Positions 1 to 64,000 of a stretch of 64,000 nt of DNA are shown piece after piece (positions within the stretch are counted from its first letter, which is position 1; each line of letters opens with the position of its first letter). The notes beneath the pieces are model-generated. The model did not search any database and was not told the origin of the DNA. It saw only the letters and a program-made list of their open reading frames with translations. The position numbers were made by a program, and so were the translations under genes. Source of the stretch: Candidatus Moraniibacteriota bacterium (GTDB taxonomy: Bacteria > Patescibacteriota > Minisyncoccia > Moranbacterales > UBA2206). Location: NCBI GenBank assembly GCA_003483065.1, contig DMWY01000008.1:2177-66176 (forward strand). The letters run 5' to 3'.

Positions 1-167
1 GCCAATTGATCCAACAGTTTCTTCGACTAATGGAACGGGGTACTACATCACAAAAAGTGCCAATGGTCGCATAACTGTGTGCGCTCCAAGCGCGGAACAG
101 GGTGCTACAATAACCGTGACTCGATAGCGAAAAAATAGAAGCTTAAGTTGCAGGCGCTAACCTGTAT

Positions 168-1529
168 ATGAAAAACAAAAAACAAAAAATAAATAAGGAG
201 GAAAGCAAAAAGGCTGATGATTCATCAGCCTCTTTTGGCTTTAATGATTCGATAAAAAAAATAAAAAGGAGCCACGCTAAGACAATAAAAACAGAAAAAG
301 AATTTTTCTTGCAGAATGAAATTATAGAAAATATGCCAGAGGGAATCTATTTCGTTCGTTTGAAAGATGGGATTATTGTTTATGCAAACGCTAAATTTGA
401 AAAAATATTTGGTTATAACGCGGGTGAAATGATTGGAAAGCACGCATCAATTGTCAACGCCCCAACTACTAAAAAGCCAAAAGAAACAGCTCGCGAAATA
501 ATGAATATCATGAAAAAAACTGGCGAGTGGCTTGGAGAAATAAATAACATCAAAAAAGACGGCACTTCCTTTTGGTGTTATGCGAGTTGTTTTTTGTTTG
601 ATCATCCGGAGCACGGCAAGATTATTGTGGCAATGCATACTGATATTACCAAGAGAAAGCAAGCAGAAGAATCCCTCAAGATTAAGAATTTTATCTTCGA
701 CCATTCTTTTTCCGCTAACAGTATTTCAAATGCCAATGCTATTGTCACTGAAGTAAATCAAAGTTTTTTGGATAATTGGGGTTTTTTGGATAAAAAAGAA
801 ATTGTAGGAAAATCTTTCTCTGTATGTTTTAATGATCCCAAAGAAGCTATGATTGCGCATAATGCATTGGATAAGAATGGAAAATGGAGCGGAGAGTTTG
901 TCGCCAAAAGAAAAGACGGCTCAACTTTCATTGCCTATGGGCCGGCAACAAAATTAATTGATGAAAAAGGCAAACTAATTGGCTATCAATCTACTTTGTT
1001 TGATATTACTGAAAGAAAAAAAGCTAAAGAGACAATTATCTTGGATGAAGAAAAATTTGAAGAAATATTTAACTATTCTCCCATTGCTATTGAACTCTAT
1101 AATGCCAAAGGAGAGTTGGAAAAAGTCAACAAAGCAACGCTTCAAATGTTTGGTGTGAAAAATGAAAAAGAGATAGTGGACTTCAAACTTTTTGATGATC
1201 CAAATGTTCCAGATAGCGCTAAGAAAGTTCTAAAAAATGGAAATTTGGTGGAATATGAAAATGTTTTTGATTTTGAAAAGGTGCAAAAATTTAACTTATA
1301 TAATACGATAAAAAGTGGGATTATCCACCTAAGTACAGTAATAACTCCTCTTAAAAAAGGATCATCGGGGTATTTGGCGATGATCGAAGATGCCACTGAC
1401 AGTAAAAATTCGCAAATTAAACTACGAGAAAAATTGGACGAAATGGAAAAAATGAACAAGCTAATGGTGGGCAGAGAGTTAAAAATGATTGAGTTAAAGG
1501 ATAAAATAGATAAATTAACAAAAAAATGA
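168..1529 (+). CDS. Cytoplasmic sensor protein with three PAS domains and a C-terminal coiled coil; no output domain
   Basis: Three PAS-like blocks (e.g. GIYFVRLKDGIIVYANAKFEKIFGYNAGEMIGKH; DITKRK/DITERK PAC-like ends). The C-terminus is a coiled coil, ELEKMNKLMVGRELKMIELKDKIDKL. No HisKA or HATPase motifs. Confidence 0.7.
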   Translation: MKNKKQKINKEESKKADDSSASFGFNDSIKKIKRSHAKTIKTEKEFFLQNEIIENMPEGIYFVRLKDGIIVYANAKFEKIFGYNAGEMIGKHASIVNAPTTKKPKETAREIMNIMKKTGEWLGEINNIKKDGTSFWCYASCFLFDHPEHGKIIVAMHTDITKRKQAEESLKIKNFIFDHSFSANSISNANAIVTEVNQSFLDNWGFLDKKEIVGKSFSVCFNDPKEAMIAHNALDKNGKWSGEFVAKRKDGSTFIAYGPATKLIDEKGKLIGYQSTLFDITERKKAKETIILDEEKFEEIFNYSPIAIELYNAKGELEKVNKATLQMFGVKNEKEIVDFKLFDDPNVPDSAKKVLKNGNLVEYENVFDFEKVQKFNLYNTIKSGIIHLSTVITPLKKGSSGYLAMIEDATDSKNSQIKLREKLDEMEKMNKLMVGRELKMIELKDKIDKLTKK

Positions 1530-2818
1530 TGAGAATGGGGTTGAAAAATAAAATATTAGTGAGTTTATTTCTAGTAGTTTTTCTTTGTGGCATTATTGCT
1601 TCTTATTTTATCTACACTCAATCTAAAAAGAATTTAAGTGAATATAAAAAAGATAGCTTGGAAACATTGATTTTGGAACGAAAAAATCGAGTAGCGGATT
1701 TTTTTGGAAATTCTCTTTCTTTGGCAGAAAAAATTTCCAAAAGACAAGAGATTATAAATTATATTGAAAACGAAGGGGAAATTCAAGAGGCAAGCATTCT
1801 TTTGATTCTTCAAAATTATAATATTGGAGAAAAATATTCGGCTATGTATATCATGAATAAAAATGGTCAAACTATGGTTTCGACCGATGAATCATTCATC
1901 GGGAAAGATTATAGTTTTAGAGAATATTTCCAAAGAGCGGTTTCAGGAGAACCTTGGGCGGATATGGCGATCGGTTCAACTAGCAATATTCCCGGATACT
2001 ATGTTTCTTATCCAATCAAAAATAGAGAAAAGGTCATTGGCGTGACAGTGCTTAAAATTATTCCAGAACATCTCAATAAGATATTCACCAAAGAAAGTAT
2101 TGGAGGTAACAACGACACTGATTTTATTTTTGTTGATGTTAATGGCGTAGTGATTTATTCCAGCGATGAGAAAAAAAATTATCATAGTCTGGGTAATTTG
2201 ACAGAAGAAAAGAAAAGAGAGATTTTTGAGAGTAAAAAATTTGCTTCAAAGGAGATATTACCCTTAGATTATGATGAAATTCAAAAAGAAATAGACAAAA
2301 TCTCAACTATCCCATCAAGCTATAGCTTAAATGATGAAGCTGATGGCGCTCAAGAATTATTAATGGCAATTAAGGTGGAAAATTTTCCATTTTTTGTTAT
2401 AGCAGAAGCGAATTTAGACAAGATGCTTGCTTCCATTAGGGATATCTCATTATGGTTAGTGGCTTTATTTTTGATGGTTATTGTAATTGGCGGATTTACT
2501 GCTTCTTTTTTTATCACTAGATTTTTGCGTCCACTTAGAGAGTTGAAAAATATTGCAGATGATGTTTCTAGAGGAAAGTATGAAAAATTGAAAATCATAA
2601 AAACAAATGATGAAATTGAAGAATTGAGTTGGGGGCTAAAAAAAATGGCCGATAGCCTAATTAAGCTGAAGAAGGGGGCTGAAGAAAAGGTAGTAGAACG
2701 TTCTAGGGAGTTGGAAAAAATGAACAGCTATATGACTGGTAGAGAGATAAAAATGATTGAGCTTAAAAAGAAAATAGAGGAATTAGAAAAAAGTAAAAAT
2801 ATAAAAAATGATAAATAA
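1526..2818 (+). CDS. Membrane sensor with a periplasmic Cache-like domain and HAMP; no kinase domain
   Basis: N-terminal TM, an extracytoplasmic domain of about 270 aa, a second TM, then a HAMP-like segment (RPLRELKNIADDVSRGKYEKLK...). The C-terminal helix ELEKMNSYMTGREIKMIELKKKIEEL matches the end of the upstream PAS protein. Its start overlaps the upstream stop. Confidence 0.6.
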   Translation: MMRMGLKNKILVSLFLVVFLCGIIASYFIYTQSKKNLSEYKKDSLETLILERKNRVADFFGNSLSLAEKISKRQEIINYIENEGEIQEASILLILQNYNIGEKYSAMYIMNKNGQTMVSTDESFIGKDYSFREYFQRAVSGEPWADMAIGSTSNIPGYYVSYPIKNREKVIGVTVLKIIPEHLNKIFTKESIGGNNDTDFIFVDVNGVVIYSSDEKKNYHSLGNLTEEKKREIFESKKFASKEILPLDYDEIQKEIDKISTIPSSYSLNDEADGAQELLMAIKVENFPFFVIAEANLDKMLASIRDISLWLVALFLMVIVIGGFTASFFITRFLRPLRELKNIADDVSRGKYEKLKIIKTNDEIEELSWGLKKMADSLIKLKKGAEEKVVERSRELEKMNSYMTGREIKMIELKKKIEELEKSKNIKNDK

Positions 2819-5800
2819 TCTCTACATAATTATCTATGTGATGACGGTATTAGTCTGTTTGGCTATGCTATATTTTCTTTTGAAGCAAGCCAAGAAAACA
2901 GCTTCTTCAAGAGCGTTAGTTTGGTTAATTTTCATTACTACTATTTGGACTGTGGTGGAAATTTTAGCCTCAATAGGATTTATTGTTAACGAAATAATCC
3001 ATCTGTATCTTTGGCGATCTGCTTTTTTTCTTGGTGGCATAACAACCTATTCTCTTTTGTGTTTCATTTTGACATTTTTTGAAATATGCAAGAAAATAAA
3101 TTTTAAAATAAAATTAATTACTGGCCTTGTCTTAGGTATCCTTTCTTTTTATTTGACGATAATATCCTCCGGAACGGTTAAGAATATTTTGACGAATCGG
3201 GCAATCTGGGAAATTGGATACGAAACAGGTCAGCTATTTCCGCTCACGGTTATGGTCGTTGGCTTTCCGATGTTGGCATCTCTTTTATTCACACTTTGGA
3301 AATATTTTACTGCAAAAAATGAAAAAAATAAAAAACAGTATGGGCTTATGACGATGGGTATTTTTTCTCCAGCCATCGGAGGAGTGTTAACAAATCTAAT
3401 TTTACCGCTACTGGGTATTGTCCATTTTCCTCGCTTGGCTAATTTTTCTTCAGTTATTTTGATTGGGGTATTGTTCTATGTGATATATGAGTTGAATGCT
3501 TTCAAGGGAGAGATAAAAAGATATTCCATTCGTTTTAGATTGGTTATTATGGTGGTCGCCATAACTTTTTTTGGAAGTCTAATTGGATTTTTTGTTTATT
3601 ATTCGAACTCAATGAATGTTTTGAATCAAGAGGTATATAGGAATTTTGATTCAATCACTCAAATAAAATCATATGAGTTGCAAAACTTTCTAAACTTTCA
3701 AAAATCTAAATTGGATCTGACGATAAAAAGCTCAATCGTAATTGGTGAATTATTCAATAAGGTGGAGCAGGATGAAGAATATTTTGCCATAATGGAAAAA
3801 GTAAAAAATAAATTAAACTTGATTTCTGATAAAGAAATTAGAGAAATCATTCTTTTGGACAAGAATGGACGAATTGTGGCTGTTTCGAAAAATAGTTCAG
3901 AAGAAGGGAAGGATTATAGTCAAAAAGAAGAATATAAGAATGCACTGAATAGGGATTTTATCAGTGATATTAGAAAAGAAGAAAATTTGGAAAAATATTA
4001 TTTCACCATTTCCGTCCCATATTTTGAGTCTCAAAGTAATAAATTTCAAGGAATGATTATTGGAAAAATTGATGCCCAAGTTATTGAAAATTTGCTGGCA
4101 GAAAAAATAGATTTGGGGGATACGGGTGAAATATTTTTACTCAACAGGGAAAAAAAGCTTATTACTGCTACAAAATATTTAGGACGGGAGGAAATACTCA
4201 ACAAAAAAATTGAAACCATAAGCTCAACAGAATGTTTTACTGAAAAAAATAAAGAATATTCTGATCATAAAGCGGTGAATAAATTTTTAGACTATCGTAA
4301 TATTGAAGTTATCGGAACGCATGCCTATATCGCGCAAATGAATTGGTGTCTGGTTTCCAAAATTGATCAAAAAGAAATTACAGATAAATATGAAAAAGGT
4401 TTGTCAATTATTTTCTTCCTTTCTTTGATAATAATAATAATTGTATCTTCTTTAGTGGCATATTTTTATTCTCTCACTATTTCTCGACCAATTGCTGATT
4501 TGCAAGATGGAGCACAAGAATTATCCCGAGGAAACTTGGATTATAAGGTAGAAATTGATTCAAGAGATGAATTTGGACAATTAGCCGGAGTGTTTAATTT
4601 TATGGGGCAAAAACTCAAGGAAACATACTCTTCACTAGAAAAAAAGGTTAAAGAAAGAACAAGAGAATTGGAAAAATCAATCACAGAAATGGATAATTCT
4701 CGAAAGGCCATGCTTAATATTTTGGAAGATGTGGATGAAGAGAAAAATAAAACTCAAGAAGAAAAAGAAAAGATTAGTGCAATCTTGCATAGTATTGGGG
4801 ATGGAGTTTTTGTGGTAGATGATCAGGCTAAAATAATTATGATTAATCAAGTGACTTCAGATATTTCAGGTTTCAGTCAAGAGGAGTTAATTGGAAAGAG
4901 ATATGATAAAATTTTGCATTTTGTTCAAGATTCTCAAACAGAAAAGATAATTTATGATTTCGTTGGTGAAGCCATAGCAAGTGGAAAAACTAGAGAAATG
5001 CCGATTCATACTATGCTTGTGCGTAAGGATGGTGAAAAAATTCCCGTATCTGATAGTGCCGCTCCTTTGAAAAATGAAAAAAACAAAGTTGTTGGTTGTG
5101 TAGTAGTTTTTCGTGATATAGCCAAGGAATATCAAGTAGACAAGGCGAAAACAGAATTTGTTTCCTTAGCATCTCATCAATTACGCACTCCACTTTCAGC
5201 GATTAATTGGTATACAGAGATGCTTTTAGCAGGGGATGCTGGTGAGCTCAATAAGGAACAAAGAAGTTTTATGGATGAAATATACAATGGCAATCAAAGG
5301 ATGGTGGAGTTAGTAAACTCACTGCTGAATGTTTCCAGAATCGAGCTTGGCACTTTGGCGATTGAACCAAGGCCGACTGATTTCGCAAAAATTTCAAATA
5401 ATGTAGTAAAAGAATTGATTAATGAGATAAAAATCAAACAATTAAAAGTTAAAGAAAATTATGCCAAAAACATACCACTCATCAATGCTGATCCAAATTT
5501 AACTCGAATTATCTTTCAAAATATCATAACCAACGCAGTTAAATATACACCAGAAAAAGGAAAAATTGATATTATTCTTGAAAAAGAAAGCAAAAATTTA
5601 CTCATCAAGATTTCCGATACTGGTTATGGAATCCCAGATAATCAAAAAGATAGAATTTTCCAAAAACTTTTCCGCGCGGACAATGTTCGAGAAAAAGATA
5701 CGAATGGTAGCGGATTGGGGCTATATTTAGTAAAATCAATTGTGGAGCAGTCAGAAGGAGAGATTTGGTTTGAATCAAAAGAAAACAAGGGCACAACTTT

Positions 5801-5861
5801 TTTTGTACGCATTCCACTTTCTGGAATGAAGAAAAAAGAAGGCTCTAAAACATTAAATTAA
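2808..5861 (+). CDS. Large multidomain sensor histidine kinase (polytopic N-terminus, Cache-like, HAMP, PAS, HisKA, HATPase_c)
   Basis: About 7 N-terminal TM helices. H-box SLASHQLRTPLSAINWYTEML. HATPase G-boxes DTGYGIP and GSGLGLYLVKSIVE. Signalling helix ERTRELEKSITEMDNSRKAMLNILED lies between HAMP and PAS. Confidence 0.85.
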   Translation: MINNLYIIIYVMTVLVCLAMLYFLLKQAKKTASSRALVWLIFITTIWTVVEILASIGFIVNEIIHLYLWRSAFFLGGITTYSLLCFILTFFEICKKINFKIKLITGLVLGILSFYLTIISSGTVKNILTNRAIWEIGYETGQLFPLTVMVVGFPMLASLLFTLWKYFTAKNEKNKKQYGLMTMGIFSPAIGGVLTNLILPLLGIVHFPRLANFSSVILIGVLFYVIYELNAFKGEIKRYSIRFRLVIMVVAITFFGSLIGFFVYYSNSMNVLNQEVYRNFDSITQIKSYELQNFLNFQKSKLDLTIKSSIVIGELFNKVEQDEEYFAIMEKVKNKLNLISDKEIREIILLDKNGRIVAVSKNSSEEGKDYSQKEEYKNALNRDFISDIRKEENLEKYYFTISVPYFESQSNKFQGMIIGKIDAQVIENLLAEKIDLGDTGEIFLLNREKKLITATKYLGREEILNKKIETISSTECFTEKNKEYSDHKAVNKFLDYRNIEVIGTHAYIAQMNWCLVSKIDQKEITDKYEKGLSIIFFLSLIIIIIVSSLVAYFYSLTISRPIADLQDGAQELSRGNLDYKVEIDSRDEFGQLAGVFNFMGQKLKETYSSLEKKVKERTRELEKSITEMDNSRKAMLNILEDVDEEKNKTQEEKEKISAILHSIGDGVFVVDDQAKIIMINQVTSDISGFSQEELIGKRYDKILHFVQDSQTEKIIYDFVGEAIASGKTREMPIHTMLVRKDGEKIPVSDSAAPLKNEKNKVVGCVVVFRDIAKEYQVDKAKTEFVSLASHQLRTPLSAINWYTEMLLAGDAGELNKEQRSFMDEIYNGNQRMVELVNSLLNVSRIELGTLAIEPRPTDFAKISNNVVKELINEIKIKQLKVKENYAKNIPLINADPNLTRIIFQNIITNAVKYTPEKGKIDIILEKESKNLLIKISDTGYGIPDNQKDRIFQKLFRADNVREKDTNGSGLGLYLVKSIVEQSEGEIWFESKENKGTTFFVRIPLSGMKKKEGSKTLN

Positions 5862-5866
5862 AAAAA

Positions 5867-6256
5867 ATGAATAAAAAAAATCCAGTCGTATTAGTAGTTG
5901 AAGATGAAAAACCACTTCAGGAGGCGATAAAAATTAAATTGGAGTTAAATGGCTTCGATACTGTGACAGCTAGATCAGTAGAACAAGCAATTAATTTTTT
6001 GAGAGACATTAAAAATGTGGATGCTATTTGGTTGGATCACTATCTTTTAGGTAAAGAAAATGGGCTGGATTTTGTGGCTAAGTTAAAGGAGAAAAAAGAG
6101 TGGAAAAAAATTCCGATTTTTATAGTTTCTAATACTGCTAGTCAAGAAAAGGTAAAATCCTATATGAGCCTCGGAGTAGAAAAATATTATGTGAAAGCCA
6201 ATTATAGGTTGGATGATATTATAAAAGACATAAAGAGTAGTTTAAAATTAAAATAA
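5867..6256 (+). CDS. Single-domain response regulator (CheY-like receiver)
   Basis: Receiver motifs VVLVVEDE, WLDHYL (phospho-accepting Asp), IFIVS and K near the C-terminus. No output domain. Confidence 0.8.
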   Translation: MNKKNPVVLVVEDEKPLQEAIKIKLELNGFDTVTARSVEQAINFLRDIKNVDAIWLDHYLLGKENGLDFVAKLKEKKEWKKIPIFIVSNTASQEKVKSYMSLGVEKYYVKANYRLDDIIKDIKSSLKLK

Positions 6257-6260
6257 TTTT

Positions 6261-6629
6261 ATGAACAAAAAAATTATTATCATTGAGGACGAATTATCTT
6301 TGCGAAGTGTTTTGGCAGAAAAATTAAAATCTGATGGTTTTGAAGTTTTGGAAGCTAAGAATGGCCAAGAGGGCTTGGAAATTTCAATCAGCCAAAAACC
6401 TGATTTAATTCTTTTGGATATAGTGATGCCTAAAATGGATGGCCTAACAATGCTAGAAAAACTTAGAGAGGATAGTTGGGGAAAGAAAGTGCCAGTCATT
6501 ATTCTTACTAATCTAAGTTCCGGGGCGGAAATGTCAAGATCGGCCGAAGGCGGAGTTTCTGGCTATCTAGTCAAGACAGACTGGAAATTGGATGATGTAG
6601 TCAAAAAGATAAAAGAGACACTAAAATAA
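6261..6629 (+). CDS. Single-domain response regulator (CheY-like receiver)
   Basis: KIIIIEDE, LILLDIVMPKMDG, VPVIILTN and GYLVK motifs. Paralogous to the receiver at 33812. Confidence 0.85.
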   Translation: MNKKIIIIEDELSLRSVLAEKLKSDGFEVLEAKNGQEGLEISISQKPDLILLDIVMPKMDGLTMLEKLREDSWGKKVPVIILTNLSSGAEMSRSAEGGVSGYLVKTDWKLDDVVKKIKETLK

Positions 6630-6679
6630 TCTTTTTGCAATTTTTTGCCTATTTCTCTGTATTATAGTACGATTGGAGT

Positions 6680-8536
6680 ATGAATAACGATATAGAGGAG
6701 ATAAAATCAAAGCTCAATATAGTGGATATTTTGGGCGAATATATTCGTTTGGACAAGGCAGGGGCGAACTGGCGAGCTCTCTGTCCTTTTCATAACGAGA
6801 AATCACCATCTTTTATGGTGAATGAAGAAAAACAATTTTGGCATTGTTTTGGTTGTCAAAAATCAGGTGATATCTTTGCTTTTGTGATGGAAATGGAAGG
6901 CGTGGAATTTCGAGAAGCGCTGAATTCACTTGCAGAAAAAGCGGGAGTAAAATTGCAATCCTATAGTCCAGAAAAATCCCAGGAAAAAAATCGGACATTG
7001 GAAATTTTGGAATTAGCCACGAAATTTTATGAAGTGCAACTCTGGAAGGGGGAGGGTAAGGAAAAAATTATAAACTATCTTCATGAAAGAGGACTCAAAG
7101 ATGAAACAATTAAGGAATTTCGGTTGGGTTACGTACCGTCTGGTTGGCGAAATGTTCTAGATTTTTTAGTTAAAAGGGGATATAAAATTGAAGAAATAAA
7201 TAAGACAGGGCTTTTGGTGCAGAAAAACAATGCGCAACCTTCTGACCTCACCCCCAGCCCCTCTCCTTATCAAGGAGAGGGGGGTAATCGATTTTATGAT
7301 CGCTTTCGTGATCGAATTATTTTTCCAATCAGTGATTATTCAGGAAAAGTGTTGGGCTATACAGCGCGGGTGACTCCCGGAAGTGATGAATCGCAAGCTA
7401 AATATGTCAATTCTCCAGAAACCGAAATGTATCACAAAAGCCGAATTCTTTATGGTTTAGACAGAGCTAAATCAGAGATAAAAAAGCAGGACTTTGTTCT
7501 CCTGGTGGAAGGTCAAATGGATGTAATCGCTTCGCATCAAGCGGGAATAAAAAACACTGTTGCAGTGAGTGGTACAGCGCTTACGCTCGAGCAAATTGCC
7601 ATAATAAAAAGATACACCAAAAACATTCAAATGTTTTTTGATATGGATAGCGCTGGTGAAAATGCCACCAAAAAAAGTGTGAAATTATGTCTAGCCAGTG
7701 GCATGGCGGTGCGCATTGTGAGTTTGGAACGAGGGAAAGACGCAGCTGATATGGCTAAGGAAAACCCAGAAGAGCTTGCGAAAAGCGTGGCGCAATCTTT
7801 ACCAGCGGTGGAATATTTTTTCCAAAAGACATTTGGAAAGTTTGATAGAAATAAGGTGGAGGATAAGAAAAAAATAACCTCAGAACTACTGGATATTATT
7901 TTGGATCTAGAGAATGAAGTGGAAAAAAATTATTGGATAAAAAAATTAGCCGAAGGATTAGGTGTTTCAGAATCAGCATTGACGGATGAGCTCAAAAAGA
8001 CTAGTCTTAAAGATAAGAATACTAAAGATAGTGGCCAGAAAGAAGACATAAAAAAAATCGGACCAACCACAAAAAAAGAAATGCTTATTTGGGAAATGAT
8101 TGGCCTAATGTTGGTTTCAAGTTTTGTTTGGAAAAAAGCGTGTGAAGAGGAAAAAACAAGAAAAATTTTCTTGTCGGACAATCTTTTGCAACTAATGCTG
8201 GAAAAAGGAGAACAAGTTAATTTTAATTTCGATACTTTTTTGAATGAAATTGTGGATGATCGAGAGCTTAGCGAAAAAGCGCGAAAATTATTTATTCAAA
8301 AAAAATATCAACTCGATTTAAATAATAATCAAGAAGAGATAATAATCGAAGACCCATGGAAAGAATTTCAAGCTTGTGAGAGGGAAATGGAAAGAGAAGA
8401 AAAAAAAGAAGAATTAAATCGCATAGGCAATGATTTGAAACTGGCCGAAGAAAGAAAGGATGAAACAGCAAAGAAATTTTTGCGAGAGCAGTCGGACAAA
8501 ATTTCCAAAGAATTAGCAAAGTTAATGGAGTTATAA
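6680..8536 (+). CDS. dnaG: DNA primase DnaG
   Basis: Zinc-ribbon CPFHNEKSPSF...WHCFGCQKSGD. TOPRIM motif LLVEGQMDV...DSAG. Contains a low-complexity insert, LTPSPSPYQGEGGN. Confidence 0.9.
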   Translation: MNNDIEEIKSKLNIVDILGEYIRLDKAGANWRALCPFHNEKSPSFMVNEEKQFWHCFGCQKSGDIFAFVMEMEGVEFREALNSLAEKAGVKLQSYSPEKSQEKNRTLEILELATKFYEVQLWKGEGKEKIINYLHERGLKDETIKEFRLGYVPSGWRNVLDFLVKRGYKIEEINKTGLLVQKNNAQPSDLTPSPSPYQGEGGNRFYDRFRDRIIFPISDYSGKVLGYTARVTPGSDESQAKYVNSPETEMYHKSRILYGLDRAKSEIKKQDFVLLVEGQMDVIASHQAGIKNTVAVSGTALTLEQIAIIKRYTKNIQMFFDMDSAGENATKKSVKLCLASGMAVRIVSLERGKDAADMAKENPEELAKSVAQSLPAVEYFFQKTFGKFDRNKVEDKKKITSELLDIILDLENEVEKNYWIKKLAEGLGVSESALTDELKKTSLKDKNTKDSGQKEDIKKIGPTTKKEMLIWEMIGLMLVSSFVWKKACEEEKTRKIFLSDNLLQLMLEKGEQVNFNFDTFLNEIVDDRELSEKARKLFIQKKYQLDLNNNQEEIIIEDPWKEFQACEREMEREEKKEELNRIGNDLKLAEERKDETAKKFLREQSDKISKELAKLMEL

Positions 8537-8548
8537 TAATATTATTAT

Positions 8549-8689
8549 GACTTCCGCATTTCCCTTCGAATCTATTGTTCGCTGAAATTACTTTAAAATT
8601 CAATTAAGATTATAGATAGAAATTATTGTTTATAAATCCTGCCATTGCACTGGCTACATAAATAGATTCTCAGAAAAATGCGTAAGTCC
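8549..8689 (+). repeat. MITE-like intergenic element copy 1 (141 bp) immediately upstream of rpoD
   Basis: Termini GACTTCCGCATTT ... AAATGCGTAAGTCC are inverted repeats. Internal 9-bp inverted repeat GAATCTATT/AATAGATTC. About 88% identical to the copy at 33650-33790. Confidence 0.6.
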
Positions 8690-8708
8690 TAATTATATCT
8701 AAACATTT

Positions 8709-10046
8709 ATGGTCAAAGTTAAAAAAAATAAGAAAAAAATCTTGAAAAATAAAAAAACGCCGAAAAAAATCAAAGCTGTTCAAAAAAAGAGCAACAAAAA
8801 GATTGTTTCTAAGAAGAAAATTGTGCCTAAAAAGCCTAAAAATAAGGCTAAAATAGCGCCAAAAAAGAAGATTGAGAAAAAGAAACCAATCAAGAAAAAA
8901 GTCGTCAAGCAGATTTCCAAAAGAATGGAGGAAAAAAATTCTCAAAGACGCGGAGATATTGATGAACTGGTCTATCGTGGAAAGCAAAGAGGTTTCATCA
9001 CAGAGGATGAAATTTTGCATGTCATTCCGGATGCGGAAAAGGATATTGAAAAATTGGAAGAACTTTATGAAAAACTCGAAAAGAAAAATATTCGGGTGGT
9101 AAATTCTGATGAAATGATTCGCATGGAAACAGACAAGGTTTCTGAGGATTTTGACAAACAAAAAACTGGCAAGAAAAAAACCAGAAAAGAAACAATGGAC
9201 GTGGGTCCGGAAGAAGCTTCTTCCGATTTGGTTCAGATGTATTTACGAGAAATTGGTCGCGTGGATCTTCTCAGCACCGAAGAAGAAATAAACCTGGCGA
9301 AAAGAATTGAAAAAGGAGATACGATGGCCAAACAAAGACTCACCGAAGCTAATCTTCGACTTGTGGTGAGTATCGCCAAAAAATATGTGGGTCGCTCACA
9401 TAACCTTTCTCTTTTAGATTTGATTCAAGAAGGCAACATCGGACTTTTCCGCGCCGTGGAAAAATTTGACTATCGAAAAGGCTACAAATTTTCCACATAT
9501 GCTACTTGGTGGATTCGCCAAGCTGTGACACGCGCGCTAGCTGACCAATCAAGAACGATTCGTATTCCGGTGCATATGGTAGAAACGATTAATAAATATA
9601 CGCAAATTACCCGAAGACTCGTGCAAGATCTTGGACGCGAACCACTTCCAGAAGAAATTGCGGTGGAAATGGGAATTGAGGTGGACAAAATTCGCCACAT
9701 CCAAAAAATTTCCCAAGAAACAGTTTCTTTGGAAACTTCAGTGGGGGACTCAGATGACGACAGCGTGCTTGGAGATTTCATTGAGGATACTGAAACTGTG
9801 ATGCCAAATCAAATTGCTAGCCGAAAAATGCTCAAGGAACATGTGACGGAAATTTTGAAGGATCTCACTCCACGCGAACAAAAAATTCTGAAAATTCGTT
9901 TCGGTTTGGAAGACGGCGTGACGCATACCTTGGAAGAAGTGGGACAGGAATTTGGCGTCACTCGCGAACGAATTCGACAGATTGAAGCCAAGGCTTTGGA
10001 AAAAATTCGCGATCATAAAACTATCAAGAAACTTCGAGATTACTAA
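8709..10046 (+). CDS. rpoD: Primary RNA polymerase sigma factor (sigma-70/RpoD) with a lysine-rich N-terminal extension
   Basis: Region 1.2/2 [16 protein letters not shown] and [37 protein letters not shown]. Region 4 near the C-terminus. The first ~70 aa are about 50% Lys. Follows dnaG as in the macromolecular-synthesis operon. Confidence 0.95.
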
Positions 10047-10173
10047 AAATGATGCTAATCTACGAATACCTGCCTGCCGGCAGGCAGGAATGCTAATCTG
10101 CTAATTGCGAATAATACGAAGTTATCCACAGCCTTGGATTTGACAAAAAAAATAGATGTGCTAAATTAAATTC

Positions 10174-10272
10174 ATGAAAAACATGCAAACTAAAATATCA
10201 TTTATATTGTCTGTGATTATTTTGTTGGTCTTTGAGACCGGCCTTGGTTTGCGTGAAATGAAAAAAGCATAA
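10174..10272 (+). CDS. Small ORF (32 aa, hydrophobic single-helix peptide) inside a promoter-terminator sRNA-like module; may be non-coding
   Basis: TTGACA (10140-10145), 16-nt spacer, TAAATT. ORF MKNMQTKISFILSVIILLVFETGLGLREMKKA. Followed by a stem and T-run at 10300-10329. Paralogous module at 11038-11235. Confidence 0.3.
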   Translation: MKNMQTKISFILSVIILLVFETGLGLREMKKA

Positions 10273-10440
10273 GGAAGAAAATCATTTCAAATAAATCAAG
10301 ACCGATCTCTTCAAAAAGACCGGTTTTTTAGTTCTTTAAAACAAAGCTAGCAGTCAAAACAATGATTTTGCGGGAACTCGAAATTATTGATTTGACTGTT
10401 AGATGAATATTTAATTAATCTCAACGCAACGGAGGTATGC

Positions 10441-10866
10441 ATGAGAATAAATACACAGATATCCATTATCGCTTTAAGGAAAGATGGAAAAATAATAGTC
10501 CCGCCGGGGGATTATAATTTAATAGGTGCTTTTCTAGAGCCTGATATGATAGATGGATTTTTATTTCTGGATCAAGAAATATTTATCGGAAACTTACTAT
10601 TTGATTTGCTAAAAAAAAGTAAATTAATTAAAACATTGGATGAACAGGAGGTAATGATGGGTAAAAAAGGCATCAATAATAAGAGAAGAAAAAAAACGGA
10701 TAACTTGGCACCCATTATTCTCTCGCAGAGAATCCTTGAAGGGGCAAAAGTCGTTGGAATTGCGGGGCTGTTAGGAGGGATGGATATTCATGAGAAATAT
10801 TTCAGTGAAAATATCCGCGGAGTAGTCAATATGGCTGGTAGAATAGGAGGAAAGCCGTTTTTCTAA
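10441..10866 (+). CDS. Hypothetical protein
   Basis: 141-aa ORF downstream of the small-ORF module; no recognisable motif. Confidence 0.4.
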   Translation: MRINTQISIIALRKDGKIIVPPGDYNLIGAFLEPDMIDGFLFLDQEIFIGNLLFDLLKKSKLIKTLDEQEVMMGKKGINNKRRKKTDNLAPIILSQRILEGAKVVGIAGLLGGMDIHEKYFSENIRGVVNMAGRIGGKPFF

Positions 10867-11080
10867 AAAAAATAAAACGAAAGATACCCTCTCAAAAAAA
10901 ATATGGGGAGCATAAGTGCTCACAAGGCGCTTAAGCTTAAGAAGGACTTAACCATAGTCCCTCCCGATAAAACAGGAGAAGGGTGTAACCGCACCTTTCT
11001 CCTGAATCTAAAAAATAAAGTCAGTTTTTTTATATAGTTGACAAAAAAATAGGAAGTTGCTAAGATGAAAAAGTAAAAAT

Positions 11081-11176
11081 ATGTCAAAACAACCTAGTCA
11101 AAAATTTTATAGCTTTTCTTACTTTTATTTCTGGTTTAGCCAGATCGGTTTTGTTTTGCATAAAATGAAAGCATAA
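11081..11176 (+). CDS. Small ORF (31 aa, aromatic/hydrophobic peptide), paralogous module to 10174; may be non-coding
   Basis: TTGACA (11038-11043), 17-nt spacer, TAAGAT. ORF MSKQPSQKFYSFSYFYFWFSQIGFVLHKMKA. Followed by an imperfect hairpin CCGATCTCACGCGAGACCGG and T7 at 11203-11236. Confidence 0.3.
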   Translation: MSKQPSQKFYSFSYFYFWFSQIGFVLHKMKA

Positions 11177-11379
11177 AAGACATATTCATTTTAAACAGAC
11201 CAAAGCCGATCTCACGCGAGACCGGTTTTTTTGTTCTTTAAAACTGTTTTTTGGAGTTTTGATGGTTAAAATAAGAAGTTCATTTTGTCATTGCGAGCAT
11301 ATCGAAGCAATCTAGAATTTTTATTTTAACTATCAACACTAACCAATAAACAAAAAACAAGCAAGAAAGGAGTTGTAAG

Positions 11380-11775
11380 ATGAAAAGCTTAAGTAACCGA
11401 AAAGGTCTTCCTGTTGATTTTTCCACAATGAGTATAAGTGACCTCACTCTCATTATTCAGATTATTGAGGCACTTATATTAAAAGCCGAAAAAAAAGACG
11501 GGAAGCTTGTGGGGAGTGATGAAGACATTGCAAGGATTACTGTCCCACTCAGACGTCTGGCTGAAGTTTTCCATATTGATTATTTCATAAATATCAGGAT
11601 GGAAGTAATTAATAAAACCGTTAATGAAATTAAAAGATCTCTCGGAGCTCTTTCTGCTTTGGAAGCTGATTTCTTTTTACTGATAAAAGAAAAAAATAAA
11701 GATTCCCAAAAAGAAAAAAAGAACCTGCCTGGCCTGAGAGTGGCAACCTCTAGCGGTGTTTACAAAACCGCCTAG
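11380..11775 (+). CDS. Hypothetical protein
   Basis: 131-aa ORF; no recognisable motif. Confidence 0.4.
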   Translation: MKSLSNRKGLPVDFSTMSISDLTLIIQIIEALILKAEKKDGKLVGSDEDIARITVPLRRLAEVFHIDYFINIRMEVINKTVNEIKRSLGALSALEADFFLLIKEKNKDSQKEKKNLPGLRVATSSGVYKTA

Positions 11776-11876
11776 TAAACTCCGAAAAAAGCAATGGTGG
11801 ACGACGCTTCGTCCACCATTGCCCCAAACTATTAAAATTGGTAAACTTTAAATATTACTAAAAATAAATCAAACTT

Positions 11877-12452
11877 ATGTCTCAAAAAATCAAAATCGGC
11901 GTTTCGGGTAATCGAGGAAGTTTTTCGGAAGAAGCCGCTAACTATTATTGCGGAAAAAATAGCATAACTGAATATGAGCTTTCCTATCTAACTAGCGTGG
12001 AAAATGTTCTCTCGGCGCTGGATGAAGGAAAAATTAACAAAGGAGTTTTCCCAATTGAAAATTCCAATGGTGGAATTGTGATTGAAGCGGTCAATGCTAT
12101 GTCAAAACATATTTTCAATATTGAGAAAATGTTTGAAATTGACATTCGAATGAATTTGATGGCGAAAAAAGGCACAAAATTAGAGGATATAAAGAAGATA
12201 ACTTCTCATCAACAAGCCCTTCGGCAATGTCGAATGTATCTCAAGCGAAAGTGGCCAGAAGCAGAACTTTCGGAATATTGCGACACGGCTAGCGCAGCCA
12301 AAGATTTGAGCGAGGGAGTTTTGCCAGAAAATTCGGCGGTTATCGCTCCGAGAATTTGCGCCGAGTTATATAATCTCGATCTATTAGAAGAGAGTATACA
12401 GGATTTGAAGTTTAATTTTACAACTTTTATTGTGGCTGTTAAAGTTAAATAA
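11877..12452 (+). CDS. pheA: Prephenate dehydratase catalytic (PDT) domain protein; no ACT regulatory domain
   Basis: IENSNGGIV and C-terminal FNFTTFIV (TRF-like) motifs of the PDT domain. At 191 aa it is shorter than typical PheA. Confidence 0.7.
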   Translation: MSQKIKIGVSGNRGSFSEEAANYYCGKNSITEYELSYLTSVENVLSALDEGKINKGVFPIENSNGGIVIEAVNAMSKHIFNIEKMFEIDIRMNLMAKKGTKLEDIKKITSHQQALRQCRMYLKRKWPEAELSEYCDTASAAKDLSEGVLPENSAVIAPRICAELYNLDLLEESIQDLKFNFTTFIVAVKVK

Positions 12453-12477
12453 AAGATTAAAAAATTTAATACTTATA

Positions 12478-12626
12478 GGACTTACGCATTTGCTTACGTC
12501 AAGATATGCTTGTCGCAAAAGCAACTATAAAATGCAACAATTCGCCAGTAATTAAAAACTGTTTAGGAAAAATATTTTTCTGGCGACTGCGTTAATATCT
12601 TTTCCGCAATCAAACGCGTAAATCCT
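12478..12626 (+). repeat. MITE-like element copy 2 (149 bp; shares only the termini) immediately upstream of tyrA
   Basis: GGACTTACGCATTT at the left end and AAACGCGTAAATCC at the right end. Interior unrelated to copies 1 and 3. Confidence 0.45.
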
Positions 12627-12639
12627 GAATTATATTTTT

Positions 12640-13665
12640 ATGAAATCAAAGAAGAAAATTTGCATAGTTGGTTTAGGGCGTTTTGGAACGCTCATTGCTT
12701 CAATTTTGAAAAAAGATTTTGAAGTTTCTGTGATGGTCAGTGACGCAAAAAAATATTTTGAAAAAGCAGAAAAGTTAGGAATAAAGATCATAGACAAAGA
12801 AGATTTGAAAATTTTTGATATCGTTATTCTTTGCCCACCAATTTCAAAAACTGAGCAAATAATCAAAGAAATCGGACCATTTCTAAAGGAAAAATCATTG
12901 CTGGTTGATACTTGTTCGGTAAAAACTTTGCCTTGCCAGTGGATGAAAAAACATGCGCCAAAAAATGTTGAAATTTTAGGAACTCATCCAATGTTTGGGC
13001 CGGTGACGACAAAATTTAATCTTGAAAAACAAACCTGGAAACTAGATGGGCTTCAAATTGTTCTTTGCCCCTTGAGAATAAATCAAAAAAAATTAGAAAA
13101 GATAAGGAAATTTTTGAAAAAACTAAAACTAAAAGTAATTGAAACGACCCCGCAGGAGCATGATCGGCAAAACGCCAAAACTTTGGCTCTAGTTCATTTC
13201 CTAGGCCGAGCCTTAGTAACCTCGGGTGTTAAGGAGCAAGAAATTTTCACTCCCGGATACGCTGATCTTTTGAAAATTATCCCTCACACTGCTAGCGACA
13301 ATTGGCAATTGTTTTTTGACATGAATAATTTCAATCCATTTTCCGAGAAGATTAGAAAAGATTTTTTGAGAAGTTGTCATAATTTGGATTTCAAGATTGC
13401 ATTTTCAAAAGGAAAGGATGATTTGGAGTCATCTAGAAATATAATTGATTCAGTTGATGAGAAGGTATTTGAGCTTCTTAAGATTCGTTTTGGAGAAGTT
13501 AGAAAAATTGGGAAAACAAAAAAGAAAATCGGAAAAAATGTTCGAGACACAAAAAGAGAAGAGAGAATTATTGAAAATAAAGTTAGAAAATTTAAAATGG
13601 ATAAAGAATTGGTAGAAAATATCTACAAGGCTATTTTTAATCATTCATATAAAATTCAAAAATGA
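12640..13665 (+). CDS. tyrA: Prephenate/arogenate dehydrogenase (TyrA) with a C-terminal chorismate-mutase-like helical segment
   Basis: N-terminal Rossmann motif KICIVGLGRFG. C-terminal about 80 aa (VDEKVFELLKIRFGEVRKIGKTKK...ERIIENKVRKF...LVENIYKAIF) resembles AroQ chorismate-mutase helices. Confidence 0.7.
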   Translation: MKSKKKICIVGLGRFGTLIASILKKDFEVSVMVSDAKKYFEKAEKLGIKIIDKEDLKIFDIVILCPPISKTEQIIKEIGPFLKEKSLLVDTCSVKTLPCQWMKKHAPKNVEILGTHPMFGPVTTKFNLEKQTWKLDGLQIVLCPLRINQKKLEKIRKFLKKLKLKVIETTPQEHDRQNAKTLALVHFLGRALVTSGVKEQEIFTPGYADLLKIIPHTASDNWQLFFDMNNFNPFSEKIRKDFLRSCHNLDFKIAFSKGKDDLESSRNIIDSVDEKVFELLKIRFGEVRKIGKTKKKIGKNVRDTKREERIIENKVRKFKMDKELVENIYKAIFNHSYKIQK

Positions 13666-14765
13666 TACTCTCAAAAAGAATTCAAAAAATTGAAAGCTCG
13701 GGCATCCGGAAGGTTTTTGATTTAGCTGCCAAAAATAAAGGAAAATATGTGAATTTTTCTATTGGTCAACCACATTTTGATGCGCCGAAAAAACTCAAGA
13801 TTTCAGCGCAAAAAGCTATTTCGGATAATTGCAATTCATATACTCCAACCAAAGGAATTTTGAAACTGCGAGAGGAAATTTCCAAAAATCTTAGAGAAAC
13901 TAGGAAAATAAAAACTAACCCAGATAATATTATTGTCACTGCCGGAACTTCCGGGGCAATTTTTTTGCTTTTTTCTTCAATTTTTGATCCAGGAGAAGAA
14001 GTGATTTTGCCAGATCCATATTTCGTGATGTATCAGCAAGTGTTGAATTTTTTGGGAGTGAAGATAAAATATTTGGACACCTATCCGGATTTTCATATCA
14101 ATCCAGAAAAATTGGAAAAACTAATCACTCAAAAAACCAAGGCGATAATTCTCAATTCTCCCAACAATCCGACGGGGGCAGTTTATGCCAAAAAAGAAAT
14201 AGAAGTAGTGGTTAGAATTGCCAAGAAAAACAATCTATTGATTGTCTCTGATGAAATTTATGACGCATATGATTATGATCAGAATTTTTTCTCGCCCGCA
14301 TCAATTTATGAAAAAACAATTCTGCTTAGTGGTTTTTCCAAAAGTCATTCCATCACTGGTTGGCGAATTGGCTATGCTTATGGACCAAATGAAATTATCG
14401 AAGCGATGAATAAGTTGCAACAATATACTTTCGTCTGCGCGCCTTCCTTTGCGCAATTTGCAATGCTGGGTAATATTGATTCAATTCCAAAAAACGAAAT
14501 TGCAAATTACAAGAAGAAAAGAGATTTTGTTTATGAAAATCTCAAAGATTTATATGAGCTTAACATTCCTGAAGGCGCTTTCTATGCTTTCATAAAAATT
14601 CCAAAAGATCAGAAAAATTTCATCGAAAAACTTTTGAAAAATAATCTGCTGGTTGTGCCAGGAGAAGTGTTTTCTCAGAAAAAAGGCTATTTCAGAATTT
14701 CTTTTGCCGTGCCGGATGATGAGTTGAAAAAAGGGATAGAAATTCTTAAAAAAGCAATCGCCTAA
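13662..14765 (+). CDS. PLP-dependent class I/II aminotransferase (aromatic/aspartate type)
   Basis: PLP-lysine region SGFSKSHSITGWRIGYAYGP. NSPNNPTG motif. Operon with pheA and tyrA. Confidence 0.85.
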   Translation: MILSKRIQKIESSGIRKVFDLAAKNKGKYVNFSIGQPHFDAPKKLKISAQKAISDNCNSYTPTKGILKLREEISKNLRETRKIKTNPDNIIVTAGTSGAIFLLFSSIFDPGEEVILPDPYFVMYQQVLNFLGVKIKYLDTYPDFHINPEKLEKLITQKTKAIILNSPNNPTGAVYAKKEIEVVVRIAKKNNLLIVSDEIYDAYDYDQNFFSPASIYEKTILLSGFSKSHSITGWRIGYAYGPNEIIEAMNKLQQYTFVCAPSFAQFAMLGNIDSIPKNEIANYKKKRDFVYENLKDLYELNIPEGAFYAFIKIPKDQKNFIEKLLKNNLLVVPGEVFSQKKGYFRISFAVPDDELKKGIEILKKAIA

Positions 14766-14837
14766 TCTTTGTTGAAATTTACACACTTAAAAATATTAAA
14801 CGTTAAAATAAAACCTTCTTGTTGGAGGTTTTATTTT

Positions 14838-14962
14838 TTAAAAATTGTCATTCTGAGCGAAGCTGAAGAATCTACTAAATAATAATTCTAGTAATAATAA
14901 ACAGCAGATCCTTCGACTACATTCTGACGTTAAAACGCCATCACTCCGCTCAGGATGACAAT
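14838..14962. repeat. About 125-bp element bounded by 15-bp inverted repeats (TTGTCATTCTGAGCG / CGCTCAGGATGACAA)
   Basis: Terminal inverted repeats with one mismatch. The left end resembles the motifs at 11284 and 24458 (TGTCAT-hairpin-ATCTA). Confidence 0.45.
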
Positions 14963-14980
14963 TATGGGAGATTGAAATAT

Positions 14981-15027
14981 TTGACAACTTTTGCAAGTAG
15001 TATATGATGTACCTAGGGGGGAGGTAC
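14981..15027 (+). promoter_or_regulatory. Promoter of the csoR-copper operon with a candidate CsoR operator
   Basis: TTGACA (14981-14986), 16 nt, TATGAT (15003-15008), followed directly by the inverted repeat GTACCTAGGGGGGAGGTAC (15009-15027). The GTA-C...G-run...G-TAC shape matches what I recall of CsoR operators from other species. Confidence 0.55.
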
Positions 15028-15093
15028 TTAAAAGTAGAAAGTAGTAAGTATAAAGTAGTAAAAAAGTTTAAATAATAATTAAAAAATAAATCT

Positions 15094-15360
15094 ATGGAAG
15101 AGAATAAAAACACAATAACAGCCTTGAAAAAGGCGCATAGTCATTTGGGTAATGTGATTAAAATGGCGGAAAACAAAGAGTATTGCATTGATATTTTGCA
15201 ACAGAATTTGGCAGTGATTGGACTTTTGAAATCAGCTAACTCCAAAATTTTGGAAGGACATTTGAATAGCTGTTTTCAAAATGCTATGCGGGGGACTAAT
15301 GAAAAAAGAAAAAAAGAAATGATTCATGAAATATTGATGATTAATAAACTTTCAAAATAA
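15094..15360 (+). CDS. csoR: CsoR/RcnR-family metal-sensing transcriptional repressor
   Basis: 88-aa helical protein with the CsoR Cys/His ligand pattern (EYCIDIL ... EGHLNSC), directly upstream of copper-handling genes. Confidence 0.75.
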   Translation: MEENKNTITALKKAHSHLGNVIKMAENKEYCIDILQQNLAVIGLLKSANSKILEGHLNSCFQNAMRGTNEKRKKEMIHEILMINKLSK

Positions 15361-15361
15361 A

Positions 15362-16720
15362 ATGAAAAAGAAAATATACATCAAGGGCATGCATTGTGTA
15401 GCTTGTGAAAAAATTCTGGAGGATGAGCTTATGCATGTCCCTTTCGTGAAAGAAGTGAAGGCCGACAGAAAAAAGGGCGAAGTGGAAATTCGTTATGGTG
15501 ACAAAGAGCCTAACACTCTGGCCATCAAAGAAATAGTGAAAAAAATTGGTTATGAGGCTTTTGAAGAGAAACCAGGGGAAGATAACAGCAGGGAAGAAAA
15601 AACAACTTTTATGCAGTGGCTAAAAGCCATTATAATTGTGGCAATAATCTTAGTTGTATTTAGAATTTTTCAGGATGCTGGGATAGTGGACAACATAAAC
15701 ATCAAGGGCGTGGAAGTCTCGCTCGGAATTTCTTTTCTAGTGGGAATAGTAGCTTCACTCTCATCGTGTCTCATTATCGTTGGGGGAGTGATAATCGCTT
15801 TTGGAGAAAAATATAAAGGCGAAGGAAAAGATTTTTTTTCTCGAGCAGTTAAGCCAAATCTAATATTTCACCTTGGAAGACTTACGACTTTTTTTGTACT
15901 GGGTGGATTCCTAGGACTTTTGGGCGGACAGATAAATATCAGTGGGAATTTTGTCGCTGTTTTTTCGATAGCAATCGCACTTATTATGGGATGGCTGGGA
16001 CTAAATATCTTGGGTATAGTTCCTTCAATTTCTAATTTAGGTTTAGGATTACCTAAAAGCCTTACTAGACATTGGGATTTCTTGAAAAGTTCGGAGCATA
16101 AGGCCGCTCCATTTTTACTTGGAGTCTCAAGTTTCTTTTTGCCTTGTGGCTTTACTCAAAGCATGCAAATTTTCGCTCTAACTTCGGGTAGTTTTTGGAC
16201 AGGGGGATTGAGTCTGCTTCTTTTTGCCCTAGGTACTGTGCCATCGCTTTTGATTTTAGGTATCACAGCTTCTTGGTCAAGCAGTAGAAAAATGGTGGTG
16301 TTTCAAAAAGTAGCTGGGATATTAGTTGTGTTATTCGCTTTTTTTACTTTGCAATCCGGTTTGGCCTTGAGGGGAGTAACGACAAATGTCATTAGCACTA
16401 ATGATACAAAACAAACAACTCCTTCATCTTCTACTGAGAAAAAAATTGATGATAAAAATGTGCAAATTGTAGAAATGCGTGTGACGAGCTCAGGTTTTCA
16501 ACCAGCCGTGCTTAAAATCAAAAAAGATATTCCGGTTAAGTGGATTGTGAAAGGCGATCAACTTAGCGGTTGTACTAATAAAATAATTGTTCCAAGTCTG
16601 GAAATTTCCAAGGCATTGGTGTCAGGAGATAATATAATAAATTTCACACCTAAAACTACCGGAACGATTCCTTTTAGTTGTTGGATGGGAATGGTGAAAG
16701 GAAAGTTTATCGTTGAATAA
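15362..16720 (+). CDS. Fusion protein: N-terminal HMA metal-binding domain, polytopic membrane domain and C-terminal cupredoxin-like domain
   Basis: GMHCVAC (MxCxxC) HMA motif. About 8 TM helices (TauE/SafE-like topology). C-terminal beta-rich domain with Cys/Met ligand candidates (SGCTNK...PFSCWMGM). Confidence 0.6.
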   Translation: MKKKIYIKGMHCVACEKILEDELMHVPFVKEVKADRKKGEVEIRYGDKEPNTLAIKEIVKKIGYEAFEEKPGEDNSREEKTTFMQWLKAIIIVAIILVVFRIFQDAGIVDNINIKGVEVSLGISFLVGIVASLSSCLIIVGGVIIAFGEKYKGEGKDFFSRAVKPNLIFHLGRLTTFFVLGGFLGLLGGQINISGNFVAVFSIAIALIMGWLGLNILGIVPSISNLGLGLPKSLTRHWDFLKSSEHKAAPFLLGVSSFFLPCGFTQSMQIFALTSGSFWTGGLSLLLFALGTVPSLLILGITASWSSSRKMVVFQKVAGILVVLFAFFTLQSGLALRGVTTNVISTNDTKQTTPSSSTEKKIDDKNVQIVEMRVTSSGFQPAVLKIKKDIPVKWIVKGDQLSGCTNKIIVPSLEISKALVSGDNIINFTPKTTGTIPFSCWMGMVKGKFIVE

Positions 16721-16761
16721 AAGTATGCGAATAGCGCTGACTCGGGCTATGCCCTCGTCAA

Positions 16762-18963
16762 ATGCGAATGCGCACACGCGAATATAAAATTATGAGTAGA
16801 AAAAAAATAATCCTAAAAATCTCCGGCATGACCTGTGCAAGCTGTGCGCTGAGCAATGAAAAAGAATTGATCAAATCTAAAGGAATAATTTCTGCTTCAG
16901 TTAATTTTGCTTCAAAAAATGCGCAAGTGGAATATGAACCGGAAATCATTGACGAAAGCCAAGTCAAAAAAATCATCAAAGATAATGGCTATAATATTGA
17001 AGAGCATGGCGAGCATCATCATGAGATGGAAAGTATAACTAAAAATTGGAACAGTTTTATATGGTCAGCAGTTTTAAGTGCGCCGTTAATTTTGGAAATG
17101 TTTTATAAGTTTAGATTAGATCGAAATATTTTCAATATTGATTTAGTTATGTGGGCCCATCTTCTCTTAGCGACAATTGTTGTTTTTGTTTTTGGTTGGC
17201 GTTTTCATCGCACAATGCTTCTTAAACTAAAAAAGTTTGAAGCTAATATGGACACCTTAGTTTCAATTGGAACTCTAGTGGCCTATTTTTATAGCTTATG
17301 GGCATTTTTTGTCGGTCAGGATGGTTATTTGGAATCAGCGGTAGCCATTATCACACTGATTCTTCTGGGTAAATATTTTGAAAGTCTAAGCATGGGACGA
17401 GCAGGAGAAGCGATGAGGAAACTCATGGAGTTTGGGGTAAAATATGCTCGGGTGATCGATGCAAAAAACAAAGAAGAAATGATTGAAATTGACAAGGTAA
17501 AAATTGGCGACATACTTCTGGTAAAGCCGAGTGAAAAAATTCCACTCGACGGAGAAATAATTTTGGGTGTTTCTAGTGTGGACGAATCAATGCTCACAGG
17601 TGAATCCTTGCCAGTAGAAAAAAAGATAGGTGCAAAAGTGTATGGTGCGACAATCAATCAGGATGGAGTGATAAGAATTAAGGTGAGTCAGATTGGCGAT
17701 GGTACAGTGCTTGCGCAAATAATCAAGACTGTGGAAGAGGCGCAAATGTCCAAGGCGCCCATTCAAAAATTAGCTGACAAGATATCAGGAATTTTTGTTC
17801 CAATTATCATAATAATAGCTTTCGGAACTTTCTTCCTTTGGAATTTATTTTCGGGTAATCTTTCTCTTTCTATCATCAACGCGGTGGCAGTTTTAGTTAT
17901 CGCGTGTCCGTGCGCTCTTGGACTGGCTACGCCGACGGCCATTATGGTAGGAACAGGACGCGCTTCAAAGAGGGGTATACTTTTCAAAACGGGGGAAAGT
18001 TTTGAAAGAGCCGAGAAAATTTCCACCGTAGTTTTTGACAAAACTGGTACACTCACGCAGGGGAAGCCGGAAGTCAAAAAAATCATAATAAACCCGCAGG
18101 ATAATTTTTCGAGCGAGTCAGTTTTGAAAATTGCCGCGTCTCTTTCGAATAATTCCGAGCATCCAATTTCCAGCGCGATTAACAACTATGCCAAAGATAA
18201 AAATATTATTCTAGCGCATTTGGAAGAAATTAAAGAAGAAAAAGGCAAGGGGATCTCGGCAATTTGCGAGGAGCACAAAACCAAACTTCTCTTGGGGAAT
18301 AAGAAACTACTAGAAGATTATGGCGTGGATTTGGCTTGGGTGGAAAGTATTTTAAATGAAGAAAATCAAACGGGTGGTTCATATCTTTTTGTTGCTCACG
18401 GTGAAAAAGTAATCGGTGCAATTTTAGTGGCAGACAAAGCTAGGGTCGAAGCAAGGAAGGTTATTGAAAAAATCAAGAAAATGAAAATTACCGTGGCGAT
18501 GATAACCGGGGATAATAAAAAAACAGCGGAAATAATTGGGAAGGAATTAGGCATAGAAAAAATAATTGCCGAAGTTTTGCCGGAGGGAAAAGCTAGGGAG
18601 ATAAAAAAACTTCAAGAAAATGGCGAAGGAGTGATTTTTGTGGGAGACGGAATAAATGATGCGCCAAGTCTTGTTCAAGCTAATTTGGGAATCGCGATGG
18701 GGAGCGGTACTGATATTGCCAAAGAAGCCGGGCAAATAATTCTGCTGGAAAACAATTTAGAAAAAGTGGTGGAAGCGATTGAAATTTCCAAAATTACTTT
18801 TCGCACCATCAAGCAAAATTTATTTTGGGCTTTTTTCTATAACATTGTGGCTATTCCGCTAGCTGCTTTCGGATTCTTATCTCCCGCCATCGCCGCCGGC
18901 GCGATGTCGCTTAGCTCAGTGTCGGTCGTGCTAAATAGTCTTCGAATTTATAGGAAAAAGTAG
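16762..18963 (+). CDS. copA: Copper-translocating P1B-type ATPase (CopA-like)
   Basis: HMA motif GMTCASC, CPC motif [18 protein letters not shown] phosphorylation site, GDGINDAP hinge. The true start may be the ATG at 16792 (MSRKK...). Confidence 0.9.
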
Positions 18964-18991
18964 AATATTATAATTTTCATAAATAAAAAAA

Positions 18992-19019
18992 TACTCCAGT
19001 ATTCTAGAATACTGGAGTA
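18992..19019. terminator. Bidirectional terminator between copA (+) and the convergent minus-strand gene
   Basis: TACTCCAGTATTC TAGAATACTGGAGTA is a perfect palindrome flanked by A/T runs. Confidence 0.65.
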
Positions 19020-19041
19020 AAATATTTATAAAAGTTTTTGT

Positions 19042-19644
19042 TTATTGGTAAACCTTATTATAATAAATTCCAACATCGGCGATCCATTTGTCAACGCTTT
19101 CTGAACTGTGCCCTGCGCAGTTCCAACCACATTTCCAAACAATCATTTCTTCTGGGGTGGATAGATTAGAATCATTAATAAGAGTGCTTATTCTTTTGCC
19201 GACAATATCGACTGCTTGTTTTGGACTGTCAAAACAAGTGTAGCCACTAGGTGTCACATTTTCACCTTGTCCGCGGTAGCCCCAATAATTGAAACAATCT
19301 TTTCCATTAAGCTTGGGAGAATATTTTCCCCAATTACTTTCTTTTTTGGCAATACCAATTAGAAAGGCGGCGGTTCTTTTTTCTTTGGCAGAAATATAGG
19401 GTGCCATTTTTTCCATTGGATAACCAGCCACTAAACTATTGATATTTTTTTCTAGCGGAGTTGTGATTTTTGTTTTGATTGTATTTTCAGCAACAGGAAG
19501 TGATTTGGCATATCCTAAAATCAGTATGTCATAAAAGAGAGCCAACGCGACCATAAAAAGAAGAATGGCTTTTTTGTTCAAAACTTCCTCTGGTGAGGGG
19601 ATAACGAACTTTTTAGAGAGTAATTTTTTGATGTATTTTTTCAT
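19042..19644 (-). CDS. Membrane-anchored putative cell-wall hydrolase (glucosaminidase/GH73-like)
   Basis: N-terminal TM anchor. IAKKESNWG resembles the ESGWG catalytic motif of the glucosaminidase family. Confidence 0.45.
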   Translation of the reverse strand: MKKYIKKLLSKKFVIPSPEEVLNKKAILLFMVALALFYDILILGYAKSLPVAENTIKTKITTPLEKNINSLVAGYPMEKMAPYISAKEKRTAAFLIGIAKKESNWGKYSPKLNGKDCFNYWGYRGQGENVTPSGYTCFDSPKQAVDIVGKRISTLINDSNLSTPEEMIVWKCGWNCAGHSSESVDKWIADVGIYYNKVYQ

Positions 19645-19741
19645 TGTAGTGGCTTATTAAAAGCAAAAAACGGGACTTCACCCGTTTTTATATTTTCCTA
19701 CTCACAACTTCATTATAGCACAGTTTAGGCTAAAATGCAAG

Positions 19742-20683
19742 CTAAAAATTACACTGTGTTCCACCACCGGTGCAACCGGAAACATTAAGCTGGTTTTGGT
19801 CGCGGATGATATCTTTTTGGGTGCTGATCTTGTAGCGGTAGGTAGCAGAAGGATAATTCACATTGGAATTATTAGTGGTGGAATTATTATTAGAAGTATT
19901 TTGATTATTAGGGGGGATTATGTTGGCATTGTTCGATGAAACAACTTGATTGTTAGTTATTGTCAAAATGGAAGTTCCATTTTGGGCTTCATAGGTGAAA
20001 CTTGAGCCGTCCTCAGAAAAGGAAAAACTAATCACATCGTCATAGCCTTGGCTTTTTTGACCATTGACGACTACATAGATTTTATCATTTTCTTTGATCA
20101 CATAAGCAAGCTTGCTTCCGTCATCGCTCATGATAATGGCGGAAGAATTGCCATCACCATCTTTAGCGATAGCAATTTCTTTGAAGGATTTACTTTCTTT
20201 TAGAGTGGCAGTGATATTTAGAATTTCAGCGCTAATCACAGCATATTCGTTGTCTCCTTTGGTGGCAACAAAGGCAATGGTCTTGCCGTTTTTGCTAAAA
20301 GTGATGTAGTTGGATTTTTGGTAAGCATTGATTTCTTGAGAGTTGTTGACCACTACATAGGCTTGTCCACCGATTTCTGCGTTATAGGCAATTTGACTGC
20401 CGTCGGCGCTGAAGACTGGGTTGGAAACAAAGTCATATGTTTTTCCTTCGTTACCATTCCAAATCACTGACCATTGGTCACCCTTTTTTATTTTGTAAAC
20501 TGTATTTTTACCATTGGAAGCGAAAAAGATATCCGGATTTTCTTGCGCTGGTTTAGTAGCCACCACGGGCGCAGTATTTTCTGCCGGCTTGTCTTTCCTT
20601 AGCCAGACTACAGAGAGAATAATGAGAACTGAAAAAAGGACAACAAGAAGAATGGGTAATATTTTTTGTTTTTCGTTTGGCAT
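19742..20683 (-). CDS. Membrane-anchored repeat protein (beta-propeller-like repeats)
   Basis: N-terminal TM. Repeated about 40-aa units with G-x-YD / FSFS-DGS / AY patterns. Asn-rich C-terminus ending CTGGGTQC. Confidence 0.4.
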   Translation of the reverse strand: MPNEKQKILPILLVVLFSVLIILSVVWLRKDKPAENTAPVVATKPAQENPDIFFASNGKNTVYKIKKGDQWSVIWNGNEGKTYDFVSNPVFSADGSQIAYNAEIGGQAYVVVNNSQEINAYQKSNYITFSKNGKTIAFVATKGDNEYAVISAEILNITATLKESKSFKEIAIAKDGDGNSSAIIMSDDGSKLAYVIKENDKIYVVVNGQKSQGYDDVISFSFSEDGSSFTYEAQNGTSILTITNNQVVSSNNANIIPPNNQNTSNNNSTTNNSNVNYPSATYRYKISTQKDIIRDQNQLNVSGCTGGGTQCNF

Positions 20684-20794
20684 TTTGTTTTTTTAATAAT
20701 TAAAGCTACGAAAGAATTAAAAATTTTTAATTCCACGGTAGCTTAATAATCAATATGGTTATGATAGCACAAAAAAAAGGTTAAATAAATTAGC

Positions 20795-21544
20795 TTAAGC
20801 TTCGATTTTGGAAAAAAGATAACTGCCGAGGAGAATGAAAAAGAGAGCGGTGGACAAAAGTACGGAGATATTGAGAAGCATTCCAAAATGGGAAGTGTTG
20901 ATCAAAAAAGATCGCATCGCGTCAATGCCATAGGAGAGGGGATTGAAACGCGCAATAGTGACAAGCACCTTAGGAGATTCATTGTTCAAAGGAAAGATTG
21001 CGCCAGAAAGAAAAAAGACTGGCATAATGAGAAAATTTACGATTAGTTGAAAGCCTTGCATATCTTCTAGTTGAGTGGCGATAGCGGTGCCGATGGCGGT
21101 GAAAAGCAGTGCAATGAGAAACATCACGAGAATTGCAGGAAAAATTAGAAAAAAATTCGTAGGGCGAAAGCCAGCAATGAGAGAAATTAGAAAAACTATG
21201 ATGCCTTGAAAAGTAGCAACAGTAGCGCCGCCAATAGTGCGTCCTAGCATAATATTGAAACGGGATACTGGCGCAACCATAGTTTCTTTCAAAAAACCAA
21301 ATTGACGATCCCAAATTAGTTCTATACCAGAAAAAACAGAAGTGAAAATTATACTCATGCCAATTATTCCTGGCGCCAAAAATTGCAGATAGTTACCTTC
21401 GCCAGCTTTTTGGAAAACTGGTCCAAGTCCATAGCCAAGAGCAATAAGAAAAAGAATTGGTTGACCAAGTGCGCCAAAAATTCTTGATTTAGATCTTAGG
21501 TATCTTTTTATTTGGCGAAGCCAAAGGATATAAATAGTCTTCAT
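20795..21544 (-). CDS. ABC-2 type transporter permease
   Basis: Six TM helices with ABC-2 family topology, adjacent to an ABC ATPase. Confidence 0.75.
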   Translation of the reverse strand: MKTIYILWLRQIKRYLRSKSRIFGALGQPILFLIALGYGLGPVFQKAGEGNYLQFLAPGIIGMSIIFTSVFSGIELIWDRQFGFLKETMVAPVSRFNIMLGRTIGGATVATFQGIIVFLISLIAGFRPTNFFLIFPAILVMFLIALLFTAIGTAIATQLEDMQGFQLIVNFLIMPVFFLSGAIFPLNNESPKVLVTIARFNPLSYGIDAMRSFLINTSHFGMLLNISVLLSTALFFILLGSYLFSKIEA

Positions 21545-21557
21545 ATATTTATTAGAA

Positions 21558-22352
21558 TTATTTTTTGCCCCACATTTTTCTCATCGATCGCAGATTATCA
21601 ATTCCTGAGCCAGATTCTTCGCGTATAGTTTTTCCGGTAAGCGCGAGGAAAGCATCTTCGAGCGAATTAGTCTGAGTTTGGTTTTTTAGCTCTTGCGAAG
21701 TTCCTGCTGCAACAATTTTTCCGTGATCAATTATCACAATGCGCTTAGCGATGCGGTCAGCTTCTTCCATATAGTGCGTGGTCAAGAAAATAGTAGTGCC
21801 TTCTTTTTTGTTGAGTTCTTGGAGGTAATTCCACATATGATTTCTCGTTTGTGGGTCGAGACCGATAGTTGGTTCGTCAAGAAACAAAACTTTCGGGTGA
21901 TGAAGCAGTCCGCGCGCGATTTCCAATCTTCTTTTCATCCCGCCGGAAAATTCCTTGACTAAACTATTTTTTCGATCGGACAATTCAACAAATTTCAAAA
22001 GTTCAGCAATTCTTTCTCGGCGAATTTTTTTAGGCAAATCATAAAGGATGCCATGAAATTCCATATTCTCATAGGCAGTGAGTTCATCATCAAGACTAGG
22101 ATCTTGAAAAACAATGCCGAAGGAACAACGCACAGCGTCTGAATCCAAGAGGGTGTTGTGATCATTAAGCATAATTTCTCCAGAGTCTTGGCGAAGTAGC
22201 GTAGTGAGCATTTTTATGGTAGTTGATTTTCCAGCGCCATTTGGCCCGAGAAAAGCAAAAATTTCTCCTTTTTTCACTTCAAAAGAGATGTTGTCCACGG
22301 CGGTAAAATCGTCAAATTTTTTGGTGAGATTTTTTACTTGAATGATATTCAT
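21558..22352 (-). CDS. ABC transporter ATP-binding protein
   Basis: Walker A GPNGAGKST, signature LSGGMKRRLEIA, Walker B LFLDEPTIGLD. Confidence 0.9.
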   Translation of the reverse strand: MNIIQVKNLTKKFDDFTAVDNISFEVKKGEIFAFLGPNGAGKSTTIKMLTTLLRQDSGEIMLNDHNTLLDSDAVRCSFGIVFQDPSLDDELTAYENMEFHGILYDLPKKIRRERIAELLKFVELSDRKNSLVKEFSGGMKRRLEIARGLLHHPKVLFLDEPTIGLDPQTRNHMWNYLQELNKKEGTTIFLTTHYMEEADRIAKRIVIIDHGKIVAAGTSQELKNQTQTNSLEDAFLALTGKTIREESGSGIDNLRSMRKMWGKK

Positions 22353-22356
22353 AAAA

Positions 22357-23544
22357 TTATTGGAGTGTTATTACTACAATCTCCGGCGTGTTTCCAACTC
22401 GCATAGTCGGCCCCCAAGTGCCAGCGCCGTTAGAAGTATGAAGGGTATAGTCGTCCATTTCAAATAGACCATAATCATAACCGCGGTAAACTAGTTTGGT
22501 GATTAGATTAAAAGGAAAAAACTGACCTTTATGTGTATGCCCGCAAAGTTCCAGATTGATGCCTTGATTTTTTATTTCTGAAATATTGGTTGGTGTGTGG
22601 TAGAGTAAAATATTTGGTTTTCCAAGATAATCTTTTTTGAGTGATTCTAAGATCGCAACAACATCCTTTTTTTTATTGCGCTCAGGATAACTAATGCCGA
22701 TTAGTTTTAGTCCCTTGGCATCAATTACTTCATCGCGGATAATTTTTAGTTGGCTGTTTTTCAATGTTGTGAAAGTATTTTCCAAGCCCAGATAAGTCTC
22801 ATGGTTGCCAGTGACGAAAAACACGCCTTGTTTAGTTTGGATGTCTTCCAAGGGTTTTATTATAGGAGCTAAATTGCCGTCCATTCCGTCAAAAAGATCG
22901 CCCGTGATAAGGACCATTTCCGGTTTTTCGTTGTTTAATTTTTCCACGATCCTTTTTATATATTTTTCTCGATAGATGTGGCCAAGATGAACGTCGGAAA
23001 GCTGGATGATTTTTTTGCCTTTCCAAACTTCGGGTAAATTAGGAATTGAAACGGAAATATTTTTTATCTCAGGATTGAGTGCATTCCAAACGCCATAGAT
23101 GGAAAGAAAAAAAGCGATGACAAAAATGGGGGAGGCGAGGATTGCTGGATTTAAATTTAAATTGAAAAATCTTTCGATGAGAATAATGAGCCAAATTAGA
23201 ATGGCAGCTAAAACAAAATTATTGAGAATTCCAAGCCAAACGCCAGAAAGAAAATAGTAGGCGCGAGTGAAAACATTGTCGTTCCAGTGAGACAAAATAG
23301 AAGAAAGGATAAAACTTATTCCCAAAAAAATCAAAAAGCCGATGAGAATTTTTTGCGAGCTTCCGCTGAGGCTGAAAAAATTGATAAAGGAAAAATATAA
23401 AAACCAATGCGCGCCCAAAAGAATAGTGATAAGCAGAGAAAGGAAAAAAATTGGAAGTAGGATATTCATAATACTAATGATAGTACAAAAAAAGGGAAAA
23501 GAGAAGTTTAATTTTTTAGATAATAAAAAGCGGGCAATCCACAA
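22357..23544 (-). CDS. Membrane-anchored calcineurin-like metallophosphoesterase
   Basis: N-terminal TM helices followed by MPP motifs DVHLGH, GDLFDG, GNHE and CGHTHKG. Confidence 0.8.
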   Translation of the reverse strand: MWIARFLLSKKLNFSFPFFCTIISIMNILLPIFFLSLLITILLGAHWFLYFSFINFFSLSGSSQKILIGFLIFLGISFILSSILSHWNDNVFTRAYYFLSGVWLGILNNFVLAAILIWLIILIERFFNLNLNPAILASPIFVIAFFLSIYGVWNALNPEIKNISVSIPNLPEVWKGKKIIQLSDVHLGHIYREKYIKRIVEKLNNEKPEMVLITGDLFDGMDGNLAPIIKPLEDIQTKQGVFFVTGNHETYLGLENTFTTLKNSQLKIIRDEVIDAKGLKLIGISYPERNKKKDVVAILESLKKDYLGKPNILLYHTPTNISEIKNQGINLELCGHTHKGQFFPFNLITKLVYRGYDYGLFEMDDYTLHTSNGAGTWGPTMRVGNTPEIVVITLQ

Positions 23545-23573
23545 GAGGATTGCCCGTGTTGCTCTGTCAGATA

Positions 23574-24320
23574 TTAGAAGGAATATTTTACACCAAAAGA
23601 ATAGGTGTGTTCATTTTTTCTTCCATCCGTTGTTTTGGTTAATTTCCAAAGGGGCGTTATCCCTCCGAAAAGAGCTAGATCAGACAGCGCCTTGTATTCC
23701 GCCCCATAGTATTGTCTCAGAAAAATCCCATGGGGATCATCAGCGCCAAAACCATCATCCCACACAATCAAGTTGTTAAATAATAGCGCCAATCTTTCGA
23801 AACCGAAAGGTTCCTTATAGATATAAGGCAGATTTATCGTTAAAACTGTAGCGCCATCGCGAAAGTGGCTAATGGGTGACATCCATTCAGCCCAGAGTTC
23901 GCATTTCAAACTGGGATTAATTTCTTTCCCAAATTTTGTGGTCAGAATCCACGGATTTGAATCCCAATTGTTGAAATGAATGTTATACAAAGTTGCAGAC
24001 AATTCAGCGTAGAATTTATCAAGTGGTTTTTTCCAACCGATTGTAGGCTCAAATTCATTTCCGCGTTCGCTATCAAAACTTCCGCGGAAACTTTCGCTCC
24101 ACCAAAAATTAGTGAACAATCCACTTGACTGGTGATTAAGGTTAAGATTTCCCCAGAGCATAGGGAAATCGTAAACATTTTTGGAAGTTTTTATCGCAAT
24201 ATATCTTTGCTGATACATCATGGAAAAACTTCCGCCCCATTCTTTTTTTGTTTCGGCCTGTACCTGAACCGAATTACAAAAAAGAATCAGCCAGGTAAAT
24301 ATTATCAGTGCGGTTTTCAT
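23574..24320 (-). CDS. Secreted protein with outer-membrane beta-barrel-like features (signal peptide, aromatic-rich, C-terminal Phe)
   Basis: Signal peptide MKTALIIFTWLILFCNSVQVQA. C-terminus FGVKYSF. GGGAGG SD upstream. Function unknown. Confidence 0.4.
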   Translation of the reverse strand: MKTALIIFTWLILFCNSVQVQAETKKEWGGSFSMMYQQRYIAIKTSKNVYDFPMLWGNLNLNHQSSGLFTNFWWSESFRGSFDSERGNEFEPTIGWKKPLDKFYAELSATLYNIHFNNWDSNPWILTTKFGKEINPSLKCELWAEWMSPISHFRDGATVLTINLPYIYKEPFGFERLALLFNNLIVWDDGFGADDPHGIFLRQYYGAEYKALSDLALFGGITPLWKLTKTTDGRKNEHTYSFGVKYSF

Positions 24321-24495
24321 TGCAGAACCTCCCTATTCTTATTTTGTTATAATTTTTTAAACAACTTTGCCAAACGCCAATCATTTGACAATTAATGGAA
24401 TATACTATAATATCCAATATATGTAAATATGTTGTCGTCATCTGACAACTGGCTACTGTCATCCCCGCGAAGGCGGGGATCTAGTCGATAAACTC

Positions 24496-25281
24496 ATGGA
24501 CATTATCAAGCTTCTCGAAAAGATTAATTGCACGGACTTTGAAGCTAGAACATTTCTGGCGCTTTTAGAAGAGTCAAAGGGTGTGAGTGTTTTAAGTTTG
24601 AGCAAAAAACTTAACTTGCCCCGTCCGACAATCTATGGCCACATAGAATCATTGATTGAAAAGGGGTTGGCAAAAAAAGGCGTGGGAGAAACCGGGGCGG
24701 TTTTTTATGCAGAAGATAGGGAAAATATTTTGAGTATTTATAGTGAAAAAATTGAAGAAATGAAAAAGGCGCGAGAAAGTTTTTCTGAGGCACTTAACAA
24801 TAAAAAGTTCGAAGCCACTTATCAGCCAAAATTTATCCACTATTCAACTAAAGACGCGGCTAAATCAATTCTTCGCGATGTTTTGCGTTCTCGAGAAAAT
24901 CAAACCTATTGGTTTTGGCCGATCAGAGAAATGGTAAAAATTATTCCAGAATTAGTTTTGCAAAACTTTAATGAAGAAAGAGTAAGAAGAAATATTTGGA
25001 TAAATGTTCTTTGGCCATCGAAAAGAAAAATAGATACTAAAAAATATCCCTTGCTCGGTCCATGGGATGAGGAAAAATCTTTGCGCAGGATAAAAATTTT
25101 GCCGGAAAATATCGACCAAACTTTGGGTTATGCAATTTATGGCGACAAAGTAGCTTTCATTTCTTCTGATAGGGAAAACTATGGCATGATTATTGATAGT
25201 CGAGAATTGGCTCAAACACTGAAAGCCCAGTTTGATTATTTTTGGAAAATTTCTAAAGTTATGAAGCAAAAAAATAATTAA
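24496..25281 (+). CDS. TrmB-family transcriptional regulator
   Basis: N-terminal wHTH (ARTFLALLEESKGVSVLSLSKKLNLPRPTIYGHIESLIEKGL) plus a C-terminal effector domain. Divergent from the secreted-protein gene. Confidence 0.65.
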   Translation: MDIIKLLEKINCTDFEARTFLALLEESKGVSVLSLSKKLNLPRPTIYGHIESLIEKGLAKKGVGETGAVFYAEDRENILSIYSEKIEEMKKARESFSEALNNKKFEATYQPKFIHYSTKDAAKSILRDVLRSRENQTYWFWPIREMVKIIPELVLQNFNEERVRRNIWINVLWPSKRKIDTKKYPLLGPWDEEKSLRRIKILPENIDQTLGYAIYGDKVAFISSDRENYGMIIDSRELAQTLKAQFDYFWKISKVMKQKNN

Positions 25282-25319
25282 ATTTATAGTTGACTTTGTG
25301 CGCTAAAGAATGATAGATT

Positions 25320-26000
25320 GTGAGGATGGATAGGAAAAATTTCAAATATTTTGATGTGATAATGGCTGTCTTTGTGGCAGTGCTTTTGATTTCCAACATT
25401 GCTTCGACAAAAATTTTGGTCTTTTGGAAATTTACCTTTGACGGCGGGACGCTACTTTTTCCTTTGAGCTATATTTTCGGAGATATTCTCACGGAAGTGT
25501 ATGGCTATAAACGGTCAAGAAAAGTTATTTGGACCGGATTTTTTTGTGCGGGGCTGATGTCTTTGGTTCTTTTTGTTGTGAACATTTTGCCACCAGCCAG
25601 TGACTGGCCATATCAAGAAGCGTTTAACAATATTTTGGGACTAGCGCCACGAATTGTCTTGGCCAGCCTCATTGCCTATTTTGCTGGCGAGTTTTCCAAT
25701 TCATATATCTTGGCGAAGATAAAAATATGGATGGCGGGAAAAAAATTGTGGATTCGGACAATTCTTTCAACTTTGGTGGGGGAGTTGGTGGACACTTCAT
25801 TTTTCATCCTCATTGCTTTCTATGGTACTTTGCCAAATGAACTTTTGCTCACAATTTTTGTTTCAAATTATGTTTTCAAATGCGGTGTAGAAATATTATT
25901 CACACCGATCACATATAGGGCGGTTAATTTTTTGAAGAAAAATGAAAACGAAGATTTTTATGATTATGACACTAATTTTAACCCATTTTCGCTGAAATAG
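25320..26000 (+). CDS. Queuosine-precursor transporter family membrane protein (YhhQ/DUF165)
   Basis: Family hallmark LLFPLSYIFGDILTEVYGYKRSR, with about 6 TM helices. Confidence 0.7.
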   Translation: MRMDRKNFKYFDVIMAVFVAVLLISNIASTKILVFWKFTFDGGTLLFPLSYIFGDILTEVYGYKRSRKVIWTGFFCAGLMSLVLFVVNILPPASDWPYQEAFNNILGLAPRIVLASLIAYFAGEFSNSYILAKIKIWMAGKKLWIRTILSTLVGELVDTSFFILIAFYGTLPNELLLTIFVSNYVFKCGVEILFTPITYRAVNFLKKNENEDFYDYDTNFNPFSLK

Positions 26001-26185
26001 TCCACAATCTTGACAAAAAGTATGTTTTAGCGTATAGTTCAATGTTATGCAATAGTTCCTTAAAAATTTACTTTAGTTCTTTTATTTCCTTCGCATCTTG
26101 AATATGGAAACTTTTCTTGATTCAAGTGGCGAAAGAAAAATTCTTTTTTTAAAAAACAATAAAACATCTTAAGGAGAAAATTACG

Positions 26186-26650
26186 ATGAGTAAAATAACC
26201 CTGATGTTGGCTTTTGTGTTGTTGATAGCTTCTCATGCTCACGCTACTCGGTGGGTGGATGTTGAAAAAAATGTTGAAGAAAATATTCAAAATATCCAAT
26301 GTGACTGCGCAAAAGCGCAGGAAATAAAAAAAGGATTTACTAAAAAAGAAGATAAGGAGATCGACAAAGTAATGAAAAATGGCTCAGAGAAAGATCTGAG
26401 TGATTTAATTGGAAAATACAATAAAAAATCCTCAGAAAATTATACCGGTGGGAATATTTTTGGAGGTTTATTTTTTGAAAGTATTTCTATGATATTACAA
26501 AAAACTTGCATTTCAAGATTTCCAGGTAAGTTTTTTGAGGATATCTCCTTAAGCCCGAAGTTTATTTTTTTGGAGGAAAAGATTCAAGTAAAATTGGATC
26601 TATTGAGGAAGCTCGAGGAACAATGCTGTTCCGAAACTTCCGAAAAATAA
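26186..26650 (+). CDS. Hypothetical secreted protein
   Basis: Signal peptide. AAGGAG SD 8 nt upstream. Rho-independent terminator at 26672-26712. Confidence 0.4.
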   Translation: MSKITLMLAFVLLIASHAHATRWVDVEKNVEENIQNIQCDCAKAQEIKKGFTKKEDKEIDKVMKNGSEKDLSDLIGKYNKKSSENYTGGNIFGGLFFESISMILQKTCISRFPGKFFEDISLSPKFIFLEEKIQVKLDLLRKLEEQCCSETSEK

Positions 26651-26671
26651 CTTCTAACCTTTTACCGAAAG

Positions 26672-26712
26672 ACCGTCCAGCGCATGCAACGCGCGCTTGG
26701 ACGGTTTTTTTT
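26672..26712 (+). terminator. Rho-independent terminator
   Basis: ACCGTCCAGCGC atgcaac GCGCGCTTGGACGGT followed by T8. Confidence 0.7.
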
Positions 26713-26842
26713 ATTTTGCTTTCCTTAGTGGTTTTTGATAGTATGGTATATAGAATTTATGCACTTGTCTCAAGGCTACTAAAGCATAATTTTCACATAT
26801 AAATTAGGCGACATATTTTTGAAAAAAGGGTATAATTAGAAT

Positions 26843-27802
26843 ATGAAATTTATAGATTTATTTGCTGGTATAGGCGGAATAAAAATAGGCTTTGAAAACG
26901 CTGGTTTTCAGTGTGTCTTTTCTAATGATTTTGATGAAAATGCAAAAATAACTTTTGATCTTAATTTTTCTGAAATATTTGAAACAGAAAAACAAATGGT
27001 ATTGGGCGATATTCACAATATTACTGCTTCTAAAATTCCTGATTTCGATATCTTGTGTGGGGGTTTTCCATGTCAGCCTTTTTCTATTGCAGGATATAAA
27101 CAAGGATTTAAAGATGAAAACGGCAGAGGAAATTTATTTTTTGATATTGTACGAATTCTAAAAGCCAAAAAACCAACGGCTTTTCTGCTTGAAAATGTAA
27201 AAAACATTAAGACGCACGATAAGGGCAACACAATAAAAGTTATTCTTGAAAAATTAGAAAAAGAACTTGGCTATTTTGTTAAAGTAAAAGTTTTAAATAC
27301 CATGGAATATGGCAATCTCCCACAAAATAGAGAAAGAATTTATATTGTCGGTTTTTTGGATAAAAAAGCACATGATAAATTTTATTTTCCTGAAAAAGTA
27401 AAACTAACCAAAACAATTCACGACTGTCTTGAAAAAAAGGAGGTTGATGATAAATATTATTACAACAGTAAGCCACTTTACGAAGCATTGAAAAAGGAAG
27501 TTAAAAAACGAGATACTATTTATCAATGGCGAAGAAAATATGTAAGAGAAAATAAAAATAACGTTTGTCCAACTCTAACTGCAAATATGGGAATGGGTGG
27601 TCATAATGTCCCATTGGTTTTAAACGGAAAAGGTATCAGAAAATTAACACCCAGAGAATGTGCTAATTTTCAAGGATTTCCAAAGAATTATAAACTTCCC
27701 AATATTGCCGATTCTCATTTATACAAACAATTTGGAAATTCTGTTTCAATACCAGTTATTCAAAAAATTGCCCAAAATATGAATAAAGCTTTAAATAAAT
27801 AA
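26843..27802 (+). CDS. DNA (cytosine-5)-methyltransferase
   Basis: Motif I FAGIGG, motif IV GFPCQPFS, motif VI ENV and motif VIII QNRER in the canonical order. Confidence 0.9.
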   Translation: MKFIDLFAGIGGIKIGFENAGFQCVFSNDFDENAKITFDLNFSEIFETEKQMVLGDIHNITASKIPDFDILCGGFPCQPFSIAGYKQGFKDENGRGNLFFDIVRILKAKKPTAFLLENVKNIKTHDKGNTIKVILEKLEKELGYFVKVKVLNTMEYGNLPQNRERIYIVGFLDKKAHDKFYFPEKVKLTKTIHDCLEKKEVDDKYYYNSKPLYEALKKEVKKRDTIYQWRRKYVRENKNNVCPTLTANMGMGGHNVPLVLNGKGIRKLTPRECANFQGFPKNYKLPNIADSHLYKQFGNSVSIPVIQKIAQNMNKALNK

Positions 27803-27805
27803 ATT

Positions 27806-28930
27806 ATGTTTTTTCAAACTCAAAAACCCGAATTAAAAAAAGAATACGAGCATTTTCTAAGAATTGTCGGTTGCCTTTCTAATCTTTTTTCTGAATCAGA
27901 TATTCCCTACTTATATTATCGAGTCGCAGAAAAAGTTTTTTGTCGTGCCTTTGAAGCAGAAGATTTATCAAGAAGTGATGTTTCAGCTGATGCTAAAAAA
28001 GACGCTTTAGGCATCGGATTAAAAACTTTTCTCGCAAACAACAATAAAACTTTTCAAAAAATTGCTGAATTTAATAATGACAGAAGACTTTATGAAAATT
28101 TATCTCCTGAAAATTTAATCAGAAAAGTTTCAGAACTAAGAAATGCCAGAATTGAATTTACAGAGAACGCCCACGCTCTTGAAAATTCAATTTATCACTG
28201 CGTAATAAGAAATAAGGGAAAGTTTTTAATTTTCGAGGAAGCAATGGATAAAGTTGATATTTCTAATATCAAAAACATAAAAGAAAGAAAAGGCTCAATC
28301 GCTTTTAATGATGGCAAACACGAGTATTCATTTTTAGTTTCTAAAAGTACACTTACGAAAAGATTTATAACTGAACCGATTGCTTATGAGTTCAATGTTG
28401 ATATCTTGAAAGATCCACTTTTAGAATTGAAAAAATTGCTTGAAAAAACAGATTTGCATTTTGAAAAAGCATCAAAAATAAAACAAACAATTTATTTGCC
28501 GTTGTATGGAAAAAATCAAACAGTTTTTGAAAAAAGCGGTTTAAATCAATGGAATGCAGGCGGAAGAGATCGCCATCCTAATGAGGTTTATATTCCAATT
28601 CCAGCAGAAATTCACAAAAATTTTCCAAATTTTTTCCCCGGTCGAGAAACACCCTTTGGTTTAAGGCTGCCAAATGGGAATATAATGCAATCAAAAGTTT
28701 GCCAAGATGGCGGAAAAGCGCTTATGTCATATTCAAATCGTGAGCTAGGGCAATGGATATTAAGAGATGTTTTGAAGCTAAAAGAAGGAGAACTTTTGAC
28801 CTATGAAAGATTGCAAATTCTGGGAATCGATTCAGTAAGAATTGATAGAATGGATAATTCTGATTTTGTAATAAACTTTGCCAGAATTGGAAGTTATGAG
28901 CAGTTTAAAAATATGGATGAGAAAGAATAA
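27806..28930 (+). CDS. Putative type II restriction endonuclease (cognate of the adjacent C5-methyltransferase)
   Basis: Begins 4 nt after the methyltransferase stop. No recognisable housekeeping domain. Assignment is by context only. Confidence 0.4.
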   Translation: MFFQTQKPELKKEYEHFLRIVGCLSNLFSESDIPYLYYRVAEKVFCRAFEAEDLSRSDVSADAKKDALGIGLKTFLANNNKTFQKIAEFNNDRRLYENLSPENLIRKVSELRNARIEFTENAHALENSIYHCVIRNKGKFLIFEEAMDKVDISNIKNIKERKGSIAFNDGKHEYSFLVSKSTLTKRFITEPIAYEFNVDILKDPLLELKKLLEKTDLHFEKASKIKQTIYLPLYGKNQTVFEKSGLNQWNAGGRDRHPNEVYIPIPAEIHKNFPNFFPGRETPFGLRLPNGNIMQSKVCQDGGKALMSYSNRELGQWILRDVLKLKEGELLTYERLQILGIDSVRIDRMDNSDFVINFARIGSYEQFKNMDEKE

Positions 28931-29006
28931 GTAGTTTTGAAAAATTTAATTCATTCCTAGTCCTCTTTTGTGTGAATCCTAATATAAAAAATATAAAAAA
29001 AATCTT

Positions 29007-29771
29007 ATGCCGAATTTTTTTCAAGTGATAATTTTAGGAATAGTGGAGGGGATAACGGAATTCTTGCCGATTTCGTCGACGGCGCATTTGATTTTGACGG
29101 CGGATATTTTGAAACTAACGCAAACAGAATTTTTGAAAAGTTTTGAAATCATCATTCAATTTGGCGCGATTTTGGCGGTGGTAGTTCTATATTGGAAAAC
29201 GCTTTGGAAAATGGAAGTGATCAAAAAACTCGTGGTCGCTTTTATCCCGACGGGAATTTTGGGATTGGTTTTTTATAAAATAATTAAAACTTATCTTTTA
29301 GGAAGTGTGAGTGTAGTTCTTTGGACAATGTTTTTGGGTGGAATATTTCTGATTATTTTTGAAAAATGGCACACAGAAAAAGAAAGTGCACTAGAAGACA
29401 TTTCCAATATTTCCTATAAACAATGTTTGTATATCGGACTTTTTCAATCAATCGCGATGATTCCCGGGGTTTCGCGTAGCGCCGCCACAATTCTTGGGGG
29501 ACTAGCGCTTGGACTCAAAAGAAAAATAATCGTGGAATTTTCTTTTCTCTTGGCCGTGCCAACAATGCTCGCTGCCACTGGTTTGGATTTGATGAAAAAT
29601 TATAAAAGTTTTTCACTATCTGAAAGTCACCTCTTGGCTGTTGGCTTTTTAGTTTCTTTTGTGATGGCAATTTTGGGAATAAAATTTCTTCTTTCTTATA
29701 TCCAAAAAAGAACATTTACGGCTTTTGGATTCTACCGCATCTTAGTATCGATTTTGTTTTGGTTGAAATGA
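29007..29771 (+). CDS. uppP: Undecaprenyl-diphosphatase (UppP/BacA)
   Basis: N-terminal signature GIVEGITEFLPISSTAHLIL and an 8-TM profile. Confidence 0.85.
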   Translation: MPNFFQVIILGIVEGITEFLPISSTAHLILTADILKLTQTEFLKSFEIIIQFGAILAVVVLYWKTLWKMEVIKKLVVAFIPTGILGLVFYKIIKTYLLGSVSVVLWTMFLGGIFLIIFEKWHTEKESALEDISNISYKQCLYIGLFQSIAMIPGVSRSAATILGGLALGLKRKIIVEFSFLLAVPTMLAATGLDLMKNYKSFSLSESHLLAVGFLVSFVMAILGIKFLLSYIQKRTFTAFGFYRILVSILFWLK

Positions 29772-29830
29772 AAAAGCAGACATCTTAATAAGCCTGTCTG
29801 CTCCTCGTTTTTTTGTGAAACTTCATTTTT

Positions 29831-30828
29831 TTAAAGAAGGCTGGGGTCGATTGCCCTGTTCGCAATGTCCGTCCTATTAAACAGGTTGGTACATCGGATC
29901 CTGCCAACAGCCCGATAGGCGTTATTTTTGGCATTAAGAGTATCAATGCCCAAAGCCGTCACACCCAAGACTCTTCCCCCATCCGTAATCAACTCACCGC
30001 TATCATCAAATTTGGTTCCGGCATGGAAAACGACGGTATTGATATTTTCTGTTCCATAGGTAATTGCGATAGGGAATCCTTTCGCATACTTATCCGGATA
30101 TCCCTTGGACGCCATAACCACGCACACCGCTGGTCGGGGATCCCATTTGATTTTTTGCTGATCAAGCGTTCCGTTAATGGCTGATTCAATGATTTCCATC
30201 AAATCGGTTTCCAACCGCATAACAATGGGTTGGATTTCCGGATCGCCAAACCTGGCATTGAATTCCAGGACGTACGGATCTCCTTTTTTGTCTATCATCA
30301 ACCCGACATAAATGACCCCGGCAGAGAGCATTGATTCTGCTCTTAATGCCTCAATCAACGGATTAATTATCCTTTCTGTGATTTTTTTCTCAACTTCAGT
30401 GGATATGATGGGTGCCGGTGAATAGGCACCCATTCCACCAGTGTTGGGTCCTTCATCCTTATCAAAAACTGCTTTATGATCCTGCGCTGTGGCCATAGGA
30501 AGGACGGAACCATTTTTATCAGTGATATAAATGCAGGACGCCTCTTCGCCAAAAATACAATTCTCCATGACGATTCGACTGGCGGCTTCTTCAAATTTAC
30601 CGCTGTCAATTACACCAAGGAAATCCTCCACTTCTTGACGATTTTTGCAAACCCGCACGCCTTTGCCAGCGGCTAGTCCGTCTACTTTCAGAACAATCGG
30701 GAAATAGTTATCTTCGAATTCATGGAAGTTCATGTTTTTGCGTATTTCGTCTGTACTGTCGAAAATAATAAATGGCGCAGTTGGGATGTCGTATCTTTCC
30801 ATTAATTCCTTGGCAAAGACCTTCGACC

Positions 30829-30844
<16 letters not shown>
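29831..30844 (-). pseudogene. purD: Phosphoribosylamine-glycine ligase (purD) C-terminal fragment (ATP-grasp and C domains), separated from its N-terminal part by an IS insertion
   Basis: AQFEGSKVFAKELM aligns to the PurD segment following the N domain. GGMGAYSPAP and downstream PurD motifs are present. The N-terminal domain is encoded separately at 32083-32496. Confidence 0.8.
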
Positions 30845-32511
<1,667 letters not shown>

Positions 32512-32668
32512 TTATAAAAAAGGGTCCATCTAACGACCCTAAGGTTTTTAAAGGAACAGATTCTCCTTATAAGTAAGGGTATAGGATAGACGCTAAAAGT
32601 CAAGCAATTTTCCCTAGCGGGAAGTTCTTTTTTCTGATATAATAATAGAAGGAAATAAAAACAAAAAA

Positions 32669-33643
32669 ATGGAATTTTGCAAAAACAAACTAAAATTAAA
32701 AATAGAGCTTATAAATGATTTTGATCTTAGAAAACAAGCGAAGGACTTGGGAGTCAAGATTTGGCAAACGCCCAGTTTTCTTTTTATAATTTTCGGAGTT
32801 GCAGCAACAATTATCATGGCTGCCACTTATTTTATTTCGAAAAATTATGAAAATCCGGCCGTCTTGGTAATTTCAGAATGCTTGGTCGTAGTTGTTATCT
32901 TTGTTTTGGAAATGTTAGTGACTAGATTTGTTGAGCAAATGACTAGACTCAACAGAATGAAAAGTGAATTTGTCTCCATTGCTTCACATCAACTCAGAAC
33001 TCCACTTTCTGCAATTAAATGGGAAACAGAATTGATGCTAAAAAAATTCAAGAAAGGCTTGAATAAAAAGCAGGTTAAAAATATAGAAAATATCTATGCG
33101 ATAAATCAACGAATGATTCATTTAGTAAATGATCTTTTAAATGTGGCAAGAATTGATCAAAATCGGTTAATTCTCAAAAAACAAAAATTTGATTTTGTTG
33201 AAATGGTCAAAGAAGTAGTTGCGGAAATTATTCCTAAGGCTAAGCCGAGAAACATCAAAATTGATATAAACGCAAAAAAAGAAGTGCCCTTTGTTTTGGG
33301 GGACGCTGAAAAGATAAGATTGGTTATGGATAATCTTTTGGATAATGCGGTTAAGTATACCAACAGTGGCGGGAAAATAAAGATAAGTATTTTTAAGTCA
33401 GGGAATTTTTTGATTTTTGAAATAAGGGATAATGGCGTGGGCATTCCCGAAGAACAAACGGGTCGTGTTTTTGAAAAATTTTTCCGCTCTGACAATGCTT
33501 CGAAATATCAAACAGATGGCACTGGTCTAGGACTATATATCGCCAAAAATATCGTGGAACAATTAGGGGGGGAAATTTGGTTTCAGTCCATTGAAAATGT
33601 TGGATCGGTTTTTAGTTTTTCTTTACCGATTAGCAGATTGTAA
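32669..33643 (+). CDS. Sensor histidine kinase (TM, HisKA, HATPase_c)
   Basis: H-box FVSIASHQLRTPLSAIKWETE. N-box LLDNAVKYT. G-boxes DNGVGIP and GTGLGLYIAKNIVE. Confidence 0.85.
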   Translation: MEFCKNKLKLKIELINDFDLRKQAKDLGVKIWQTPSFLFIIFGVAATIIMAATYFISKNYENPAVLVISECLVVVVIFVLEMLVTRFVEQMTRLNRMKSEFVSIASHQLRTPLSAIKWETELMLKKFKKGLNKKQVKNIENIYAINQRMIHLVNDLLNVARIDQNRLILKKQKFDFVEMVKEVVAEIIPKAKPRNIKIDINAKKEVPFVLGDAEKIRLVMDNLLDNAVKYTNSGGKIKISIFKSGNFLIFEIRDNGVGIPEEQTGRVFEKFFRSDNASKYQTDGTGLGLYIAKNIVEQLGGEIWFQSIENVGSVFSFSLPISRL

Positions 33644-33649
33644 ATGATA

Positions 33650-33790
33650 GAACTTCCCCATTTCCCTTCGAATCTATTGTTCACTGAAATTACAAAAAAA
33701 TAAAACTAAGATTATAGATAGAAAATATTGATTGTAATCCTGCTATTGTCCTGGCTACATAAATAGATTCTCATTGAAATGCGTAAGTTC
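33650..33790 (+). repeat. MITE-like element copy 3 (141 bp) immediately upstream of the response regulator at 33812
   Basis: GAACTTCCCCATTT ... AAATGCGTAAGTTC. Collinear with and near-identical to copy 1. Confidence 0.6.
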
Positions 33791-33811
33791 TAATAATTAA
33801 TTTTTTAAAAT

Positions 33812-34183
33812 ATGGCTAACAAAAAAATACTCATAATTGAAGATGAAGAGACATTGCAAAGAGCGCTCACGCAATATTTGGAAGAAGAAAATTTTGAAGT
33901 TTTTGGGGCAATGGATGGAGAGAAGGGAGTTGAAATGGTCAAAAAAGAAAAGCCTGACCTGGTTCTTTTGGACATAATTTTGCCAAAAAAAGACGGCTTT
34001 AAGGTGTTAGAAGAGATAAAACAAGATGAAACTACGAAAAATATTCCCGTGATACTTTTGACAAATCTGGAAAGCATAGATGATATTCAAAAAGCTTTCG
34101 ACAAAGGCGCTACGACATATCTAGTTAAATCAGAGTATAAATTGGAAGACGTGGTTAAAAAAATTAATGAAACGCTCAAATAA
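33812..34183 (+). CDS. Single-domain response regulator (CheY-like receiver) adjacent to the type IV pilus genes
   Basis: KILIIEDEE, LVLLDIILPKKDG, IPVILLTN and TYLVK motifs. Its stop overlaps the pilB start. Confidence 0.85.
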   Translation: MANKKILIIEDEETLQRALTQYLEEENFEVFGAMDGEKGVEMVKKEKPDLVLLDIILPKKDGFKVLEEIKQDETTKNIPVILLTNLESIDDIQKAFDKGATTYLVKSEYKLEDVVKKINETLK

Positions 34184-35934
34184 TGCGCATAGAAAATGAA
34201 CAACTTAAGGAATTTATAAAAGATGCTGGAATGGTTGAAGATGGAGAACTGGAAGCATCTTTTAAGGAAGCTCAGGATGGCAAGAAAAAATTGGGTGAAA
34301 TTCTTTTGGCCAAAAAACTCATTGATGAGTTGAAACTCAGAAAACTTTATGCCTATATTTTAGGTGTGCCTTTTGTGGATATTTCCAAGGAAATGATTCC
34401 GCCGGAAATTTTGCAAATAGTTCCTGAACCAATCGCCAAGAAATATAAAATTGTTGCCTTTGAAAAAAATGGCCAAGAGCTGAAAGTGGCCATGATCAAT
34501 CCAGAAGATATGCAGACGATTGATTTTATCCGAAAAAAAACTGGGCTTAAAATTGTTTCTTGTCTCACAACTGAAGAAAGTATCGAAGCAGTCTTGAAAC
34601 AATATAGTCAAAGTTTGAAAGCAGAGTTCGGGGATATTATTGATAAGAATGCTTCAATGATATCGGAGGAAAAAGGAGAAGAAGATGATTTGGAAAAAAT
34701 TGCTCAAGGACTGCCGATTATCCGGATTGTAGATACTTTGATCAAACATGCAATTTTGCAAGAAGCTAGTGATATCCACATTGAACCGGATGAAAAAGAA
34801 GTGCGCATTAGATATCGAATTGACGGAATTTTGCATGAGGCGATGACATTGCCCAAGCAAGTTAGAGACGGAATTATTGCTAGGATAAAAGTCTTGTCTA
34901 ATCTGAAATTAGATGAACATCGCGTTCCGCAGGACGGCCGATTTAAAATGGAAAAAGATGGAGCCAAAATTTCTTTCCGGGTAAGTATCTTGCCAATTTT
35001 TGACGGAGAAAAAATTGTGATGCGACTTCTCAATGAAACATCCAAAGGATTGACGCTAGAAGCGATGGGTCTGATGGGACAAGCTTTGGAAGTTATTCAC
35101 AAAGAAATCAAGCGTCCTAATGGAATGATTTTAGTGACGGGGCCAACTGGATCCGGAAAAACCACTACGCTGTATACGATCATGGATATTCTAAATACTC
35201 CTGAAGTAAATATCAGCACCGTGGAAGATCCAGTGGAATACCGTATGATACGGATAAACCAAACGCAAATCCATCCTAAGGTTGGTCTTACTTTTGCGGC
35301 GGGACTGCGCTCGCTTTTGCGTCAAGATCCGGATATTATAATGGTAGGGGAAATTAGAGATAAGGAAACGATGGAAATGGCAGTGCAAGCTGCGATGACA
35401 GGGCATCTTGTTCTTTCAACTTTGCATACTAACAGTGCCGCGGGAACTTTGCCACGACTTATTGATATGGGAGCCGAACCGTTTTTGGTGGCATCCACCG
35501 CTAATGTGATCATCGCACAAAGACTTATCCGAAAATTATGCAATGAATGTAAGGAAGAATATATCCTAGAAAAAAAAGAATTAGAAACTTTGAGGAGTAA
35601 TTATGAGATGGATAGCATCTTGGAAGTTTTGAAAAAAAATGCAGCCACTAAGGATAAGATAAACTCTGAAGATAAATGGGAGAATATAAAATTCTATAAG
35701 CCTAAGGGTTGCAGTCAATGCGGCAAGGAAGGTTATCATGGACGGAACGGCATCTTTGAAGTTTTGGAAATAGATGAAGAAATCAGAAAAATGATTTCGC
35801 AGAATTCACCAGCGGAAGAGTTGGAGAGAAAGGCCAAAGAAAAAGGTATGCTCTCGATGATTGAAGATGGTTTCTCCAAAGCCATTTTGGGCATAACTTC
35901 AATTGAAGAAATATTGAGGGTAACAAAGGAATAG
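34183..35934 (+). CDS. pilB: Type IV pilus assembly ATPase PilB (GspE family)
   Basis: T2SSE N-domain. Walker A GPTGSGKTTT. Asp/His boxes. Tetracysteine C-terminal motif CNEC...CSQCG. Confidence 0.9.
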   Translation: MRIENEQLKEFIKDAGMVEDGELEASFKEAQDGKKKLGEILLAKKLIDELKLRKLYAYILGVPFVDISKEMIPPEILQIVPEPIAKKYKIVAFEKNGQELKVAMINPEDMQTIDFIRKKTGLKIVSCLTTEESIEAVLKQYSQSLKAEFGDIIDKNASMISEEKGEEDDLEKIAQGLPIIRIVDTLIKHAILQEASDIHIEPDEKEVRIRYRIDGILHEAMTLPKQVRDGIIARIKVLSNLKLDEHRVPQDGRFKMEKDGAKISFRVSILPIFDGEKIVMRLLNETSKGLTLEAMGLMGQALEVIHKEIKRPNGMILVTGPTGSGKTTTLYTIMDILNTPEVNISTVEDPVEYRMIRINQTQIHPKVGLTFAAGLRSLLRQDPDIIMVGEIRDKETMEMAVQAAMTGHLVLSTLHTNSAAGTLPRLIDMGAEPFLVASTANVIIAQRLIRKLCNECKEEYILEKKELETLRSNYEMDSILEVLKKNAATKDKINSEDKWENIKFYKPKGCSQCGKEGYHGRNGIFEVLEIDEEIRKMISQNSPAEELERKAKEKGMLSMIEDGFSKAILGITSIEEILRVTKE

Positions 35935-36092
35935 GAATGTCCCGCACAAAATTCCAAAAAAGATTCAGATAATTTAAAGTTTTATGTGCGTGGCTCGCCT
36001 GACGGCTAGTTTAGAAATAATTTAAAATTTTTAGAGTGAATTTTTACGGGATGCTCATTTTTGTAGCTTCTCGCTATCATTCAAAGACAAAA

Positions 36093-37316
36093 ATGGCAAA
36101 AATATTTTACAGTGCAAAAAATTATAATGGCGAAACAAAGCAGGGAGAGTTGGATGTGAAAAATGAACGAGAATTAGCCACGGAGCTTAGAGCGGATGGA
36201 TTTATTTTGACTTCTTTCAAAGAAATTATAGTCAGCGAAAGAGAAAAAGCCCAAGTTAATTTTTTGAATCGTTTTATCCGAATTTCCCTTACGGACAAAT
36301 TGATGTTTGCTAGAAATTTGAGTGTGATGATTGCTTCAGGCCTTCCTCTTTCTCGAGCGATAAAAAACATTTCTCTGCAAACTGAAAAAAAGAAATTTGC
36401 TCAAATTCTAATGGAGATTTATGAAGAAATTCAAGCCGGAAATGCTTTCGCGGATGCGCTGGCAAAATACCCTGGAATTTTTGACGACCTATTTGTGAAT
36501 ATGATTAGAGTGGGGGAAGTCAGTGGAAACTTGGAAGAAGTTTTGAATATCTTAGCGCTTCAATTGGAAAAAGAACATGAGTTGATGAGCAAAGTCAAAG
36601 GCGCTCTGACATATCCGGCCGTTATTTTGGTGGTGATGATTGGAATTGGAATTGTGATGCTCACTTATGTTTTGCCAAAATTGATGGGTGTTTTTAGGGA
36701 TATGGATGTGGTGCTCCCAGCTTCTACTAGATTTATTATCGCGCTTAGCGATATTTTCCAGAAACATGGAATCTTAGTGGCTCTGTTTTTTATTTCTATC
36801 ATTGTATTTTTGAGATTTTTTATGATGATGGAAGCTGGCAAAAAAACACTAGGATTTTTATTGATTAATATGCCGGCAATTAAAAATATTGTGATCAAAG
36901 TGAATTGTTCTCGTTTTGCCAGAATTTATAGCTCACTTTTGAAAAGTGGAGTTTCTTCGGTGGAGTCATTGAAAATTCTTTCTGAAACACTCACAAATTA
37001 TTACTATCAAAATGCCATGAAGGATTGCGTAGTTAAGATTCAGAAAGGTATTGCGCTAAGCGCAATTGTCAGCAAATATCCAAAAATATTCCCAGTGTTG
37101 GTTTGTCAAATGATTCAAGTGGGCGAAGAGACTGGAAAAACTGAAACGGTACTTTTGAAACTAGCTGAATTCTATGAAGATGAAGTATCACAAATTACAA
37201 AAAATATGTCATCTATCATCGAACCAATTCTAATGGTTTTTATCGGTGCGGCAGTGGGATTTTTTGCAATCTCGATGCTCCAGCCGATGTATTCGATAAT
37301 GGACAACATAAAGTAA
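36093..37316 (+). CDS. pilC: Type IV pilus platform protein PilC (GspF family)
   Basis: Two T2SSF repeats and three TM segments. The start at MAKIFYSAKNY (36093) fits the family N-terminus better than the upstream GTG at 36036. Confidence 0.85.
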   Translation: MAKIFYSAKNYNGETKQGELDVKNERELATELRADGFILTSFKEIIVSEREKAQVNFLNRFIRISLTDKLMFARNLSVMIASGLPLSRAIKNISLQTEKKKFAQILMEIYEEIQAGNAFADALAKYPGIFDDLFVNMIRVGEVSGNLEEVLNILALQLEKEHELMSKVKGALTYPAVILVVMIGIGIVMLTYVLPKLMGVFRDMDVVLPASTRFIIALSDIFQKHGILVALFFISIIVFLRFFMMMEAGKKTLGFLLINMPAIKNIVIKVNCSRFARIYSSLLKSGVSSVESLKILSETLTNYYYQNAMKDCVVKIQKGIALSAIVSKYPKIFPVLVCQMIQVGEETGKTETVLLKLAEFYEDEVSQITKNMSSIIEPILMVFIGAAVGFFAISMLQPMYSIMDNIK

Positions 37317-37328
37317 TTCGTAAAGAAT

Positions 37329-38693
37329 ATGAAAAAAACAAAAAACAATTTAGGCTTTACGCTCATCGAAGCGTTGGTTTTGTTGTTTATTTTTTCTTTG
37401 ATAACCATTACTTTCTATCAAGTCATCAGCGTCGGAACAAGATATATTATTTTTTCCAAAAATCGTTTAGGGGCAATTGCTTTGGCTAATGAAAAAATGG
37501 AAACTGCTAGAAATCTGAAATATGATGATGTGGGAATTCAAAATGGTGCTTGTATGGGAAACATACCGCAAGACGAGGATGTGGCAGAAAATGGCAGAAG
37601 CTATCACGTGCATACCTTAGCTGCTTATATAGACGATCCATTTGATGGAACTTTGGGTGGTAGTCCTAATGATACGGCTTATAAGGATTATAAAATAGTA
37701 AAAATTACTGTTTCTTGGGGTGGTAGCGGTATTGATGCTGGGAGTATATTTTTGCTTTCTCGTTTTGTCCCACCAGGACTCGAGGCAGCGACTTCGGGCG
37801 ATGGAATATTATCGATAAATATTTTCAGCGATCAAGCTGGAGGTGCAGGGGTTTCAGGAGCGACAGTTAAAATTACTAATTCTGATTTAGGTTTTAGTGA
37901 AACTCGACAAACAGATAGCATGGGTAATGTGATGATAGTTGGTGCAAAAGAATCAATTCAAAAATATGAAATAGAAGTTTCCAAATCAGGGTATGAAACA
38001 GTGGAAACTTATCCTGTTTATCCAGATAGTACTTATAATCCAGTCGATACCCATGCTTCAGTCGTCGCCGGATCAATGAATGTCACTAATATTGCCCTAA
38101 ATAAAACGGTGGATTTGAAAATAATTACTCAAAATTATTTTGGTAGCGCTATTTCTGATATTAATTTTGTCTTGGAAGGCGGAAGAAAACTTGGAACAGA
38201 AGTGGCTAATCCATATACGCCCGTCTATGCGATAGATGAAACTAGTCAAACCAATTCTTCTGGAGAAAAAGAATATAATTCAATTAGTCCTGGGCAATAT
38301 ACTTTTGAATTTACTAATCCAATAGCGGATTATGTGCAAATCGGAACAGATCCAGCGCCTCCGCTCGTACTTTCTTCGGAAAATAATTTAGATTTCAAGG
38401 TGGTATTGGCTTCGAAAAATGTGACATCAATTCTGGTAAAAATAAATGCAACAGGGAGTACCAACCCATTTGCTGGCGCGACAGTTGAGTTGAGTAATAC
38501 TACGGGATATAACGAAAATACAATAACAGATGGAAACGGGACAGCTTTTTTTCCAAAGACGGAAAGTGTACCACTGGAAGAGGGTGCATACAATTTGAAA
38601 GTTACAGCCGAGGGCTATCAAGAAATTTCTAAAGAGATCAATATAGACGAGAATAATCTTAGCTTGGAATCAATTGAATTGGTGGCTAATTAA
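37329..38693 (+). CDS. Large pilin-like protein with prepilin N-terminal methylation motif and C-terminal Ig-like/carboxypeptidase-regulatory-like repeats
   Basis: Class III signal GFTLIEALVLLFIFSLITITF. Repeated beta-sandwich-like units (SGATVKITNSD...; AGATVELSNTTGY...). Confidence 0.7.
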   Translation: MKKTKNNLGFTLIEALVLLFIFSLITITFYQVISVGTRYIIFSKNRLGAIALANEKMETARNLKYDDVGIQNGACMGNIPQDEDVAENGRSYHVHTLAAYIDDPFDGTLGGSPNDTAYKDYKIVKITVSWGGSGIDAGSIFLLSRFVPPGLEAATSGDGILSINIFSDQAGGAGVSGATVKITNSDLGFSETRQTDSMGNVMIVGAKESIQKYEIEVSKSGYETVETYPVYPDSTYNPVDTHASVVAGSMNVTNIALNKTVDLKIITQNYFGSAISDINFVLEGGRKLGTEVANPYTPVYAIDETSQTNSSGEKEYNSISPGQYTFEFTNPIADYVQIGTDPAPPLVLSSENNLDFKVVLASKNVTSILVKINATGSTNPFAGATVELSNTTGYNENTITDGNGTAFFPKTESVPLEEGAYNLKVTAEGYQEISKEINIDENNLSLESIELVAN

Positions 38694-38704
38694 TTTGCGA
38701 TTAA

Positions 38705-39349
38705 ATGAAAAAAAATATACGAAAAAAAATGAATGGACTCACGCTAATCGAAATGATGATGTCAATCACTATTTTTTCTATGGGCATTGCTGGTTTTACT
38801 ATGTTATTTTCCAAAACTTGGAAAACTAATTCCTATGTTCTAGAAATGGGTCAATCTTCAATGAATGCCTCACAAGGAGTGAATAAAATTGTAGATTATA
38901 TCAGAAGAGTCAAGCAAGCTGATGATGGAGCTTATCCAGTGAAATCAGCTGATAGCAATGACTTGGTACTTTTTTCTGATTATGATAAGGATGGCGCTAC
39001 AGAAAGATTGCATTTTTATAAATCCGGTTCGAATATTCTAATGGGAGTTACTAATCCAACAACTACATTACCAAAAACTTATCCGACCAATGATCAAGAA
39101 ATAATCACCTTAGTTTCCAATGTCGTCAATGAGATAGACGAACCAATTTTTTATTATTACAACAAAGATTATCCGGGGGATACAACCAATAATCCACTGA
39201 CTATGCCAGTGACGAATCATCTAGCAGATATTCGTCTTATGAAAATATTTTTACAAGTAAATACGAATCCAAATAAATTTCCAAGTAATATAAAAATACA
39301 ATCATTTGTGGAAATGAGGAATTTGAATGATTATGATCGGGTACAATAA
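38705..39349 (+). CDS. Pilin-like protein (prepilin-type N-terminal cleavage/methylation domain)
   Basis: GLTLIEMMMSITIFSMGIAGF class III signal. Confidence 0.7.
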   Translation: MKKNIRKKMNGLTLIEMMMSITIFSMGIAGFTMLFSKTWKTNSYVLEMGQSSMNASQGVNKIVDYIRRVKQADDGAYPVKSADSNDLVLFSDYDKDGATERLHFYKSGSNILMGVTNPTTTLPKTYPTNDQEIITLVSNVVNEIDEPIFYYYNKDYPGDTTNNPLTMPVTNHLADIRLMKIFLQVNTNPNKFPSNIKIQSFVEMRNLNDYDRVQ

Positions 39350-39388
39350 AAAAGTAGAAAGTATTAAGTATAGAGTAGAAAGCTAAAT

Positions 39389-40966
39389 ATGGAAATAAAA
39401 AATAAAAAACTAAAAGCTTCGGCTTTGGCTTATGCGCTTATAATCATGGCAATCGTGATGATTATTTTGACTTCAATGCTTGGCTACATCACTAGTCAAA
39501 TTAAGTTTAGTGCTAACAGGGCCCAAAAAGAAGAAGCTTTTCAAATCGCTGAAGCGGGAATATATTTTTATCGTTGGTACCTTGCTCATCAAACAGCTGG
39601 AAAAACTGCACGGGAAGTGGATGATTTTTGGCAGGGTAGTAGTCCCTTGGGTGTTGATTCCCCCTATCAAAAAACTTTTAGTGATCCCGAAGGTGGAGTG
39701 ATTGGATCATATTCCATTGAAGCGGAGCGCCCAATGTCTGGTTCAACTATTGTAGTGGTTAAATCAACTGGATGGACAAATAAGGAGCCAAATCTTAAAA
39801 GAACAGTGCGAGTGAGATTCCGTCGTCCCTCTTGGAGTGAGTACGCAGTATTAGCTAATGATTTTATGCGTTTTGGTCAAGGCACGGAAGTTTTTGGTAA
39901 GATTCATTCTAATAAAGGAATTCGTTTTGACGGACTGGCTCATAATATCGTTTCAAGTCTGATGACGACATTTGATGACCCCGATCATAGTGGGGGCAAT
40001 GAATTTGGAGTACATACTCATGTGAATACTCCACCAACTACAGGAGTGAATAATAATTATCGACCACTTGAAGCACCTCCCAATCCAGTTCAAACTCGAA
40101 GTGATGTTTTTGCAATTGGTCGGGAATTTCCAGTGTCAGAAGTTAGTTTCGCTGGAGTTTCTTCAGACTTAGCTTTTATGAGAACTCAAGCACAAAGTGG
40201 CAGTGGGAGATATTTTAACAATTCTGGTTGTGGGAGAACAATAAGCTTAACTAATGGAACATTCAATATTTGCACGGTGAATTCTTATAACTCTGATTCT
40301 TATTCTATATCTGATTATCAAGGGATAGTTACTGGAGCGACAGGAGGTTATAGTGGAAGTAATGGTACAAGTTGCACAACCTCCGCCTGTTGTTTATATA
40401 GTGATTGTGGATGGATTAGTTCAAGTCGTCATAGTAGGGGTAAGTGTGTGAGTATGGCTAATTATGATATTCCTAATAATGGGATTATTTTTGTGGATGA
40501 TAATGCTTGGGTGGAGGGAACAATTAATGATAAAAAAGTTACCATAGTAGCAACGTATAATTCAGTTATTGGGGATAATTCTTGCAGTACTAATACTTCT
40601 CGTGATATCTATATCGGTATGAATAATTTACTTTATACTAATTTTGATGGTCGAGATGTGATTGGGCTTATTGCTCAAAATAATATTAGTGTAGTTGCCA
40701 ATAGCTTAAATAACCTAACAATTGACGGTGCACTTTTAGCCCAATCAGGTAGGGTGGGAAGAAATCACTACAGTTCTTCTTATGACAAAAGCACCATTAC
40801 AGTCAATGGTTCAATGGCCACTAATATTCGTTATGGCTTTGCTTATACTGATGGAACAGGTTATGATAATCGAATTTTAAATTTTGATAATAATTTGCTC
40901 TATTATCCACCACCATATTTTCCCACAGGTTCGCAATACTCAATTGATTTATGGGAAGAAATATAA
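39389..40966 (+). CDS. Pilus-associated protein with PilX-like hydrophobic N-terminus and Cys-rich C-terminal domain
   Basis: N-terminus KLKASALAYALIIMAIVMIILTSMLGYI (PilX_N-like). C-terminal region rich in Cys/Ser/Gly/Asn. Sits between pilin genes and pilM. Confidence 0.4.
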   Translation: MEIKNKKLKASALAYALIIMAIVMIILTSMLGYITSQIKFSANRAQKEEAFQIAEAGIYFYRWYLAHQTAGKTAREVDDFWQGSSPLGVDSPYQKTFSDPEGGVIGSYSIEAERPMSGSTIVVVKSTGWTNKEPNLKRTVRVRFRRPSWSEYAVLANDFMRFGQGTEVFGKIHSNKGIRFDGLAHNIVSSLMTTFDDPDHSGGNEFGVHTHVNTPPTTGVNNNYRPLEAPPNPVQTRSDVFAIGREFPVSEVSFAGVSSDLAFMRTQAQSGSGRYFNNSGCGRTISLTNGTFNICTVNSYNSDSYSISDYQGIVTGATGGYSGSNGTSCTTSACCLYSDCGWISSSRHSRGKCVSMANYDIPNNGIIFVDDNAWVEGTINDKKVTIVATYNSVIGDNSCSTNTSRDIYIGMNNLLYTNFDGRDVIGLIAQNNISVVANSLNNLTIDGALLAQSGRVGRNHYSSSYDKSTITVNGSMATNIRYGFAYTDGTGYDNRILNFDNNLLYYPPPYFPTGSQYSIDLWEEI

Positions 40967-40999
40967 TAGAATAGAAGATGTAAAACAAAACAAAAAATT

Positions 41000-42076
41000 A
41001 TGGCTTTTTGGAATAAGGAAATAATTAGCTTGAATGAAAAATATTTTAGCTTAGACATCAGTGATCTTTCAGTGAAAGTTTTTCAATTAGAAAAAAAAGG
41101 AGGAAAAGATGAGATTAGAAGTTTTGGAGTGAGTGAAATTCCACTGGGATGTATTGAAAACGGAGAGATAATTAATCGCGAAAAAGTCGTTGAAGTAATC
41201 AAAAAGCTTTTGACCACAGCTGGTCCCAAAAAAATCAACACTAAGAAAGTGATTTGTTCTTTGCCAGAATCGAAAGTATTTTTGCGGGCTGTCACTATTC
41301 CTGAGATGAGCAAGGATGAGGCAGCTGAAGCGATAAAATGGGAAATTGAAGCTAGTACTCCGCTAGCGTTGGAACAGGTTTATTACGACTGGCAATTTTT
41401 GGATAAATTTGAAGGAAAGCAGAATGTTTTAACGGCAGCTGTAGGCAAGGATTTCGTGGATAAGCTTTCAGAAATTCTGACAGATTGTGGCTTGGAAGTT
41501 TGTGGTATGGAAGTAGAATCAGTAGCATCGACTCGAAGTTTGATTGCCAAGGATGCCAAGGCAGAAAATATTTTTCTAATTGTAGATATTGGTTCAAGCA
41601 AAACTAGTTTCACTGTCACCGAAGGAAACATTCCATATTTTACTTCTAGCATTCCTTTTTCTTCTTCTGGCATCACAGAAGAAATTTCCAGTAGGATGAA
41701 TTTCCAAAAAGAGGAAGCGGAAAAAATAAAAATTACCCAAGGGATAGAAAATTCTGCTGGGAACAATTCTGTTTTGAATTCGATTGGTTCTCTTTTGGAA
41801 AATCTGGCGGTAGAAATTGAGAGGACAATGGATTTCTATCAGAATATGTCCAAAAGTCATCCGGAAATAGAAAAAATTATTTTGACTGGCGGTGGCTCCA
41901 ATCTCAAAGGTCTTTTGACTTATTTGAAAACAAAAATTTCCACCGAAATAGTTTTGGGAGATCCTTGGATAAATTTAAATTTAGCTAATAAATTGCCCAA
42001 GATAAGCCAAGAGGATGCAATGCGCTATGTTGTGTCTATTGGATTAGCTATGCGAGAAACTGATTATGGAGATTAA
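41000..42076 (+). CDS. pilM: Type IV pilus assembly protein PilM (actin-like ATPase fold)
   Basis: Length and pattern typical of PilM (FSLDISDLSVKVFQL..., IVDIGSSKTSF, ILTGGGSNLKGL). Confidence 0.8.
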   Translation: MAFWNKEIISLNEKYFSLDISDLSVKVFQLEKKGGKDEIRSFGVSEIPLGCIENGEIINREKVVEVIKKLLTTAGPKKINTKKVICSLPESKVFLRAVTIPEMSKDEAAEAIKWEIEASTPLALEQVYYDWQFLDKFEGKQNVLTAAVGKDFVDKLSEILTDCGLEVCGMEVESVASTRSLIAKDAKAENIFLIVDIGSSKTSFTVTEGNIPYFTSSIPFSSSGITEEISSRMNFQKEEAEKIKITQGIENSAGNNSVLNSIGSLLENLAVEIERTMDFYQNMSKSHPEIEKIILTGGGSNLKGLLTYLKTKISTEIVLGDPWINLNLANKLPKISQEDAMRYVVSIGLAMRETDYGD

Positions 42077-42617
42077 ACTTAACTTAATATCGCCGGAAAA
42101 AAAAGAAGAAATTTCCAAAAAGAATCAATTGACGGCGACTATCCGAATAGAAATCTTTCTGACAGTCATTCTGGCAGTTTTCTTGGGTATGCTTTTGATT
42201 TTTAGCTATATTTTAAATCTAAATTTAAATTCAACCTTAACGGCGGAAAAGAAAAGTGAGAACAGTGGGAAATATGACAAAATTAAGGAACTGGACGCAA
42301 ATTTCAGCCAAGCTAATCGAAATTTAACTGATGTTATTTCCATAAAAAACAGCCAACTGCATTGGTCAAAAATGTTTGTAAAAATAAATAGTTTGGTTTT
42401 TCCGGGGATAAAAATAATCTCAGTAGTCACAAATGACTATTCGGTTAGTCTCGGAGGGATTTCTGATACGCGTGATAATCTGATGTTATTTAAGGATAAG
42501 TTGAACAGTGAAAAATGTTTTACGAATGTCAATTTACCACTGGCTGATTTGGTGGGAAAAAGTGATATTGTTTTTCAAATAGATCTAAGTATTGATAAAA
42601 ATTGTCTAAAAAACTAA
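42066..42617 (+). CDS. pilN: PilN-like bitopic membrane protein
   Basis: Single N-terminal TM after a short cytoplasmic tail, immediately downstream of and overlapping pilM. Confidence 0.5.
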   Translation: MEIKLNLISPEKKEEISKKNQLTATIRIEIFLTVILAVFLGMLLIFSYILNLNLNSTLTAEKKSENSGKYDKIKELDANFSQANRNLTDVISIKNSQLHWSKMFVKINSLVFPGIKIISVVTNDYSVSLGGISDTRDNLMLFKDKLNSEKCFTNVNLPLADLVGKSDIVFQIDLSIDKNCLKN

Positions 42618-43282
42618 TGAAAGAAATTTGGAAGAAAAATAAATTAACGTTCATTATCTTGGGCTACGTGGTGGTTTTTTCAGTCGTGGTATATTTTTTG
42701 GTGCTTCCTTTGATTTCTAAAACTAAATCAATTTCAACTCAAATCCAAGAAAAAATAGTCGATCAAAAAATTGAGGAAACCAAGCTTAGAAATTTGCCTC
42801 AAATGAACAAAGACTGGGAAGATTTCAAAGCGCAAAAAAACTCAGTAGATGTAATTCTTAGTCCTGGTAGTGAGATAAGTTTCATAGAAAGCATTGATTC
42901 GATTGCGCAAAAGTCCGGCAATATAATTGATTTGAAAATTGGTGATCAGGTTGATCCAAAAGAGGTGGAAAAAATAAAAGCTAGCGCCAAGAAAAATAAG
43001 GAACAAAAAGGCGTAATGGATGACATTTCCTATACTAGTTATTTTCCTATGCAAATTAATCTAAAAGGGGATTATCAAAGCTTACTTAATTTTGTTCATA
43101 TGCTGGAGAATGGACATTTCTATGTAAATATAATTTCGATAAATTCCAAAAAACAAACAGTGGAAAATTCATCGTCGAACCAAAGTATGTTTTCTAGCGA
43201 AGAAGAAAAAGAGAAGAATAAAAATAATGCCAAAGAAACTATTGTAAGCGCTATAAACGCTATAGTTTATACGCAAAGATAA
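42602..43282 (+). CDS. pilO: PilO-like bitopic membrane protein
   Basis: N-terminal TM, coiled-coil periplasmic region, position after pilN. Confidence 0.45.
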   Translation: MSKKLMKEIWKKNKLTFIILGYVVVFSVVVYFLVLPLISKTKSISTQIQEKIVDQKIEETKLRNLPQMNKDWEDFKAQKNSVDVILSPGSEISFIESIDSIAQKSGNIIDLKIGDQVDPKEVEKIKASAKKNKEQKGVMDDISYTSYFPMQINLKGDYQSLLNFVHMLENGHFYVNIISINSKKQTVENSSSNQSMFSSEEEKEKNKNNAKETIVSAINAIVYTQR

Positions 43283-43287
43283 AAATT

Positions 43288-43635
43288 ATGAAAATGGATT
43301 TGAAAATTGATTTGAAAGATTTGCAGAAATATTTGAATGTATCAACAATGCGTCGAAGCGCAGGAATTTTCTTTTTCAAAAAAGCGCAATTTTTTCTACT
43401 TTTGATTCTATTTTTCTCTGCAATTTACCTAGTTTTTATTTGGTACACCTATATATTTAATTCGCAGTGGAATGATGTGCGCGTCAAAGAATATATGACA
43501 GCGAAACAAAGCAAAAGCGAAACTGTTTTTAATCGGGAAAATTTTCAAAAAGTCATCGATGAATCAAATGCCAGAAGCGCCGAATTTGAAAAGCCCTTGG
43601 AGAATGTGGAGGATATTTTTCGGTTGAATAAATAA
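43288..43635 (+). CDS. Hypothetical bitopic membrane protein, last gene of the pilus operon
   Basis: Single TM (FFLLLILFFSAIYLVFIWYTYIF). Followed by a terminator at 43652-43677. Confidence 0.3.
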   Translation: MKMDLKIDLKDLQKYLNVSTMRRSAGIFFFKKAQFFLLLILFFSAIYLVFIWYTYIFNSQWNDVRVKEYMTAKQSKSETVFNRENFQKVIDESNARSAEFEKPLENVEDIFRLNK

Positions 43636-43651
43636 AAGAATTAGAAAACAA

Positions 43652-43677
43652 AAACACTGCGATGAGCAGTGTTTTTT
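43652..43677. terminator. Bidirectional Rho-independent terminator between the pilus operon (+) and the tRNA operon (-)
   Basis: AAAACACTGC gatgag GCAGTGTTTT perfect 10-bp stem with A/T runs on both sides. Confidence 0.7.
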
Positions 43678-43683
43678 ATTTTG

Positions 43684-43756
43684 TGCGCCGGGCAGGAATC
43701 GAACCTGCGACCAATAGCTTAGAAGGCTACTGCTCTATCCACTGAGCTACCGGCGC
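43684..43756 (-). tRNA. tRNA-Arg (anticodon TCT)
   Basis: Reverse complement GCGCCGGTAGCTCAGTGGATAGAGCAGTAGCCTTCTAAGCTATTGGTCGCAGGTTCGATTCCTGCCCGGCGCA folds as a cloverleaf with anticodon loop CTTCTAA. CCA not encoded. Confidence 0.85.
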
Positions 43757-43837
43757 ATCTTTGTTTTATTGTTGAGTAATGGGGGAGAAGGGGAGATAGA
43801 ATTTTATTCTGCCTCACGCCTTCTCCATTTTTTCTCC

Positions 43838-44071
43838 CTATATCCAGTTCCATAGGGGAAAAGGGATTTTCCCAAGCCAGTTTTCCCACCAGCTTAAGTT
43901 TCTTTCTATTTTTATTCTCCCCTCCCTTTTTTTCCAGGTGAAAATAACTTCTTCATACCCACAATTTGGACATTTAAAACAAAATATCCCTGGCTCTTGT
44001 TCCACGAACATCCATACTGCTTCCCAGACTGCCGTACATTTTGGCGCCGGGCAAGGTTTTTTTTGTGCCAT
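43838..44071 (-). CDS. Small zinc-ribbon protein (CxxxxC...CxxC) encoded inside the tRNA operon; C-terminal extent uncertain
   Basis: Strong SD (AAAGGAGGTG, 4-nt spacer) before ATG at 44071. MAQKKPCPAPKCTAVWEAV...CFKCPNCG. The 3' half reads through a purine/pyrimidine-tract region and may not be real coding sequence. Confidence 0.45.
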   Translation of the reverse strand: MAQKKPCPAPKCTAVWEAVWMFVEQEPGIFCFKCPNCGYEEVIFTWKKREGRIKIERNLSWWENWLGKIPFPLWNWI

Positions 44072-44113
44072 TTGGCACCTCCTTTTTTTAAATCGTTTTT
44101 ATTATTTCTCCTG

Positions 44114-44185
44114 GGCGGTCACTGGGAATCGAACCCAAATTCTCGGTACCACAAACCGATGTCTTAGCCACTAGACGATGACCGC
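44114..44185 (-). tRNA. tRNA-His (anticodon GTG) with encoded G-1
   Basis: Reverse complement gGCGGTCATCGTCTAGTGGCTAAGACATCGGTTTGTGGTACCGAGAATTTGGGTTCGATTCCCAGTGACCGCC c. Anticodon loop TTGTGGT. Extra 5' G pairs with the discriminator C, as in bacterial tRNA-His. Confidence 0.8.
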
Positions 44186-44201
44186 CATATATTATTTTTT
44201 T

Positions 44202-44274
44202 GTGCACCCACCGGGACTCGAACCTGGGACCATATCCTTAAGAGGGATCTGCTCTACCAACTGAGCTATGGGTG
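44202..44274 (-). tRNA. tRNA-Lys (anticodon CTT)
   Basis: Reverse complement GCACCCATAGCTCAGTTGGTAGAGCAGATCCCTCTTAAGGATATGGTCCCAGGTTCGAGTCCCGGTGGGTGCA. Anticodon loop CTCTTAA. Confidence 0.85.
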
Positions 44275-44290
44275 CGTCGTCGCTATTTCT

Positions 44291-44363
44291 TGAAATTTTG
44301 TGCGCCCGGCAGGAATCGGACCTACAACCCCTTGGTTCGAAGCCAAGTACTCTATCCATTGAG
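44291..44363 (-). tRNA. tRNA-Arg (anticodon TCG)
   Basis: Reverse complement GCGCCCGTAGCTCAATGGATAGAGTACTTGGCTTCGAACCAAGGGGTTGTAGGTCCGATTCCTGCCGGGCGCA. Anticodon loop CTTCGAA. Confidence 0.85.
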
Positions 44364-44407
44364 CTACGGGCGCGTCGTCGTTATCAATCCTCTTTACAAC
44401 ATATAAA

Positions 44408-44436
44408 ATACTAGCTTAAATAAATGGCCTAGTCAA
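44408..44436 (-). promoter_or_regulatory. Sigma-70-type promoter of the minus-strand tRNA operon
   Basis: On the minus strand TTGACT, 17 nt, TAGTAT, about 40 nt upstream of tRNA-Arg(TCG). Confidence 0.6.
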
Positions 44437-44442
44437 CTGATT

Positions 44443-45780
44443 CTACATGTTGTGTTCACTTTTGTACCTTCTCCATTCTTTGTCTGACCAATCCTTTGGT
44501 TTTTCAGTGAGGGTATTTTCGGCGCCTGGGTGAGGATATTTATTGGGAGAATCATAGGCGCTATTAAAAACATCCTCCCGAATAAGTTTCTCATTTTTAT
44601 CAAAAACTTGCTGAGTGAAAGTGGTTTTTAGCGAGCCGTCGGGTTTTTTTTCTAAAACAGTCGGGCCGATAACATTCGTTTTTCTTCCGTCATTTGTTCC
44701 GTAGAAATTGAAAATTAATTCTTTGCCTTCGATTTTTGTTTCGATAAGAATGTGTCCAGGAGTGTTGTTTTTAAAACGCAAATCTGGAAGAGGAACGTAA
44801 ACAGTAGCATCCATTCCTTGCGGATTATAATAACTCACTGGATAAGCGTGGTTTCTTCTGGCAGTTATTTCAAGCCCGGAATTTATCGCAGCACGAAAAG
44901 CGGTGGTAGAAACTTGGCAAATTCCTCCGCCAAATTCTGGTTCAGTCTTATCATGTTTAATGACTAGTTCTGGAAGATAACCATGCTCGCCGTCTACTTC
45001 TCCGAGAATTTTCACGAAAGAAAATTCTTCTTCAGACTTAATGAGAACTCCATTGAATCTTTTGGTGGCTACATTGATATTGAATATCCTATTTTTTGGC
45101 GAACCGGCAAAATTTGATTTTCCAGTTCCAATGAGACTGGTAATGCCTAAATTATTTTGTGAATCGGAAGAAATTTCCGGTTGGATTTTTTGTGTTGGCA
45201 GATCAAGCGAAGCTGAAAAATTTTGTGCTAATAGAAAGTCCCTAAGAATTTGGACGCTTTTTTCTTCATCAAGCTTTATCCCTGGGCTGGAAAGAGCAAA
45301 AACAGAAACCCTTCCGTCAGTTATTTCAAATTTTGCATCCAAGGGATCCTTGTTGGTTTTTCTAGCTAAGTCTCTGGTAAAATTTTCAATTGCATCGGTA
45401 TTAATACTAAGGGTATATTTTTTCTTGATATGTTTTTGATTTTCATAGGGAAAGGAAAGTCGACATTCGAGAGATTTTTCATATTGGCAAAAATTGATAT
45501 TTTCTATTTCAGAAAAATATTTAGAGTCAAAAGCAAGGTAATTTTTTTCTTTTAACCAAGTGGAAATTTCTGACTTCGTCAAGGAGTAGGGGGCGCCATT
45601 TACAATTAAATTTAAATCAGTCGGAATTTTTTCTAATATTTCAGCTGGCAAAATCTGGGCAGAAATATTCCCTGGCCAAAAAGCCAGAGTGAAAAAATAG
45701 GCGATTAAGATGTATTTTCTAGTTTGCATAGCTTTAATATACCATAAATAGAAAGAAAAACACAGAATCATCTGTGTCAT
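44443..45780 (-). CDS. VanW-domain protein (membrane-anchored)
   Basis: VanW signature FGGGICQVSTTAFRAAINSGLEITARRNHAYPVSYY. N-terminal TM. The likely true start is the internal Met (MQTRKY, about 45729). Confidence 0.7.
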   Translation of the reverse strand: MTQMILCFSFYLWYIKAMQTRKYILIAYFFTLAFWPGNISAQILPAEILEKIPTDLNLIVNGAPYSLTKSEISTWLKEKNYLAFDSKYFSEIENINFCQYEKSLECRLSFPYENQKHIKKKYTLSINTDAIENFTRDLARKTNKDPLDAKFEITDGRVSVFALSSPGIKLDEEKSVQILRDFLLAQNFSASLDLPTQKIQPEISSDSQNNLGITSLIGTGKSNFAGSPKNRIFNINVATKRFNGVLIKSEEEFSFVKILGEVDGEHGYLPELVIKHDKTEPEFGGGICQVSTTAFRAAINSGLEITARRNHAYPVSYYNPQGMDATVYVPLPDLRFKNNTPGHILIETKIEGKELIFNFYGTNDGRKTNVIGPTVLEKKPDGSLKTTFTQQVFDKNEKLIREDVFNSAYDSPNKYPHPGAENTLTEKPKDWSDKEWRRYKSEHNM

Positions 45781-45811
45781 TCTGTTGAGTCTGGCGTGTC
45801 TGATTTTTTAT

Positions 45812-46351
45812 TTAGAATCCTCTAACTTGAATTTTTTTGGTTTTAGTATTGTCGGCCTTTGGCAGACGAATTGTCAAAATTCCATTTTTCATGGATGCTT
45901 CTATTTTATCAGCCAACACATCTACTGGCAGAATAACAGAACGGGAAAAGCTCCCCCAATAACATTCTTGGTAATAATAATTTTCTTCGGAAACTTCTTC
46001 GTCTTTTCTTCTTTCACCACGGATGGTGATCATATCATTGTTGATGCTCACATCCAAATCTTCCGGTTTCACACCAGCGATAGTGGAGCGAATCACCACA
46101 TCATTGTCAGTTTGGTAAACATCGATAGTGAGTTGTCCTTCACCGTCTTCTTGAATAGGGGCTGAGTGCATTTCTTCTCGTTCCATCATACGAGGAGATG
46201 AATTGATGATCATTTCTGCTTCAGCAGTGTCTTCGGAGTAGATATTAGAGATATTCATCGGACGTTCTCTTTCAAAAGATCCGCCTTCACTACTGTCAAT
46301 TGATCGGGAACCGGTTAATTTTTCAAAAAAAGATTTTTTTACTTTAGTCAT
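45812..46351 (-). CDS. Hsp20/alpha-crystallin family small heat-shock protein
   Basis: Alpha-crystallin domain (LTIDVYQTDNDVVIRSTIAGVKPEDLDVSINNDMITIRGERR ... GSFSRSVILP ... NGILTIRLPK). Confidence 0.9.
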   Translation of the reverse strand: MTKVKKSFFEKLTGSRSIDSSEGGSFERERPMNISNIYSEDTAEAEMIINSSPRMMEREEMHSAPIQEDGEGQLTIDVYQTDNDVVIRSTIAGVKPEDLDVSINNDMITIRGERRKDEEVSEENYYYQECYWGSFSRSVILPVDVLADKIEASMKNGILTIRLPKADNTKTKKIQVRGF

Positions 46352-46416
46352 ATTTGTGTATTATTTATTTATCCTTATTTAATTCTAATTTAATTCTGGT
46401 TTTTTGGCAAGAAAAG

Positions 46417-46956
46417 TTATTTCTTGCTATTTTTACTCACAAAAAAAGCTAGAAAAATGAGGATACCTAATCCACCATTAAGTGTGAGATAGCCGATTGA
46501 AATAAGAATAAAAAAATTGAAAAGAAAATGCAAGAAATAGCCAAGGGCAAAAATAGCCAAAGTGCTCCAAATCGCCAGGTTTTCTTTTCTAGCCAGATAG
46601 AGACCGTAGATTGAGGAAGTGAAAATATGAATCAAAAATAACCCAAGGTAAGAGAAGAATAATTCAAGATTGAAAGGGTTGTTATTTAGAACATTGAGAA
46701 ATATTTCCGCAGTAGCAAATCCGCTACCCAAAATAATCGAAGACCAAAAAATATTTTTTACACTTTTTGAAATTTTCCATAAAAGGCCGAGCTTGATAAA
46801 TTCTTCAATGAAAATTGCCAAAAGCATGAAATAGCCAATCTTTTCCGAAACGGCAGAATTTTCTAAGGCAGGGAAGATGATTGTTAGAATTGTCTGAATA
46901 ATCAAAGCACTAAGGGCGGCCGCTATTCCAAAAGAGAAAATTAGAATTTTATTCAT
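46417..46956 (-). CDS. PrsW-like intramembrane metalloprotease family membrane protein
   Basis: EExxK (IEEFIKL), FxxxE (FATAE) and HxxxN (HFLFN) motifs in successive TM helices. Confidence 0.5.
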   Translation of the reverse strand: MNKILIFSFGIAAALSALIIQTILTIIFPALENSAVSEKIGYFMLLAIFIEEFIKLGLLWKISKSVKNIFWSSIILGSGFATAEIFLNVLNNNPFNLELFFSYLGLFLIHIFTSSIYGLYLARKENLAIWSTLAIFALGYFLHFLFNFFILISIGYLTLNGGLGILIFLAFFVSKNSKK

Positions 46957-46957
46957 A

Positions 46958-48061
46958 TTAGTTTAATTTTAAATTAGCGTTTGTTTCTAAATTTTTCCAA
47001 TTATTTTTCAATTTATGAGTGCCTTTTTTGAACTTATAACGGAAAGAGGCAGCGATAGCAATCATTGCGGCATTGTCTATGCTATATTTAGTCTCTGGTA
47101 TGCGATAAGCAGTATCCGGCAAATCTTTTTTGATCGCTTCACCAAGTTGTCGGCGCAGTTCAGAATTTGCAGACACGCCACCGGCTAGCATAATAGTTTT
47201 GGGATTATATTTCTTTGCTGCGCGTATGGTTTTGGAAATCAAGACATCGCAAACAGCTTGTTGGAATTCCTGGCAAACTGCACTTACAAAATCTTTATTC
47301 TTCAATAATTTTTCATTTTTTTTGGCTAAATATAAAACAGCAGTTTTGAGTCCAGAAAAAGAAAAATTAAAATTGTCGCTCTTGATCATTGGACGAGGGA
47401 GGGGAGCTTCTAGTTTATATTTTTTAACTCCTGTTGCTTCCTTCGCTACTGCCGGTCCACCAGGATAACCAAGCCCCAAAATTCTTGCGACCTTGTCAAA
47501 AGCTTCGCCCACAGCATCATCTTGAGTTTCGCCGATAATTTCATAAGTCAGATGTTTTTTCATAATAACGAGTTGAGTGTGCCCGCCGGAGACTACCAAA
47601 CAAAGAATAGGAAAACAATGATCAGTGAACAATGAACAAGAATTTATTTTTTCTTGATTCTTGATTCTTGACTCCTGTTCACTGTTAATAAAGTTAGCAT
47701 AGATATGTCCTTCAATATGATGAATTCCAATCAAGGGTTTTTTCCAAAGGTAGGATAATGTTTTGGCGGTTTCCACTCCGATAAGCAGTGCCGGTATTAG
47801 TCCTGGGCCATTAGTGACAGCGATGAGATCAACATCCTTCGAAGTCAAGCGGGCTTTTTTCAAGGCTTCGTCGATAACGGGCATAATATTTTTCAAATGT
47901 TCTCTGGCCGCCAAATTTGGGACTACTCCACCCCAAGTGGCATGAAGAGCTATTTGTGAAGAGACAATATTGGCTAAAACCGAAAAATCACCATTTTTTT
48001 CTTCCAAAATAGCGCAGGCAGTTTCATCGCAAGATGTTTCAAGGCTCAATATTATTTGCAT
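46958..48061 (-). CDS. tsaD: tRNA N6-adenosine threonylcarbamoyltransferase TsaD (Kae1/Gcp family)
   Basis: N-terminus LSLETSCDETACAIL, HHIEGH metal site, VSGGHTQL, GGVSAN. Carries an about 20-aa low-complexity insert encoded by a 7-bp tandem repeat. Confidence 0.9.
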   Translation of the reverse strand: MQIILSLETSCDETACAILEEKNGDFSVLANIVSSQIALHATWGGVVPNLAAREHLKNIMPVIDEALKKARLTSKDVDLIAVTNGPGLIPALLIGVETAKTLSYLWKKPLIGIHHIEGHIYANFINSEQESRIKNQEKINSCSLFTDHCFPILCLVVSGGHTQLVIMKKHLTYEIIGETQDDAVGEAFDKVARILGLGYPGGPAVAKEATGVKKYKLEAPLPRPMIKSDNFNFSFSGLKTAVLYLAKKNEKLLKNKDFVSAVCQEFQQAVCDVLISKTIRAAKKYNPKTIMLAGGVSANSELRRQLGEAIKKDLPDTAYRIPETKYSIDNAAMIAIAASFRYKFKKGTHKLKNNWKNLETNANLKLN

Positions 48062-48147
48062 AAGTCGTTTTTTTGTGCTATAATTAATATATTACAGTAT
48101 TTTAGCATAGTTTTCAAATAGTACTAATAATTAATAAAATAAAAAAT

Positions 48148-48765
48148 ATGAACAGTGCAGAAGAAAATAAACCCGAGCCACAACAAGAGGATGAAAATAT
48201 AATAGAAGCTTCAGTAGTAGAAGAAGGGACTGAGGGTTCAGAAAGAAAAAGTCTTCAAGAGATAGGTAATGAAAGAAAATCTGCTTTATTCAATAAGGGA
48301 AAAGAAGTATTTGGAAAAACAAAAAATGGAATACTTGAGGGATTGAGTTGGCTTAAGAAAAAAGCTGGCGCAACCGTGGACTATGCTTTTGCTGCTCCAG
48401 AAGCAATCCAAAGAGGAGCAGAAGCAACAAAAGAGGGTGCTGTAAAAGGAATTAACGCAACAGTAGACGCTGGAAAATTTGTTGGTGGTAAAATGAAAGA
48501 GGGTGTGGAGCATACAACGAGAATTGCTACAGAAAAATTTGATGCCCTAATGGCAAGAGGGAAACAAACTGGTGAAAATTTGAAATCAAGGGGCAGAGAA
48601 GCTAAAAGTAAGTTTGATAATTGGCGCAACGAAAGGAGTTTGGGAAAATTGCGACAACAAGAAGGTTCTCTTTGGGAACAAATTAATCCGTTAGTTCAGG
48701 AATACCAAAAAATCAGGGAAATGAGAATTAACATGGAAAGAAAAATGGCTGGCCAAGCTATTTAA
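48148..48765 (+). CDS. Hypothetical protein (helical, Lys/Glu-rich)
   Basis: No recognisable catalytic motif. Confidence 0.35.
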   Translation: MNSAEENKPEPQQEDENIIEASVVEEGTEGSERKSLQEIGNERKSALFNKGKEVFGKTKNGILEGLSWLKKKAGATVDYAFAAPEAIQRGAEATKEGAVKGINATVDAGKFVGGKMKEGVEHTTRIATEKFDALMARGKQTGENLKSRGREAKSKFDNWRNERSLGKLRQQEGSLWEQINPLVQEYQKIREMRINMERKMAGQAI

Positions 48766-48796
48766 TTAGGATTTAATAAAAATAAAAAATAAAATT

Positions 48797-49171
48797 ATGA
48801 CTAAAGAAGAATTAATAAAATATATAAACGAAAATACTTTTCTGGAAAGTAATTCGAAAAATAAATATCTATCCATGCTAAATGAGGAAGAAATAGATGA
48901 TTCAAAAATATTAGACGTGCTTAATTTAATAGAAGATGAAATTCAAGGAAAAATTGATGCTAAATTCAAAGAAGCTGGTGTTGAACTGGATGAAAATGAT
49001 CCTGAATATAAAGCAAAGCACGCAGAAATGATGAATGAAATGCAAGCGGCTGAAGATGAATTCAATGTGGAAATGGGAAAAATTGACAAGGAAGTTTCCG
49101 AGGTGCAAAAAGAAGCTTCGCAGCAATTAGATGATATAAAGGCGCAAGCGGTGAGATCATCTATGGAATAA
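48797..49171 (+). CDS. Hypothetical acidic coiled-coil protein
   Basis: Terminator at 49190-49219 (ATACCGGC tataat GCCGGTAT then T8). Confidence 0.35.
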   Translation: MTKEELIKYINENTFLESNSKNKYLSMLNEEEIDDSKILDVLNLIEDEIQGKIDAKFKEAGVELDENDPEYKAKHAEMMNEMQAAEDEFNVEMGKIDKEVSEVQKEASQQLDDIKAQAVRSSME

Positions 49172-49302
49172 TTTGGCTATAAAATAGGAATACCGGCTAT
49201 AATGCCGGTATTTTTTTTGTGATGAAAGCTCATATGCTAAATAGCAGTAGTGTAGTATAATTATTATTGCGAAATATAAAGTAAAAAATTCAAGTATTAT
49301 AA

Positions 49303-49905
49303 ATGCTAGAAGATAAGTCAAAAAATGAATTAACTGACAGCGAGCTGGTGGAAATTGTGCGAAACTCGGATCAGGAAAGATATGGCGAAATCATTGAAAG
49401 ATATCAAGGAAAATTATTCGCCTATCTTTTTCGTTTGATTGGTTCACGGGATGAAGCACAAGATATTTTGCAAGATGTTTTTCTCAAGGCCTATCGAAAT
49501 TTGCAAAGTTATGACACGGCGCGAAAATTTTCTTCCTGGATCTATCGCATCGCGCACAACGAAGCAGTCAACTTTATCAAGAGAAGAGCGCTTAAGAGAT
49601 TTATCCCCTGGGAAGATATCGCCGCGACCAAAGACAAATTGGAAATGATGAGTTTTGAAGAGGGGGCAGACAAGGCGTGGCTTCGAAAGGAAATTGGCAA
49701 AGAGGTAAATGTGGCGCTCGACAAAATGCCATTTAAGTATAAGCAAGTTTTGGTGCTCCGCTATTTTTCTGACAAATCATATGAAGAGATAAGTGAAATT
49801 TTGGGAAAGCCGATGAATACTGTGGGCACACTAATCAGTCGCGCCAAGCAAAAACTTTCCGAAGAATTGAAAGGGCAAGATTTGCCATTTGATAATGATA
49901 AATAA
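49303..49905 (+). CDS. ECF-family RNA polymerase sigma factor
   Basis: Region 2 (DILQDVFLKAYRNL...FSSWIYRIAHNEAVNFIKRR) and region 4 HTH (YEEISEILGKPMNTVGTLISRAKQKL). Confidence 0.85.
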   Translation: MLEDKSKNELTDSELVEIVRNSDQERYGEIIERYQGKLFAYLFRLIGSRDEAQDILQDVFLKAYRNLQSYDTARKFSSWIYRIAHNEAVNFIKRRALKRFIPWEDIAATKDKLEMMSFEEGADKAWLRKEIGKEVNVALDKMPFKYKQVLVLRYFSDKSYEEISEILGKPMNTVGTLISRAKQKLSEELKGQDLPFDNDK

Positions 49906-49919
49906 TTTTTGAAATATTT

Positions 49920-50588
49920 ATGGAAGAAAAAAAAGATATAATAAAAGAAAAGGTAATGCAGGCGATAAAAAGCAAGAAAGTGAAAATGCGCAGTCATTTG
50001 GTTTTTATGGCGGAAAAATTGGGACTGGAAAGCGCGCTGGCTGGCGCGATAATTTTCGGGTCGCTTCTAGTGAGTGTCATTTTCTATTTATTGAAAAAAA
50101 CCGGCGCGCTAAAATTTTTGAGTTTGGGAATACCAGGACTCAAAATTTTTCTTCTGACTTTGCCCTATGACTATATCGCGCTATTTATCTTTTTTGTGAT
50201 CTTGGCAATTTATTTCGCCAATCAAATTGAATTATTTTGTGGAAAATGTACGCGGACAGATTCTTTCGCTGTATATTTTTTTGTGGGATCTCTGATTTTG
50301 GGAACTATTTTTGGCATCATTGGAGTGGGGGATTTTCTTCATAGTTGGTCGGGAAAAAATATTCCTCGGGAGAGTGCGATTTATGGTAAGGTGAAAAGTT
50401 TCTCGCAAGAAGAAGTTTTAATTGAAGATGAGAATGGAAAAATGATCAGAGTTTCCATTGAAAAACCGCAAAATGCGATAATCGACAAATACGAAAAAGA
50501 CAAATTTTTGCGCGCGATCGGTTCACGCGACGCCAAGGATAACAGTCTGTTCCACGCGCAAGTTGTGAGGTGTTGTGATGAGGATTAG
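49920..50588 (+). CDS. Putative membrane anti-sigma factor (by position after the ECF sigma)
   Basis: Short cytoplasmic N-terminus, 3-4 TM helices, C-terminal domain. Context-based call. Confidence 0.4.
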   Translation: MEEKKDIIKEKVMQAIKSKKVKMRSHLVFMAEKLGLESALAGAIIFGSLLVSVIFYLLKKTGALKFLSLGIPGLKIFLLTLPYDYIALFIFFVILAIYFANQIELFCGKCTRTDSFAVYFFVGSLILGTIFGIIGVGDFLHSWSGKNIPRESAIYGKVKSFSQEEVLIEDENGKMIRVSIEKPQNAIIDKYEKDKFLRAIGSRDAKDNSLFHAQVVRCCDED

Positions 50589-50742
50589 AAATAGTTGATT
50601 TATTTTTAAATATATGATAATATCTTTCTATCATTGAAAGGTGCCCTGCTAAGGCATTTTTTATTGAACTATATGCCGCGTTCGTCCCCGCCTCGCGTCG
50701 ACGAGCGGTCGCCTCCGCGAGTCGAGGCGGGTAGCCCAATTT

Positions 50743-51003
50743 ATGAATAACTATTTTATATATTTATTAATAAGTCAGGATAAGCAGAGAACGTATACGG
50801 GATTTACTGATAATATAGAAAATAGGATAAAAAAACATAAAACCAAAGGCGTTAGAACAACAAAAAATTTCGGTGATTTCGGTTATATAATATTAGAAAA
50901 AGTTTTGCCTGACGAAAGACTTGCAAGAGAAGCTGAAAAATATTGGAAGTCTGCCTCTGGTAGGAGAAGGATAAAAGAAATATTAAAAAATAAAGAAGAT
51001 TAA
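50743..51003 (+). CDS. GIY-YIG nuclease family small protein
   Basis: YIYLLISQDKQRTYTGFTDNIENRIKKH matches the GIY...YIG core with a conserved Arg and a C-terminal Glu (EAEKYWK). Confidence 0.8.
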   Translation: MNNYFIYLLISQDKQRTYTGFTDNIENRIKKHKTKGVRTTKNFGDFGYIILEKVLPDERLAREAEKYWKSASGRRRIKEILKNKED

Positions 51004-51007
51004 TTAT

Positions 51008-51085
51008 GCCGCGTTCGTCTAGCCCGGTCAGGACGCCAGGTTTTCATCCTGGAAATCATGGGTTCGAATCCCATACGCGGTACCA
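51008..51085 (+). tRNA. tRNA-Glu (anticodon TTC)
   Basis: GCCGCGTTCGTCTAGCCCGGTCAGGACGCCAGGTTTTCATCCTGGAAATCATGGGTTCGAATCCCATACGCGGTACCA. Cloverleaf with anticodon loop TTTTCAT. CCA encoded. Terminator hairpin at 51092-51117. Confidence 0.8.
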
Positions 51086-51114
51086 AACTTGAAAACAGCC
51101 CTTGATGGCTGTTT

Positions 51115-51143
51115 TTGATTTATCGGAGGAAGGGGGGTAGAAT
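51115..51143 (+). promoter_or_regulatory. Conserved island promoter module, copy 1 (TTGATT, 17 nt, TAGAAT)
   Basis: TTGATT tatcggaggaagggggg TAGAAT GGAAGTGTTCAGT. The G-rich spacer and the first transcribed nucleotides are conserved in copies at 53095 and 53498. A second promoter (TTGCCT, 17 nt, TATAAT at 51195-51223) follows in the same leader. Confidence 0.6.
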
Positions 51144-51249
51144 GGAAGTGTTCAGTGAGGATTGGAAAAAATAAAGTTATCCACAGCTCAAAAGTTGCCT
51201 AAAATATCACAGAGTGATATAATATCATCATAACAAACTAAATAAAGTT

Positions 51250-51582
51250 ATGAAAAACAAATATAGTTCACTCGTCATTTTTGAAGATTTTAGGATTCGT
51301 CGTCACTACGACGAAAAAACGGAAACCTGGTATTTCTCGGTAATTGATATTGTTGCCGCTTTGATAGAGCAAACAGAATATAATAAGGCAAAAACATATT
51401 GGACTACTCTCAAGAATCGTTTGAAAAACGAAAAAAGTGAAGTGGTCACAAAATGTGACCAGTTGAAAATGCTGGCTAAAGATGGAAAAATGAGAGATCG
51501 GGATAATGAAATGTCTCAATCGTTTCCATTTTGGGAACAGTTGAATTTGTCAGCAAAAGAAAAAAGATATCAAAAAATTTAA
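51250..51582 (+). CDS. Bro-N domain protein (phage antirepressor-like N-terminal domain)
   Basis: VIFEDFRIRRHYDEKTETWYFSVIDIVAAL follows the Bro-N pattern (F-x-F...iR...g..wF.a.Dva..L). Confidence 0.55.
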   Translation: MKNKYSSLVIFEDFRIRRHYDEKTETWYFSVIDIVAALIEQTEYNKAKTYWTTLKNRLKNEKSEVVTKCDQLKMLAKDGKMRDRDNEMSQSFPFWEQLNLSAKEKRYQKI

Positions 51583-51590
51583 ATTAAATT

Positions 51591-52412
51591 ATGAAAAAAA
51601 TAAACACACAAGGGCTACAAATATATACTTTTCAAAAGAATGAGGGTGACTATATCTCGCTTACTGATATGGCTAAATATAAAGATCCTGAAAGGACAGA
51701 CTATATCATTCAAAACTGGATGAGAAATTATTCTACGATAGAATTTTTAGGTATTTGGGAGAGAATAAATAACCCTAATTTTAACCCCATCGAATTCGAC
51801 GGGTTTAAAAATAAAGCAGGTTCTAATAGTTTTTCGTTGACACCGACCAGATGGATCAGCGCTGTAAATGCAATTGGAATGATAACAAAATCAGGACGCT
51901 ATGGCGGAGGCACTTTTGCCCATAAAGATATTGCTTTTGAATTCGCAACTTGGATATCAGCCGAGTTTAAACTATATTTAATCAAGGAATTCCAAAGATT
52001 AAAAATAGAGGAAACCGAAAGACTAACTCTTGGTTGGGATGCAAAAAGAGCTTTGACCAAAATCAATTATCGCATACACACCGATTCTATCAAGGAAAAC
52101 ATCGTATTGCCACAGCAACTTTCAAAAAAAGATGCAGACATCACCTATGCCAATGAAGCGGATATTTTAAACAAGGCATTGTTTGGGATGACTGCATTGG
52201 AATGGAGAATAAAAAATAAAGGTAAAGAAGGAAACATTCGAGATTACTCCGATGTATATCAACTTATTTGTCTGGCTAATCTTGAAACATTAAATTCGGA
52301 ATTTATAAAAATGGGAATGAGTCAGAAAGAGAGACTGCTCAAATTAAATGAAATAGCTATTGTTCAAATGAGGTCACTTTTGAACAATCCAACTGTGAAA
52401 AAATTGAATTAA
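51591..52412 (+). CDS. KilA-N domain protein
   Basis: N-terminal YISLTDMAKYKDPERTDYIIQNWMRNYSTIEFLGIWE resembles the KilA-N DNA-binding domain; about 150-aa C-terminal domain unknown. Confidence 0.55.
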   Translation: MKKINTQGLQIYTFQKNEGDYISLTDMAKYKDPERTDYIIQNWMRNYSTIEFLGIWERINNPNFNPIEFDGFKNKAGSNSFSLTPTRWISAVNAIGMITKSGRYGGGTFAHKDIAFEFATWISAEFKLYLIKEFQRLKIEETERLTLGWDAKRALTKINYRIHTDSIKENIVLPQQLSKKDADITYANEADILNKALFGMTALEWRIKNKGKEGNIRDYSDVYQLICLANLETLNSEFIKMGMSQKERLLKLNEIAIVQMRSLLNNPTVKKLN

Positions 52413-52416
52413 ATTT

Positions 52417-52926
52417 ATGGAAAAAGAAAATAATCTTGCCTTTATTGATGGACAAAATCTTTATATGGGAACAAGAAAAATAAAAGAACGACCATGGAAA
52501 GTTAATTTGAAGAAATTTAGAATTTTTTTGAAGGATAAATATCATATTCAGACAGCCTACTATTTTCTTGGATTTGTGAATGAGAAGAATCAAGATCTCT
52601 ATACTGAGATACAAGAAGCGGGATTTGTTTTGATTTTTAGAGAACATAATGCTGCTATGATTGGAAAGAAAAAGGGGAACGTAGATTCTGATATTGTTTT
52701 TTCTATTATGAAAAAACTATATAAAAAAGAGGTTTTTGAAAAGGTAGTATTGGTATCTGGCGATGGGGACTATAAGCAATTAGTCGATTTTCTTATCGAG
52801 GAAAAAAGATTTAAAAAAGCTTTATTTCCAAATAGAAAATTCGCTTCGTCATTATATAAAAAACTTGGGTCAGAGTTCTTTGATTTTTTAGATAGTGAGG
52901 CTATAAAAGCGAAGATTATGAAATAA
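52417..52926 (+). CDS. NYN-domain (PIN-like) putative RNase
   Basis: AFIDGQNLY ... DSDIVFSIM ... VVLVSGDGDYKQLVDFL: the three acidic clusters typical of NYN/LabA nucleases. Confidence 0.7.
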   Translation: MEKENNLAFIDGQNLYMGTRKIKERPWKVNLKKFRIFLKDKYHIQTAYYFLGFVNEKNQDLYTEIQEAGFVLIFREHNAAMIGKKKGNVDSDIVFSIMKKLYKKEVFEKVVLVSGDGDYKQLVDFLIEEKRFKKALFPNRKFASSLYKKLGSEFFDFLDSEAIKAKIMK

Positions 52927-53094
52927 AAAAAGGCTCCTTAGGCACCAACACCTTTCGGATCCTTTTCGTCTTTATGCATAAAATATACACCCAAATCAGC
53001 GAAATGTCAACAGTGCTTGAATAAACAATATTTAAACCTATTCATAATACACTTATTTAGACCAAATATTCCACAAAATTTATGAACATATTTG

Positions 53095-53123
53095 TTGGCT
53101 TATTGGGGGAAAGGGGGTAGAAT
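53095..53123 (+). promoter_or_regulatory. Conserved island promoter module, copy 2
   Basis: TTGGCT tattgggggaaaggggg TAGAAT AGAAGTGTTGA. Confidence 0.55.
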
Positions 53124-53200
53124 AGAAGTGTTGAATAATATCGAGAAAACAGAGAGTTTGCACCATTAATTGCGTAGCATAATTAATTTAAAATAAATTT

Positions 53201-53464
53201 ATGGAAAGCATGGAAAATCAAAATAAAATTTGGAAAGGTACGAATTTTTGGAAGGAAGAGATAAAAAAGGCGGGAGTTCTTGACAAGCTTAAATTTTTTA
53301 GCGACGTTATTACTGAAAATAGAGCGCCTCTTAGTTATGGCGATCCGGTTATCACGGATGTTGTGCTTGATGGAGTTGTATGTGATATATATCACACTGA
53401 CAAAAAACCAAATGACACAGGTTGCAGAATATTTATTCACAAAAAAGAGAGTACTGAAAATTAG
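53201..53464 (+). CDS. Hypothetical small protein
   Basis: 87 aa, own promoter and terminator (53475-53497). Confidence 0.35.
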   Translation: MESMENQNKIWKGTNFWKEEIKKAGVLDKLKFFSDVITENRAPLSYGDPVITDVVLDGVVCDIYHTDKKPNDTGCRIFIHKKESTEN

Positions 53465-53497
53465 AAAAATTCACAAAACCGCTATCACTGGCGGTTT

Positions 53498-53526
53498 TTG
53501 ATTTATTGGAGGAAAGGGGGTAGAAT
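53498..53526 (+). promoter_or_regulatory. Conserved island promoter module, copy 3
   Basis: TTGATT tattggaggaaaggggg TAGAAT GGAAGTGTTCAGT. The -35 is fused to the T-run of the upstream terminator, as in copy 1. Confidence 0.6.
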
Positions 53527-53564
53527 GGAAGTGTTCAGTAATTAGTTAAGTAACATACAAAAAT

Positions 53565-54083
53565 ATGAAAATTGGAATTATTTCTGACGTCCATGACAAT
53601 GGACTAAATCTTCTAAAAGCGATAGATATTTTCAAGAAAAAAGAAGTTGAGATTATAATTCATTGTGGTGATTGGGGTTCGCCTGGAGCAGCTTGGCTTT
53701 TCATGAATAATTGTGACATCAGAACAATTTCGGTTTTTGGTAATAATGACAAGGATATGTATCGTTTTTTTACTTATAAAGAAAAGTATAATTGGGATAA
53801 GTTAGAATATCATGGTGAATTTGCAAATTTAGAATTGGAAGGAAAAAAGATTGCGGTTTATCATGGAAATGTTGGCGAGATAACAGAGGCATTGATGCTT
53901 TCTGGAAAGTGGGAAACAGTAATTTCAGGCCATGATCATGTGTCAAAGATAGAATCTGTAAATGGCGTCTTACATATTAATCCAGGAACAATTAATTGTT
54001 TGAAAGCTGGGAAAATCGAGAATAATTTTACGGTTGCGATTTATGATTTAGGAGAAAATAAGGCAGAGATTATTAAGTTGTAA
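53565..54083 (+). CDS. Small metallophosphoesterase (YfcE/MJ0936-like)
   Basis: MKIGIISDVHDN, GDWGSPG, GNND, VYHGN and GHDHV motifs. Confidence 0.8.
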   Translation: MKIGIISDVHDNGLNLLKAIDIFKKKEVEIIIHCGDWGSPGAAWLFMNNCDIRTISVFGNNDKDMYRFFTYKEKYNWDKLEYHGEFANLELEGKKIAVYHGNVGEITEALMLSGKWETVISGHDHVSKIESVNGVLHINPGTINCLKAGKIENNFTVAIYDLGENKAEIIKL

Positions 54084-54189
54084 AAAAGATAGCGATAGTG
54101 ATTAAAATAAATATAAAAATATGACAACAAGAAAAAGTGAAGAAAAAAATACTTGCCCTGTTAAATAATTTTAAATTTTTTAATAGTCT

Positions 54190-54444
54190 ATGTATTACAC
54201 ATATATTTTAAGGAGTGAAAAGGATAATAAAAATTATGTAGGTTATACTAAAAATTTAAAATTAAGATTTGAGGAGCATCAAAAAGGAAAAGTTGAATCA
54301 ACTAAAGATAGAAGGCCATTGAAATTGATATATTATGAAGCATATCTAAATCAGCAGGATGCGACACATAGAGAAAAATATTTAAAAACATATCATGGTA
54401 AGATGTTTCTAAAAAATCGCCTCAAATCTTATTTAACAGGGTGA
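54190..54444 (+). CDS. GIY-YIG nuclease family small protein (second copy)
   Basis: YYTYILRSEKDNKNYVGYTKNLKLRFEEHQKGK ... the GIY-YIG core with conserved R and E. Confidence 0.8.
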   Translation: MYYTYILRSEKDNKNYVGYTKNLKLRFEEHQKGKVESTKDRRPLKLIYYEAYLNQQDATHREKYLKTYHGKMFLKNRLKSYLTG

Positions 54445-54590
54445 ATAAAATCACGAGAGTAGGAAAAACCAGCTTAGCTGTCACTATTCCAATTGAGATG
54501 TATAAAGAATTAGGCTGGAAAGAAAAACAGAAGGTGGTTGTGAAAAGAGTTAGGGGTGGGGTTGAGATTAAGGATTGGAAAAAGATATAA
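54441..54590 (+). CDS. AbrB/MazE/SpoVT-like small DNA-binding protein (49 aa, GTG start overlapping the upstream stop)
   Basis: VNKITRVGKTSLAVTIPIEMYKELGWKEKQKVVVKRVRGGVEIKDWKKI matches the swapped-hairpin AbrB pattern (vrkiGnSlgvtIP.e....l....g..v). Not in the ORF track because it is under 60 aa. Confidence 0.5.
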   Translation: MNKITRVGKTSLAVTIPIEMYKELGWKEKQKVVVKRVRGGVEIKDWKKI

Positions 54591-55375
54591 GGTTATTTAA
54601 AATGGACTTATCTTTCAATATAAAATTAGCTGACAATTATACTAGCTCATCTCAAAAGATAAGAGTTTTGACTGAGGATTGGGTTGATAGGCAAGTTTAT
54701 TGTCCAAACTGCGGGAAGTTAAGTATCGACAGATATGGAAATAATAAACCAGTTGCAGATTTTTATTGTGAAAATTGTAAGGAAGAATATGAATTGAAAA
54801 GCAAGAAGGATAGTATGGGCAAGAAAATTGTTGATGGCGCGTATAGTAAAATGATTGAAAGGCTGGATAGTGTTAATAATCCGAATTTTTTCTTTTTGAA
54901 TTATAGTTTACAAAGTTACAAGGTAGAAAATTTTGTAGTTATTCCGAAACATTTTTTTGTTCCTGAAATTATTGAAAAAAGAAAACCTCTCTCGGAAGAC
55001 GCAAGACGAGCAGGTTGGGTTGGATGCAATATTTTACTTCAAAATATTCCGCAAAGTGGAAAAATATTTTATGTAAAAGACGGAAATTTTGAAAATAAAG
55101 AAGATGTTTTGAAAAATTGGCAGAGAACACTTTTCTTGAGAGAAGAAAAAGAAATTAGTGCGAAAGGTTGGCTTTTGGATGTTATGAGTTGTATTGAGAG
55201 AATAAAAAAACAAAATTTTTCCCTAGATGAAGTTTATGCTTTTGAAAAAGAATTAAAAATAAAACATCCAGACAATAATTTTATTAAGGATAAGATGCGA
55301 CAAAAATTACAGGTTTTAAGAGATAATAATTACATTGAATTTATTAGTCCTGGTAAGTATAAATTAGTCATTTGA
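54575..55375 (+). CDS. DpnI-like methyl-directed (type IIM) restriction endonuclease
   Basis: Collinear with my recollection of the DpnI family: N-terminal catalytic domain with SSQKIRVLTEDWVDRQVYCPNCG ... PVADFYCENCKEEYELKSKK ... NPNFFFLNY ... RKPLSEDARRAGWVGCNI, and a C-terminal winged-helix-like end LQVLRDNNYIEFISPGKYKL. Needs a database search to confirm. Confidence 0.5.
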   Translation: MEKDIRLFKMDLSFNIKLADNYTSSSQKIRVLTEDWVDRQVYCPNCGKLSIDRYGNNKPVADFYCENCKEEYELKSKKDSMGKKIVDGAYSKMIERLDSVNNPNFFFLNYSLQSYKVENFVVIPKHFFVPEIIEKRKPLSEDARRAGWVGCNILLQNIPQSGKIFYVKDGNFENKEDVLKNWQRTLFLREEKEISAKGWLLDVMSCIERIKKQNFSLDEVYAFEKELKIKHPDNNFIKDKMRQKLQVLRDNNYIEFISPGKYKLVI

Positions 55376-55436
55376 CAATTATCGTGAATCGATCAAAAAT
55401 TGATCAGAAATAAAAATTAATTTTCTGTTCAATTAT

Positions 55437-55871
55437 ATGAAAATTTCAAGAGAGTTGGCGATAAGAATATTAAAATATTTAGATGAGCATAAGAATTTTT
55501 ATTTTCCATTTCTAGTTATGTGCAAAGAGCACGCTGAAGGGGATGATGATTTTATAGAAATTGAACCTGAAGAATGGGAAATGATTCAGGAAGATGATAA
55601 GTATCAAACTTTTGAGTTGTGGGAAAATCTGCAAAATTTAGATGAAGAAACGCTTAAACTTTTGGCGAAAGGATTTTTAGAGAAAATTACCAGTGAATCT
55701 TTGGAGAAAAAAATAGAAAAATTAGCGAAAAAATACAGAAAAGAATGGAAAGTGGAATTGTGGGAAAGTGAAGATATTGAAGAGTTTGGGTATAATGAAT
55801 TTATAGGCGGAAAAGCAGAAGGGTGTGAGGAATGCTTGGAGTCGATAAAAAAATATGGAAAAATAGAGTAA
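55437..55871 (+). CDS. Hypothetical acidic protein
   Basis: 144 aa, Glu/Asp-rich, no motif. Sits between the DpnI-like and KAP NTPase genes. Confidence 0.35.
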   Translation: MKISRELAIRILKYLDEHKNFYFPFLVMCKEHAEGDDDFIEIEPEEWEMIQEDDKYQTFELWENLQNLDEETLKLLAKGFLEKITSESLEKKIEKLAKKYRKEWKVELWESEDIEEFGYNEFIGGKAEGCEECLESIKKYGKIE

Positions 55872-55888
55872 ATTAAAAACGATTTAGT

Positions 55889-57163
55889 ATGGCAGATGGA
55901 TTTGTAAAAAATTATAAATTATTAGAAGAAAACAGCAAGGCTGATGATCTTTTGAATATTGGTGATTTTTGCGAAAAATTTACTAAAAAACTCAATTCAT
56001 TACCTAACTCATCGATTATTGCTTTGGTTGGAAAATTTGGTAGTGGTAAAAGTACAATGTTGCATAAAATAGCAACTAATTATTTGGCCACTTACGTATG
56101 GTTTGAATTTGATGCATGGAAATATCCGGACAGAGAAAATCTCTGGGAGGGATTTATTTTGGATTGTGTTGAAAAGATCAATCCAAATCATTTTTTAAGT
56201 GCGAAAAAAGAGATTGAAGGGAAGTCTAATGATGATAAAAAAACTTTGATTAATGTCTTATCTAAAATACCGGGGTTAGCAGTATTAGAAGGGTTTAATC
56301 ACTTTCTTGAAACATCTCCAGCAAAGCGTGTAAATGATGTACAGAGGATATTTAGAGAACAGCTCGATAATATAAAAAAAGATATTTTCGTTATCATTGA
56401 AGATATAGACAGGTCAGGCGATTCAGGCGCATTCTTTTTAGAGACGCTTAAACAATTTTTAAAATCATCTAATCTCTTAAATAAAGTTGTAATAATCGTT
56501 CCAATAGCTAATGAAAATTATTACAAAAATATCGATTCATATCTAAAGTGTATTGATTATTTTGATTTTTTTGAGCAAAAAAATATAAAATTAGATAAGT
56601 TTGTGGGCGAAGTTATAGATAACTCATTGCTCAGTGGGCAATTAAATAGAAAAGGCGATAATAAATTGATTTGGAGTGGACCAAGTAGAAAAGGGCAAAC
56701 GATTAGTTTTTTAGAAAAGCTTTTTGATGAAATGCCAGAGATGAATATGCGGTTACTTAAGTTAATATTGAGAAAAGCAAATCTGGCCTATAAAAATCAG
56801 ACTTCAGATGGACACGACCCAGATTTTCGGGTTACTTTATGCATAGAAGCATCGAAATATTTCAAAATTAATGGAAAGGAGGAATTGAGTTATTTTGATG
56901 ATTTTAGAGAAAGGGGTGTTATAATCAGAGGTAACATATTTTCCTCATTCTTAATTGCAATGTTAAATAATAAAGATTCTATTGTAGGTATTGATTATAC
57001 CAACGGAAGAGAAATCAAGAGATTATTGACATCGCCCTATGATTTTAAATTTATAAAAAGGGAGGACAATGACAAAATCCAATGGCCATCATATCCCTGG
57101 AGTTATGGCAGATTTAGTGGCGACTCTGGTTTTGGTGTGGCAAGTTTTTATTGCGAATATTAA
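55889..57163 (+). CDS. KAP-family P-loop NTPase
   Basis: IALVGKFGSGKST Walker A immediately followed by FEFDAWKYPD (the KAP F-x-x-W-x-Y motif). Walker B IFVIIEDIDRS. Confidence 0.6.
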   Translation: MADGFVKNYKLLEENSKADDLLNIGDFCEKFTKKLNSLPNSSIIALVGKFGSGKSTMLHKIATNYLATYVWFEFDAWKYPDRENLWEGFILDCVEKINPNHFLSAKKEIEGKSNDDKKTLINVLSKIPGLAVLEGFNHFLETSPAKRVNDVQRIFREQLDNIKKDIFVIIEDIDRSGDSGAFFLETLKQFLKSSNLLNKVVIIVPIANENYYKNIDSYLKCIDYFDFFEQKNIKLDKFVGEVIDNSLLSGQLNRKGDNKLIWSGPSRKGQTISFLEKLFDEMPEMNMRLLKLILRKANLAYKNQTSDGHDPDFRVTLCIEASKYFKINGKEELSYFDDFRERGVIIRGNIFSSFLIAMLNNKDSIVGIDYTNGREIKRLLTSPYDFKFIKREDNDKIQWPSYPWSYGRFSGDSGFGVASFYCEY

Positions 57164-57599
57164 TTTTCTATTGAAGAAATAAAATGTATTAATCTATGGC
57201 ATATAAAGTTATGGAAAAATTTCTAAAGCAAGGATTTAAATTGAAAGAAGATATAATAAAAAAACAACATAACTGCCAAGCAACTGGATTTTGGGTGAAT
57301 CGATCTAAGGAAAGTAATTTTCTTTTGATTATGCACGAACATCTTTTTGTGTTTCAGAAATAATTCAATACATATTCTAATACGTATTAAAATACTTACC
57401 TAAATTAGTTACTTACTTTAAGTGTAAGATTAGCGCCGGAGCGCTGTAGTATCTGTATAAATAAGTGGGTGAAGTTATGAACAAACTAACCGCCGAAGAA
57501 AAAAGAGTTATTTTGGAAAAGGTAATTTAAAATTAACAAGAAAAATATGTTTATAAAACTCTATCTCATTGCCTTGCCGGTTTTTTGCTTCAGTTTTAA

Positions 57600-58130
57600 T
57601 TGTTACATAATACAATGAAAAAAATTGAAGTTGTCGTTAATGACAAAATGCAAAAAAACTATGCTTATACTATCACAGAAAAATCTGGGGAAAATTTTGC
57701 ACCCGAATTTAAGCCGGAGTTGACCCCCAAAGAAATGCTTAAGCTTGGAATTTTTGGAGGGAGATATATACGAGATTGCAAAAAAGAATTTCCCAAAGAT
57801 TGGTTTTCAAAGGCTAAACTTTTTCCGGATGGTCTCTCTGGGCATGACAAAAATTTAAATTATTTCAAAGTAGATGCATCTCAACCCCTTTCGGTTTGGA
57901 GAAAAAAAGGATGGATTCACTCCGATGATCCAAGAGGCTGGTTTCAATGGTATTGTCGATATTATATAGGCAGAAGGCATGAGGATGATGCTCGTCAAAT
58001 TCGTCGCTGGAAAGCTTTTAGGCGTCACGTTACCCAAATTCAAAAAAATTGTTGGCAAGGAGATTTGAATTGTCGCTCAAGACAGCACCAAGCTGTGCTC
58101 CACTGGGCCTATGATAGTAGAAAATTGTAA
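57600..58130 (+). CDS. Hypothetical protein with Arg/His/Trp-rich C-terminus
   Basis: GIFGGRYIRD segment. Two Rx6H arrangements (RYYIGRRH, RWKAFRRH). No confident family assignment. Confidence 0.35.
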   Translation: MLHNTMKKIEVVVNDKMQKNYAYTITEKSGENFAPEFKPELTPKEMLKLGIFGGRYIRDCKKEFPKDWFSKAKLFPDGLSGHDKNLNYFKVDASQPLSVWRKKGWIHSDDPRGWFQWYCRYYIGRRHEDDARQIRRWKAFRRHVTQIQKNCWQGDLNCRSRQHQAVLHWAYDSRKL

Positions 58131-58278
58131 ATATAATTTTTGTTCAGTAACCCGCCTCTCATCGGCGGAAAGGCATACTAAGTAACACCAACAGCCTTCA
58201 GGGGCTGTTTTTCTGTGGGGGATTGACGAGTGAAATAGAGATGATATAATATCACCATAACAAATAAATATTAAAAAT

Positions 58279-59068
58279 ATGAACAATAATGTTTTTGAAG
58301 AAATAAAAAGAATTAATGAATATCAAAGTGAATATTGGTCGTCTCGTGATTTGGCTAAAGTGTTGGGTTATTCCAGCTACGATAAATTCCTAAATGTTAT
58401 TAATAAAGCCAAAGAAGCATGTGAAAATAGTGGTCAAGTTATCCACAACCATTTTTCCCATATGGACGAAATGGTTGAAATAGGTTCAGGCGCAAAAAGA
58501 GCAATTGATACAGTATATTTATCTCGTTATGCGTGTTATTTGATTATCCAAAATTCCGATCCATCCAAAGAAGTGGTTGCTTTGGGTCAAACATATTTCG
58601 CGATTCAAACTCGAAGACAAGAAAAATCAGATCAGTTAATAGAGGATAATAAAAGATTACATTTGCGTAGTGAAATAAAAACTCACAACACATCCTTAGC
58701 TGAAGCCGCGGAAAATGCGGGAGTTAGCAATTATGGAAAATTTCAAAATTATGGATATAGGGGATTGTATGGGGGGGCTGGACGCAAATGATATTCACAA
58801 AAAGAAAGGTTTAAAAAAATCTCAAAAAATACTTGATCATATGGGGAGCGAAGAATTGGCAGCTAACTTATTTCGCGCCACTCAAGCTGATGCAAAATTA
58901 CGCAGAGAAAAAATCCAAGGCGAAATTAACGCAAATTTGACGCATTTTCATGTCGGGCAAAAAGTTCGGCGTACAATTGAAGAATTGGGCGGAACAATGC
59001 CTGAAGAACTACCATCAGCAGATGGAATATCTGAGGCGAGGACTAGAATAAAAAAGATTAAAAATTAA
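58279..59068 (+). pseudogene. dinD: DinD-like (DNA-damage-inducible protein D / Bro-N family) gene disrupted by a frameshift at a G7 tract
   Basis: N-terminal frame (58279-58791) FEEIKRINEYQSEYWSSRDLAKVLGY ... GDPSKEVVALGQTYFAIQTR and C-terminal frame (58715-59068) ...GSEELAANLFRATQADAKLRREKIQGE... are two halves of one DinD-like protein. Deleting one G in GGGGGGG (58771-58777) joins them. Confidence 0.65.
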
Positions 59069-59114
59069 AAATTCTAAACCCATCAAATTCGACGGGTTTA
59101 ATAAAAATAATTTT

Positions 59115-59726
59115 TCATTCCTCCCACTCCAGCATTTTTCCAATTCTTGATTCCATGCGGTCGGCTTTTTGGAGATACATTATTTGCTTGCGATTCAAAA
59201 TAGGGGAGTGCTTAACGTCGGCCAGATATTCGGGGATATAGAAGATTTCTTCCTCGGTGGTCATCCAATCAAGATGATCAAAACGTTTCAAATTTATCGG
59301 AGCGGAAAAACTGCGCAGACTTTTTCGACCAGTAGTGTCAAAATATTCATGGAAATAGCTCATGGCCAATTCGCGAATGGAAGAATAGACCGGTTCGCGA
59401 TAGCGTAGAAAAACATGATTAGTTTTGGAAATGGCACCCCATTTGCCATATTTTTTGAAAACCGCCACGACATGATCAAAATCAGTTTTACTGGCCATAA
59501 GATCCAAAAGTAGGGGAGGTTGGCCATTGATGCGAAGAGCCAGCGCGGCCAGTGTGGCGCCTTCGATGCAGTGACAAACTTTTTTGTCGAGAACTGTCAT
59601 CGGCGAAAAACAAGTGTCGCCAGATTTTTCTAAATTCATTGGCATTGAATTCAAAAAAAGCTGAATCTTTTTGGGATCATCGAGGGCTTTCAAGATTTTC
59701 AATTTTTCTTTAGGAATGCCAAACAT
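59115..59726 (-). CDS. Hypothetical protein with possible Cys/His/Asp catalytic residues
   Basis: CHCIEGATLAALALR ... FDHVVAV pattern; family unassigned. Confidence 0.3.
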   Translation of the reverse strand: MFGIPKEKLKILKALDDPKKIQLFLNSMPMNLEKSGDTCFSPMTVLDKKVCHCIEGATLAALALRINGQPPLLLDLMASKTDFDHVVAVFKKYGKWGAISKTNHVFLRYREPVYSSIRELAMSYFHEYFDTTGRKSLRSFSAPINLKRFDHLDWMTTEEEIFYIPEYLADVKHSPILNRKQIMYLQKADRMESRIGKMLEWEE

Positions 59727-59728
59727 TT

Positions 59729-60685
59729 TTATTTAGCTAAAATAAAATTAAAAAGATAGCCAGTGAAAATTATTCCTGTGCCAACGACAGAGGCAAAAAT
59801 TAAAATTAATTTTATTTTCATTACTTTTCTAAGAATCATAAACTCAGGAAATGACAATCCGGTGACAGCCATCATAAAAGCCAGGCTCGTGCCAATGCTC
59901 ACACCTTTTTCGCTGAGTACGCCAACTAGTGGAATCACGCCAGCCGCGTTGGAATAGAGGGGAATTCCTAAAAGTACAGCCAAAGGCACGGCGTACCACT
60001 GGTTAGCGCCGGCGTATTGCGCGAGAAAATCCGTGGGCACATAGCCATGAATGATGGCTCCAATCCCAACGCCGATAATTATATAAACCCAAATGTTTTT
60101 TATAATCCCAAAAGTATAATTTTTGGCATAAACGGTTCTTTGTTTCCAAGAAAGCTCTGATAATTTTATCTGATTGGCAGTTTTATTTTTCTCCCCAAAA
60201 TTTTTCAATAAATTTTCTACTTTTAGTTTGCCAATAATAATTCCGGAAAAAATTGCAATGAGAAGTCCGCTTGTGACATAAAGCAGAGCAATTTTCCAAC
60301 CAAACATCCCGAGAAGCATTATCAGTGCCACTTCATTTATCATGGGTGAGGCGACTAAAAAAGAAAAAGTGGTGCCCAGTGGCACGCCGGCTTCCAAAAA
60401 ACCAAGGAACAGCGGAATGGCTGAACAAGTGCAAAAAGGAGTAATGATGCCAAAAAGTGATGCCAAGATATTGCCAAAATATTTTTTCTCTTGCGAGAGA
60501 ATCTTTCTGATTTTTTCCGGCGGGAGATATGAGCGCAGAAGAGACACGAAAAAAATAATGACGATTAATAACAAAAATATTTTAATTGTGTCATAAATGA
60601 AAAAATTAACCGCTTCAGCAAGAAGTGTTTCCGGGGTAATCTTAAAGATTGAATAAGTGAGCCAATCAGCAAAAATTTTTAGCAT
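59729..60685 (-). CDS. Putative permease of the DUF318/YraQ-like family
   Basis: Polytopic membrane protein with the conserved ITPFCTCSAIPLFLGF motif typical of this family. Confidence 0.6.
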   Translation of the reverse strand: MLKIFADWLTYSIFKITPETLLAEAVNFFIYDTIKIFLLLIVIIFFVSLLRSYLPPEKIRKILSQEKKYFGNILASLFGIITPFCTCSAIPLFLGFLEAGVPLGTTFSFLVASPMINEVALIMLLGMFGWKIALLYVTSGLLIAIFSGIIIGKLKVENLLKNFGEKNKTANQIKLSELSWKQRTVYAKNYTFGIIKNIWVYIIIGVGIGAIIHGYVPTDFLAQYAGANQWYAVPLAVLLGIPLYSNAAGVIPLVGVLSEKGVSIGTSLAFMMAVTGLSFPEFMILRKVMKIKLILIFASVVGTGIIFTGYLFNFILAK

Positions 60686-60689
60686 AAAA

Positions 60690-61967
60690 TTATTTTAATA
60701 ATTCAGCGAAATTATTTTTAGTTTCTTCAAAAAGTTTAATTTGCTCTCCGACGATTGGTTCGCCTTTAGGCAAGTCGAGTTTTAGGGGATTAACAGGGGA
60801 GCCATTGAGTTTTACTCCATAATCCAGATGCGGTCCAGTCGACCAACCGGTCGAACCAACATAGCCAATGATTTGCCCGCGACTAACATGCATACCTGAA
60901 CGCAAACCCTTGGCATAGGCGCTCAAATGTCCATAGTGGGAAGTATAGCCATTGTCGTGAATCAAGCGAATGATATTGCCCCAGCCATTTTCCCATCCAG
61001 CGCTGGCGACTGTGCCGTTGGCGGAGGCGACCACAGGTGTACCAGTCGGCGCGGCGTAGTCAATTTGATAGTGGGCGGAAACTTTTCGGGTGATTGGATG
61101 CATGCGCGCTCCCGTAAAGCCGGAAGAGATATGGCGATAGCTCAGTGGAGCTTTCAGAAATTGTCGCTCAAGTAGCCGACCTTCGGCGTCATAGTATCCA
61201 CCTTTGCCACCATTATCAAAATAGTAGGCGAAATAGCTAGTGCCGGAGTTAATAAATTTTGCGCCCAAAACTTTTCCGTCGGGCGCAACATCCCCGTCTC
61301 TCAATCGTTTCTCATAAACAATTACAAACTCATCATCTTTTTGAATTTCAGTGGTAAAGTCAATGTCGAAAGAAAAAATATCACCTACTTCCAAAACAGT
61401 GGCTTCTTGCAATCCCGCCTCCATGGCGTCGACATAAAAAAAGTTTTCAATTTTTCCTCGCGCAATACTTTGAGAAATTTCATAGGAAATTTTTTCTTCA
61501 CGCGCGCTAAACTCATCGTCTTTTCGTTCCACAATAATTAGTGCTTCATTATTTCTGTCATATTCAATGCGCTTAGTTTTTTCCTCCTCACCAAAATAGA
61601 AACGCAGTTTTTGGCCAATCTTAATATTGGTGAAATTATAAACATCTTTAGAGGCATCTAAAAGTGACACCACATCATTGGCATCCAGCTTTCCGTTTGA
61701 CTGGAAAACTTCAGCTGGAATGTCGCCAGTCGAGACTGTATATTCCACCACGCGATCAGTGTTTTTTTTCGTCTCAGCCTGCGTGGGTATCTCAGTTTGT
61801 GTAGAAATTTCTTTAGCCGATTCTTTTTCAACGAAGATGATGTTTTTTAGCCAGACGGTTCCTTTGAAAAGCACAAAAATAATAAGCAAAAAAAACAAGC
61901 CCACAAAAAGTTTTCTTCGGGTGCTATATTTTTTTACTCGCAAGTTTTGTCGCTCTCGTATTTCCAT
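60690..61967 (-). CDS. Membrane-anchored M23-family peptidoglycan endopeptidase
   Basis: M23/LytM motifs HYQIDYAAPTGTPV ... GWGNIIRLIH ... SHYGHLS ... GYVGSTGWSTGPHLDY. N-terminal TM. Confidence 0.85.
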   Translation of the reverse strand: MEIRERQNLRVKKYSTRRKLFVGLFFLLIIFVLFKGTVWLKNIIFVEKESAKEISTQTEIPTQAETKKNTDRVVEYTVSTGDIPAEVFQSNGKLDANDVVSLLDASKDVYNFTNIKIGQKLRFYFGEEEKTKRIEYDRNNEALIIVERKDDEFSAREEKISYEISQSIARGKIENFFYVDAMEAGLQEATVLEVGDIFSFDIDFTTEIQKDDEFVIVYEKRLRDGDVAPDGKVLGAKFINSGTSYFAYYFDNGGKGGYYDAEGRLLERQFLKAPLSYRHISSGFTGARMHPITRKVSAHYQIDYAAPTGTPVVASANGTVASAGWENGWGNIIRLIHDNGYTSHYGHLSAYAKGLRSGMHVSRGQIIGYVGSTGWSTGPHLDYGVKLNGSPVNPLKLDLPKGEPIVGEQIKLFEETKNNFAELLK

Positions 61968-62038
61968 AAATCTAATTATATCATAGCCACAAAAAAACCG
62001 CCCCTTGCAGGGCGGTTTAGTTTAAATACTAAAAAGTA

Positions 62039-62239
62039 TTAGATCTTTGATACGTTGACAGCGCATGGTCCTTTTGGGCTTTCGCTTACTTCGAACTGTA
62101 CCTTGTCACCTTCTCGCAGTTCTTCAAAGGTTACACCTTGAAGTTCTTTTGAATGAAAGAAAAGATCTTTGTCATTTCCTTCTCGGGAAATGAATCCAAA
62201 TCCTCGATCAGTCAATTTTTTGATTGTTCCTTGTTCCAT
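62039..62239 (-). CDS. cspA: Cold-shock protein (CspA family)
   Basis: RNP-1 KGFGFI (here RGFGFIS) and RNP-2-like FFHSKEL motifs; 66 aa. Terminator at 61995-62018 on the minus strand. Confidence 0.9.
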   Translation of the reverse strand: MEQGTIKKLTDRGFGFISREGNDKDLFFHSKELQGVTFEELREGDKVQFEVSESPKGPCAVNVSKI

Positions 62240-62362
62240 TGTGATAGAGATATAGGTTATTTAAATTGTTCCACTAGAGGCTTTGCAAAAAAGTTCGACG
62301 ATTCTTCTAACTGCAGGCTTATTGGGACTTGTAGACTAGTATACGCCTCTTTTTTGATTTTG

Positions 62363-63622
62363 TCAATGGCTGTGGGAACTGGATTTTCCAGCTGAATATC
62401 CCGTAGTCCAAGCGATTTGGAGGTTGTATCCGCCGGTTGGTCCGTCGAGATCCAATACTTCTCCAGCGATAAATAAATTAGAAATAATTTTTGAGCGCAT
62501 AGTTTTGTTTTCTACTTCCTTGAGGCTCACTCCGCCGGAAGTTATCATGGCTGATTCAAAATCCAAAAGTGAATCGACACTCAGACGAATGTTTTTCAAA
62601 AGCTTAGCTAAGTTATTGCGATGAGTTTTGCCAAGAGAATAAATTTTTCGGTCGGTTTCAAGCTTAGAAAGTTCTAAAATTGTGAGAGCTAATTTTTGCG
62701 AAAAATATTCAGCCAGATAATTTTTCAAATCTTTTTTCTTATATTCTTCAAAATCTATTTTCAATTTTTCTTCTAGTACATTTTGTGTGAAAGTGGGGAA
62801 GAGGTCAAGTTCCAAAAAGATTTCACCTTTGGAAATATTTTGACTAACATATTTGCTGGCGTTAATAACGGCTGGTCCGGAAAGGCCAAAATGAGTGAAA
62901 AGAATTTCTCCAGTTATTTCGAATATTTTTTTGTCTTGTTGTAATATTTTTATCCCGACATTTGGAAGGCTCACTCCCGGCAACTCCTTGACCCAGCGTT
63001 CTTTTATTTTTATAGGCGTTAGTGCCGGAGCAGGAGAAATGATAGTGTGTCCCATTTTTTCAAGCCATGCATATCCATCGCCAATCGAACCAGTGGTGGG
63101 AAAAGATTTTCCGCCAGTAGAAAGAATGAAATTTTTGGCATAGATTTTTCGCTCAGCTGTTTTGACGTAGACTATTTTTGCATTCTCAAGTTCAAAATCC
63201 AAAACATTTTGATTGAGTTTCACTACCACTCCATTTTTTTTCAAACTTTTTTTCAAGGCATCTAGCACATCTTGCGCTTTGTCGCTCTCGGGGAAAACTC
63301 GGCCGTCTTTTTCAGTTTTTAGTTTGAGCTCCAATCTCGCAAAAAATTCTTGCGTTTCGCGCGGACCAAAAATAGCCAAACCAGAAAAAAGAAACTTACC
63401 ACTTTTGCCAAGTTTTTCCACAAACTCTCGATTGGAAAAATTAGCCTGCGTGAGGTTGCACCGGCCATTGCCAGTCAAAAGCAATTTTTTCCCTATCGTA
63501 GAATTCTTCTCAATGATGGCTACTTTTTCGCCATTTTCGCTCGCCAGAATCCCCGCCATCATCCCAGACGCTCCACCTCCAATAATTACAACATCAAATT
63601 TTTCTTCTTTTAGATTATTCAT
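62363..63622 (-). CDS. FAD-dependent flavoprotein of the HI0933/BaiN-like family
   Basis: N-terminal dinucleotide fold FDVVIIGGGASGMMAGILA. Family-typical length and C-terminal GGYNLQIAWTTGYSAG. Confidence 0.8.
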   Translation of the reverse strand: MNNLKEEKFDVVIIGGGASGMMAGILASENGEKVAIIEKNSTIGKKLLLTGNGRCNLTQANFSNREFVEKLGKSGKFLFSGLAIFGPRETQEFFARLELKLKTEKDGRVFPESDKAQDVLDALKKSLKKNGVVVKLNQNVLDFELENAKIVYVKTAERKIYAKNFILSTGGKSFPTTGSIGDGYAWLEKMGHTIISPAPALTPIKIKERWVKELPGVSLPNVGIKILQQDKKIFEITGEILFTHFGLSGPAVINASKYVSQNISKGEIFLELDLFPTFTQNVLEEKLKIDFEEYKKKDLKNYLAEYFSQKLALTILELSKLETDRKIYSLGKTHRNNLAKLLKNIRLSVDSLLDFESAMITSGGVSLKEVENKTMRSKIISNLFIAGEVLDLDGPTGGYNLQIAWTTGYSAGKSSSHSH

Positions 63623-63696
63623 AATAATTTCATCCTAGCATTGTTTGGAATTTTTTCCTATGCTTTTGATTTATTGAGAAAAAAAGAATGCTGAAT

Positions 63697-64000
63697 TCAA
63701 GCTACTAACGCAAATTTCTGATTATTAATTAGTTCGTAAAATTTTTCAGCAGGCGTATAATACCCCAAAGTTTTTCTAGGCCTAGCATTTAGTTTGTTTT
63801 CAACTTCTTTAATTCTTTTAACACTTACTTCTTTGAAATCAGTTCCTTTAGGAAAATATTGACGAATTAATCCGTTAGTATTTTCATTGGTGCCTCTCTG
63901 CCAAGGACTATGCGGATCAGCAAAGAAAACTTTGATTTTAGTTTCTTTGGTAAAAAGTTTATGCTGAGACATTTCACTACCACGATCATAAGTTAAGCTT
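63697..64000 (-). mobile_element. Partial IS30-family transposase gene (C-terminal portion; continues beyond the window edge)
   Basis: ADPHSPWQRGTNENTNGLIRQYFPKGTDF is the IS30 DDE-domain C-terminal signature. The ORF runs off the right end of the window. Confidence 0.7.

Follow-up and report, generated by a model that had tools for sequence, protein, structure and literature searches.

A 333-bp GIY-YIG gene unit with its own tRNA-Glu 5' fragment and palindrome, a probable selfish cassette in Patescibacteria

A tRNA-Glu gene in the genome of a Candidatus Moraniibacteriota bacterium is preceded by a 333-bp insertion carrying a predicted GIY-YIG nuclease gene. We regard this insertion (50672-51004), with moderate confidence, as a selfish cassette made up of a decoy tRNA-Glu 5' fragment split by a palindrome and the GIY-YIG gene, placed in front of the intact tRNA and spreading in a homing-like manner. 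All coordinates refer to the window, by which we mean the whole 64,000-nt stretch of DNA analyzed (assembly GCA_003483065.1, contig DMWY01000008.1, positions 2,177-66,176, forward strand; overall GC 35.6%), and the parts of the tRNA-Glu locus lie on its + strand.

Results

Organization of the tRNA-Glu locus

The 15-mer TATGCCGCGTTCGTC, which had been noted at the start of tRNA-Glu and again at 50672-50686, has exactly two matches in the window, also when two mismatches are allowed. In shuffled windows 0.02 matches were expected, and two or more were seen in none of 100 shuffles. The left (50672-50686) and right (51005-51019) repeats each comprise TAT plus tRNA-Glu positions 1-12 and are spaced 333 bp apart. 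An 86-aa GIY-YIG ORF (50743-51003) sits exactly between them, as the first-pass annotation had stated. The intact tRNA-Glu(UUC), with CCA encoded, starts 4 nt past the stop codon of this ORF (51008-51085 by ARAGORN; 51008-51082 by Rfam, with 63 bits against a gathering score of 29).

The left copy covers tRNA positions -3 to 18 and is split by an insert of exactly 45 nt, a GC-rich imperfect palindrome with a 9-bp outer stem (50687-50731). Behind this hairpin the tRNA sequence resumes with TAGCCC (50732-50737, identical to 51020-51025), and since TAGCCC matches tRNA positions 13-18, the upstream copy is a split tRNA-Glu 5' fragment. A tRNA 3' fragment was looked for downstream of the window's tRNA and none was found. 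An Rfam scan of 49500-52000 at E ≤ 1 recovered the tRNA and gave no match at the hairpin or the fragment; a sub-threshold group I hit elsewhere, at 51677-51867, reached 18.7 of the 50 bits required and was treated as chance.

Upstream of the left repeat, a promoter-like pair (TTGATT, 17-nt spacer, TAATAT; 50595-50623) was read by eye; it agrees with the consensus at 8 of 12 positions, which is under the scan threshold, and the scan lists an overlapping 9/12 site at 50605-50634. The region belongs to a conserved intergenic stretch 5' of the tRNA and is near-identical between alleles with and without the insertion. The pair is presumed from the sequence to be the native tRNA-Glu promoter, now driving fragment, hairpin, ORF and tRNA as a single transcript. 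On the 3' side of the tRNA, a terminator-like hairpin with a T-run (ACAGCC...GGCTGT TTTTT; 51095-51116) was likewise read by eye; it is absent from the scan listing and aligns with the relatives L063 and L002 described below. Since the cassette has no room for a promoter or terminator of its own, its transcription probably starts at the tRNA promoter.

Filled and empty alleles

Alignment to empty tRNA-Glu loci of relatives bears out the earlier proposal that the GIY-YIG unit was inserted at the 5' end of the tRNA gene. In three empty alleles (L063, L064 and L065) the same upstream intergenic sequence leads directly into an uninterrupted tRNA-Glu(UUC), and at L064 the 15-mer of the left repeat runs straight into the tRNA. 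The window and L002 are filled alleles, with a 333-bp insert that contains the hairpin, the 86-aa ORF and the 15-bp direct repeat. L063 has the downstream flank in common with the window as well, so that the two differ cleanly by 333 bp, with the 15-bp repeat at either side of the indel. A 95-97%-identical cassette is present at tRNA-Glu(CUC) in L001 and L003, where the upstream flanks differ. The cassette occupies the UUC or the CUC locus depending on the genome, and its size is 333-335 bp in five genomes and at two loci. L003 (filled CUC) and L064 (empty UUC) are contigs of one MAG, JBAQNP01, as assigned by binning, which could be wrong. The empty alleles could in part be precise excisions between the direct repeats instead of ancestral states.

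These alleles speak to the possibility that nothing at the locus is mobile, and that a tandem tRNA-Glu duplication left an upstream copy that later decayed, with an unrelated small ORF in between. Pseudo-tRNA fragments do occur beside intact tRNAs without any ORF (L017, L033 and L036), and decayed fragments are known, e.g., at L001, which has 3 mismatches. However, the empty sites hold a single tRNA without trace of a duplication and the same cassette is found at two different tRNA-Glu loci, which together largely refute such a static rearrangement. The purifying selection on the ORF and the low synonymous divergence of the cassette reported below also count against it, and we consider it very improbable.

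A shrunken integrase island, with the 15-bp repeat as attL/attR core and the GIY-YIG gene as its last cargo, is hardly more than an outside chance. In its favor, integration at tRNA genes is a classical pattern, tRNA-Glu has a defence-like island on its downstream side, and at locus L005 an 18-nt repeat of the tRNA 3' end flanks about 150 bp. Yet the GIY-YIG ORF is the sole gene of the 333-bp unit, an integrase is absent, its length is constant across genomes and loci, its repeat lies at the tRNA 5' end, its fragment is interrupted and carried with the cassette, and the same compact layout recurs across phyla. The 3' repeats at L005 and L010 are small insertions of their own, located at the 3' end of the tRNA. 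Folding, suggested earlier as a check for a tRNA-like or att-like structure, gave neither. For both 50672-50745 and the hairpin alone, z was about -1.3 to -1.5, unexceptional for the composition.

The first-pass annotation had offered a duplicated target of integration as the source of the repeat, and this is not established. At L003 the hairpin is followed by TAGCCC and the tRNA itself reads TAGTCC, which fits a fragment and hairpin that move with the cassette; this indication is weak, because the tRNA-Glu(CUC) of L001, a close relative of L003, reads TAGCCC.

Selection and horizontal spread

The GIY-YIG ORF has a dN/dS of 0.04-0.10, a ratio that indicates strong purifying selection. At synonymous sites the cassette (dS 0.19-0.37) has diverged about 3-5 times less than the adjacent host gene (0.79-0.95) in matching genome pairs drawn from the window, L002 and the L064/L003 MAG, L001 being without a host-gene comparison. 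A cassette dS so far under the host-gene dS implies, at the level of sequence divergence, that the cassette spread horizontally and independently of the host genome.

Strong purifying selection would also be expected if the nuclease were a domesticated host gene, co-transcribed with tRNA-Glu and serving the cell in, e.g., repair or defence, with the flanking fragment incidental. The adjoining defence-like island and a weak PADLOC match to PDC-S14 (E = 3.5e-4) point the same way. Against this, the gene is patchy in close relatives (three empty sites), a stop at codon 15 makes the L003 copy a pseudogene, and both the differing locus between genomes and the dS resemble horizontal transfer. Domestication therefore appears improbable, and a selfish cassette remains the preferred reading.

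The predicted nuclease

The 86-aa protein matches Pfam PF01541 over residues 3-75 with 52.4 bits (cut-off 22.6, E = 6.6e-14), and Y7, Y18, G20, R28, H32 and E65 are invariant in alignments of 11 and 10 sequences. Its AF2 model has a pLDDT of 91.8 and finds fold matches in the PDB to UPF0213 (1ZG2), the I-TevI catalytic domain (TM 0.61, probability 1.00), UvrC-N and Slx1 (TM-scores 0.6-0.64), with Foldseek E-values that are weak (≥ 0.013) because the domain is small. The best PDB match by sequence is 1ZG2 (UPF0213 BH0048) with E = 1e-5. Profile, catalytic residues and modeled fold concur in placing the protein in the GIY-YIG nuclease superfamily, as a stand-alone, catalytic-domain-only member resembling UPF0213/YhbQ/Slx1. 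NCBIfam TIGR01453 scored 19.5 against a cut-off of 56. No second Pfam domain was found in the protein, and so no linked DNA-binding or specificity domain. In viral contigs no relatives of the nuclease were found.

The second GIY-YIG cassette that had been reported at 54190 is a second GIY-YIG gene, 29-30% identical to the first, but neither a tRNA, a tRNA fragment nor a GC hairpin adjoins it. Relatives of this gene are tRNA-adjacent elsewhere (L009, L032 and L046).

Recurrence of the layout

The order of tRNA fragment with one or more hairpins, GIY-YIG gene and intact tRNA was found in other Patescibacteria and in Omnitrophota. When loci were collected by protein similarity alone, a tRNA followed the ORF within 6-57 nt in 10/10 cases, and within 6-14 nt in 9/10. 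This tRNA was tRNA-Glu at 8/10 loci, and all eight of these had an upstream tRNA-Glu 5' fragment with at least one GC hairpin. Further cases are L032 (Leu), L053, L056, L067 and L068, and variants of the layout occur on Leu, Arg and Val tRNAs. A fragment with hairpin beside an intact tRNA is also found where there is no GIY-YIG ORF (L017, L023, L033, L036 and L061), so a nuclease gene in cis is not strictly required for the structure. Full-text literature searches revealed no account of small, tRNA-linked GIY-YIG cassettes from bacteria, the SegB papers being the only relevant ones.

A dispersed family of 45-bp palindromes

The hairpin described in the first-pass annotation is real and forms the most GC-rich 40-nt stretch of the window, but it ends at 50731 and not at 50735, a 4-nt overshoot. 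Nor is it isolated: 45-bp palindromes of the same kind form a dispersed family, and the significance of the hairpin lies in this recurrence and not in its fold energy. The family was found at 52 metagenome loci, which represent 43 distinct contexts. Most of the 43 lie in-frame within genes, and 14 are in tRNA fragments. The element spans 15 codons and has stop codons in no frame. Twenty-five contexts fall in open frames 190 aa or more in length; in 21 of these the palindrome is read in the same frame, and orientation and frame are strongly biased to the one reading PASTRGxDRSSTRGG. The bearing genes we take, from reading the sequences without a profile search, to be AtpA, UvrA, UvrC, RecG and GlmS. 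UvrA orthologues show reciprocal, exact 15-aa gaps, i.e., presence or absence of the palindrome.

Thirty of the 45 columns are invariant. Variation concentrates in the central asymmetric part, at positions 21, 26 and 27; at every other position no more than two of 35 copies deviate from the consensus. In the window's fragment the hairpin is inserted precisely after the 5' strand of the D-stem, and at the tRNA copies in general the insert is exactly 45 nt with no duplicated base and no target-site duplication. Across 35 contexts neither a target motif nor a consistent duplication emerged; one side is T-rich, but coding-strand bias accounts for this. The target-site duplication that would mark the palindrome as a MITE was not found. 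Within tRNA-Glu fragments at least two insertion points of the palindrome are seen, one behind position 12 and another behind position 22. Orientation was rejected as a marker of independent insertion: L068 and L004 carry opposite orientations at the same position, so the palindrome can probably flip in place.

No palindrome copies were found in viral contigs, a protein-database search with the hairpin-encoded peptide gave no scoring candidate, and full-text literature searches returned no description of palindromic in-frame elements in CPR. The 45-bp element is apparently undescribed.

Linkage of palindrome and nuclease gene

Nine of the 43 contexts have a GIY-YIG start codon 11-21 nt downstream of the palindrome (11 nt in the window), and these nine comprise two GIY-YIG clades and two tRNA isotypes. 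Other GC hairpins occupy the same place in the GIY-YIG cassettes L009, L010 and L067. This linkage raises the possibility of an unrecognised two-part system of CPR bacteria, in which a Slx1/YhbQ-like GIY-YIG nuclease would mobilise scar-less 45-bp hairpins into tRNA D-arm DNA, its preferred entry, and in-frame into essential genes; the cassette would be autonomous and the solo palindromes non-autonomous. The two or more insertion positions within tRNA-Glu fragments and the presence of the structure-specific nuclease Slx1 among the closest folds agree with such a system, as does the share of tRNA-derived contexts. The share of tRNA DNA in a genome of this size is estimated, not measured, at well under 1%. 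Several observations run counter to it. A single palindrome lies on one side of the ORF instead of terminal repeats bracketing it, neither a target-site duplication nor a target consensus was found, GIY-YIG genes are not enriched near palindromes in protein genes (only 2 distant cases), and we know of no GIY-YIG transposase. Mobilisation of the palindromes by the nuclease we hold to be unlikely, both as an account of the cassette and as a general mechanism in CPR.

Discussion

A selfish cassette of the kind favored here would spread by homing-like double-strand-break repair or by homology-facilitated recombination. Homology on the right would come from the intact tRNA and (micro)homology on the left from the portable tRNA 5' fragment, and arms internal to the tRNA would explain how the cassette can enter any tRNA-Glu gene, whatever its flanks, while the tRNA keeps working. 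The break would presumably be made by the predicted nuclease, its substrate being either tRNA-gene DNA or DNA in a structured form. The cassette transcript, initiated at the tRNA promoter, would probably be released by the RNase P cut at the tRNA 5' end. The palindromes would be an independent dispersed family of precise 45-bp insertions. Their recurrence in the fragment may reflect targeting of tRNA D-arm DNA; alternatively, it may reflect survivorship, as interruption of the direct repeat would make precise excision of the cassette rarer.

Two features count against the homing-like view: left homology is only 15 nt, and the 86-aa protein lacks a specificity domain, unlike I-TevI and Seg enzymes. 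Moreover, the first 57 nt of the intact tRNA are identical in filled and empty alleles and no protection of the filled allele is evident. With the tRNA unchanged, a tRNA-directed nuclease would not spare its own locus, in contrast to classical homing. Judged as a free-standing homing endonuclease gene, the cassette displays presence/absence polymorphism and, from its divergence pattern, horizontal spread, without the specificity domain.

The closest parallel is the phage GIY-YIG enzyme SegB. It cuts inside tRNA genes, is found statistically co-localised with tRNAs and brings about the duplication of tRNA+segB segments by a recombination-dependent route (PMC13096335; PMC2330249). Like SegB of phages T4 and T6, the cassette consists of a free-standing GIY-YIG gene among tRNA genes and combines presence/absence polymorphism, horizontal spread and partial tRNA duplication. 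SegB, however, belongs to a phage setting and the cassette to a cellular (CPR) chromosome, and Seg and I-TevI enzymes possess an extra DNA-binding region, whereas the cassette protein is 86 aa of catalytic domain only. The cassette further differs in being a fixed 333-bp unit with its own tRNA 5' fragment and palindrome, and in being known from sequence alone.

In its stand-alone size class the protein resembles the UPF0213/YhbQ/Slx1 (URI-domain) branch. Slx1 requires Slx4 and a RING domain, both absent here, and to our knowledge tRNA-linked mobility has not been described in this branch. Another likeness comes from fungal mitochondria: in the Allomyces atp6 case, a mobile endonuclease ORF reportedly carries a replacement piece of its host gene, so that the ORF is said to enter an essential gene, the duplicate segment to keep it functional and the displaced pseudo-fragment to stay behind. 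That case concerns the 3' end of a protein gene in an organelle, the cassette the 5' end of a tRNA gene in bacteria.

The 45-bp element resembles Rickettsia palindromic elements (RPE) and yeast mitochondrial GC clusters as a short palindrome dispersed in an AT-rich, reduced genome, and shares with RPE the in-frame position within protein-coding genes. By comparison of sequences it is RPE-like in its dispersed, near-identical copies and in lying in-frame in functional genes while being absent from orthologues. It differs from RPE in sequence family, in host phylum (Patescibacteria), in its strong bias to one orientation and frame, in the absence of target duplication where the uninterrupted sequence is known, and in its strong enrichment in tRNA-derived fragments beside GIY-YIG genes. 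The element is also much shorter than RPE-1.

Across Patescibacteria, members of the palindrome family lengthen core proteins (ATP synthase alpha, UvrA/C, RecG and GlmS) by 15 residues. The family bears on protein annotation and modelling in CPR and on the tracing of recombination in uncultured lineages, and may represent a new mobile-DNA mechanism. If the two-part system were true, it would mean a new transposition or homing chemistry centred on a GIY-YIG enzyme. Read as a selfish cassette, the unit illustrates how a minimal nuclease gene, 333 bp in total, may colonise an essential, single-copy-type tRNA gene without killing it, in that it would bring its own tRNA 5' homology and borrow the promoter and processing signals of the tRNA. 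The association of SegB with tRNAs would thereby extend to streamlined cellular genomes of CPR bacteria and to a nuclease without a specificity domain.

A nuclease cassette inserted at tRNA-Glu

The 15-mer TATGCCGCGTTCGTC occurs twice in the window, at 50672-50686 and at 51005-51019, as the first-pass annotation had noticed. No other site was found in the 64 kb with up to two mismatches allowed, and shuffled sequences gave an expectation of 0.02 matches. The copy at 51005-51019 consists of three flanking bases followed by positions 1-12 of tRNA-Glu(UUC), which was placed at 51008-51085 by ARAGORN and at 51008-51082 by Rfam (63 bits). The GIY-YIG gene does lie between the two copies, as an ORF of 86 codons at 50743-51003 that scores 52.4 bits against the Pfam GIY-YIG model (cut-off 22.6).

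Directly 3' of the first 15-mer follows an imperfect palindrome of 45 nt (50687-50731) with a 9-bp GC outer stem. The hairpin had been described as strikingly GC-rich, and indeed no stretch of the window, whose overall GC content is 35.6%, is richer in GC than the one that holds it. The six bases 3' of the palindrome, TAGCCC, correspond to tRNA positions 13-18 and had been missed at first reading. As they continue the tRNA, the upstream copy is a tRNA 5' fragment (positions -3 to 18) split by an insertion of exactly 45 nt, which duplicated no bases. Promoter-like sequences were found only upstream of this fragment, in a conserved intergenic region, and the stop codon of the ORF is separated from the tRNA flank by only 4 nt.

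Orthologues of the 222-aa gene upstream served to obtain the loci of relatives. In L064, L063 and L065 gene order is as in the window and tRNA-Glu(UUC) lies immediately 3' of the intergenic region. The ~85-bp intergenic sequence aligns nearly identically in filled (window, L002) and empty (L064, L063) alleles through ...GCCGCGTTCGTC. From there, the empty alleles run on into TAGCCCGGTCAGG..., the remainder of the tRNA, whereas palindrome, ORF and second 15-mer follow in the filled alleles. Homology between the window and the empty locus L063 resumes 3' of the tRNA. With homologous flanks on both sides, filled and empty alleles thus differ by a clean 333-bp indel (50672-51004) bounded by a 15-bp direct repeat. 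The proposal that the GIY-YIG unit is an insertion thus agrees with the three orthologous loci, which lack it.

The near-identity of the AT-rich intergenic region (50589-50671 in the window) extends across the window, L002, L063 and L064, while the adjacent coding gene is merely 81-86% identical at the nucleotide level, with dS of about 0.8-0.95 (window, L002 and L064). Either strong promoter or leader constraint or homogenisation by recombination would explain this.

Mobility, selection and the same layout elsewhere

A mobile, selected nuclease cassette targets tRNA-Glu genes and leaves the tRNA undisrupted. In L001 and L003, the ORF is 95-97% identical to that of the window and palindrome and fragment are identical in kind; here the cassette precedes tRNA-Glu(CUC), and the upstream flanks differ from those of the window. 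L003 (filled, CUC) and L064 (empty, UUC) are contigs of one MAG, JBAQNP01. The ORF is under purifying selection (dN/dS of 0.04-0.10), and the L003 copy carries a premature stop. Among these genomes dS of the cassette is 0.19-0.37, compared to 0.79-0.95 for the upstream host gene in the pairs in which both are comparable (window, L002 and the L064/L003 MAG), and the cassette is therefore younger than its host genomes. In L003 the palindrome is followed by TAGCCC, yet the local tRNA has TAGTCC. This mismatch fits joint movement of fragment, palindrome and ORF, but it is weak evidence because the closely related tRNA-Glu(CUC) of L001 has TAGCCC.

A protein-similarity scan that covered one genome per species gave ten loci. 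All ten have a tRNA gene 6-57 nt 3' of the ORF (6-14 nt in nine), and in eight this is tRNA-Glu, always with an upstream tRNA 5' fragment into which one or two GC-rich hairpins are set. This fragment extends to position 18 in the window type, to positions 33-35 in L004-L007 and L068, and to about position 52 in the Omnitrophota locus L010. In L067, whose protein is 51% identical, another hairpin of 29 nt occupies the equivalent place. The same design is found on tRNA-Leu(UAG) in L032, with a nuclease from the other of two GIY-YIG clades and a fragment whose acceptor stem is unlike that of the intact tRNA, on tRNA-Arg in L009 and, mirrored and tandemly repeated, on tRNA-Val in the Flavobacterium locus L008. 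In every ORF-bearing case that has the 45-nt palindrome, it ends 11-21 nt 5' of the start codon.

In L008 (Flavobacterium procerum, 2200-3400), two intact tRNA-Val genes are followed by two tandem units of a GIY-YIG ORF and a degenerate tRNA-Val, a pattern resembling SegB-type segmental amplification. The degenerate copies lack the first 7 nt, a shared 19-nt hairpin occurs in both orientations in each, and ARAGORN miscalls them as 69-nt tRNA-Lys. In L001 (2795-3123) and L003 (2930-3258), reading from an ATG within TATGCCGCG (tRNA 5' end) stays in frame through the palindrome into the GIY-YIG ORF, giving a possible N-terminally extended product of ~110 aa; in the window the frames differ. A similar extension may lie behind P0002, a gene call of 124 aa.

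The nuclease is a bare catalytic domain

Residues Y7, Y18, G20, R28, H32 and E65 are invariant among diverse cassette proteins. The top PDB sequence match is UPF0213 protein BH0048 (1ZG2, E = 1e-5), the match to Slx1 being weak, and the AlphaFold model (pLDDT 91.8) matches 1ZG2, the I-TevI catalytic domain, UvrC-N and Slx1. Sequence and predicted fold place the nuclease in the UPF0213/YhbQ/Slx1-like branch. The score against the NCBIfam group I intron endonuclease model was far under its cut-off. No second domain was found in the 86-aa protein, which is a bare catalytic domain.

The palindrome is a dispersed element

The hairpin is not isolated, as had been assumed: a search pattern with 26 specified bases matched 52 metagenome loci and no viral contig. 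These represent 43 distinct contexts. Fourteen are tRNA-derived fragments, nine of them adjoining a GIY-YIG ORF and five, ORF-less, lying beside an intact tRNA (L017, L023, L033, L036 and L057/L061). As tRNA DNA makes up well under 1% of such genomes by our estimate, one third of contexts in tRNA fragments amounts to a large enrichment. A further 25 contexts lie in open frames no shorter than 190 aa, and 21 of these agree in orientation and frame and encode PASTRG(N/D/G)DRSSTRGG. The palindrome corresponds to exactly 15 codons and is free of stops in every frame. Host genes in Patescibacteria, identified by reading the sequences rather than by profile search, include atpA (ATP synthase alpha), uvrA (two sites), uvrC, recG, glmS, recJ, tsaE and prmC. 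Two orthologous UvrA proteins carry the insert at different sites, and each insert faces a gap of exactly 15 residues in the partner. Of the 45 columns, 30 show no variation, and changes cluster in the central asymmetric part, at positions 21, 26 and 27. Neither a target consensus nor a target duplication was found in the contexts of the copies. The two positions in tRNA-Glu fragments, after 12 and after 22, indicate more than one insertion event. In L004 and L068 the palindrome sits at one position in opposite orientations; it can therefore probably flip in place.

In-frame loci include L013, L014, L026, L039, L048 and L052. In L049 a copy lies immediately 5' of an ABC ATPase Walker A motif, where an insert should be harmful. 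Other GC-rich peptide inserts, not present in orthologues, occur in L048 (UvrA, near 'KGPARHASLAGTSSRSDAGG'), L043 ('FPAYRTGRQFPCLPDRQA') and L024 (a degenerate second copy near residue 35), which suggests further in-frame palindromic families in the same genomes.

Neighbouring and related insertions

An 84-aa GIY-YIG gene at 54190-54444 had been read as a second cassette. It looks like a mobile cassette too, but has no adjacent tRNA or GC hairpin. Its protein is 29-30% identical to the first, and its stop overlaps a MazE/AbrB-like ORF, beside a DpnI-like gene. An 81%-identical copy lies in another context in L011 (8100-8560), directly 5' of an apparent ruvB. Both share a ~45-nt leader (CCCTGTTAAATAATTTTAAATTTTTT), which in L011 is duplicated 110 nt upstream.

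The region 3' of tRNA-Glu (51250-57163) looks like a defence or mobile island. Its genes include matches to the PADLOC candidates PDC-S13/S04 and PDC-S22 (KilA-N) and also encode an NYN-domain protein and a DpnI-like restriction enzyme; in addition, the 424-aa product of 55889-57163 weakly matches defence-associated NTPases (QatA, PifA, PtuA) in PADLOC. Gene content 3' of the tRNA differs in L063-L065. Inside the KilA-N gene, a sub-threshold Rfam group I intron match (51677-51867, minus strand; 18.7 bits, gathering score 50, E = 0.095) is probably due to chance.

In L017 (1150-1700, minus strand), L023 (7370-7900) and L033 (300-560), an intact tRNA (Glu, Leu or Thr) is nested within a disrupted one of identical or similar type: the 5' part of the latter, with the palindrome, persists on one side and its 3' part on the other. 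A GIY-YIG ORF is absent from these three loci. The inner tRNA of L033 is flanked by an 11-bp inverted repeat. In L005 (3330-3500), tRNA-Glu is followed by an extra segment of ~150 bp that is missing from L006 (1873-1890). The tRNA 3' end, repeated directly over 18 nt (TTCCCCGTAGCGGTACCA), bounds this segment, which is a separate att-like mini-insertion. L010 has a similar repeat of 12 nt.

Relation to known systems and possible mechanism

The cassette would work like free-standing GIY-YIG homing endonuclease genes of the SegB kind. Unlike these, its protein has no linked DNA-binding domain, a feature of that class. SegB cuts inside tRNA genes, co-localises with tRNAs and gives rise to recombination-dependent duplications of tRNA+segB segments (PMC13096335; PMC2330249). 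The palindrome works like Rickettsia palindromic elements or yeast mitochondrial GC clusters, but belongs to another family in another phylum and is strikingly linked to tRNA fragments. Our search of the published literature found no description of a tRNA-linked GIY-YIG cassette or of this palindrome family.

Because promoter-like sequences lie only upstream and 4 nt separate stop codon and tRNA flank, the anatomy suggests that fragment, hairpin, ORF and tRNA form one transcript, which RNase P would cut at the tRNA. Several roles may underlie the build-up of hairpins in the tRNA fragment, namely targeting of D-arm DNA, a function as left end or operator of the cassette, or survivorship, as a broken direct repeat should reduce precise excision. 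The interrupted repeats measure 15+6 nt in the window and 22+13 or 8+14+13 nt elsewhere. That the nuclease itself mobilises the palindromes appears unlikely.

For the spread of the cassette, we infer a break in a recipient tRNA-Glu gene that would be repaired from a filled donor, with the intact tRNA as right-hand homology and the portable 5' fragment as left-hand microhomology. Against homing-type spread stand the lack of evident immunity in the filled allele, the short left homology arm and the existence of hairpin-bearing fragments without an ORF. Break repair using tRNA homology would account for the way the cassette enters paralogous tRNA-Glu genes whose flanks are unrelated, for the hitch-hiking TAGCCC and for a locus specificity that an 86-aa protein alone could hardly encode.

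Follow-up and report, generated by a model that had tools for sequence, protein, structure and literature searches.

A repeated terminator-promoter module in a variable Moranbacteria island is a candidate portable promoter and recombination patch

Why do unrelated genes in one bacterial island stand behind almost the same promoter-like sequence? The question is raised by a 64,000-nucleotide stretch of a groundwater Moranbacteria genome, here called the window, in which a variable island of accessory and defence-type genes lies on the chromosome beside core genes. A first-pass annotation of the sequence had noted a near-identical promoter module before three genes and had read it as either a recently duplicated, portable terminator-promoter junction or a site of co-regulation. 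The window arrangement is found in at least 10 independent assemblies. All coordinates below are those of the window, and every gene, module and hairpin placed in it lies on the + strand.

The left neighbour of the island is a tRNA-Glu(UUC) gene (51008-51085; ARAGORN; Rfam, 63 bits), in synteny in the window and in the related loci L008 and L005. The island contains a truncated BRO-N-like gene (51250-51582; 110 aa versus 281 aa in relatives; PADLOC candidates PDC-S13 and PDC-S04), a KilA-N domain gene (51591-52412; PADLOC PDC-S22, E 2.7e-125), a NYN-domain gene cassette (52417-52926; protein 100% identical to that of L005), an 87-aa ORF of no assigned function (53201-53464) and a metallophosphoesterase (YfcE-like) gene (53565-54083). 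The last island gene, BRO-N/DinD-like (PF02498; 58279-59068), is split by a frameshift into 58279-58791 and 58715-59068. Matches to a DpnI-type methyl-directed restriction enzyme, PDC-S22, PDC-S13, PDC-S04 and a KAP NTPase are present in the window island, and type I restriction-modification, Abi and Fic genes in that of a relative.

The repeat, which we call module A, was confirmed. Its core, GGAGGAARGGGGGTAGAAT, occurs at 51125, 53105 and 53508, each time on the + strand and with 0-1 mismatch, where 0.02 occurrences are expected by chance in the 64-kb window and 0 of 100 shuffles gave three matches. All copies fall within 2.4 kb of the island, with none in the remaining 61 kb. Copy 1 (A1, 51115-51156) consists of the -35 hexamer TTGATT (51115-51120), a 17-nt G-rich spacer, the -10 hexamer TAGAAT (51138-51143) and GGAAGTGTTCAGT. 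Copy 3 (A3, 53498-53539) has the same TTGATT-17-TAGAAT order (TAGAAT at 53521-53526), again followed by GGAAGTGTTCAGT, while copy 2 (A2, 53095-53136) joins TTGGCT, a 17-nt spacer, TAGAAT (53118-53123) and AGAAGTGTTGAAT. The consensus originally proposed thus fits copies 1 and 3 exactly, whereas copy 2 departs from it in having GGGGG for GGAGG and AGAAGTGTTGAAT for GGAAGTGTTCAGT; GGGGG is also the form in most relatives' modules. Over 42 nt, A1 and A3 are identical at 40 positions, A2 and A3 at 36, and A1 and A2 at 34, and outside both hexamers 24-28 of 30 positions are identical. Every copy, in relatives too, is oriented toward the next ORF, at a distance of 39-107 nt for those in the window, and the gene starts given earlier (51250, 53201 and 53565) were upheld.

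The hexamers and their canonical spacing match the sigma-70 -35/-10 consensus, which marks module A as a predicted promoter. The -35 varies (TTGATT, TTGGCT, TTTACG) and lies 17 nt from TAGAAT in all near-identical copies. In a generic promoter scan, module A sites rank no higher than many AT-rich chance matches. The 17-nt spacer ends in GGGG(G), and 14-16 of its 17 positions are purines in all copies, including module types that differ in spacer sequence. The start-site block GAAGTGTT is invariant in 10/10 aligned near-identical copies despite variation in the -35 and -10 hexamers. A sigma-70 model leaves unaccounted for both the constant G-richness of the spacer and the fact that GAAGTGTT varies least of all blocks; a two-tetrad G-quadruplex motif fits 9/10 spacers, and such a structure there is speculative. 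We rejected a general promoter grammar of the lineage, as housekeeping-looking window promoters of the TTGCAT-17-TATAAT type have no G-rich spacer. A core promoter at 40944, conserved in L001, has TTGATTTAT...TAGAATAGAAG in common with the module (76% over 34 nt), and because of this resemblance parts of the frame (TTGATTTAT, TAGAAT and RGAAG) may reflect a lineage preference.

Two of the window copies adjoin predicted intrinsic terminators. Hairpin T1 (51089-51118; AAAACAGCC-CTTGAT-GGCTGTTTTT) folds at -13.8 kcal/mol (z -6.2) and T2 (53475-53498; AAAACCGCTATCACTGGCGGTTTT, bidirectional in form) at -13.7 kcal/mol (z -5.4), and their T-runs overlap the -35 hexamers of A1 and A3, respectively. 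The claim that the -35 is fused to the preceding terminator T-run in two copies is borne out for copies 1 and 3. Together with T3 (z -4.7), both are predicted by folding to form stable stem-loops adjoining a promoter, with the U-run overlapping the -35. No hairpin precedes module A at window copy 2 or in L001. A further terminator hairpin (58190-58209) has the same stem as T1 and is followed by a G-run and a second type of module. In L115, four terminators have common flanks but different, internally complementary stems.

This second type, module B, bears on what drives the gene at 51250. Its copy 1 (51195-51237) reads TTGCCT-17-TATAAT with TG (extended -10) and contains the palindromes ATATCAC/GTGATAT and TGATAT/ATATCA; copy 2 (58223-58264) reads TTGACG-16-TATAAT with TG. 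A segment reported earlier as common to the 51250 and 58279 leaders, TGATATAATATCAYCATAACAAA, is indeed found at 51215 and 58242 (0 expected). Between A1 and the first module B lies a remnant of an AbrB/MazE-like gene, from its 3' end (51157-51194; GAGGATTGGAAAAAATAAAGTTATCCACAG...), which was aligned to window positions 54560-54590 and to L006/L009. Module B copy 1 is the predicted proximal promoter of the 51250 gene. As relative L005 has an intact module B and a degraded upstream module A, A1 would be a non-essential promoter for this gene, and the reading of module A as its driver needed correction. A DnaA-box-like sequence, TTATCCACA, lies upstream of module B (3 in the window versus 0.6 expected, a count reached by 1/100 shuffles).

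To establish where module A occurs, 185,579 species genomes and the JGI metagenomes were scanned. It was found in four Moranbacteria/Parcubacteria genomes, with one exact match each, and on five metagenomic contigs, always in the same type of accessory island, with at most three copies per locus and 1-3 per genome. The motif is therefore rare and does not mark many cassette-like genes genome-wide, a prospect the first-pass annotation had raised; it stays within the island in a small number of related genomes, and a genome-wide regulatory motif was rejected on this ground. Matches in Streptococcus, Intestinimonas and a Planctomycete (L002-L004) were treated as chance or convergent G-run promoters, with about four chance matches expected by our estimate from pattern length and collection size. 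Neither module A nor module B had a match in IMG/VR, and module A had none in GenBank phages or PLSDB plasmids, by which a phage or plasmid origin was rejected; two IMG/VR matches for one 5' half (type II) fell in coding DNA by chance. Viral contigs often encode KilA-N homologues (50-61% identity), and 0 of 80 such loci carry the module.

Among relatives, about 11 distinct module copies precede at least six unrelated genes. In the window and L011, T2 plus module A is followed by the phosphoesterase, in L006 by the 87-aa ORF and in L005, with a module B-like leader interposed, by the NYN gene; downstream of further copies lie BRO-N, a 100-aa ORF and a metallo-beta-lactamase-fold gene. The cassette 53091-53478, with the 87-aa ORF, recurs in L006 behind a chimeric module, and the phosphoesterase cassette (53495-54087) recurs in L007/L115 in another neighbourhood. 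Both genes also occur elsewhere in Patescibacteria without the module: a phosphoesterase homologue (P0002; 85% aa identity) lies within a TsaE-PGM operon, where homology sets in just 6 nt upstream of the ATG, and homologues of the 87-aa ORF have 61-78% identity. With one terminator-module unit before three different genes and two of these genes found elsewhere without it, a portable terminator-promoter junction is well supported.

The modules themselves are combinatorial. Three unrelated 5' halves, each with a -35-like hexamer exactly 17 nt from TAGAAT, and three 3' halves occur in the combinations I-a, I-b, I-c, II-b and III-b, which implies crossovers inside the conserved core. One copy in L006 (L006a) is a chimera of T2, an A3-type 5' half and an A2-type 3' half before the 87-aa ORF, the content expected of a circle cut out between A2 and A3. 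At position 3520 of L005, the A2 5' half is joined to a different -10 and leader. Of some 20 independent homology ends, about 9 are no more than 10 nt away from the edge of a module or terminator. Intergenic DNA is where breakpoints would be expected in any case, and the rearrangements that survive may simply be those in which a promoter was retained. In L001, the left edge of island homology is exactly the start of the module. Compared with L011, a 1029-bp NYN-A2-ORF87 indel ends in NYN codon 7 and just upstream of T2, and the recurrent breakpoints 52436 and 54447-54451 are gene ends; such non-module ends indicate that illegitimate recombination also shapes the island. Genomes that share 70-75% identity in core genes reach 85-98% in island DNA (window versus L001: 87-95% in island segments, 70-75% in core DNA), and the conservation between species is inseparable from recent horizontal transfer.

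Our preferred reading, held with moderate confidence, is that module A combines an intrinsic terminator with a sigma-70-type promoter, moves together with cassettes and acts as a patch for recombination. From its sequence we infer promoter activity, terminator activity and a recombination mechanism, as follows. An intrinsic, bidirectional-looking hairpin would terminate transcription of the preceding gene, and its T-run would lead directly into a sigma-70-type promoter, with -35, strict 17-nt spacer, TAGAAT and start-site block GAAGTGTT, that drives the next gene. Rather than going with one particular gene, the unit would be a property of the hypervariable accessory/defence-type island in a narrow Moranbacteria clade. 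The conserved 28-45 nt appear to be the repeated joining point of differing upstream and downstream sequences, and would thus be both a portable promoter and a short homology patch. Used by RecA-type or short-homology recombination, this patch may allow single-gene cassettes to be inserted, deleted and swapped, and core genes to be captured into the island.

The same observations could in part be produced by a passive duplicate, that is, a promoter beside a recently duplicated or transferred cassette, conserved through shortness of time and with no role in recombination. The module, at 86-98% identity against 85-98% for island DNA, is not clearly better conserved than the neighbouring genes, and the several indels with non-module ends fit this account as well. 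If the module is merely a recently copied promoter, it is ordinary. We nevertheless think this rather unlikely. The copies have unrelated sequence on either flank, which makes a simple segmental duplication inadequate, and the five half combinations and the two chimeras require joints within the core. Moreover, in a diverged L115 copy (at 6138; 71% identity) TTTACG-17-TAAAAT persists, with GGGG ahead of the -10 and GAAG behind it, which argues for constraint and not for youth alone. A further rival is co-regulation, with the G-rich spacer and/or GAAGTGTT acting as an operator or alternative-sigma determinant that switches the cassettes together, for example under phage attack or stress. The invariance of GAAGTGTT and the persistent purine bias of the spacer speak for this, as do KilA-N, BRO-N and AbrB-like DNA-binding-domain proteins encoded in the island and an ECF-type sigma/anti-sigma pair directly upstream of it in three lineages. 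However, module A has no repeats of at least 5 nt, inverted or direct, such as a dimeric regulator would use, type I and type II halves share no position-by-position conservation of the spacer, and the other GAAGTGTT occurrences in the window are in coding DNA only. The conserved region upstream of the sigma gene shares nothing with the module and the module types have no consistent ECF-like -35, so that an ECF sigma promoter was rejected; the L001 island is at another chromosomal site, apart from the sigma gene. Co-regulation, which is compatible with a portable promoter and recombination patch, is in our judgement unlikely.

Two other readings carry far less weight. That an integrase or Xer-type recombinase acts on module A as an att-, attC- or dif-like site, or that a small, cassette-moving transposable element ends in this module, might be suspected from the adjoining tRNA gene and from the L001 island, whose homology begins at the module at a different chromosomal site. 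We regard it as very improbable: domain searches gave no integrase, transposase or resolvase among the island ORFs, the 3' end of tRNA-Glu (26 nt) occurs once even at 3 mismatches, with no repeat at the distal island boundary, the module has no inverted repeats, and crossovers fall at several positions in it instead of a single fixed point. A structured 5' leader, small RNA or leader peptide (ATGGAAGTGTTCAGT...) is hardly credible and was rejected, although copies 1 and 3 have GGAGG and then an ATG that opens ORFs of 10 and 6 codons. Copy 2 has ATA for this ATG, most relatives lack GGAGG, and in copy 1 the mini-ORF ends in the remnant of another gene. In folding, the leaders are not more stable than shuffled sequences (z -1.2, +1.1 and +0.3), and they have no Rfam match at the gathering score or at E<=1.

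How does module A compare with known systems? Like integron gene cassettes, the island is a one-directional array of single genes, variable in content between close relatives and rich in defence and toxin-antitoxin-type genes. Unlike an integron, it has no integrase and no attC-like imperfect palindromes, no recombinase domain of the IntI tyrosine type is found in any island ORF, and its cassettes each have a predicted promoter of their own, where integron cassettes depend on Pc. Neisserial intergenic mosaic elements, Correia elements and minimal mobile elements are short conserved intergenic repeats with promoter or terminator signals, located where homologous recombination exchanges accessory genes. 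Correia elements have terminal inverted repeats and target duplications, and minimal mobile elements rely on flanking conserved genes. Module A differs from Correia elements and MITEs in that neither the module nor its edges have terminal inverted repeats or a target-site duplication, and from minimal mobile elements in lacking their flanking conserved genes. The position at the 3' side of a tRNA gene and the defence-type content recall tRNA-adjacent defence islands, whereas a tRNA-integrating island or prophage would differ in having an integrase and att duplication. We found nothing comparable in the literature to a shared promoter-terminator module as a feature of defence islands.

The closest parallel is with the promoter-early stem-loops (PeSLs) of T4-type phages (Arbiol et al. 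2010, PMC2839356; Comeau et al. 2014, PMC4122927). As far as the sequence of module A indicates, both are composites of a stem-loop terminator and a sigma-70-like promoter. Both are highly conserved repeats; PeSLs are concentrated in a hyperplastic region before small non-essential or orphan genes, and module A, from its few copies, may be so too. When close relatives are compared, the ends of indels and replacements coincide with, or come near, the motifs in both. Recombination between neighbouring PeSLs is predicted to yield chimeric motifs, and chimeric module A copies are those of L006a and L005-3520. There are clear differences. Module A belongs to a cellular chromosome of the Candidate Phyla Radiation (CPR) and not to a phage, so that neither the T4-type phage location nor early-promoter use applies; it occurs in 1-3 copies per genome versus about 50 PeSLs per phage. 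Its hairpin, where present, is always upstream of the -35, compared with five placements in PeSLs, its sequence is unrelated, and a G-rich spacer with an invariant start-site block has not been described for PeSLs. Module A, with a promoter and terminator predicted from its sequence, would extend the PeSL kind of composite promoter/terminator as an analogous variant. Tentatively, and as a possibility that we rate below even, a PeSL-like mechanism may operate in these ultra-small CPR bacteria: an integrase-free joint that excises, inserts and swaps single-gene defence cassettes, possibly via small circles, and recruits copies of core genes with an insulated promoter, the start-site block and G-rich spacer adding a common regulatory input. 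If true, the phage PeSL principle would extend to cellular chromosomes. Hardly anything is known of mobile elements in CPR bacteria, and an active promoter that is also a recombination joint would let them turn over defence and accessory genes in a simple way that needs no integrase. In practice, the module is a candidate for a native, insulated promoter/terminator part as the genetics of Patescibacteria develops.

The core GGAGGAARGGGGGTAGAAT occurs three times on the + strand of the 64-kb window, at 51125, 53105 and 53508 with 0-1 mismatch, against 0.02 copies predicted by shuffling, which bears out the first-pass annotation of three near-identical promoter modules in the island. These copies of a 42-nt promoter-like unit, module A, are A1 (51115-51156, + strand, TTGATTTATCGGAGGAAGGGGGGTAGAATGGAAGTGTTCAGT), A2 (53095-53136, + strand, TTGGCTTATTGGGGGAAAGGGGGTAGAATAGAAGTGTTGAAT) and A3 (53498-53539, + strand, TTGATTTATTGGAGGAAAGGGGGTAGAATGGAAGTGTTCAGT). 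Aligned, they are identical at 34 to 40 of 42 positions, and at 24 to 28 of 30 outside the hexamers; a repeat finder grouped these three copies into a 65-nt family that takes in the upstream hairpins. The T-runs of terminator hairpins T1 (-13.8 kcal/mol, z -6.2) and T2 (-13.7 kcal/mol, z -5.4) contain the starts of A1 and A3, respectively, confirming the proposed fusion of the -35 to a preceding T-run in two copies. A2 has no hairpin.

Comparison with relatives resolves three types of 5' half, I (TTTTGATTTATTGGGGGAAAGGGGG), II (TTTCTTTACGAAAGGGGGGGATGGGGG) and III (TGTTGGCTTATTGGGGGAAAGGGGG), and three of 3' half, a (...GTGTTCAGTGAGGATTGG, running into a second promoter-like segment, module B), b (...GTGTTGAATAATATCGAG) and c (...GTGTTMARTAATWAG...CAACATACAAAAATATG), observed in the pairings I-a, I-b, I-c, II-b and III-b. 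Exactly 17 nt separate the -10 from a -35-like hexamer (TTGATT, TTTACG or TTGGCT) in all three 5'-half types. A diverged copy on contig L115 (TTTACGAGGAGGCTGGTTTGGGGTAAAATTGAAGGGTG), ~71% identical to type II, still has the -35 set 17 nt from a TAnAAT -10, with GGGG ahead of that hexamer and GAAG behind it. Module A is thus predicted to be a sigma-70-type promoter, mainly because hexamers and spacing survive across unrelated sequence. Two features are left unexplained by this model: the sole fully invariant block, GAAGTGTT (about -4 to +4), and the spacer, which is 14 to 16 of 17 purine in every copy and may be a co-regulatory site. The leaders do not belong to the riboswitch class, being unstructured by folding (z -1.2 to +1.1) and matching no Rfam family; a mini-ORF in A1 and A3 is missing in A2 and in most relatives.

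Two further sites resemble the module. The core promoter TTGATTTATGGGAAGAAATATAATAGAATAGAAG upstream of a pilM/ftsA-like gene at 41000 (window 40944-40977; about 395-430 in locus L001) has the module A frame (76% over 34 nt), and its upstream surroundings are 88% conserved between genomes with ~70% identical coding DNA; this may point to an extended promoter frame typical of the lineage. At 3871-3910 of a Streptococcus pluranimalium locus, TTGACA is followed by a 19-nt spacer with a 15-G run and then TAGAATGGAAGTGT, an unrelated promoter-like sequence that resembles module A through chance or convergence. Poly-G spacers of this kind are associated with phase variation.

The window corresponds to LBSL01000003.1, a contig in a 'Candidatus Moranbacteria' assembly from Rifle groundwater, and its gene order recurs in at least 10 independent assemblies. 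The modules lie within an 8-kb one-directional block immediately 3' of tRNA-Glu, which carries, in order, a truncated BRO-N-like gene, KilA-N, NYN, an 87-aa ORF, a YfcE-like phosphoesterase, a short GIY-YIG protein, an AbrB/MazE-like mini-gene, a DpnI-type methyl-directed restriction enzyme, a 144-aa ORF, a KAP NTPase, two small ORFs and a frameshifted BRO-N/DinD. In PADLOC, KilA-N matches candidate PDC-S22 (E 2.7e-125), while the BRO-N fragment falls under PDC-S13/S04 and the DpnI gene under mREase_II; the block is an accessory island whose gene content is of defence type. No integrase is encoded there, and no repeat of the tRNA-Glu 3' end was found at its far end, which sets it apart from tRNA-integrating islands. 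Both BRO-N genes are damaged: that at 51250-51582 encodes 110 aa versus 281 aa in three relatives (L001, L005 and L008), and that at 58279-59068 is split by a frameshift into 58279-58791 and 58715-59068. A palindromic stretch within the KilA-N gene (51776-51813, AACCCCATCGAATTCGACGGGTTTAAAAATAA) and the bidirectional terminator that closes the island on its right (59055-59107) share 77% identity across 53 nt, a likeness that may go back to a further KilA-N copy.

Other elements were also seen. An insertion of 318 bp (50687-51004), missing from L008 and present in L005 and L027, consists of a short GIY-YIG ORF (50743-51003) with a GC-rich hairpin (about 50689-50735) and is flanked by a 15-bp direct duplication, tatgccgcgttcgtc. 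This duplication takes in the first 12 nt of tRNA-Glu, so the insertion occupies the 5' part of that gene and regenerates it. A ~147-nt intergenic repeat (8550-8696 and 33652-33797; 87-90% identical, flanks unrelated) has mutually pairing ends, folds on both strands (z -3.3 to -5.8), has no Rfam match and could be a MITE or small RNA. Outside the island, the end of the window holds part of an rve-domain (integrase-core) transposase (63697-63972, - strand).

Across 185,579 species (one genome per species), the full module gave one exact match in each of four Moranbacteria/Parcubacteria genomes, contradicting the idea that it marks many genes genome-wide. The three additional matches, in unrelated phyla, are treated as chance or convergent, ~4 chance matches being estimated from pattern length and collection size. 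A JGI metagenome scan gave five contigs, while IMG/VR, GenBank phages and PLSDB plasmids gave no match. A profile search of 1 Mb of compared DNA found no copies beyond those known, and a looser pattern added the diverged L115 member. From the sparse matches in these genome, metagenome, virus and plasmid scans, we conclude that module A is rare and island-specific, with ~11 distinct copies, and is not a general regulatory motif.

The same T2 plus module A precedes three different genes: the phosphoesterase (window and L011), the 87-aa ORF (L006) and NYN (L005). Further copies lie upstream of BRO-N, a metallo-beta-lactamase-fold gene and an ORF of 100 aa, and the genes 5' of them are diverse (among them vanW, aldehyde:ferredoxin oxidoreductase, Fic and PIN-PhoH). 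Two of these genes also occur module-free: a phosphoesterase homologue with 85% protein identity resides in a TsaE-phosphoglucomutase operon, where homology starts 6 nt upstream of its ATG; for the 87-aa ORF, homologues with 61-78% identity lack the module as well. In relatives, cassette units extend from the module 5' edge to a few bases past the stop codon (53495-54087 for the phosphoesterase, 53091-53478 for the 87-aa ORF). These observations support the suggested portable terminator-promoter junction; module A is very probably portable between genes, and its promoter and terminator functions are predicted with good confidence. On L115, terminators at 4660, 6109, 7979 and 10532 share A-rich/T-rich flanks (AAAAAGAAGAA...TTTTTTCTTTA) around differing, internally complementary stems, and two of them lead into type-II copies.

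Between the window and L001, core DNA is 70-75% identical and island segments 87-95%; the L001 island lies at another chromosomal site, with homology beginning exactly at GTTTTTGATTTAT. About 9 of ~20 independent homology ends fall no more than 10 nt from the edge of a module or terminator. L006 carries T2, a chimeric module (5' half as A3, 3' half as A2) and the 87-aa ORF, an arrangement that would arise if A2 x A3 recombination excised a circle that then re-inserted, and in L005 the A2 5' half is fused to another -10 and leader. Since crossovers occur at several core positions and the module lacks inverted repeats, the pattern fits homologous or short-homology recombination rather than the action of a site-specific recombinase. 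Four findings speak against the module being the exclusive joint. The NYN-A2-ORF87 indel that separates the window from the 99%-identical L011 has its ends outside modules; breakpoints recur at gene ends (52436 and 54447-54451); in L005, a 29-bp deletion has removed the -10 of the module 3' of tRNA-Glu and left module B intact; and the interval between A1 and the first module B copy is a relic of an AbrB-like gene 3' end. We regard a causal role of module A in recombination as evenly balanced, and the composite explanation of a portable terminator and promoter serving as a recombination patch as somewhat favored. A contig represented by L016 and L026 is 99.97% identical to the window up to 54451, then carries HIT, flavodoxin, Ham1 and HD genes in place of DpnI through DinD; its junction (54445-54451), directly after the second GIY-YIG ORF (54190-54444), reflects either strain variation or chimeric assembly.

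The second segment said to be shared by the leaders of the genes at 51250 and 58279 was found at 51215 and 58242. This module B has the promoter-like form TTGCCT/TTGACG, 16/17 nt, TGnTATAAT and overlaps short palindromes; relatives have ~10 copies, upstream of BRO-N paralogues, NYN and an AntA-like gene among others, and the copy at 58242 again has a T1-like hairpin (58190) on its 5' side. Module B behaves similarly to module A. The leader at 51157-51194 is homologous to the AbrB/MazE-like mini-gene (54441-54590), covering its final codons (…KDWKK*) and the sequence that follows them, and aligns with window 54560-54600, L006 2830-2890 and L009 4830-4900. Just 5' of module B this leader holds a perfect DnaA-box-like TTATCCACA, found three times in the window versus 0.6 expected.

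Among known systems, module A is neither an integron element, as the island has no integrase and the module no inverted repeats, nor, for the latter reason, a MITE. No report of such modules was found in the literature on bacterial defence islands and CPR genomes. The closest described system is the promoter-early stem-loops (PeSLs) of T4-type phages, conserved composites of sigma-70 promoter and stem-loop terminator that cluster in hyperplastic regions before ORFans and recombine to delete, insert and swap genes, yielding mini-circles (PMC2839356, PMC4122927). Unlike PeSLs, module A resides in the genome of a cellular CPR organism, with no match among IMG/VR or GenBank phages, and it differs in both copy number and sequence; yet its architecture, location and breakpoint pattern, as read from sequence, agree with theirs.

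Follow-up and report, generated by a model that had tools for sequence, protein, structure and literature searches.

A repeated palindrome beside a Moraniibacteriota dinD-like gene: an element embedded in a KilA-N gene and a probable free-standing, terminator-like copy

The window (the whole stretch of DNA analysed, 64 kb from a Candidatus Moraniibacteriota bacterium) carries on its plus strand an intact KilA-N family gene of 273 aa (51591-52412; Pfam PF04383, E=1.6e-19), a truncated 110-aa Bro-N ORF (51250-51582) and a dinD-like gene of Bro-N type (58279-59068; precomputed Pfam Bro-N) that a frameshift splits into two ORFs (58279-58791 and 58715-59068). The dinD-like gene is convergent to a 203-aa gene on the minus strand (59115-59726), the last gene of an M23-peptidase/ArsP operon, and 46 nt separate the two. 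A direct repeat links the KilA-N gene to this gap: CCCATCGAATTCGACGGGTTTAA (51786-51808, plus strand) lies inside the KilA-N ORF, where it encodes PIEFDGFK, and CCCATCAAATTCGACGGGTTTAA (59079-59101) starts 11 nt past the dinD-like stop codon (59066-59068), with 22 of 23 positions identical and one mismatch.

An earlier note on this DNA had described the pair as a 24-bp repeat with a 23/24 match and judged that it was not due to chance. The repeat is real, with the recomputed values given above and a shift of 1-2 nt in the first copy, and a chance origin is ruled out: the repeat pattern was matched in none of 100 dinucleotide shuffles, order-2 Markov simulation of the window produced a 23-mer pair at one mismatch or fewer in just 3 of 60 runs, and the two copies are the only GAATTC-centred palindromes in the 64 kb (none in shuffles). 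Each copy belongs to a 32-bp near-palindrome centred on GAA/TTC, to which no strand is assigned. The first, P1, with half-sites TTTTAACCCCATCGAA and TTCGACGGGTTTAAAA (51779-51810), covers codons 63-74 of the KilA-N gene and self-pairs at 14 of 16 positions; the second, P2, with half-sites TTCTAAACCCATCAAA and TTCGACGGGTTTAATA (59072-59103), lies in the gap between the convergent genes and self-pairs at 12 of 16. Over their full length they are identical at 28 of 32 positions and differ at four. A looser similarity of 53 nt around the repeats (77%) consists mainly of AT-rich flank. The regions 51.2-51.8 kb and 58.2-59.1 kb look collinear because a promoter-like 23-mer, TGATATAATATCAYCATAACAAA, is repeated in both (plus strand; 51215-51237, and 58242-58264 upstream of dinD); a segmental duplication was rejected, as this 23-mer and the palindrome are the only two collinear matches, both short, and the intervening genes are unrelated.

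The earlier note had suggested that the repeats could be attL/attR-like remnants of an integration event around 7.3 kb, or a site of cassette exchange; on that model the interval was inserted, or is excisable, by site-specific recombination. No integrase, recombinase or transposase was detected among all called genes from 41.6 to 62.4 kb (precomputed Pfam) or in a Pfam scan of the 10 ORFs of the interval, so that the interval and about 10 kb upstream and 3 kb downstream of it are free of one. The contigs of the species that align to the window carry identical P1 and P2 wherever they reach these sites; neither the excised form that the note had proposed to look for, nor an empty site with the segment precisely gone and a single repeat left, was seen in them, and no empty site was seen in the strain variants L003 and L237 or the relatives L308 and L309. 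Differences from these end elsewhere: at 54442 in L003, at 52436/54109 in L237, and at 51490-53465 and 54584-57340 in L309. The segment 51490-53465, missing in L309, holds the tail of the Bro-N fragment ORF, the KilA-N gene with P1, NYN and an 87-aa ORF, and since L309 retains a 33-nt remnant of the junction between the KilA-N stop and the NYN start, it represents a deletion in that relative. L309 keeps an intact dinD-like gene (264 aa), and P2 is there a separate indel of 30 nt (59074-59103). In L308, a segment comprising a terminator, a promoter, dinD and P2 (58147-59103) is absent, bounded by a 9-nt direct repeat, ATAATTTTT (58133-58141 and 59107-59115). The 7.3-kb interval is not an element, and P1 and P2 do not mark the limits of a mobile one. 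The upstream end of L005 is divergent and GC-rich, and is probably an assembly chimera.

The KilA-N protein of the window aligns with 125 residues to the 96 positions of PF04383, and its homologues fall into at least 8000 clusters at E<=1e-10. Within the family, codons 63-74 follow the format TTTTAA-N5-TCGAATTCGA-N5'-TTAAAA, in which the centre and the outer boxes are conserved and five positions per arm are variable yet complementary, through paired residue changes (P..G, L..Q, V..H, G..A, C..A and S..G). Of the cells in 39 distinct homologue segments, an unbiased sample, 93.2% were paired as against 76.5% in shuffles (0/500). Both sides vary in 8 of the 14 pairs, which yields 90 compensatory cells as against 28.6 (0/500); the shuffle control ignores phylogeny, and the sample includes at least 10 unrelated stem types. 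Slid controls gave a pairing of only 28-62%, and the complementarity extends exactly 16 nt to each side of the centre and collapses beyond. Resampling of synonymous codons yielded 9.6 of 18 pairs vs 14.6 observed (median p 0.001), and the Glu-68 codon was GAA in 33 homologues and GAG in none. G.T mismatches outnumber A.C mismatches in the family palindromes (31 vs 15), a skew that Lys/Arg codons lie behind.

A cause at the protein level, by contacts across strands, was considered and rejected: in the AlphaFold model residues 61-65 form a loop and residues 66-75 a helix, with no beta-hairpin, so that protein contacts do not account for the pairing, and synonymous sites follow the palindrome. 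As the arms covary down to the choice of synonymous codons, selection acts on the nucleic acid. The palindrome in KilA-N genes is a conserved nucleic-acid element, kept palindromic across Bacteria and Archaea. P1 folds more strongly as antisense RNA (-19.4, vs -10.1 for sense); neither of its strands carries a U tract, and neither qualifies as an intrinsic terminator. Identity between homologues, compared as a check for mosaicism, differs modestly on the N-terminal and C-terminal sides of the palindrome (0.55 vs 0.75).

Analogous hairpins were found in the coding sequences of other gene families. A DinD-family hairpin (58448-58475, plus strand; codons ~57-66, NHFSHMDEMV) forms 9 Watson-Crick pairs and one G.U pair out of 12, and a Bro-N-family hairpin, TGGTCACA-AAA-TGTGACCA (51443-51461, plus strand), lies inside the truncated Bro-N ORF. 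In all four families (KilA-N, DinD, RhuM and Bro-N) the hairpin stands 170-240 nt from the start codon. Compensatory changes, taken as the mark of a conserved structured coding cis-element, are present in DinD and RhuM as in KilA-N, by statistics that ignore kinship; the DinD and RhuM families have analogous covarying hairpins, and Bro-N probably likewise. Rfam 15 returned nothing at P1, P2 and the DinD, RhuM and Bro-N hairpins other than tRNA and sub-threshold chance matches; literature searches on KilA-N with palindrome, on RhuM, DinD and type I R-M, and on the sequence itself returned only the known lodging of such genes in R-M loci, and a search for solved structures found none. The hairpins of the four families are not described in Rfam or in the searchable literature.

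The distribution of the palindrome was surveyed with the pattern CCCATCRAATTCGAYGGGTTT, for which about one chance match is expected in 596 Gb (arithmetic estimate). Among the matches listed there are more than 119 stretches, nearly all from genomes of different species of Bacteria and Archaea, and 48 of those listed occupy the same codons of intact KilA-N genes. Of the 95 palindromes far enough from the ends of their stretches, 36 belong to intact genes and 28 to partial ones, and 31 show no detectable KilA-N flank; orphans of this last kind occur in numerous genomes. Most of the truncated genes stop within about 35 codons past the palindrome. Flankless orphans were found beside housekeeping genes (hemY/ROK, RNase T, csy4), some on plasmids in intergenic stretches without an annotated KilA-N gene, and some directly past a tRNA. 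Clustered neighbour ORFs of the orphans show no enrichment in recombinases, integrases being found only in prophage contexts of intact genes. In other genomes, palindromes are sometimes stacked 24-25 nt apart; on an Acinetobacter plasmid, a hybrid palindrome with non-complementary arms lies 2 nt past a tRNA-Arg.

These data bear again on recombination. Family palindromes bracket defence genes elsewhere: DinD in L085 and, in L107, a 1453-aa P-loop NTPase that we take, from its sequence, to be STAND/NLR-like; L112 is a further case. In L123, L053, L111 and L203, N-terminal KilA-N fragments end at or soon past the palindrome and a new complete gene follows. Together with the stacked and hybrid sites and the similarity of the outer boxes to integron R boxes, this would suit att or cassette-exchange sites, and the idea of a boundary in the earlier note survives to the extent that the palindrome marks rearranged or stacked junctions of gene fragments in other genomes. 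It does not hold for the 7.3-kb interval, where the KilA-N gene is intact across P1 and family-typical on both sides, no C-terminal remnant follows P2, and the missing recombinase, the missing excised or empty forms and the indel boundaries described above all count against it. Hybrid sites are moreover rare (1 of 54 distinct sites), and close KilA-N homologues in other genomic contexts share DNA homology exactly from ATG to stop, so that the palindrome is not where the mobile unit ends. We therefore consider it improbable that P1 and P2 acted as recombination sites for this interval.

P2 stands, as the earlier note had suggested, as a hairpin in terminator position, and it does so on the minus strand. 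The hairpin (59060-59101) comprises 12 pairs including two G.U, a loop AAUU and a U-rich tail, AAUUUUUAAU; it lies 14 nt past the 203-aa stop codon, and no site between 50.5 and 60.5 kb ranks above it as a candidate terminator. RNA folding gave -14.3 kcal/mol (z -4.0) for the minus strand vs -9.7 for the plus strand, the two departures of P2 from a perfect palindrome become G.U pairs on the minus strand, and the features of an intrinsic terminator are present on that strand and not on the plus strand. P2 is thus predicted to be the Rho-independent terminator of the 203-aa/ArsP/M23 operon, whose minus-strand transcript would fold at this point; counted against this role is the spacing in relatives without P2, where the convergent genes are only 9-13 nt apart. 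Two other readings of P2 were rejected. P2 is no intrinsic part of dinD cassettes, since an unbiased set of 28 DinD loci contained no P2-like palindrome and the dinD of L309 stands without one, and it is no ancestral terminator of the operon, being absent from the relatives L308, L309 and L311. Nor is it, to judge by the copies counted, likely to be a common genome-wide terminator motif, which the note had named as the finding that would undo its proposal: the window holds two copies, and the P2 variant was found in six metagenome contigs only, all from other organisms and inside genes in four of the six.

In L309, P2 is replaced by a clean 30-nt gap with both flanks aligning. On one explanation of its origin, a second KilA-N gene decayed in place between dinD and the 203-aa gene and left P2 as its last remnant, the hairpin surviving by virtue of its use as a terminator. 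Partial KilA-N genes with the palindrome are common (28/95), the source genome belongs to the candidate phyla radiation, whose genomes are compact, L309 shows that a KilA-N gene was deleted down to a tiny remnant in this lineage, and the minus strand of P2 reads as ordinary coding sequence (K-P-V-E-F-D-G-F-R), the variant that four of the six metagenome contigs carry within genes. However, both flanks of P2 find their match in L309 as far as the edge of the palindrome, so that no further remnant exists and the difference is exactly the palindrome; a KilA-N profile HMM found no real match in these flanks (E=0.14 and 0.57), and two deletions would be needed, each stopping at most about 2 nt from an edge of the palindrome. 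Such a decay is unlikely.

The clean presence/absence of P2 would also fit an autonomous mobile or copyable mini-element of about 30 nt, which either entered a KilA-N ancestor in frame or was spawned from KilA-N genes, P2 being a new insertion. The flankless orphans beside housekeeping genes and on plasmids agree with this, as does the position of the palindrome-coded segment in a family-specific KilA-N stretch (the excess of 125 residues over 96 profile positions), and Rickettsia palindromic elements and PARCELs inside ORFs provide a precedent (PMC2996958). Copy numbers, which also bear on a REP/MITE-type assignment, are however low: two in the 64-kb window, between 1 and 3 in an 8-kb locus elsewhere, none among 5,426 genomes of E. 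coli, and six metagenome contigs for the P2 variant. P2 shows no target duplication and has no enzyme linked to it, and the 30-nt indel could equally be a precise loss; since L309 demonstrably deleted its KilA-N gene, it may also have lost P2. We know of no enzyme for such an element, and this origin appears very unlikely.

We favour, with a probability of roughly 65%, the reading that P1 is an element embedded in the KilA-N gene and P2 a free-standing, terminator-like copy of the same type, neither being an island end. P2 would be a stand-alone unit of about 30 nt, descended from a KilA-N-type palindrome, either of the lineage of P1 or of a lost allele; as it differs from P1 at four positions and its outer arms resemble the widespread 'TTCTAAA' type, P1 itself may not be the ancestor. 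It may have been retained because its hairpin serves as a terminator, or may be self-maintaining. Inside genes, the palindrome would work by pairing within one strand, as a hairpin of RNA or single-stranded DNA. Its main role there may lie with the transcript, in expression control, processing or protein binding, at somewhat less than even odds; a recombination or mobility site seems doubtful, functionless self-perpetuation through quasi-palindrome template switching rather unlikely, and a double-stranded DNA site for a dimeric protein quite improbable.

At the level of the locus, this analysis removes a tempting but wrong island boundary and maps the mosaic of a defence cluster against its relatives; it also warns annotators that short 'direct repeats' with such motifs are not att sites. 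KilA-N, DinD, RhuM and Bro-N-type genes are enigmatic and are lodged in type I R-M, CRISPR and prophage lysogeny modules. In a family of thousands, the KilA-N palindrome imposes complementary pairs of codons (Pro/Gly, Leu/Gln, Val/His, Cys/Ala and others) and offers a clean example from nature of a nucleic-acid structure that prevails over protein sequence, and hairpins in DinD, RhuM and seemingly Bro-N point to a common step in gene expression, movement or sensing. We tentatively propose, while rating it below an even chance, that antirepressor-like genes from defence islands and prophages, namely KilA-N, DinD, RhuM and probably Bro-N, carry an undescribed class of cis-element, a hairpin whose pairing is kept in Bacteria and Archaea alike although it dictates pairs of amino acids, whose KilA-N version also exists as a free unit of about 30 nt that is gained or lost cleanly. 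If true, this class would write itself into protein sequence, whether as a hairpin with a regulatory role, as a site of recombination or mobility, or as a mini-palindrome that copies itself. Direct tests are feasible, as culturable hosts carry such genes (Xenorhabdus, Photorhabdus, Pasteurella and Parabacteroides plasmids).

Among known systems, intrinsic terminators resemble P2, with its 12-pair minus-strand stem, 4-nt loop, U-rich tail, position 14 nt past a stop and convergent genes. They differ from P1, which lies in mid-ORF with a U tract on neither strand, and from the palindrome in general, whose stem is common to a gene family across phyla rather than idiosyncratic and whose outer TTTTAA/TTAAAA boxes are paired within the stem and provide no 3' U tail. 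For comparison with dif/Xer sites, which have an 11-6-11 layout with XerC and XerD arms, the palindrome can be taken as a 6-nt GAATTC spacer between arms of 9 to 12 nt; the arms presumably bear no resemblance to dif, and Bacteria and Archaea share the centre.

Rickettsia palindromic elements (RPEs) are 100-150 bp long and inserted in many unrelated genes, and PARCELs are tandem 25-residue repeats in surface proteins (PMC2996958). Both share with the KilA-N palindrome a translated, dyad-symmetric DNA, horizontal spread and a constrained peptide, whereas the latter is one 32-bp unit at a fixed position in one family (with analogues in DinD, RhuM and Bro-N) and rare orphans. A further lead is the baculovirus hr, a 30-bp imperfect palindrome with an EcoRI core (PMC2834656), bound by IE-1 and acting as enhancer or origin in eukaryotic viruses; the likeness lies in the size of about 30 bp, the GAATTC core, the AT-rich ends and genomes rich in bro (Bro-N) genes, but hr form non-coding tandem arrays, whereas the KilA-N palindrome is coding.

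Integron attC sites are likewise defined by structure, with covarying palindromic arms and conserved outer boxes, and stand at the 3' end of gene cassettes; a minority of family palindromes read TTTAAC...GTTAAA, close to the boxes RYYYAAC and GTTRRRY. attC are however 57-141 nt long with an unpaired spacer and extrahelical bases, whereas the palindrome is 32 nt, symmetric and free of extrahelical bases, bulges or unpaired spacer; its symmetry being perfect, it has no strand polarity, unlike attC. Most palindromes have AAA/TTT instead of AAC/GTT, the main copy lies inside an ORF, P1 (TTTTAAC...TTTAAAA) and P2 (TTCTAAA...TTTAATA) do not carry attC R boxes, and no integrase is present from 41.6 to 62.4 kb.

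Quasi-palindrome template switching, known from E. coli genetics, would carry an alteration of one arm over to the opposite arm as its complement, and would give 'covariation' and keep orphans perfect without selection; as a mutational process it leaves unexplained the sharp family-wide boundaries and the hairpins at 170-240 nt in four families. The iterons of lambda-type origins, several sequence-specific double-stranded DNA sites inside the O gene that are bound by the encoded protein, are similar in being inverted-repeat sites within a gene for a DNA-binding protein, placed where the protein can bear the constraint. The KilA-N palindrome is in contrast single, and its arms vary freely with compensation, which points to intrastrand pairing.

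The organism behind the window, Candidatus Moranbacteria GW2011_GWF2 (GCA_000991935.1), is a bacterium of the candidate phyla radiation (CPR) from groundwater. The direct repeat reported in an earlier note on this DNA was recovered as the 23-mer CCCATCGAATTCGACGGGTTTAA at 51786-51808, with a one-mismatch copy (G to A) at 59079-59101; the pattern was matched in no shuffle of the window, and a 23-mer pair of equal quality arose in just 3 of 60 order-2 Markov simulations. Each copy is part of a near-palindrome centred between the GAA and TTC of GAATTC: P1 (51779-51810) self-pairs at 14/16 positions and P2 (59072-59103) at 12/16, the two being identical at 28 of 32 positions. They are the only GAATTC-centred palindromes in the window; in generic form the palindrome is written TTYTAA-N5-TCGAATTCGA-N5-TTARAA. 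P1 occupies codons 63-74 of an intact KilA-N gene (51591-52412, 273 aa). P2 begins 4 nt past the stop codon of a dinD-like gene with a frameshift (58279-59068), and its end lies 12 nt from the stop of a convergent 203-aa gene on the minus strand (59115-59726). The interval holds genes for NYN, phosphoesterase, GIY-YIG, an AbrB/MazE-like ORF, DpnI-like, KAP NTPase and other small products.

The repeats had been read as possible attL/attR remnants or a cassette-exchange site. The attL/attR reading is not supported at this locus: the KilA-N gene is intact across P1, no gene remnant follows P2, and no recombinase is found among the genes between them. No excised or empty form was seen; all aligned contigs of the species reaching these sites keep the same P1 and P2. 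Polymorphism breakpoints lie elsewhere, at 54442 (L003) and 52436/54109 (L237) in two strain variants, and at 51490-53465 plus 54584-57340 (L309) and 58147-59103 (L308) in two close relatives. KilA-N homologues of 88-95% protein identity occur in unrelated operons (SNF2 - KilA-N - methylase) with DNA homology running exactly from ATG to stop, so that the palindrome is not the edge of a mobile unit.

The unrelated contexts of homologues in loci L248, L244 and L247 (87-95% protein identity to the gene at window 51590-52419) are either the inside of an operon of the type SNF2 - methylase - helicase or a site with a pilin-like gene on one side and a release-factor gene on the other; their start-to-stop DNA homology indicates that the ORF moves as a precise unit. 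Small GIY-YIG genes (54190-54444; 50743-51003) mark between-strain breakpoints: divergence of L003 starts exactly at a GIY-YIG stop codon (54442), in L237 AntA replaces the genes from NYN to the phosphoesterase, and L309 lacks the first GIY-YIG. A 65-nt module, made of a terminator hairpin and a TTGATT-17-TAGAAT promoter, is present three times (51092-51156, 53072-53136, 53475-53539), the first copy directly after tRNA-Glu (51008-51085); when the window is compared with L309, cassette boundaries fall at the copies of this module. The Bro-N fragment and dinD are each preceded by a copy of a repeat matching at 22 of 23 positions, TGATATAATATCAYCATAACAAA (51215-51237 and 58242-58264); it combines a promoter-like extended -10 sequence with an overlapping palindrome of 13 nt, TGATAT-A-ATATCA, and is possibly a shared operator. 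Three further palindromes of 26 nt, near-perfect and unrelated in sequence (for example ACTCCAGTATTCTAGAATACTGGAGT), are found at 10066-10091, 11794-11819 and 18993-19018, and a direct repeat of ~125 nt, with three 24-42-nt blocks of 1-2 mismatches each, at 8550-8673 and 33652-33774, ~25 kb apart.

A KilA-N profile run over the window detected nothing beyond the gene, and at P2 the bare motif only (E 0.14 and 0.57). In L309, which is ~89% identical here, an intact DinD gene abuts the 203-aa gene, and the alignment shows a clean 30-nt gap corresponding to 59074-59103 with both sides aligned. The segment 58147-59103, which carries a terminator, a promoter, dinD and P2, is missing from L308, where the junction falls within a 9-nt direct repeat, ATAATTTTT. 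On these grounds P2 is a distinct unit set within the dinD segment at its 3' end, and not the ancestral terminator of the 203-aa operon. The KilA-N gene of L309 was lost by a deletion that spared only 33 nt around the junction of the KilA-N stop and the NYN start, and the 30-nt indel may likewise be a loss of P2 in that relative. P2 as a general DinD feature was rejected (0 of 28 DinD loci). Every assembly of the species shows the dinD frameshift (58715-58791), which breaks the gene into two overlapping ORFs, 170 and 117 aa long, and the gene of L309 is intact (264 aa); in this species the dinD-like gene is probably a pseudogene.

Read on the minus strand, P2 ranks first among the terminator-like sites of the region (12 pairs, followed by a U-rich tail); the terminator-like hairpin ascribed to the second copy in the earlier note is borne out as predicted geometry on that strand. 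Its fold is -14.3 kcal/mol on the minus strand versus -9.7 on the plus strand, and the two positions at which it deviates from perfect symmetry form G.U pairs in the minus-strand fold. The P2 sequence variant was found in only 6 metagenome contigs, all from other organisms, and in 4 of these its opposite strand reads as ordinary PVEFDG codons within KilA-N homologues.

The pattern CCCATCRAATTCGAYGGGTTT was scanned in one genome per species, where ~1 chance match is expected by our own arithmetic. The matches listed comprise more than 119 stretches, almost every one from a separate genome, and their hosts extend from Methanoregula and Woesearchaeota to Bacteroidota, Pseudomonadota and CPR; 48 of them lie in intact KilA-N homologues at the same codons. 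Xenorhabdus nematophila (plasmid NZ_LN681228), Photorhabdus asymbiotica (pPAA3) and Pasteurella multocida are carriers that can be cultured. As this sample is biased to that exact sequence, 80 homologues were instead taken by protein similarity (49-61% identity). Their peptide is highly variable (PIEFDG, LVEFDQ, GIEFDA, VVEFDH, SPEFEG, LLEFEE, CLEFEA, WGEFAL and others) and the DNA is still palindromic, the flanking codon pair being mutual reverse complements (CCC/GGG, CTG/CAG, GGC/GCC, GTG/CAC, TCC/GGA, CTC/GAG, TGC/GCA). Complementarity per position is 65-100% over 16 nt on each side of the centre and drops to background from position 17. Among 39 distinct KilA-N sequences, 93.2% of cells are paired versus 76.5% in shuffles (0/500), and both sides change in 8 of 14 pairs, giving 90 compensatory cells versus 28.6 (0/500); controls with the partner slid by 1-3 columns reach 28-62% only. 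Synonymous codon resampling, with the protein fixed and the gene's own usage, yields 9.6 of 18 pairs versus 14.6 observed (median p 0.001), and the Glu-68 codon is GAA in 33 sequences and GAG in none. Cross-strand protein contacts as the cause of pairing were ruled out by the AlphaFold model (pLDDT 76), in which residues 61-65 form a loop and 66-75 a helix. These comparisons indicate that P1 belongs to the family as a whole and is no local peculiarity, and that the constraint acts at the level of nucleic acid.

The KilA-N palindrome matches none of the Rfam families, and no description of it was found in the literature searched; the conserved coding palindrome and its orphan are apparently undescribed. 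A weak, sub-threshold Rfam match to the group I intron model (51677-51867, minus strand, 18.7 bits, E 0.36) spans P1 and is probably a chance match due to the hairpin. In one locus (L020) the KilA-N gene is intact but for a structured insertion of ~105 nt, with no Rfam match, directly behind its palindrome (5790-5890).

Among 95 palindromes sufficiently distant from stretch ends, 36 lie in intact KilA-N genes, 28 in partial genes (7 fragments end within 9 codons of the palindrome, most within 35) and 31 have no detectable KilA-N flank. Such orphans occur 28-32 nt upstream of complete KilA-N genes of a different palindrome type (L054, L064, L066, L101, L091), as stacked arrays (L053, L064, L062, L080), flanking defence genes on either side (DinD in L085; in L107 a 1453-aa P-loop NTPase that we read as STAND/NLR-like), beside housekeeping-type genes (hemY/ROK, RNase T, csy4) and in plasmid intergenic regions. 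The palindrome lies 25-160 nt from the stretch end in L060, L065, L080, L035 and L097, which is a contig end for at least L065, and assemblies may break there. One of 54 distinct sites is a hybrid with non-complementary arms (left AAACCCCTC, right GATACCTTT), at 3003-3034 of L313, the Acinetobacter nosocomialis plasmid CP033552.1, 2 nt past the 3' end of tRNA-Arg. Its position and arms are as expected of a recombinant att site.

The palindrome is hairpin-capable, constrained at the nucleic-acid level and present in orphan copies, with terminator geometry at P2; its role within the gene is inferred. The conserved centre and base and the freely covarying middle suggest an intrastrand hairpin that would be recognised by its shape and a few fixed bases. 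A role at the transcript level (its processing or stability, or recognition by the protein that the gene encodes) is our tentative preference (probability about 0.4). That the palindrome serves recombination or mobility as single-stranded DNA or as a cruciform is a doubtful reading. Self-perpetuation through quasi-palindrome template switching is unlikely, a little more so than the recombination site, and a double-stranded DNA site for a dimeric protein is quite improbable.

Coding hairpins are also present in two other families and probably in a third, Bro-N. In DinD (codons ~57-66, D-H-F-x4-K-M-V; 58448-58475 in the window) 88% of cells are paired versus 72% in shuffles (0/500; n=16), both sides change in 9 of 12 pairs, with slid controls at most 51%, and compensatory codon pairs include H/M, F/K, P/R, Q/L and C/T (loci L205-L232). 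The RhuM hairpin, of 11-12 bp directly before the DGK motif, is 95.5% paired versus 71% in shuffles (n=20; loci L029, L037, L066, L092, L116, L122, L250-L300), with both-sided change in 9 of 11 pairs and slid controls at most 43%. GTGACA-N3-TGTCAC is found in the kind of Bro-N gene of which 51250-51582 is a truncated example, and one of 4 homologues compared has a wholly different, complementary stem; the window copy, TGGTCACA-AAA-TGTGACCA, lies at 51443-51461. Homology of the truncated ORF to full-length Bro-N stops ~40 nt past the hairpin, which appears to repeat the KilA-N pattern of an N-terminal fragment ending soon after the hairpin. The same scan found no comparable hairpin in HsdM, HsdS, HsdR, integrases, serine recombinase, S24 repressor or DUF1016, where the best mean pairing was 0.40-0.57, and 0.68 in one small, little-varying integrase family. 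The KilA-N, DinD, RhuM and Bro-N hairpins all lie 170-240 nt from the start codon, and it is these four families whose insertion among the genes of type I R-M systems is known (PMC9881135).
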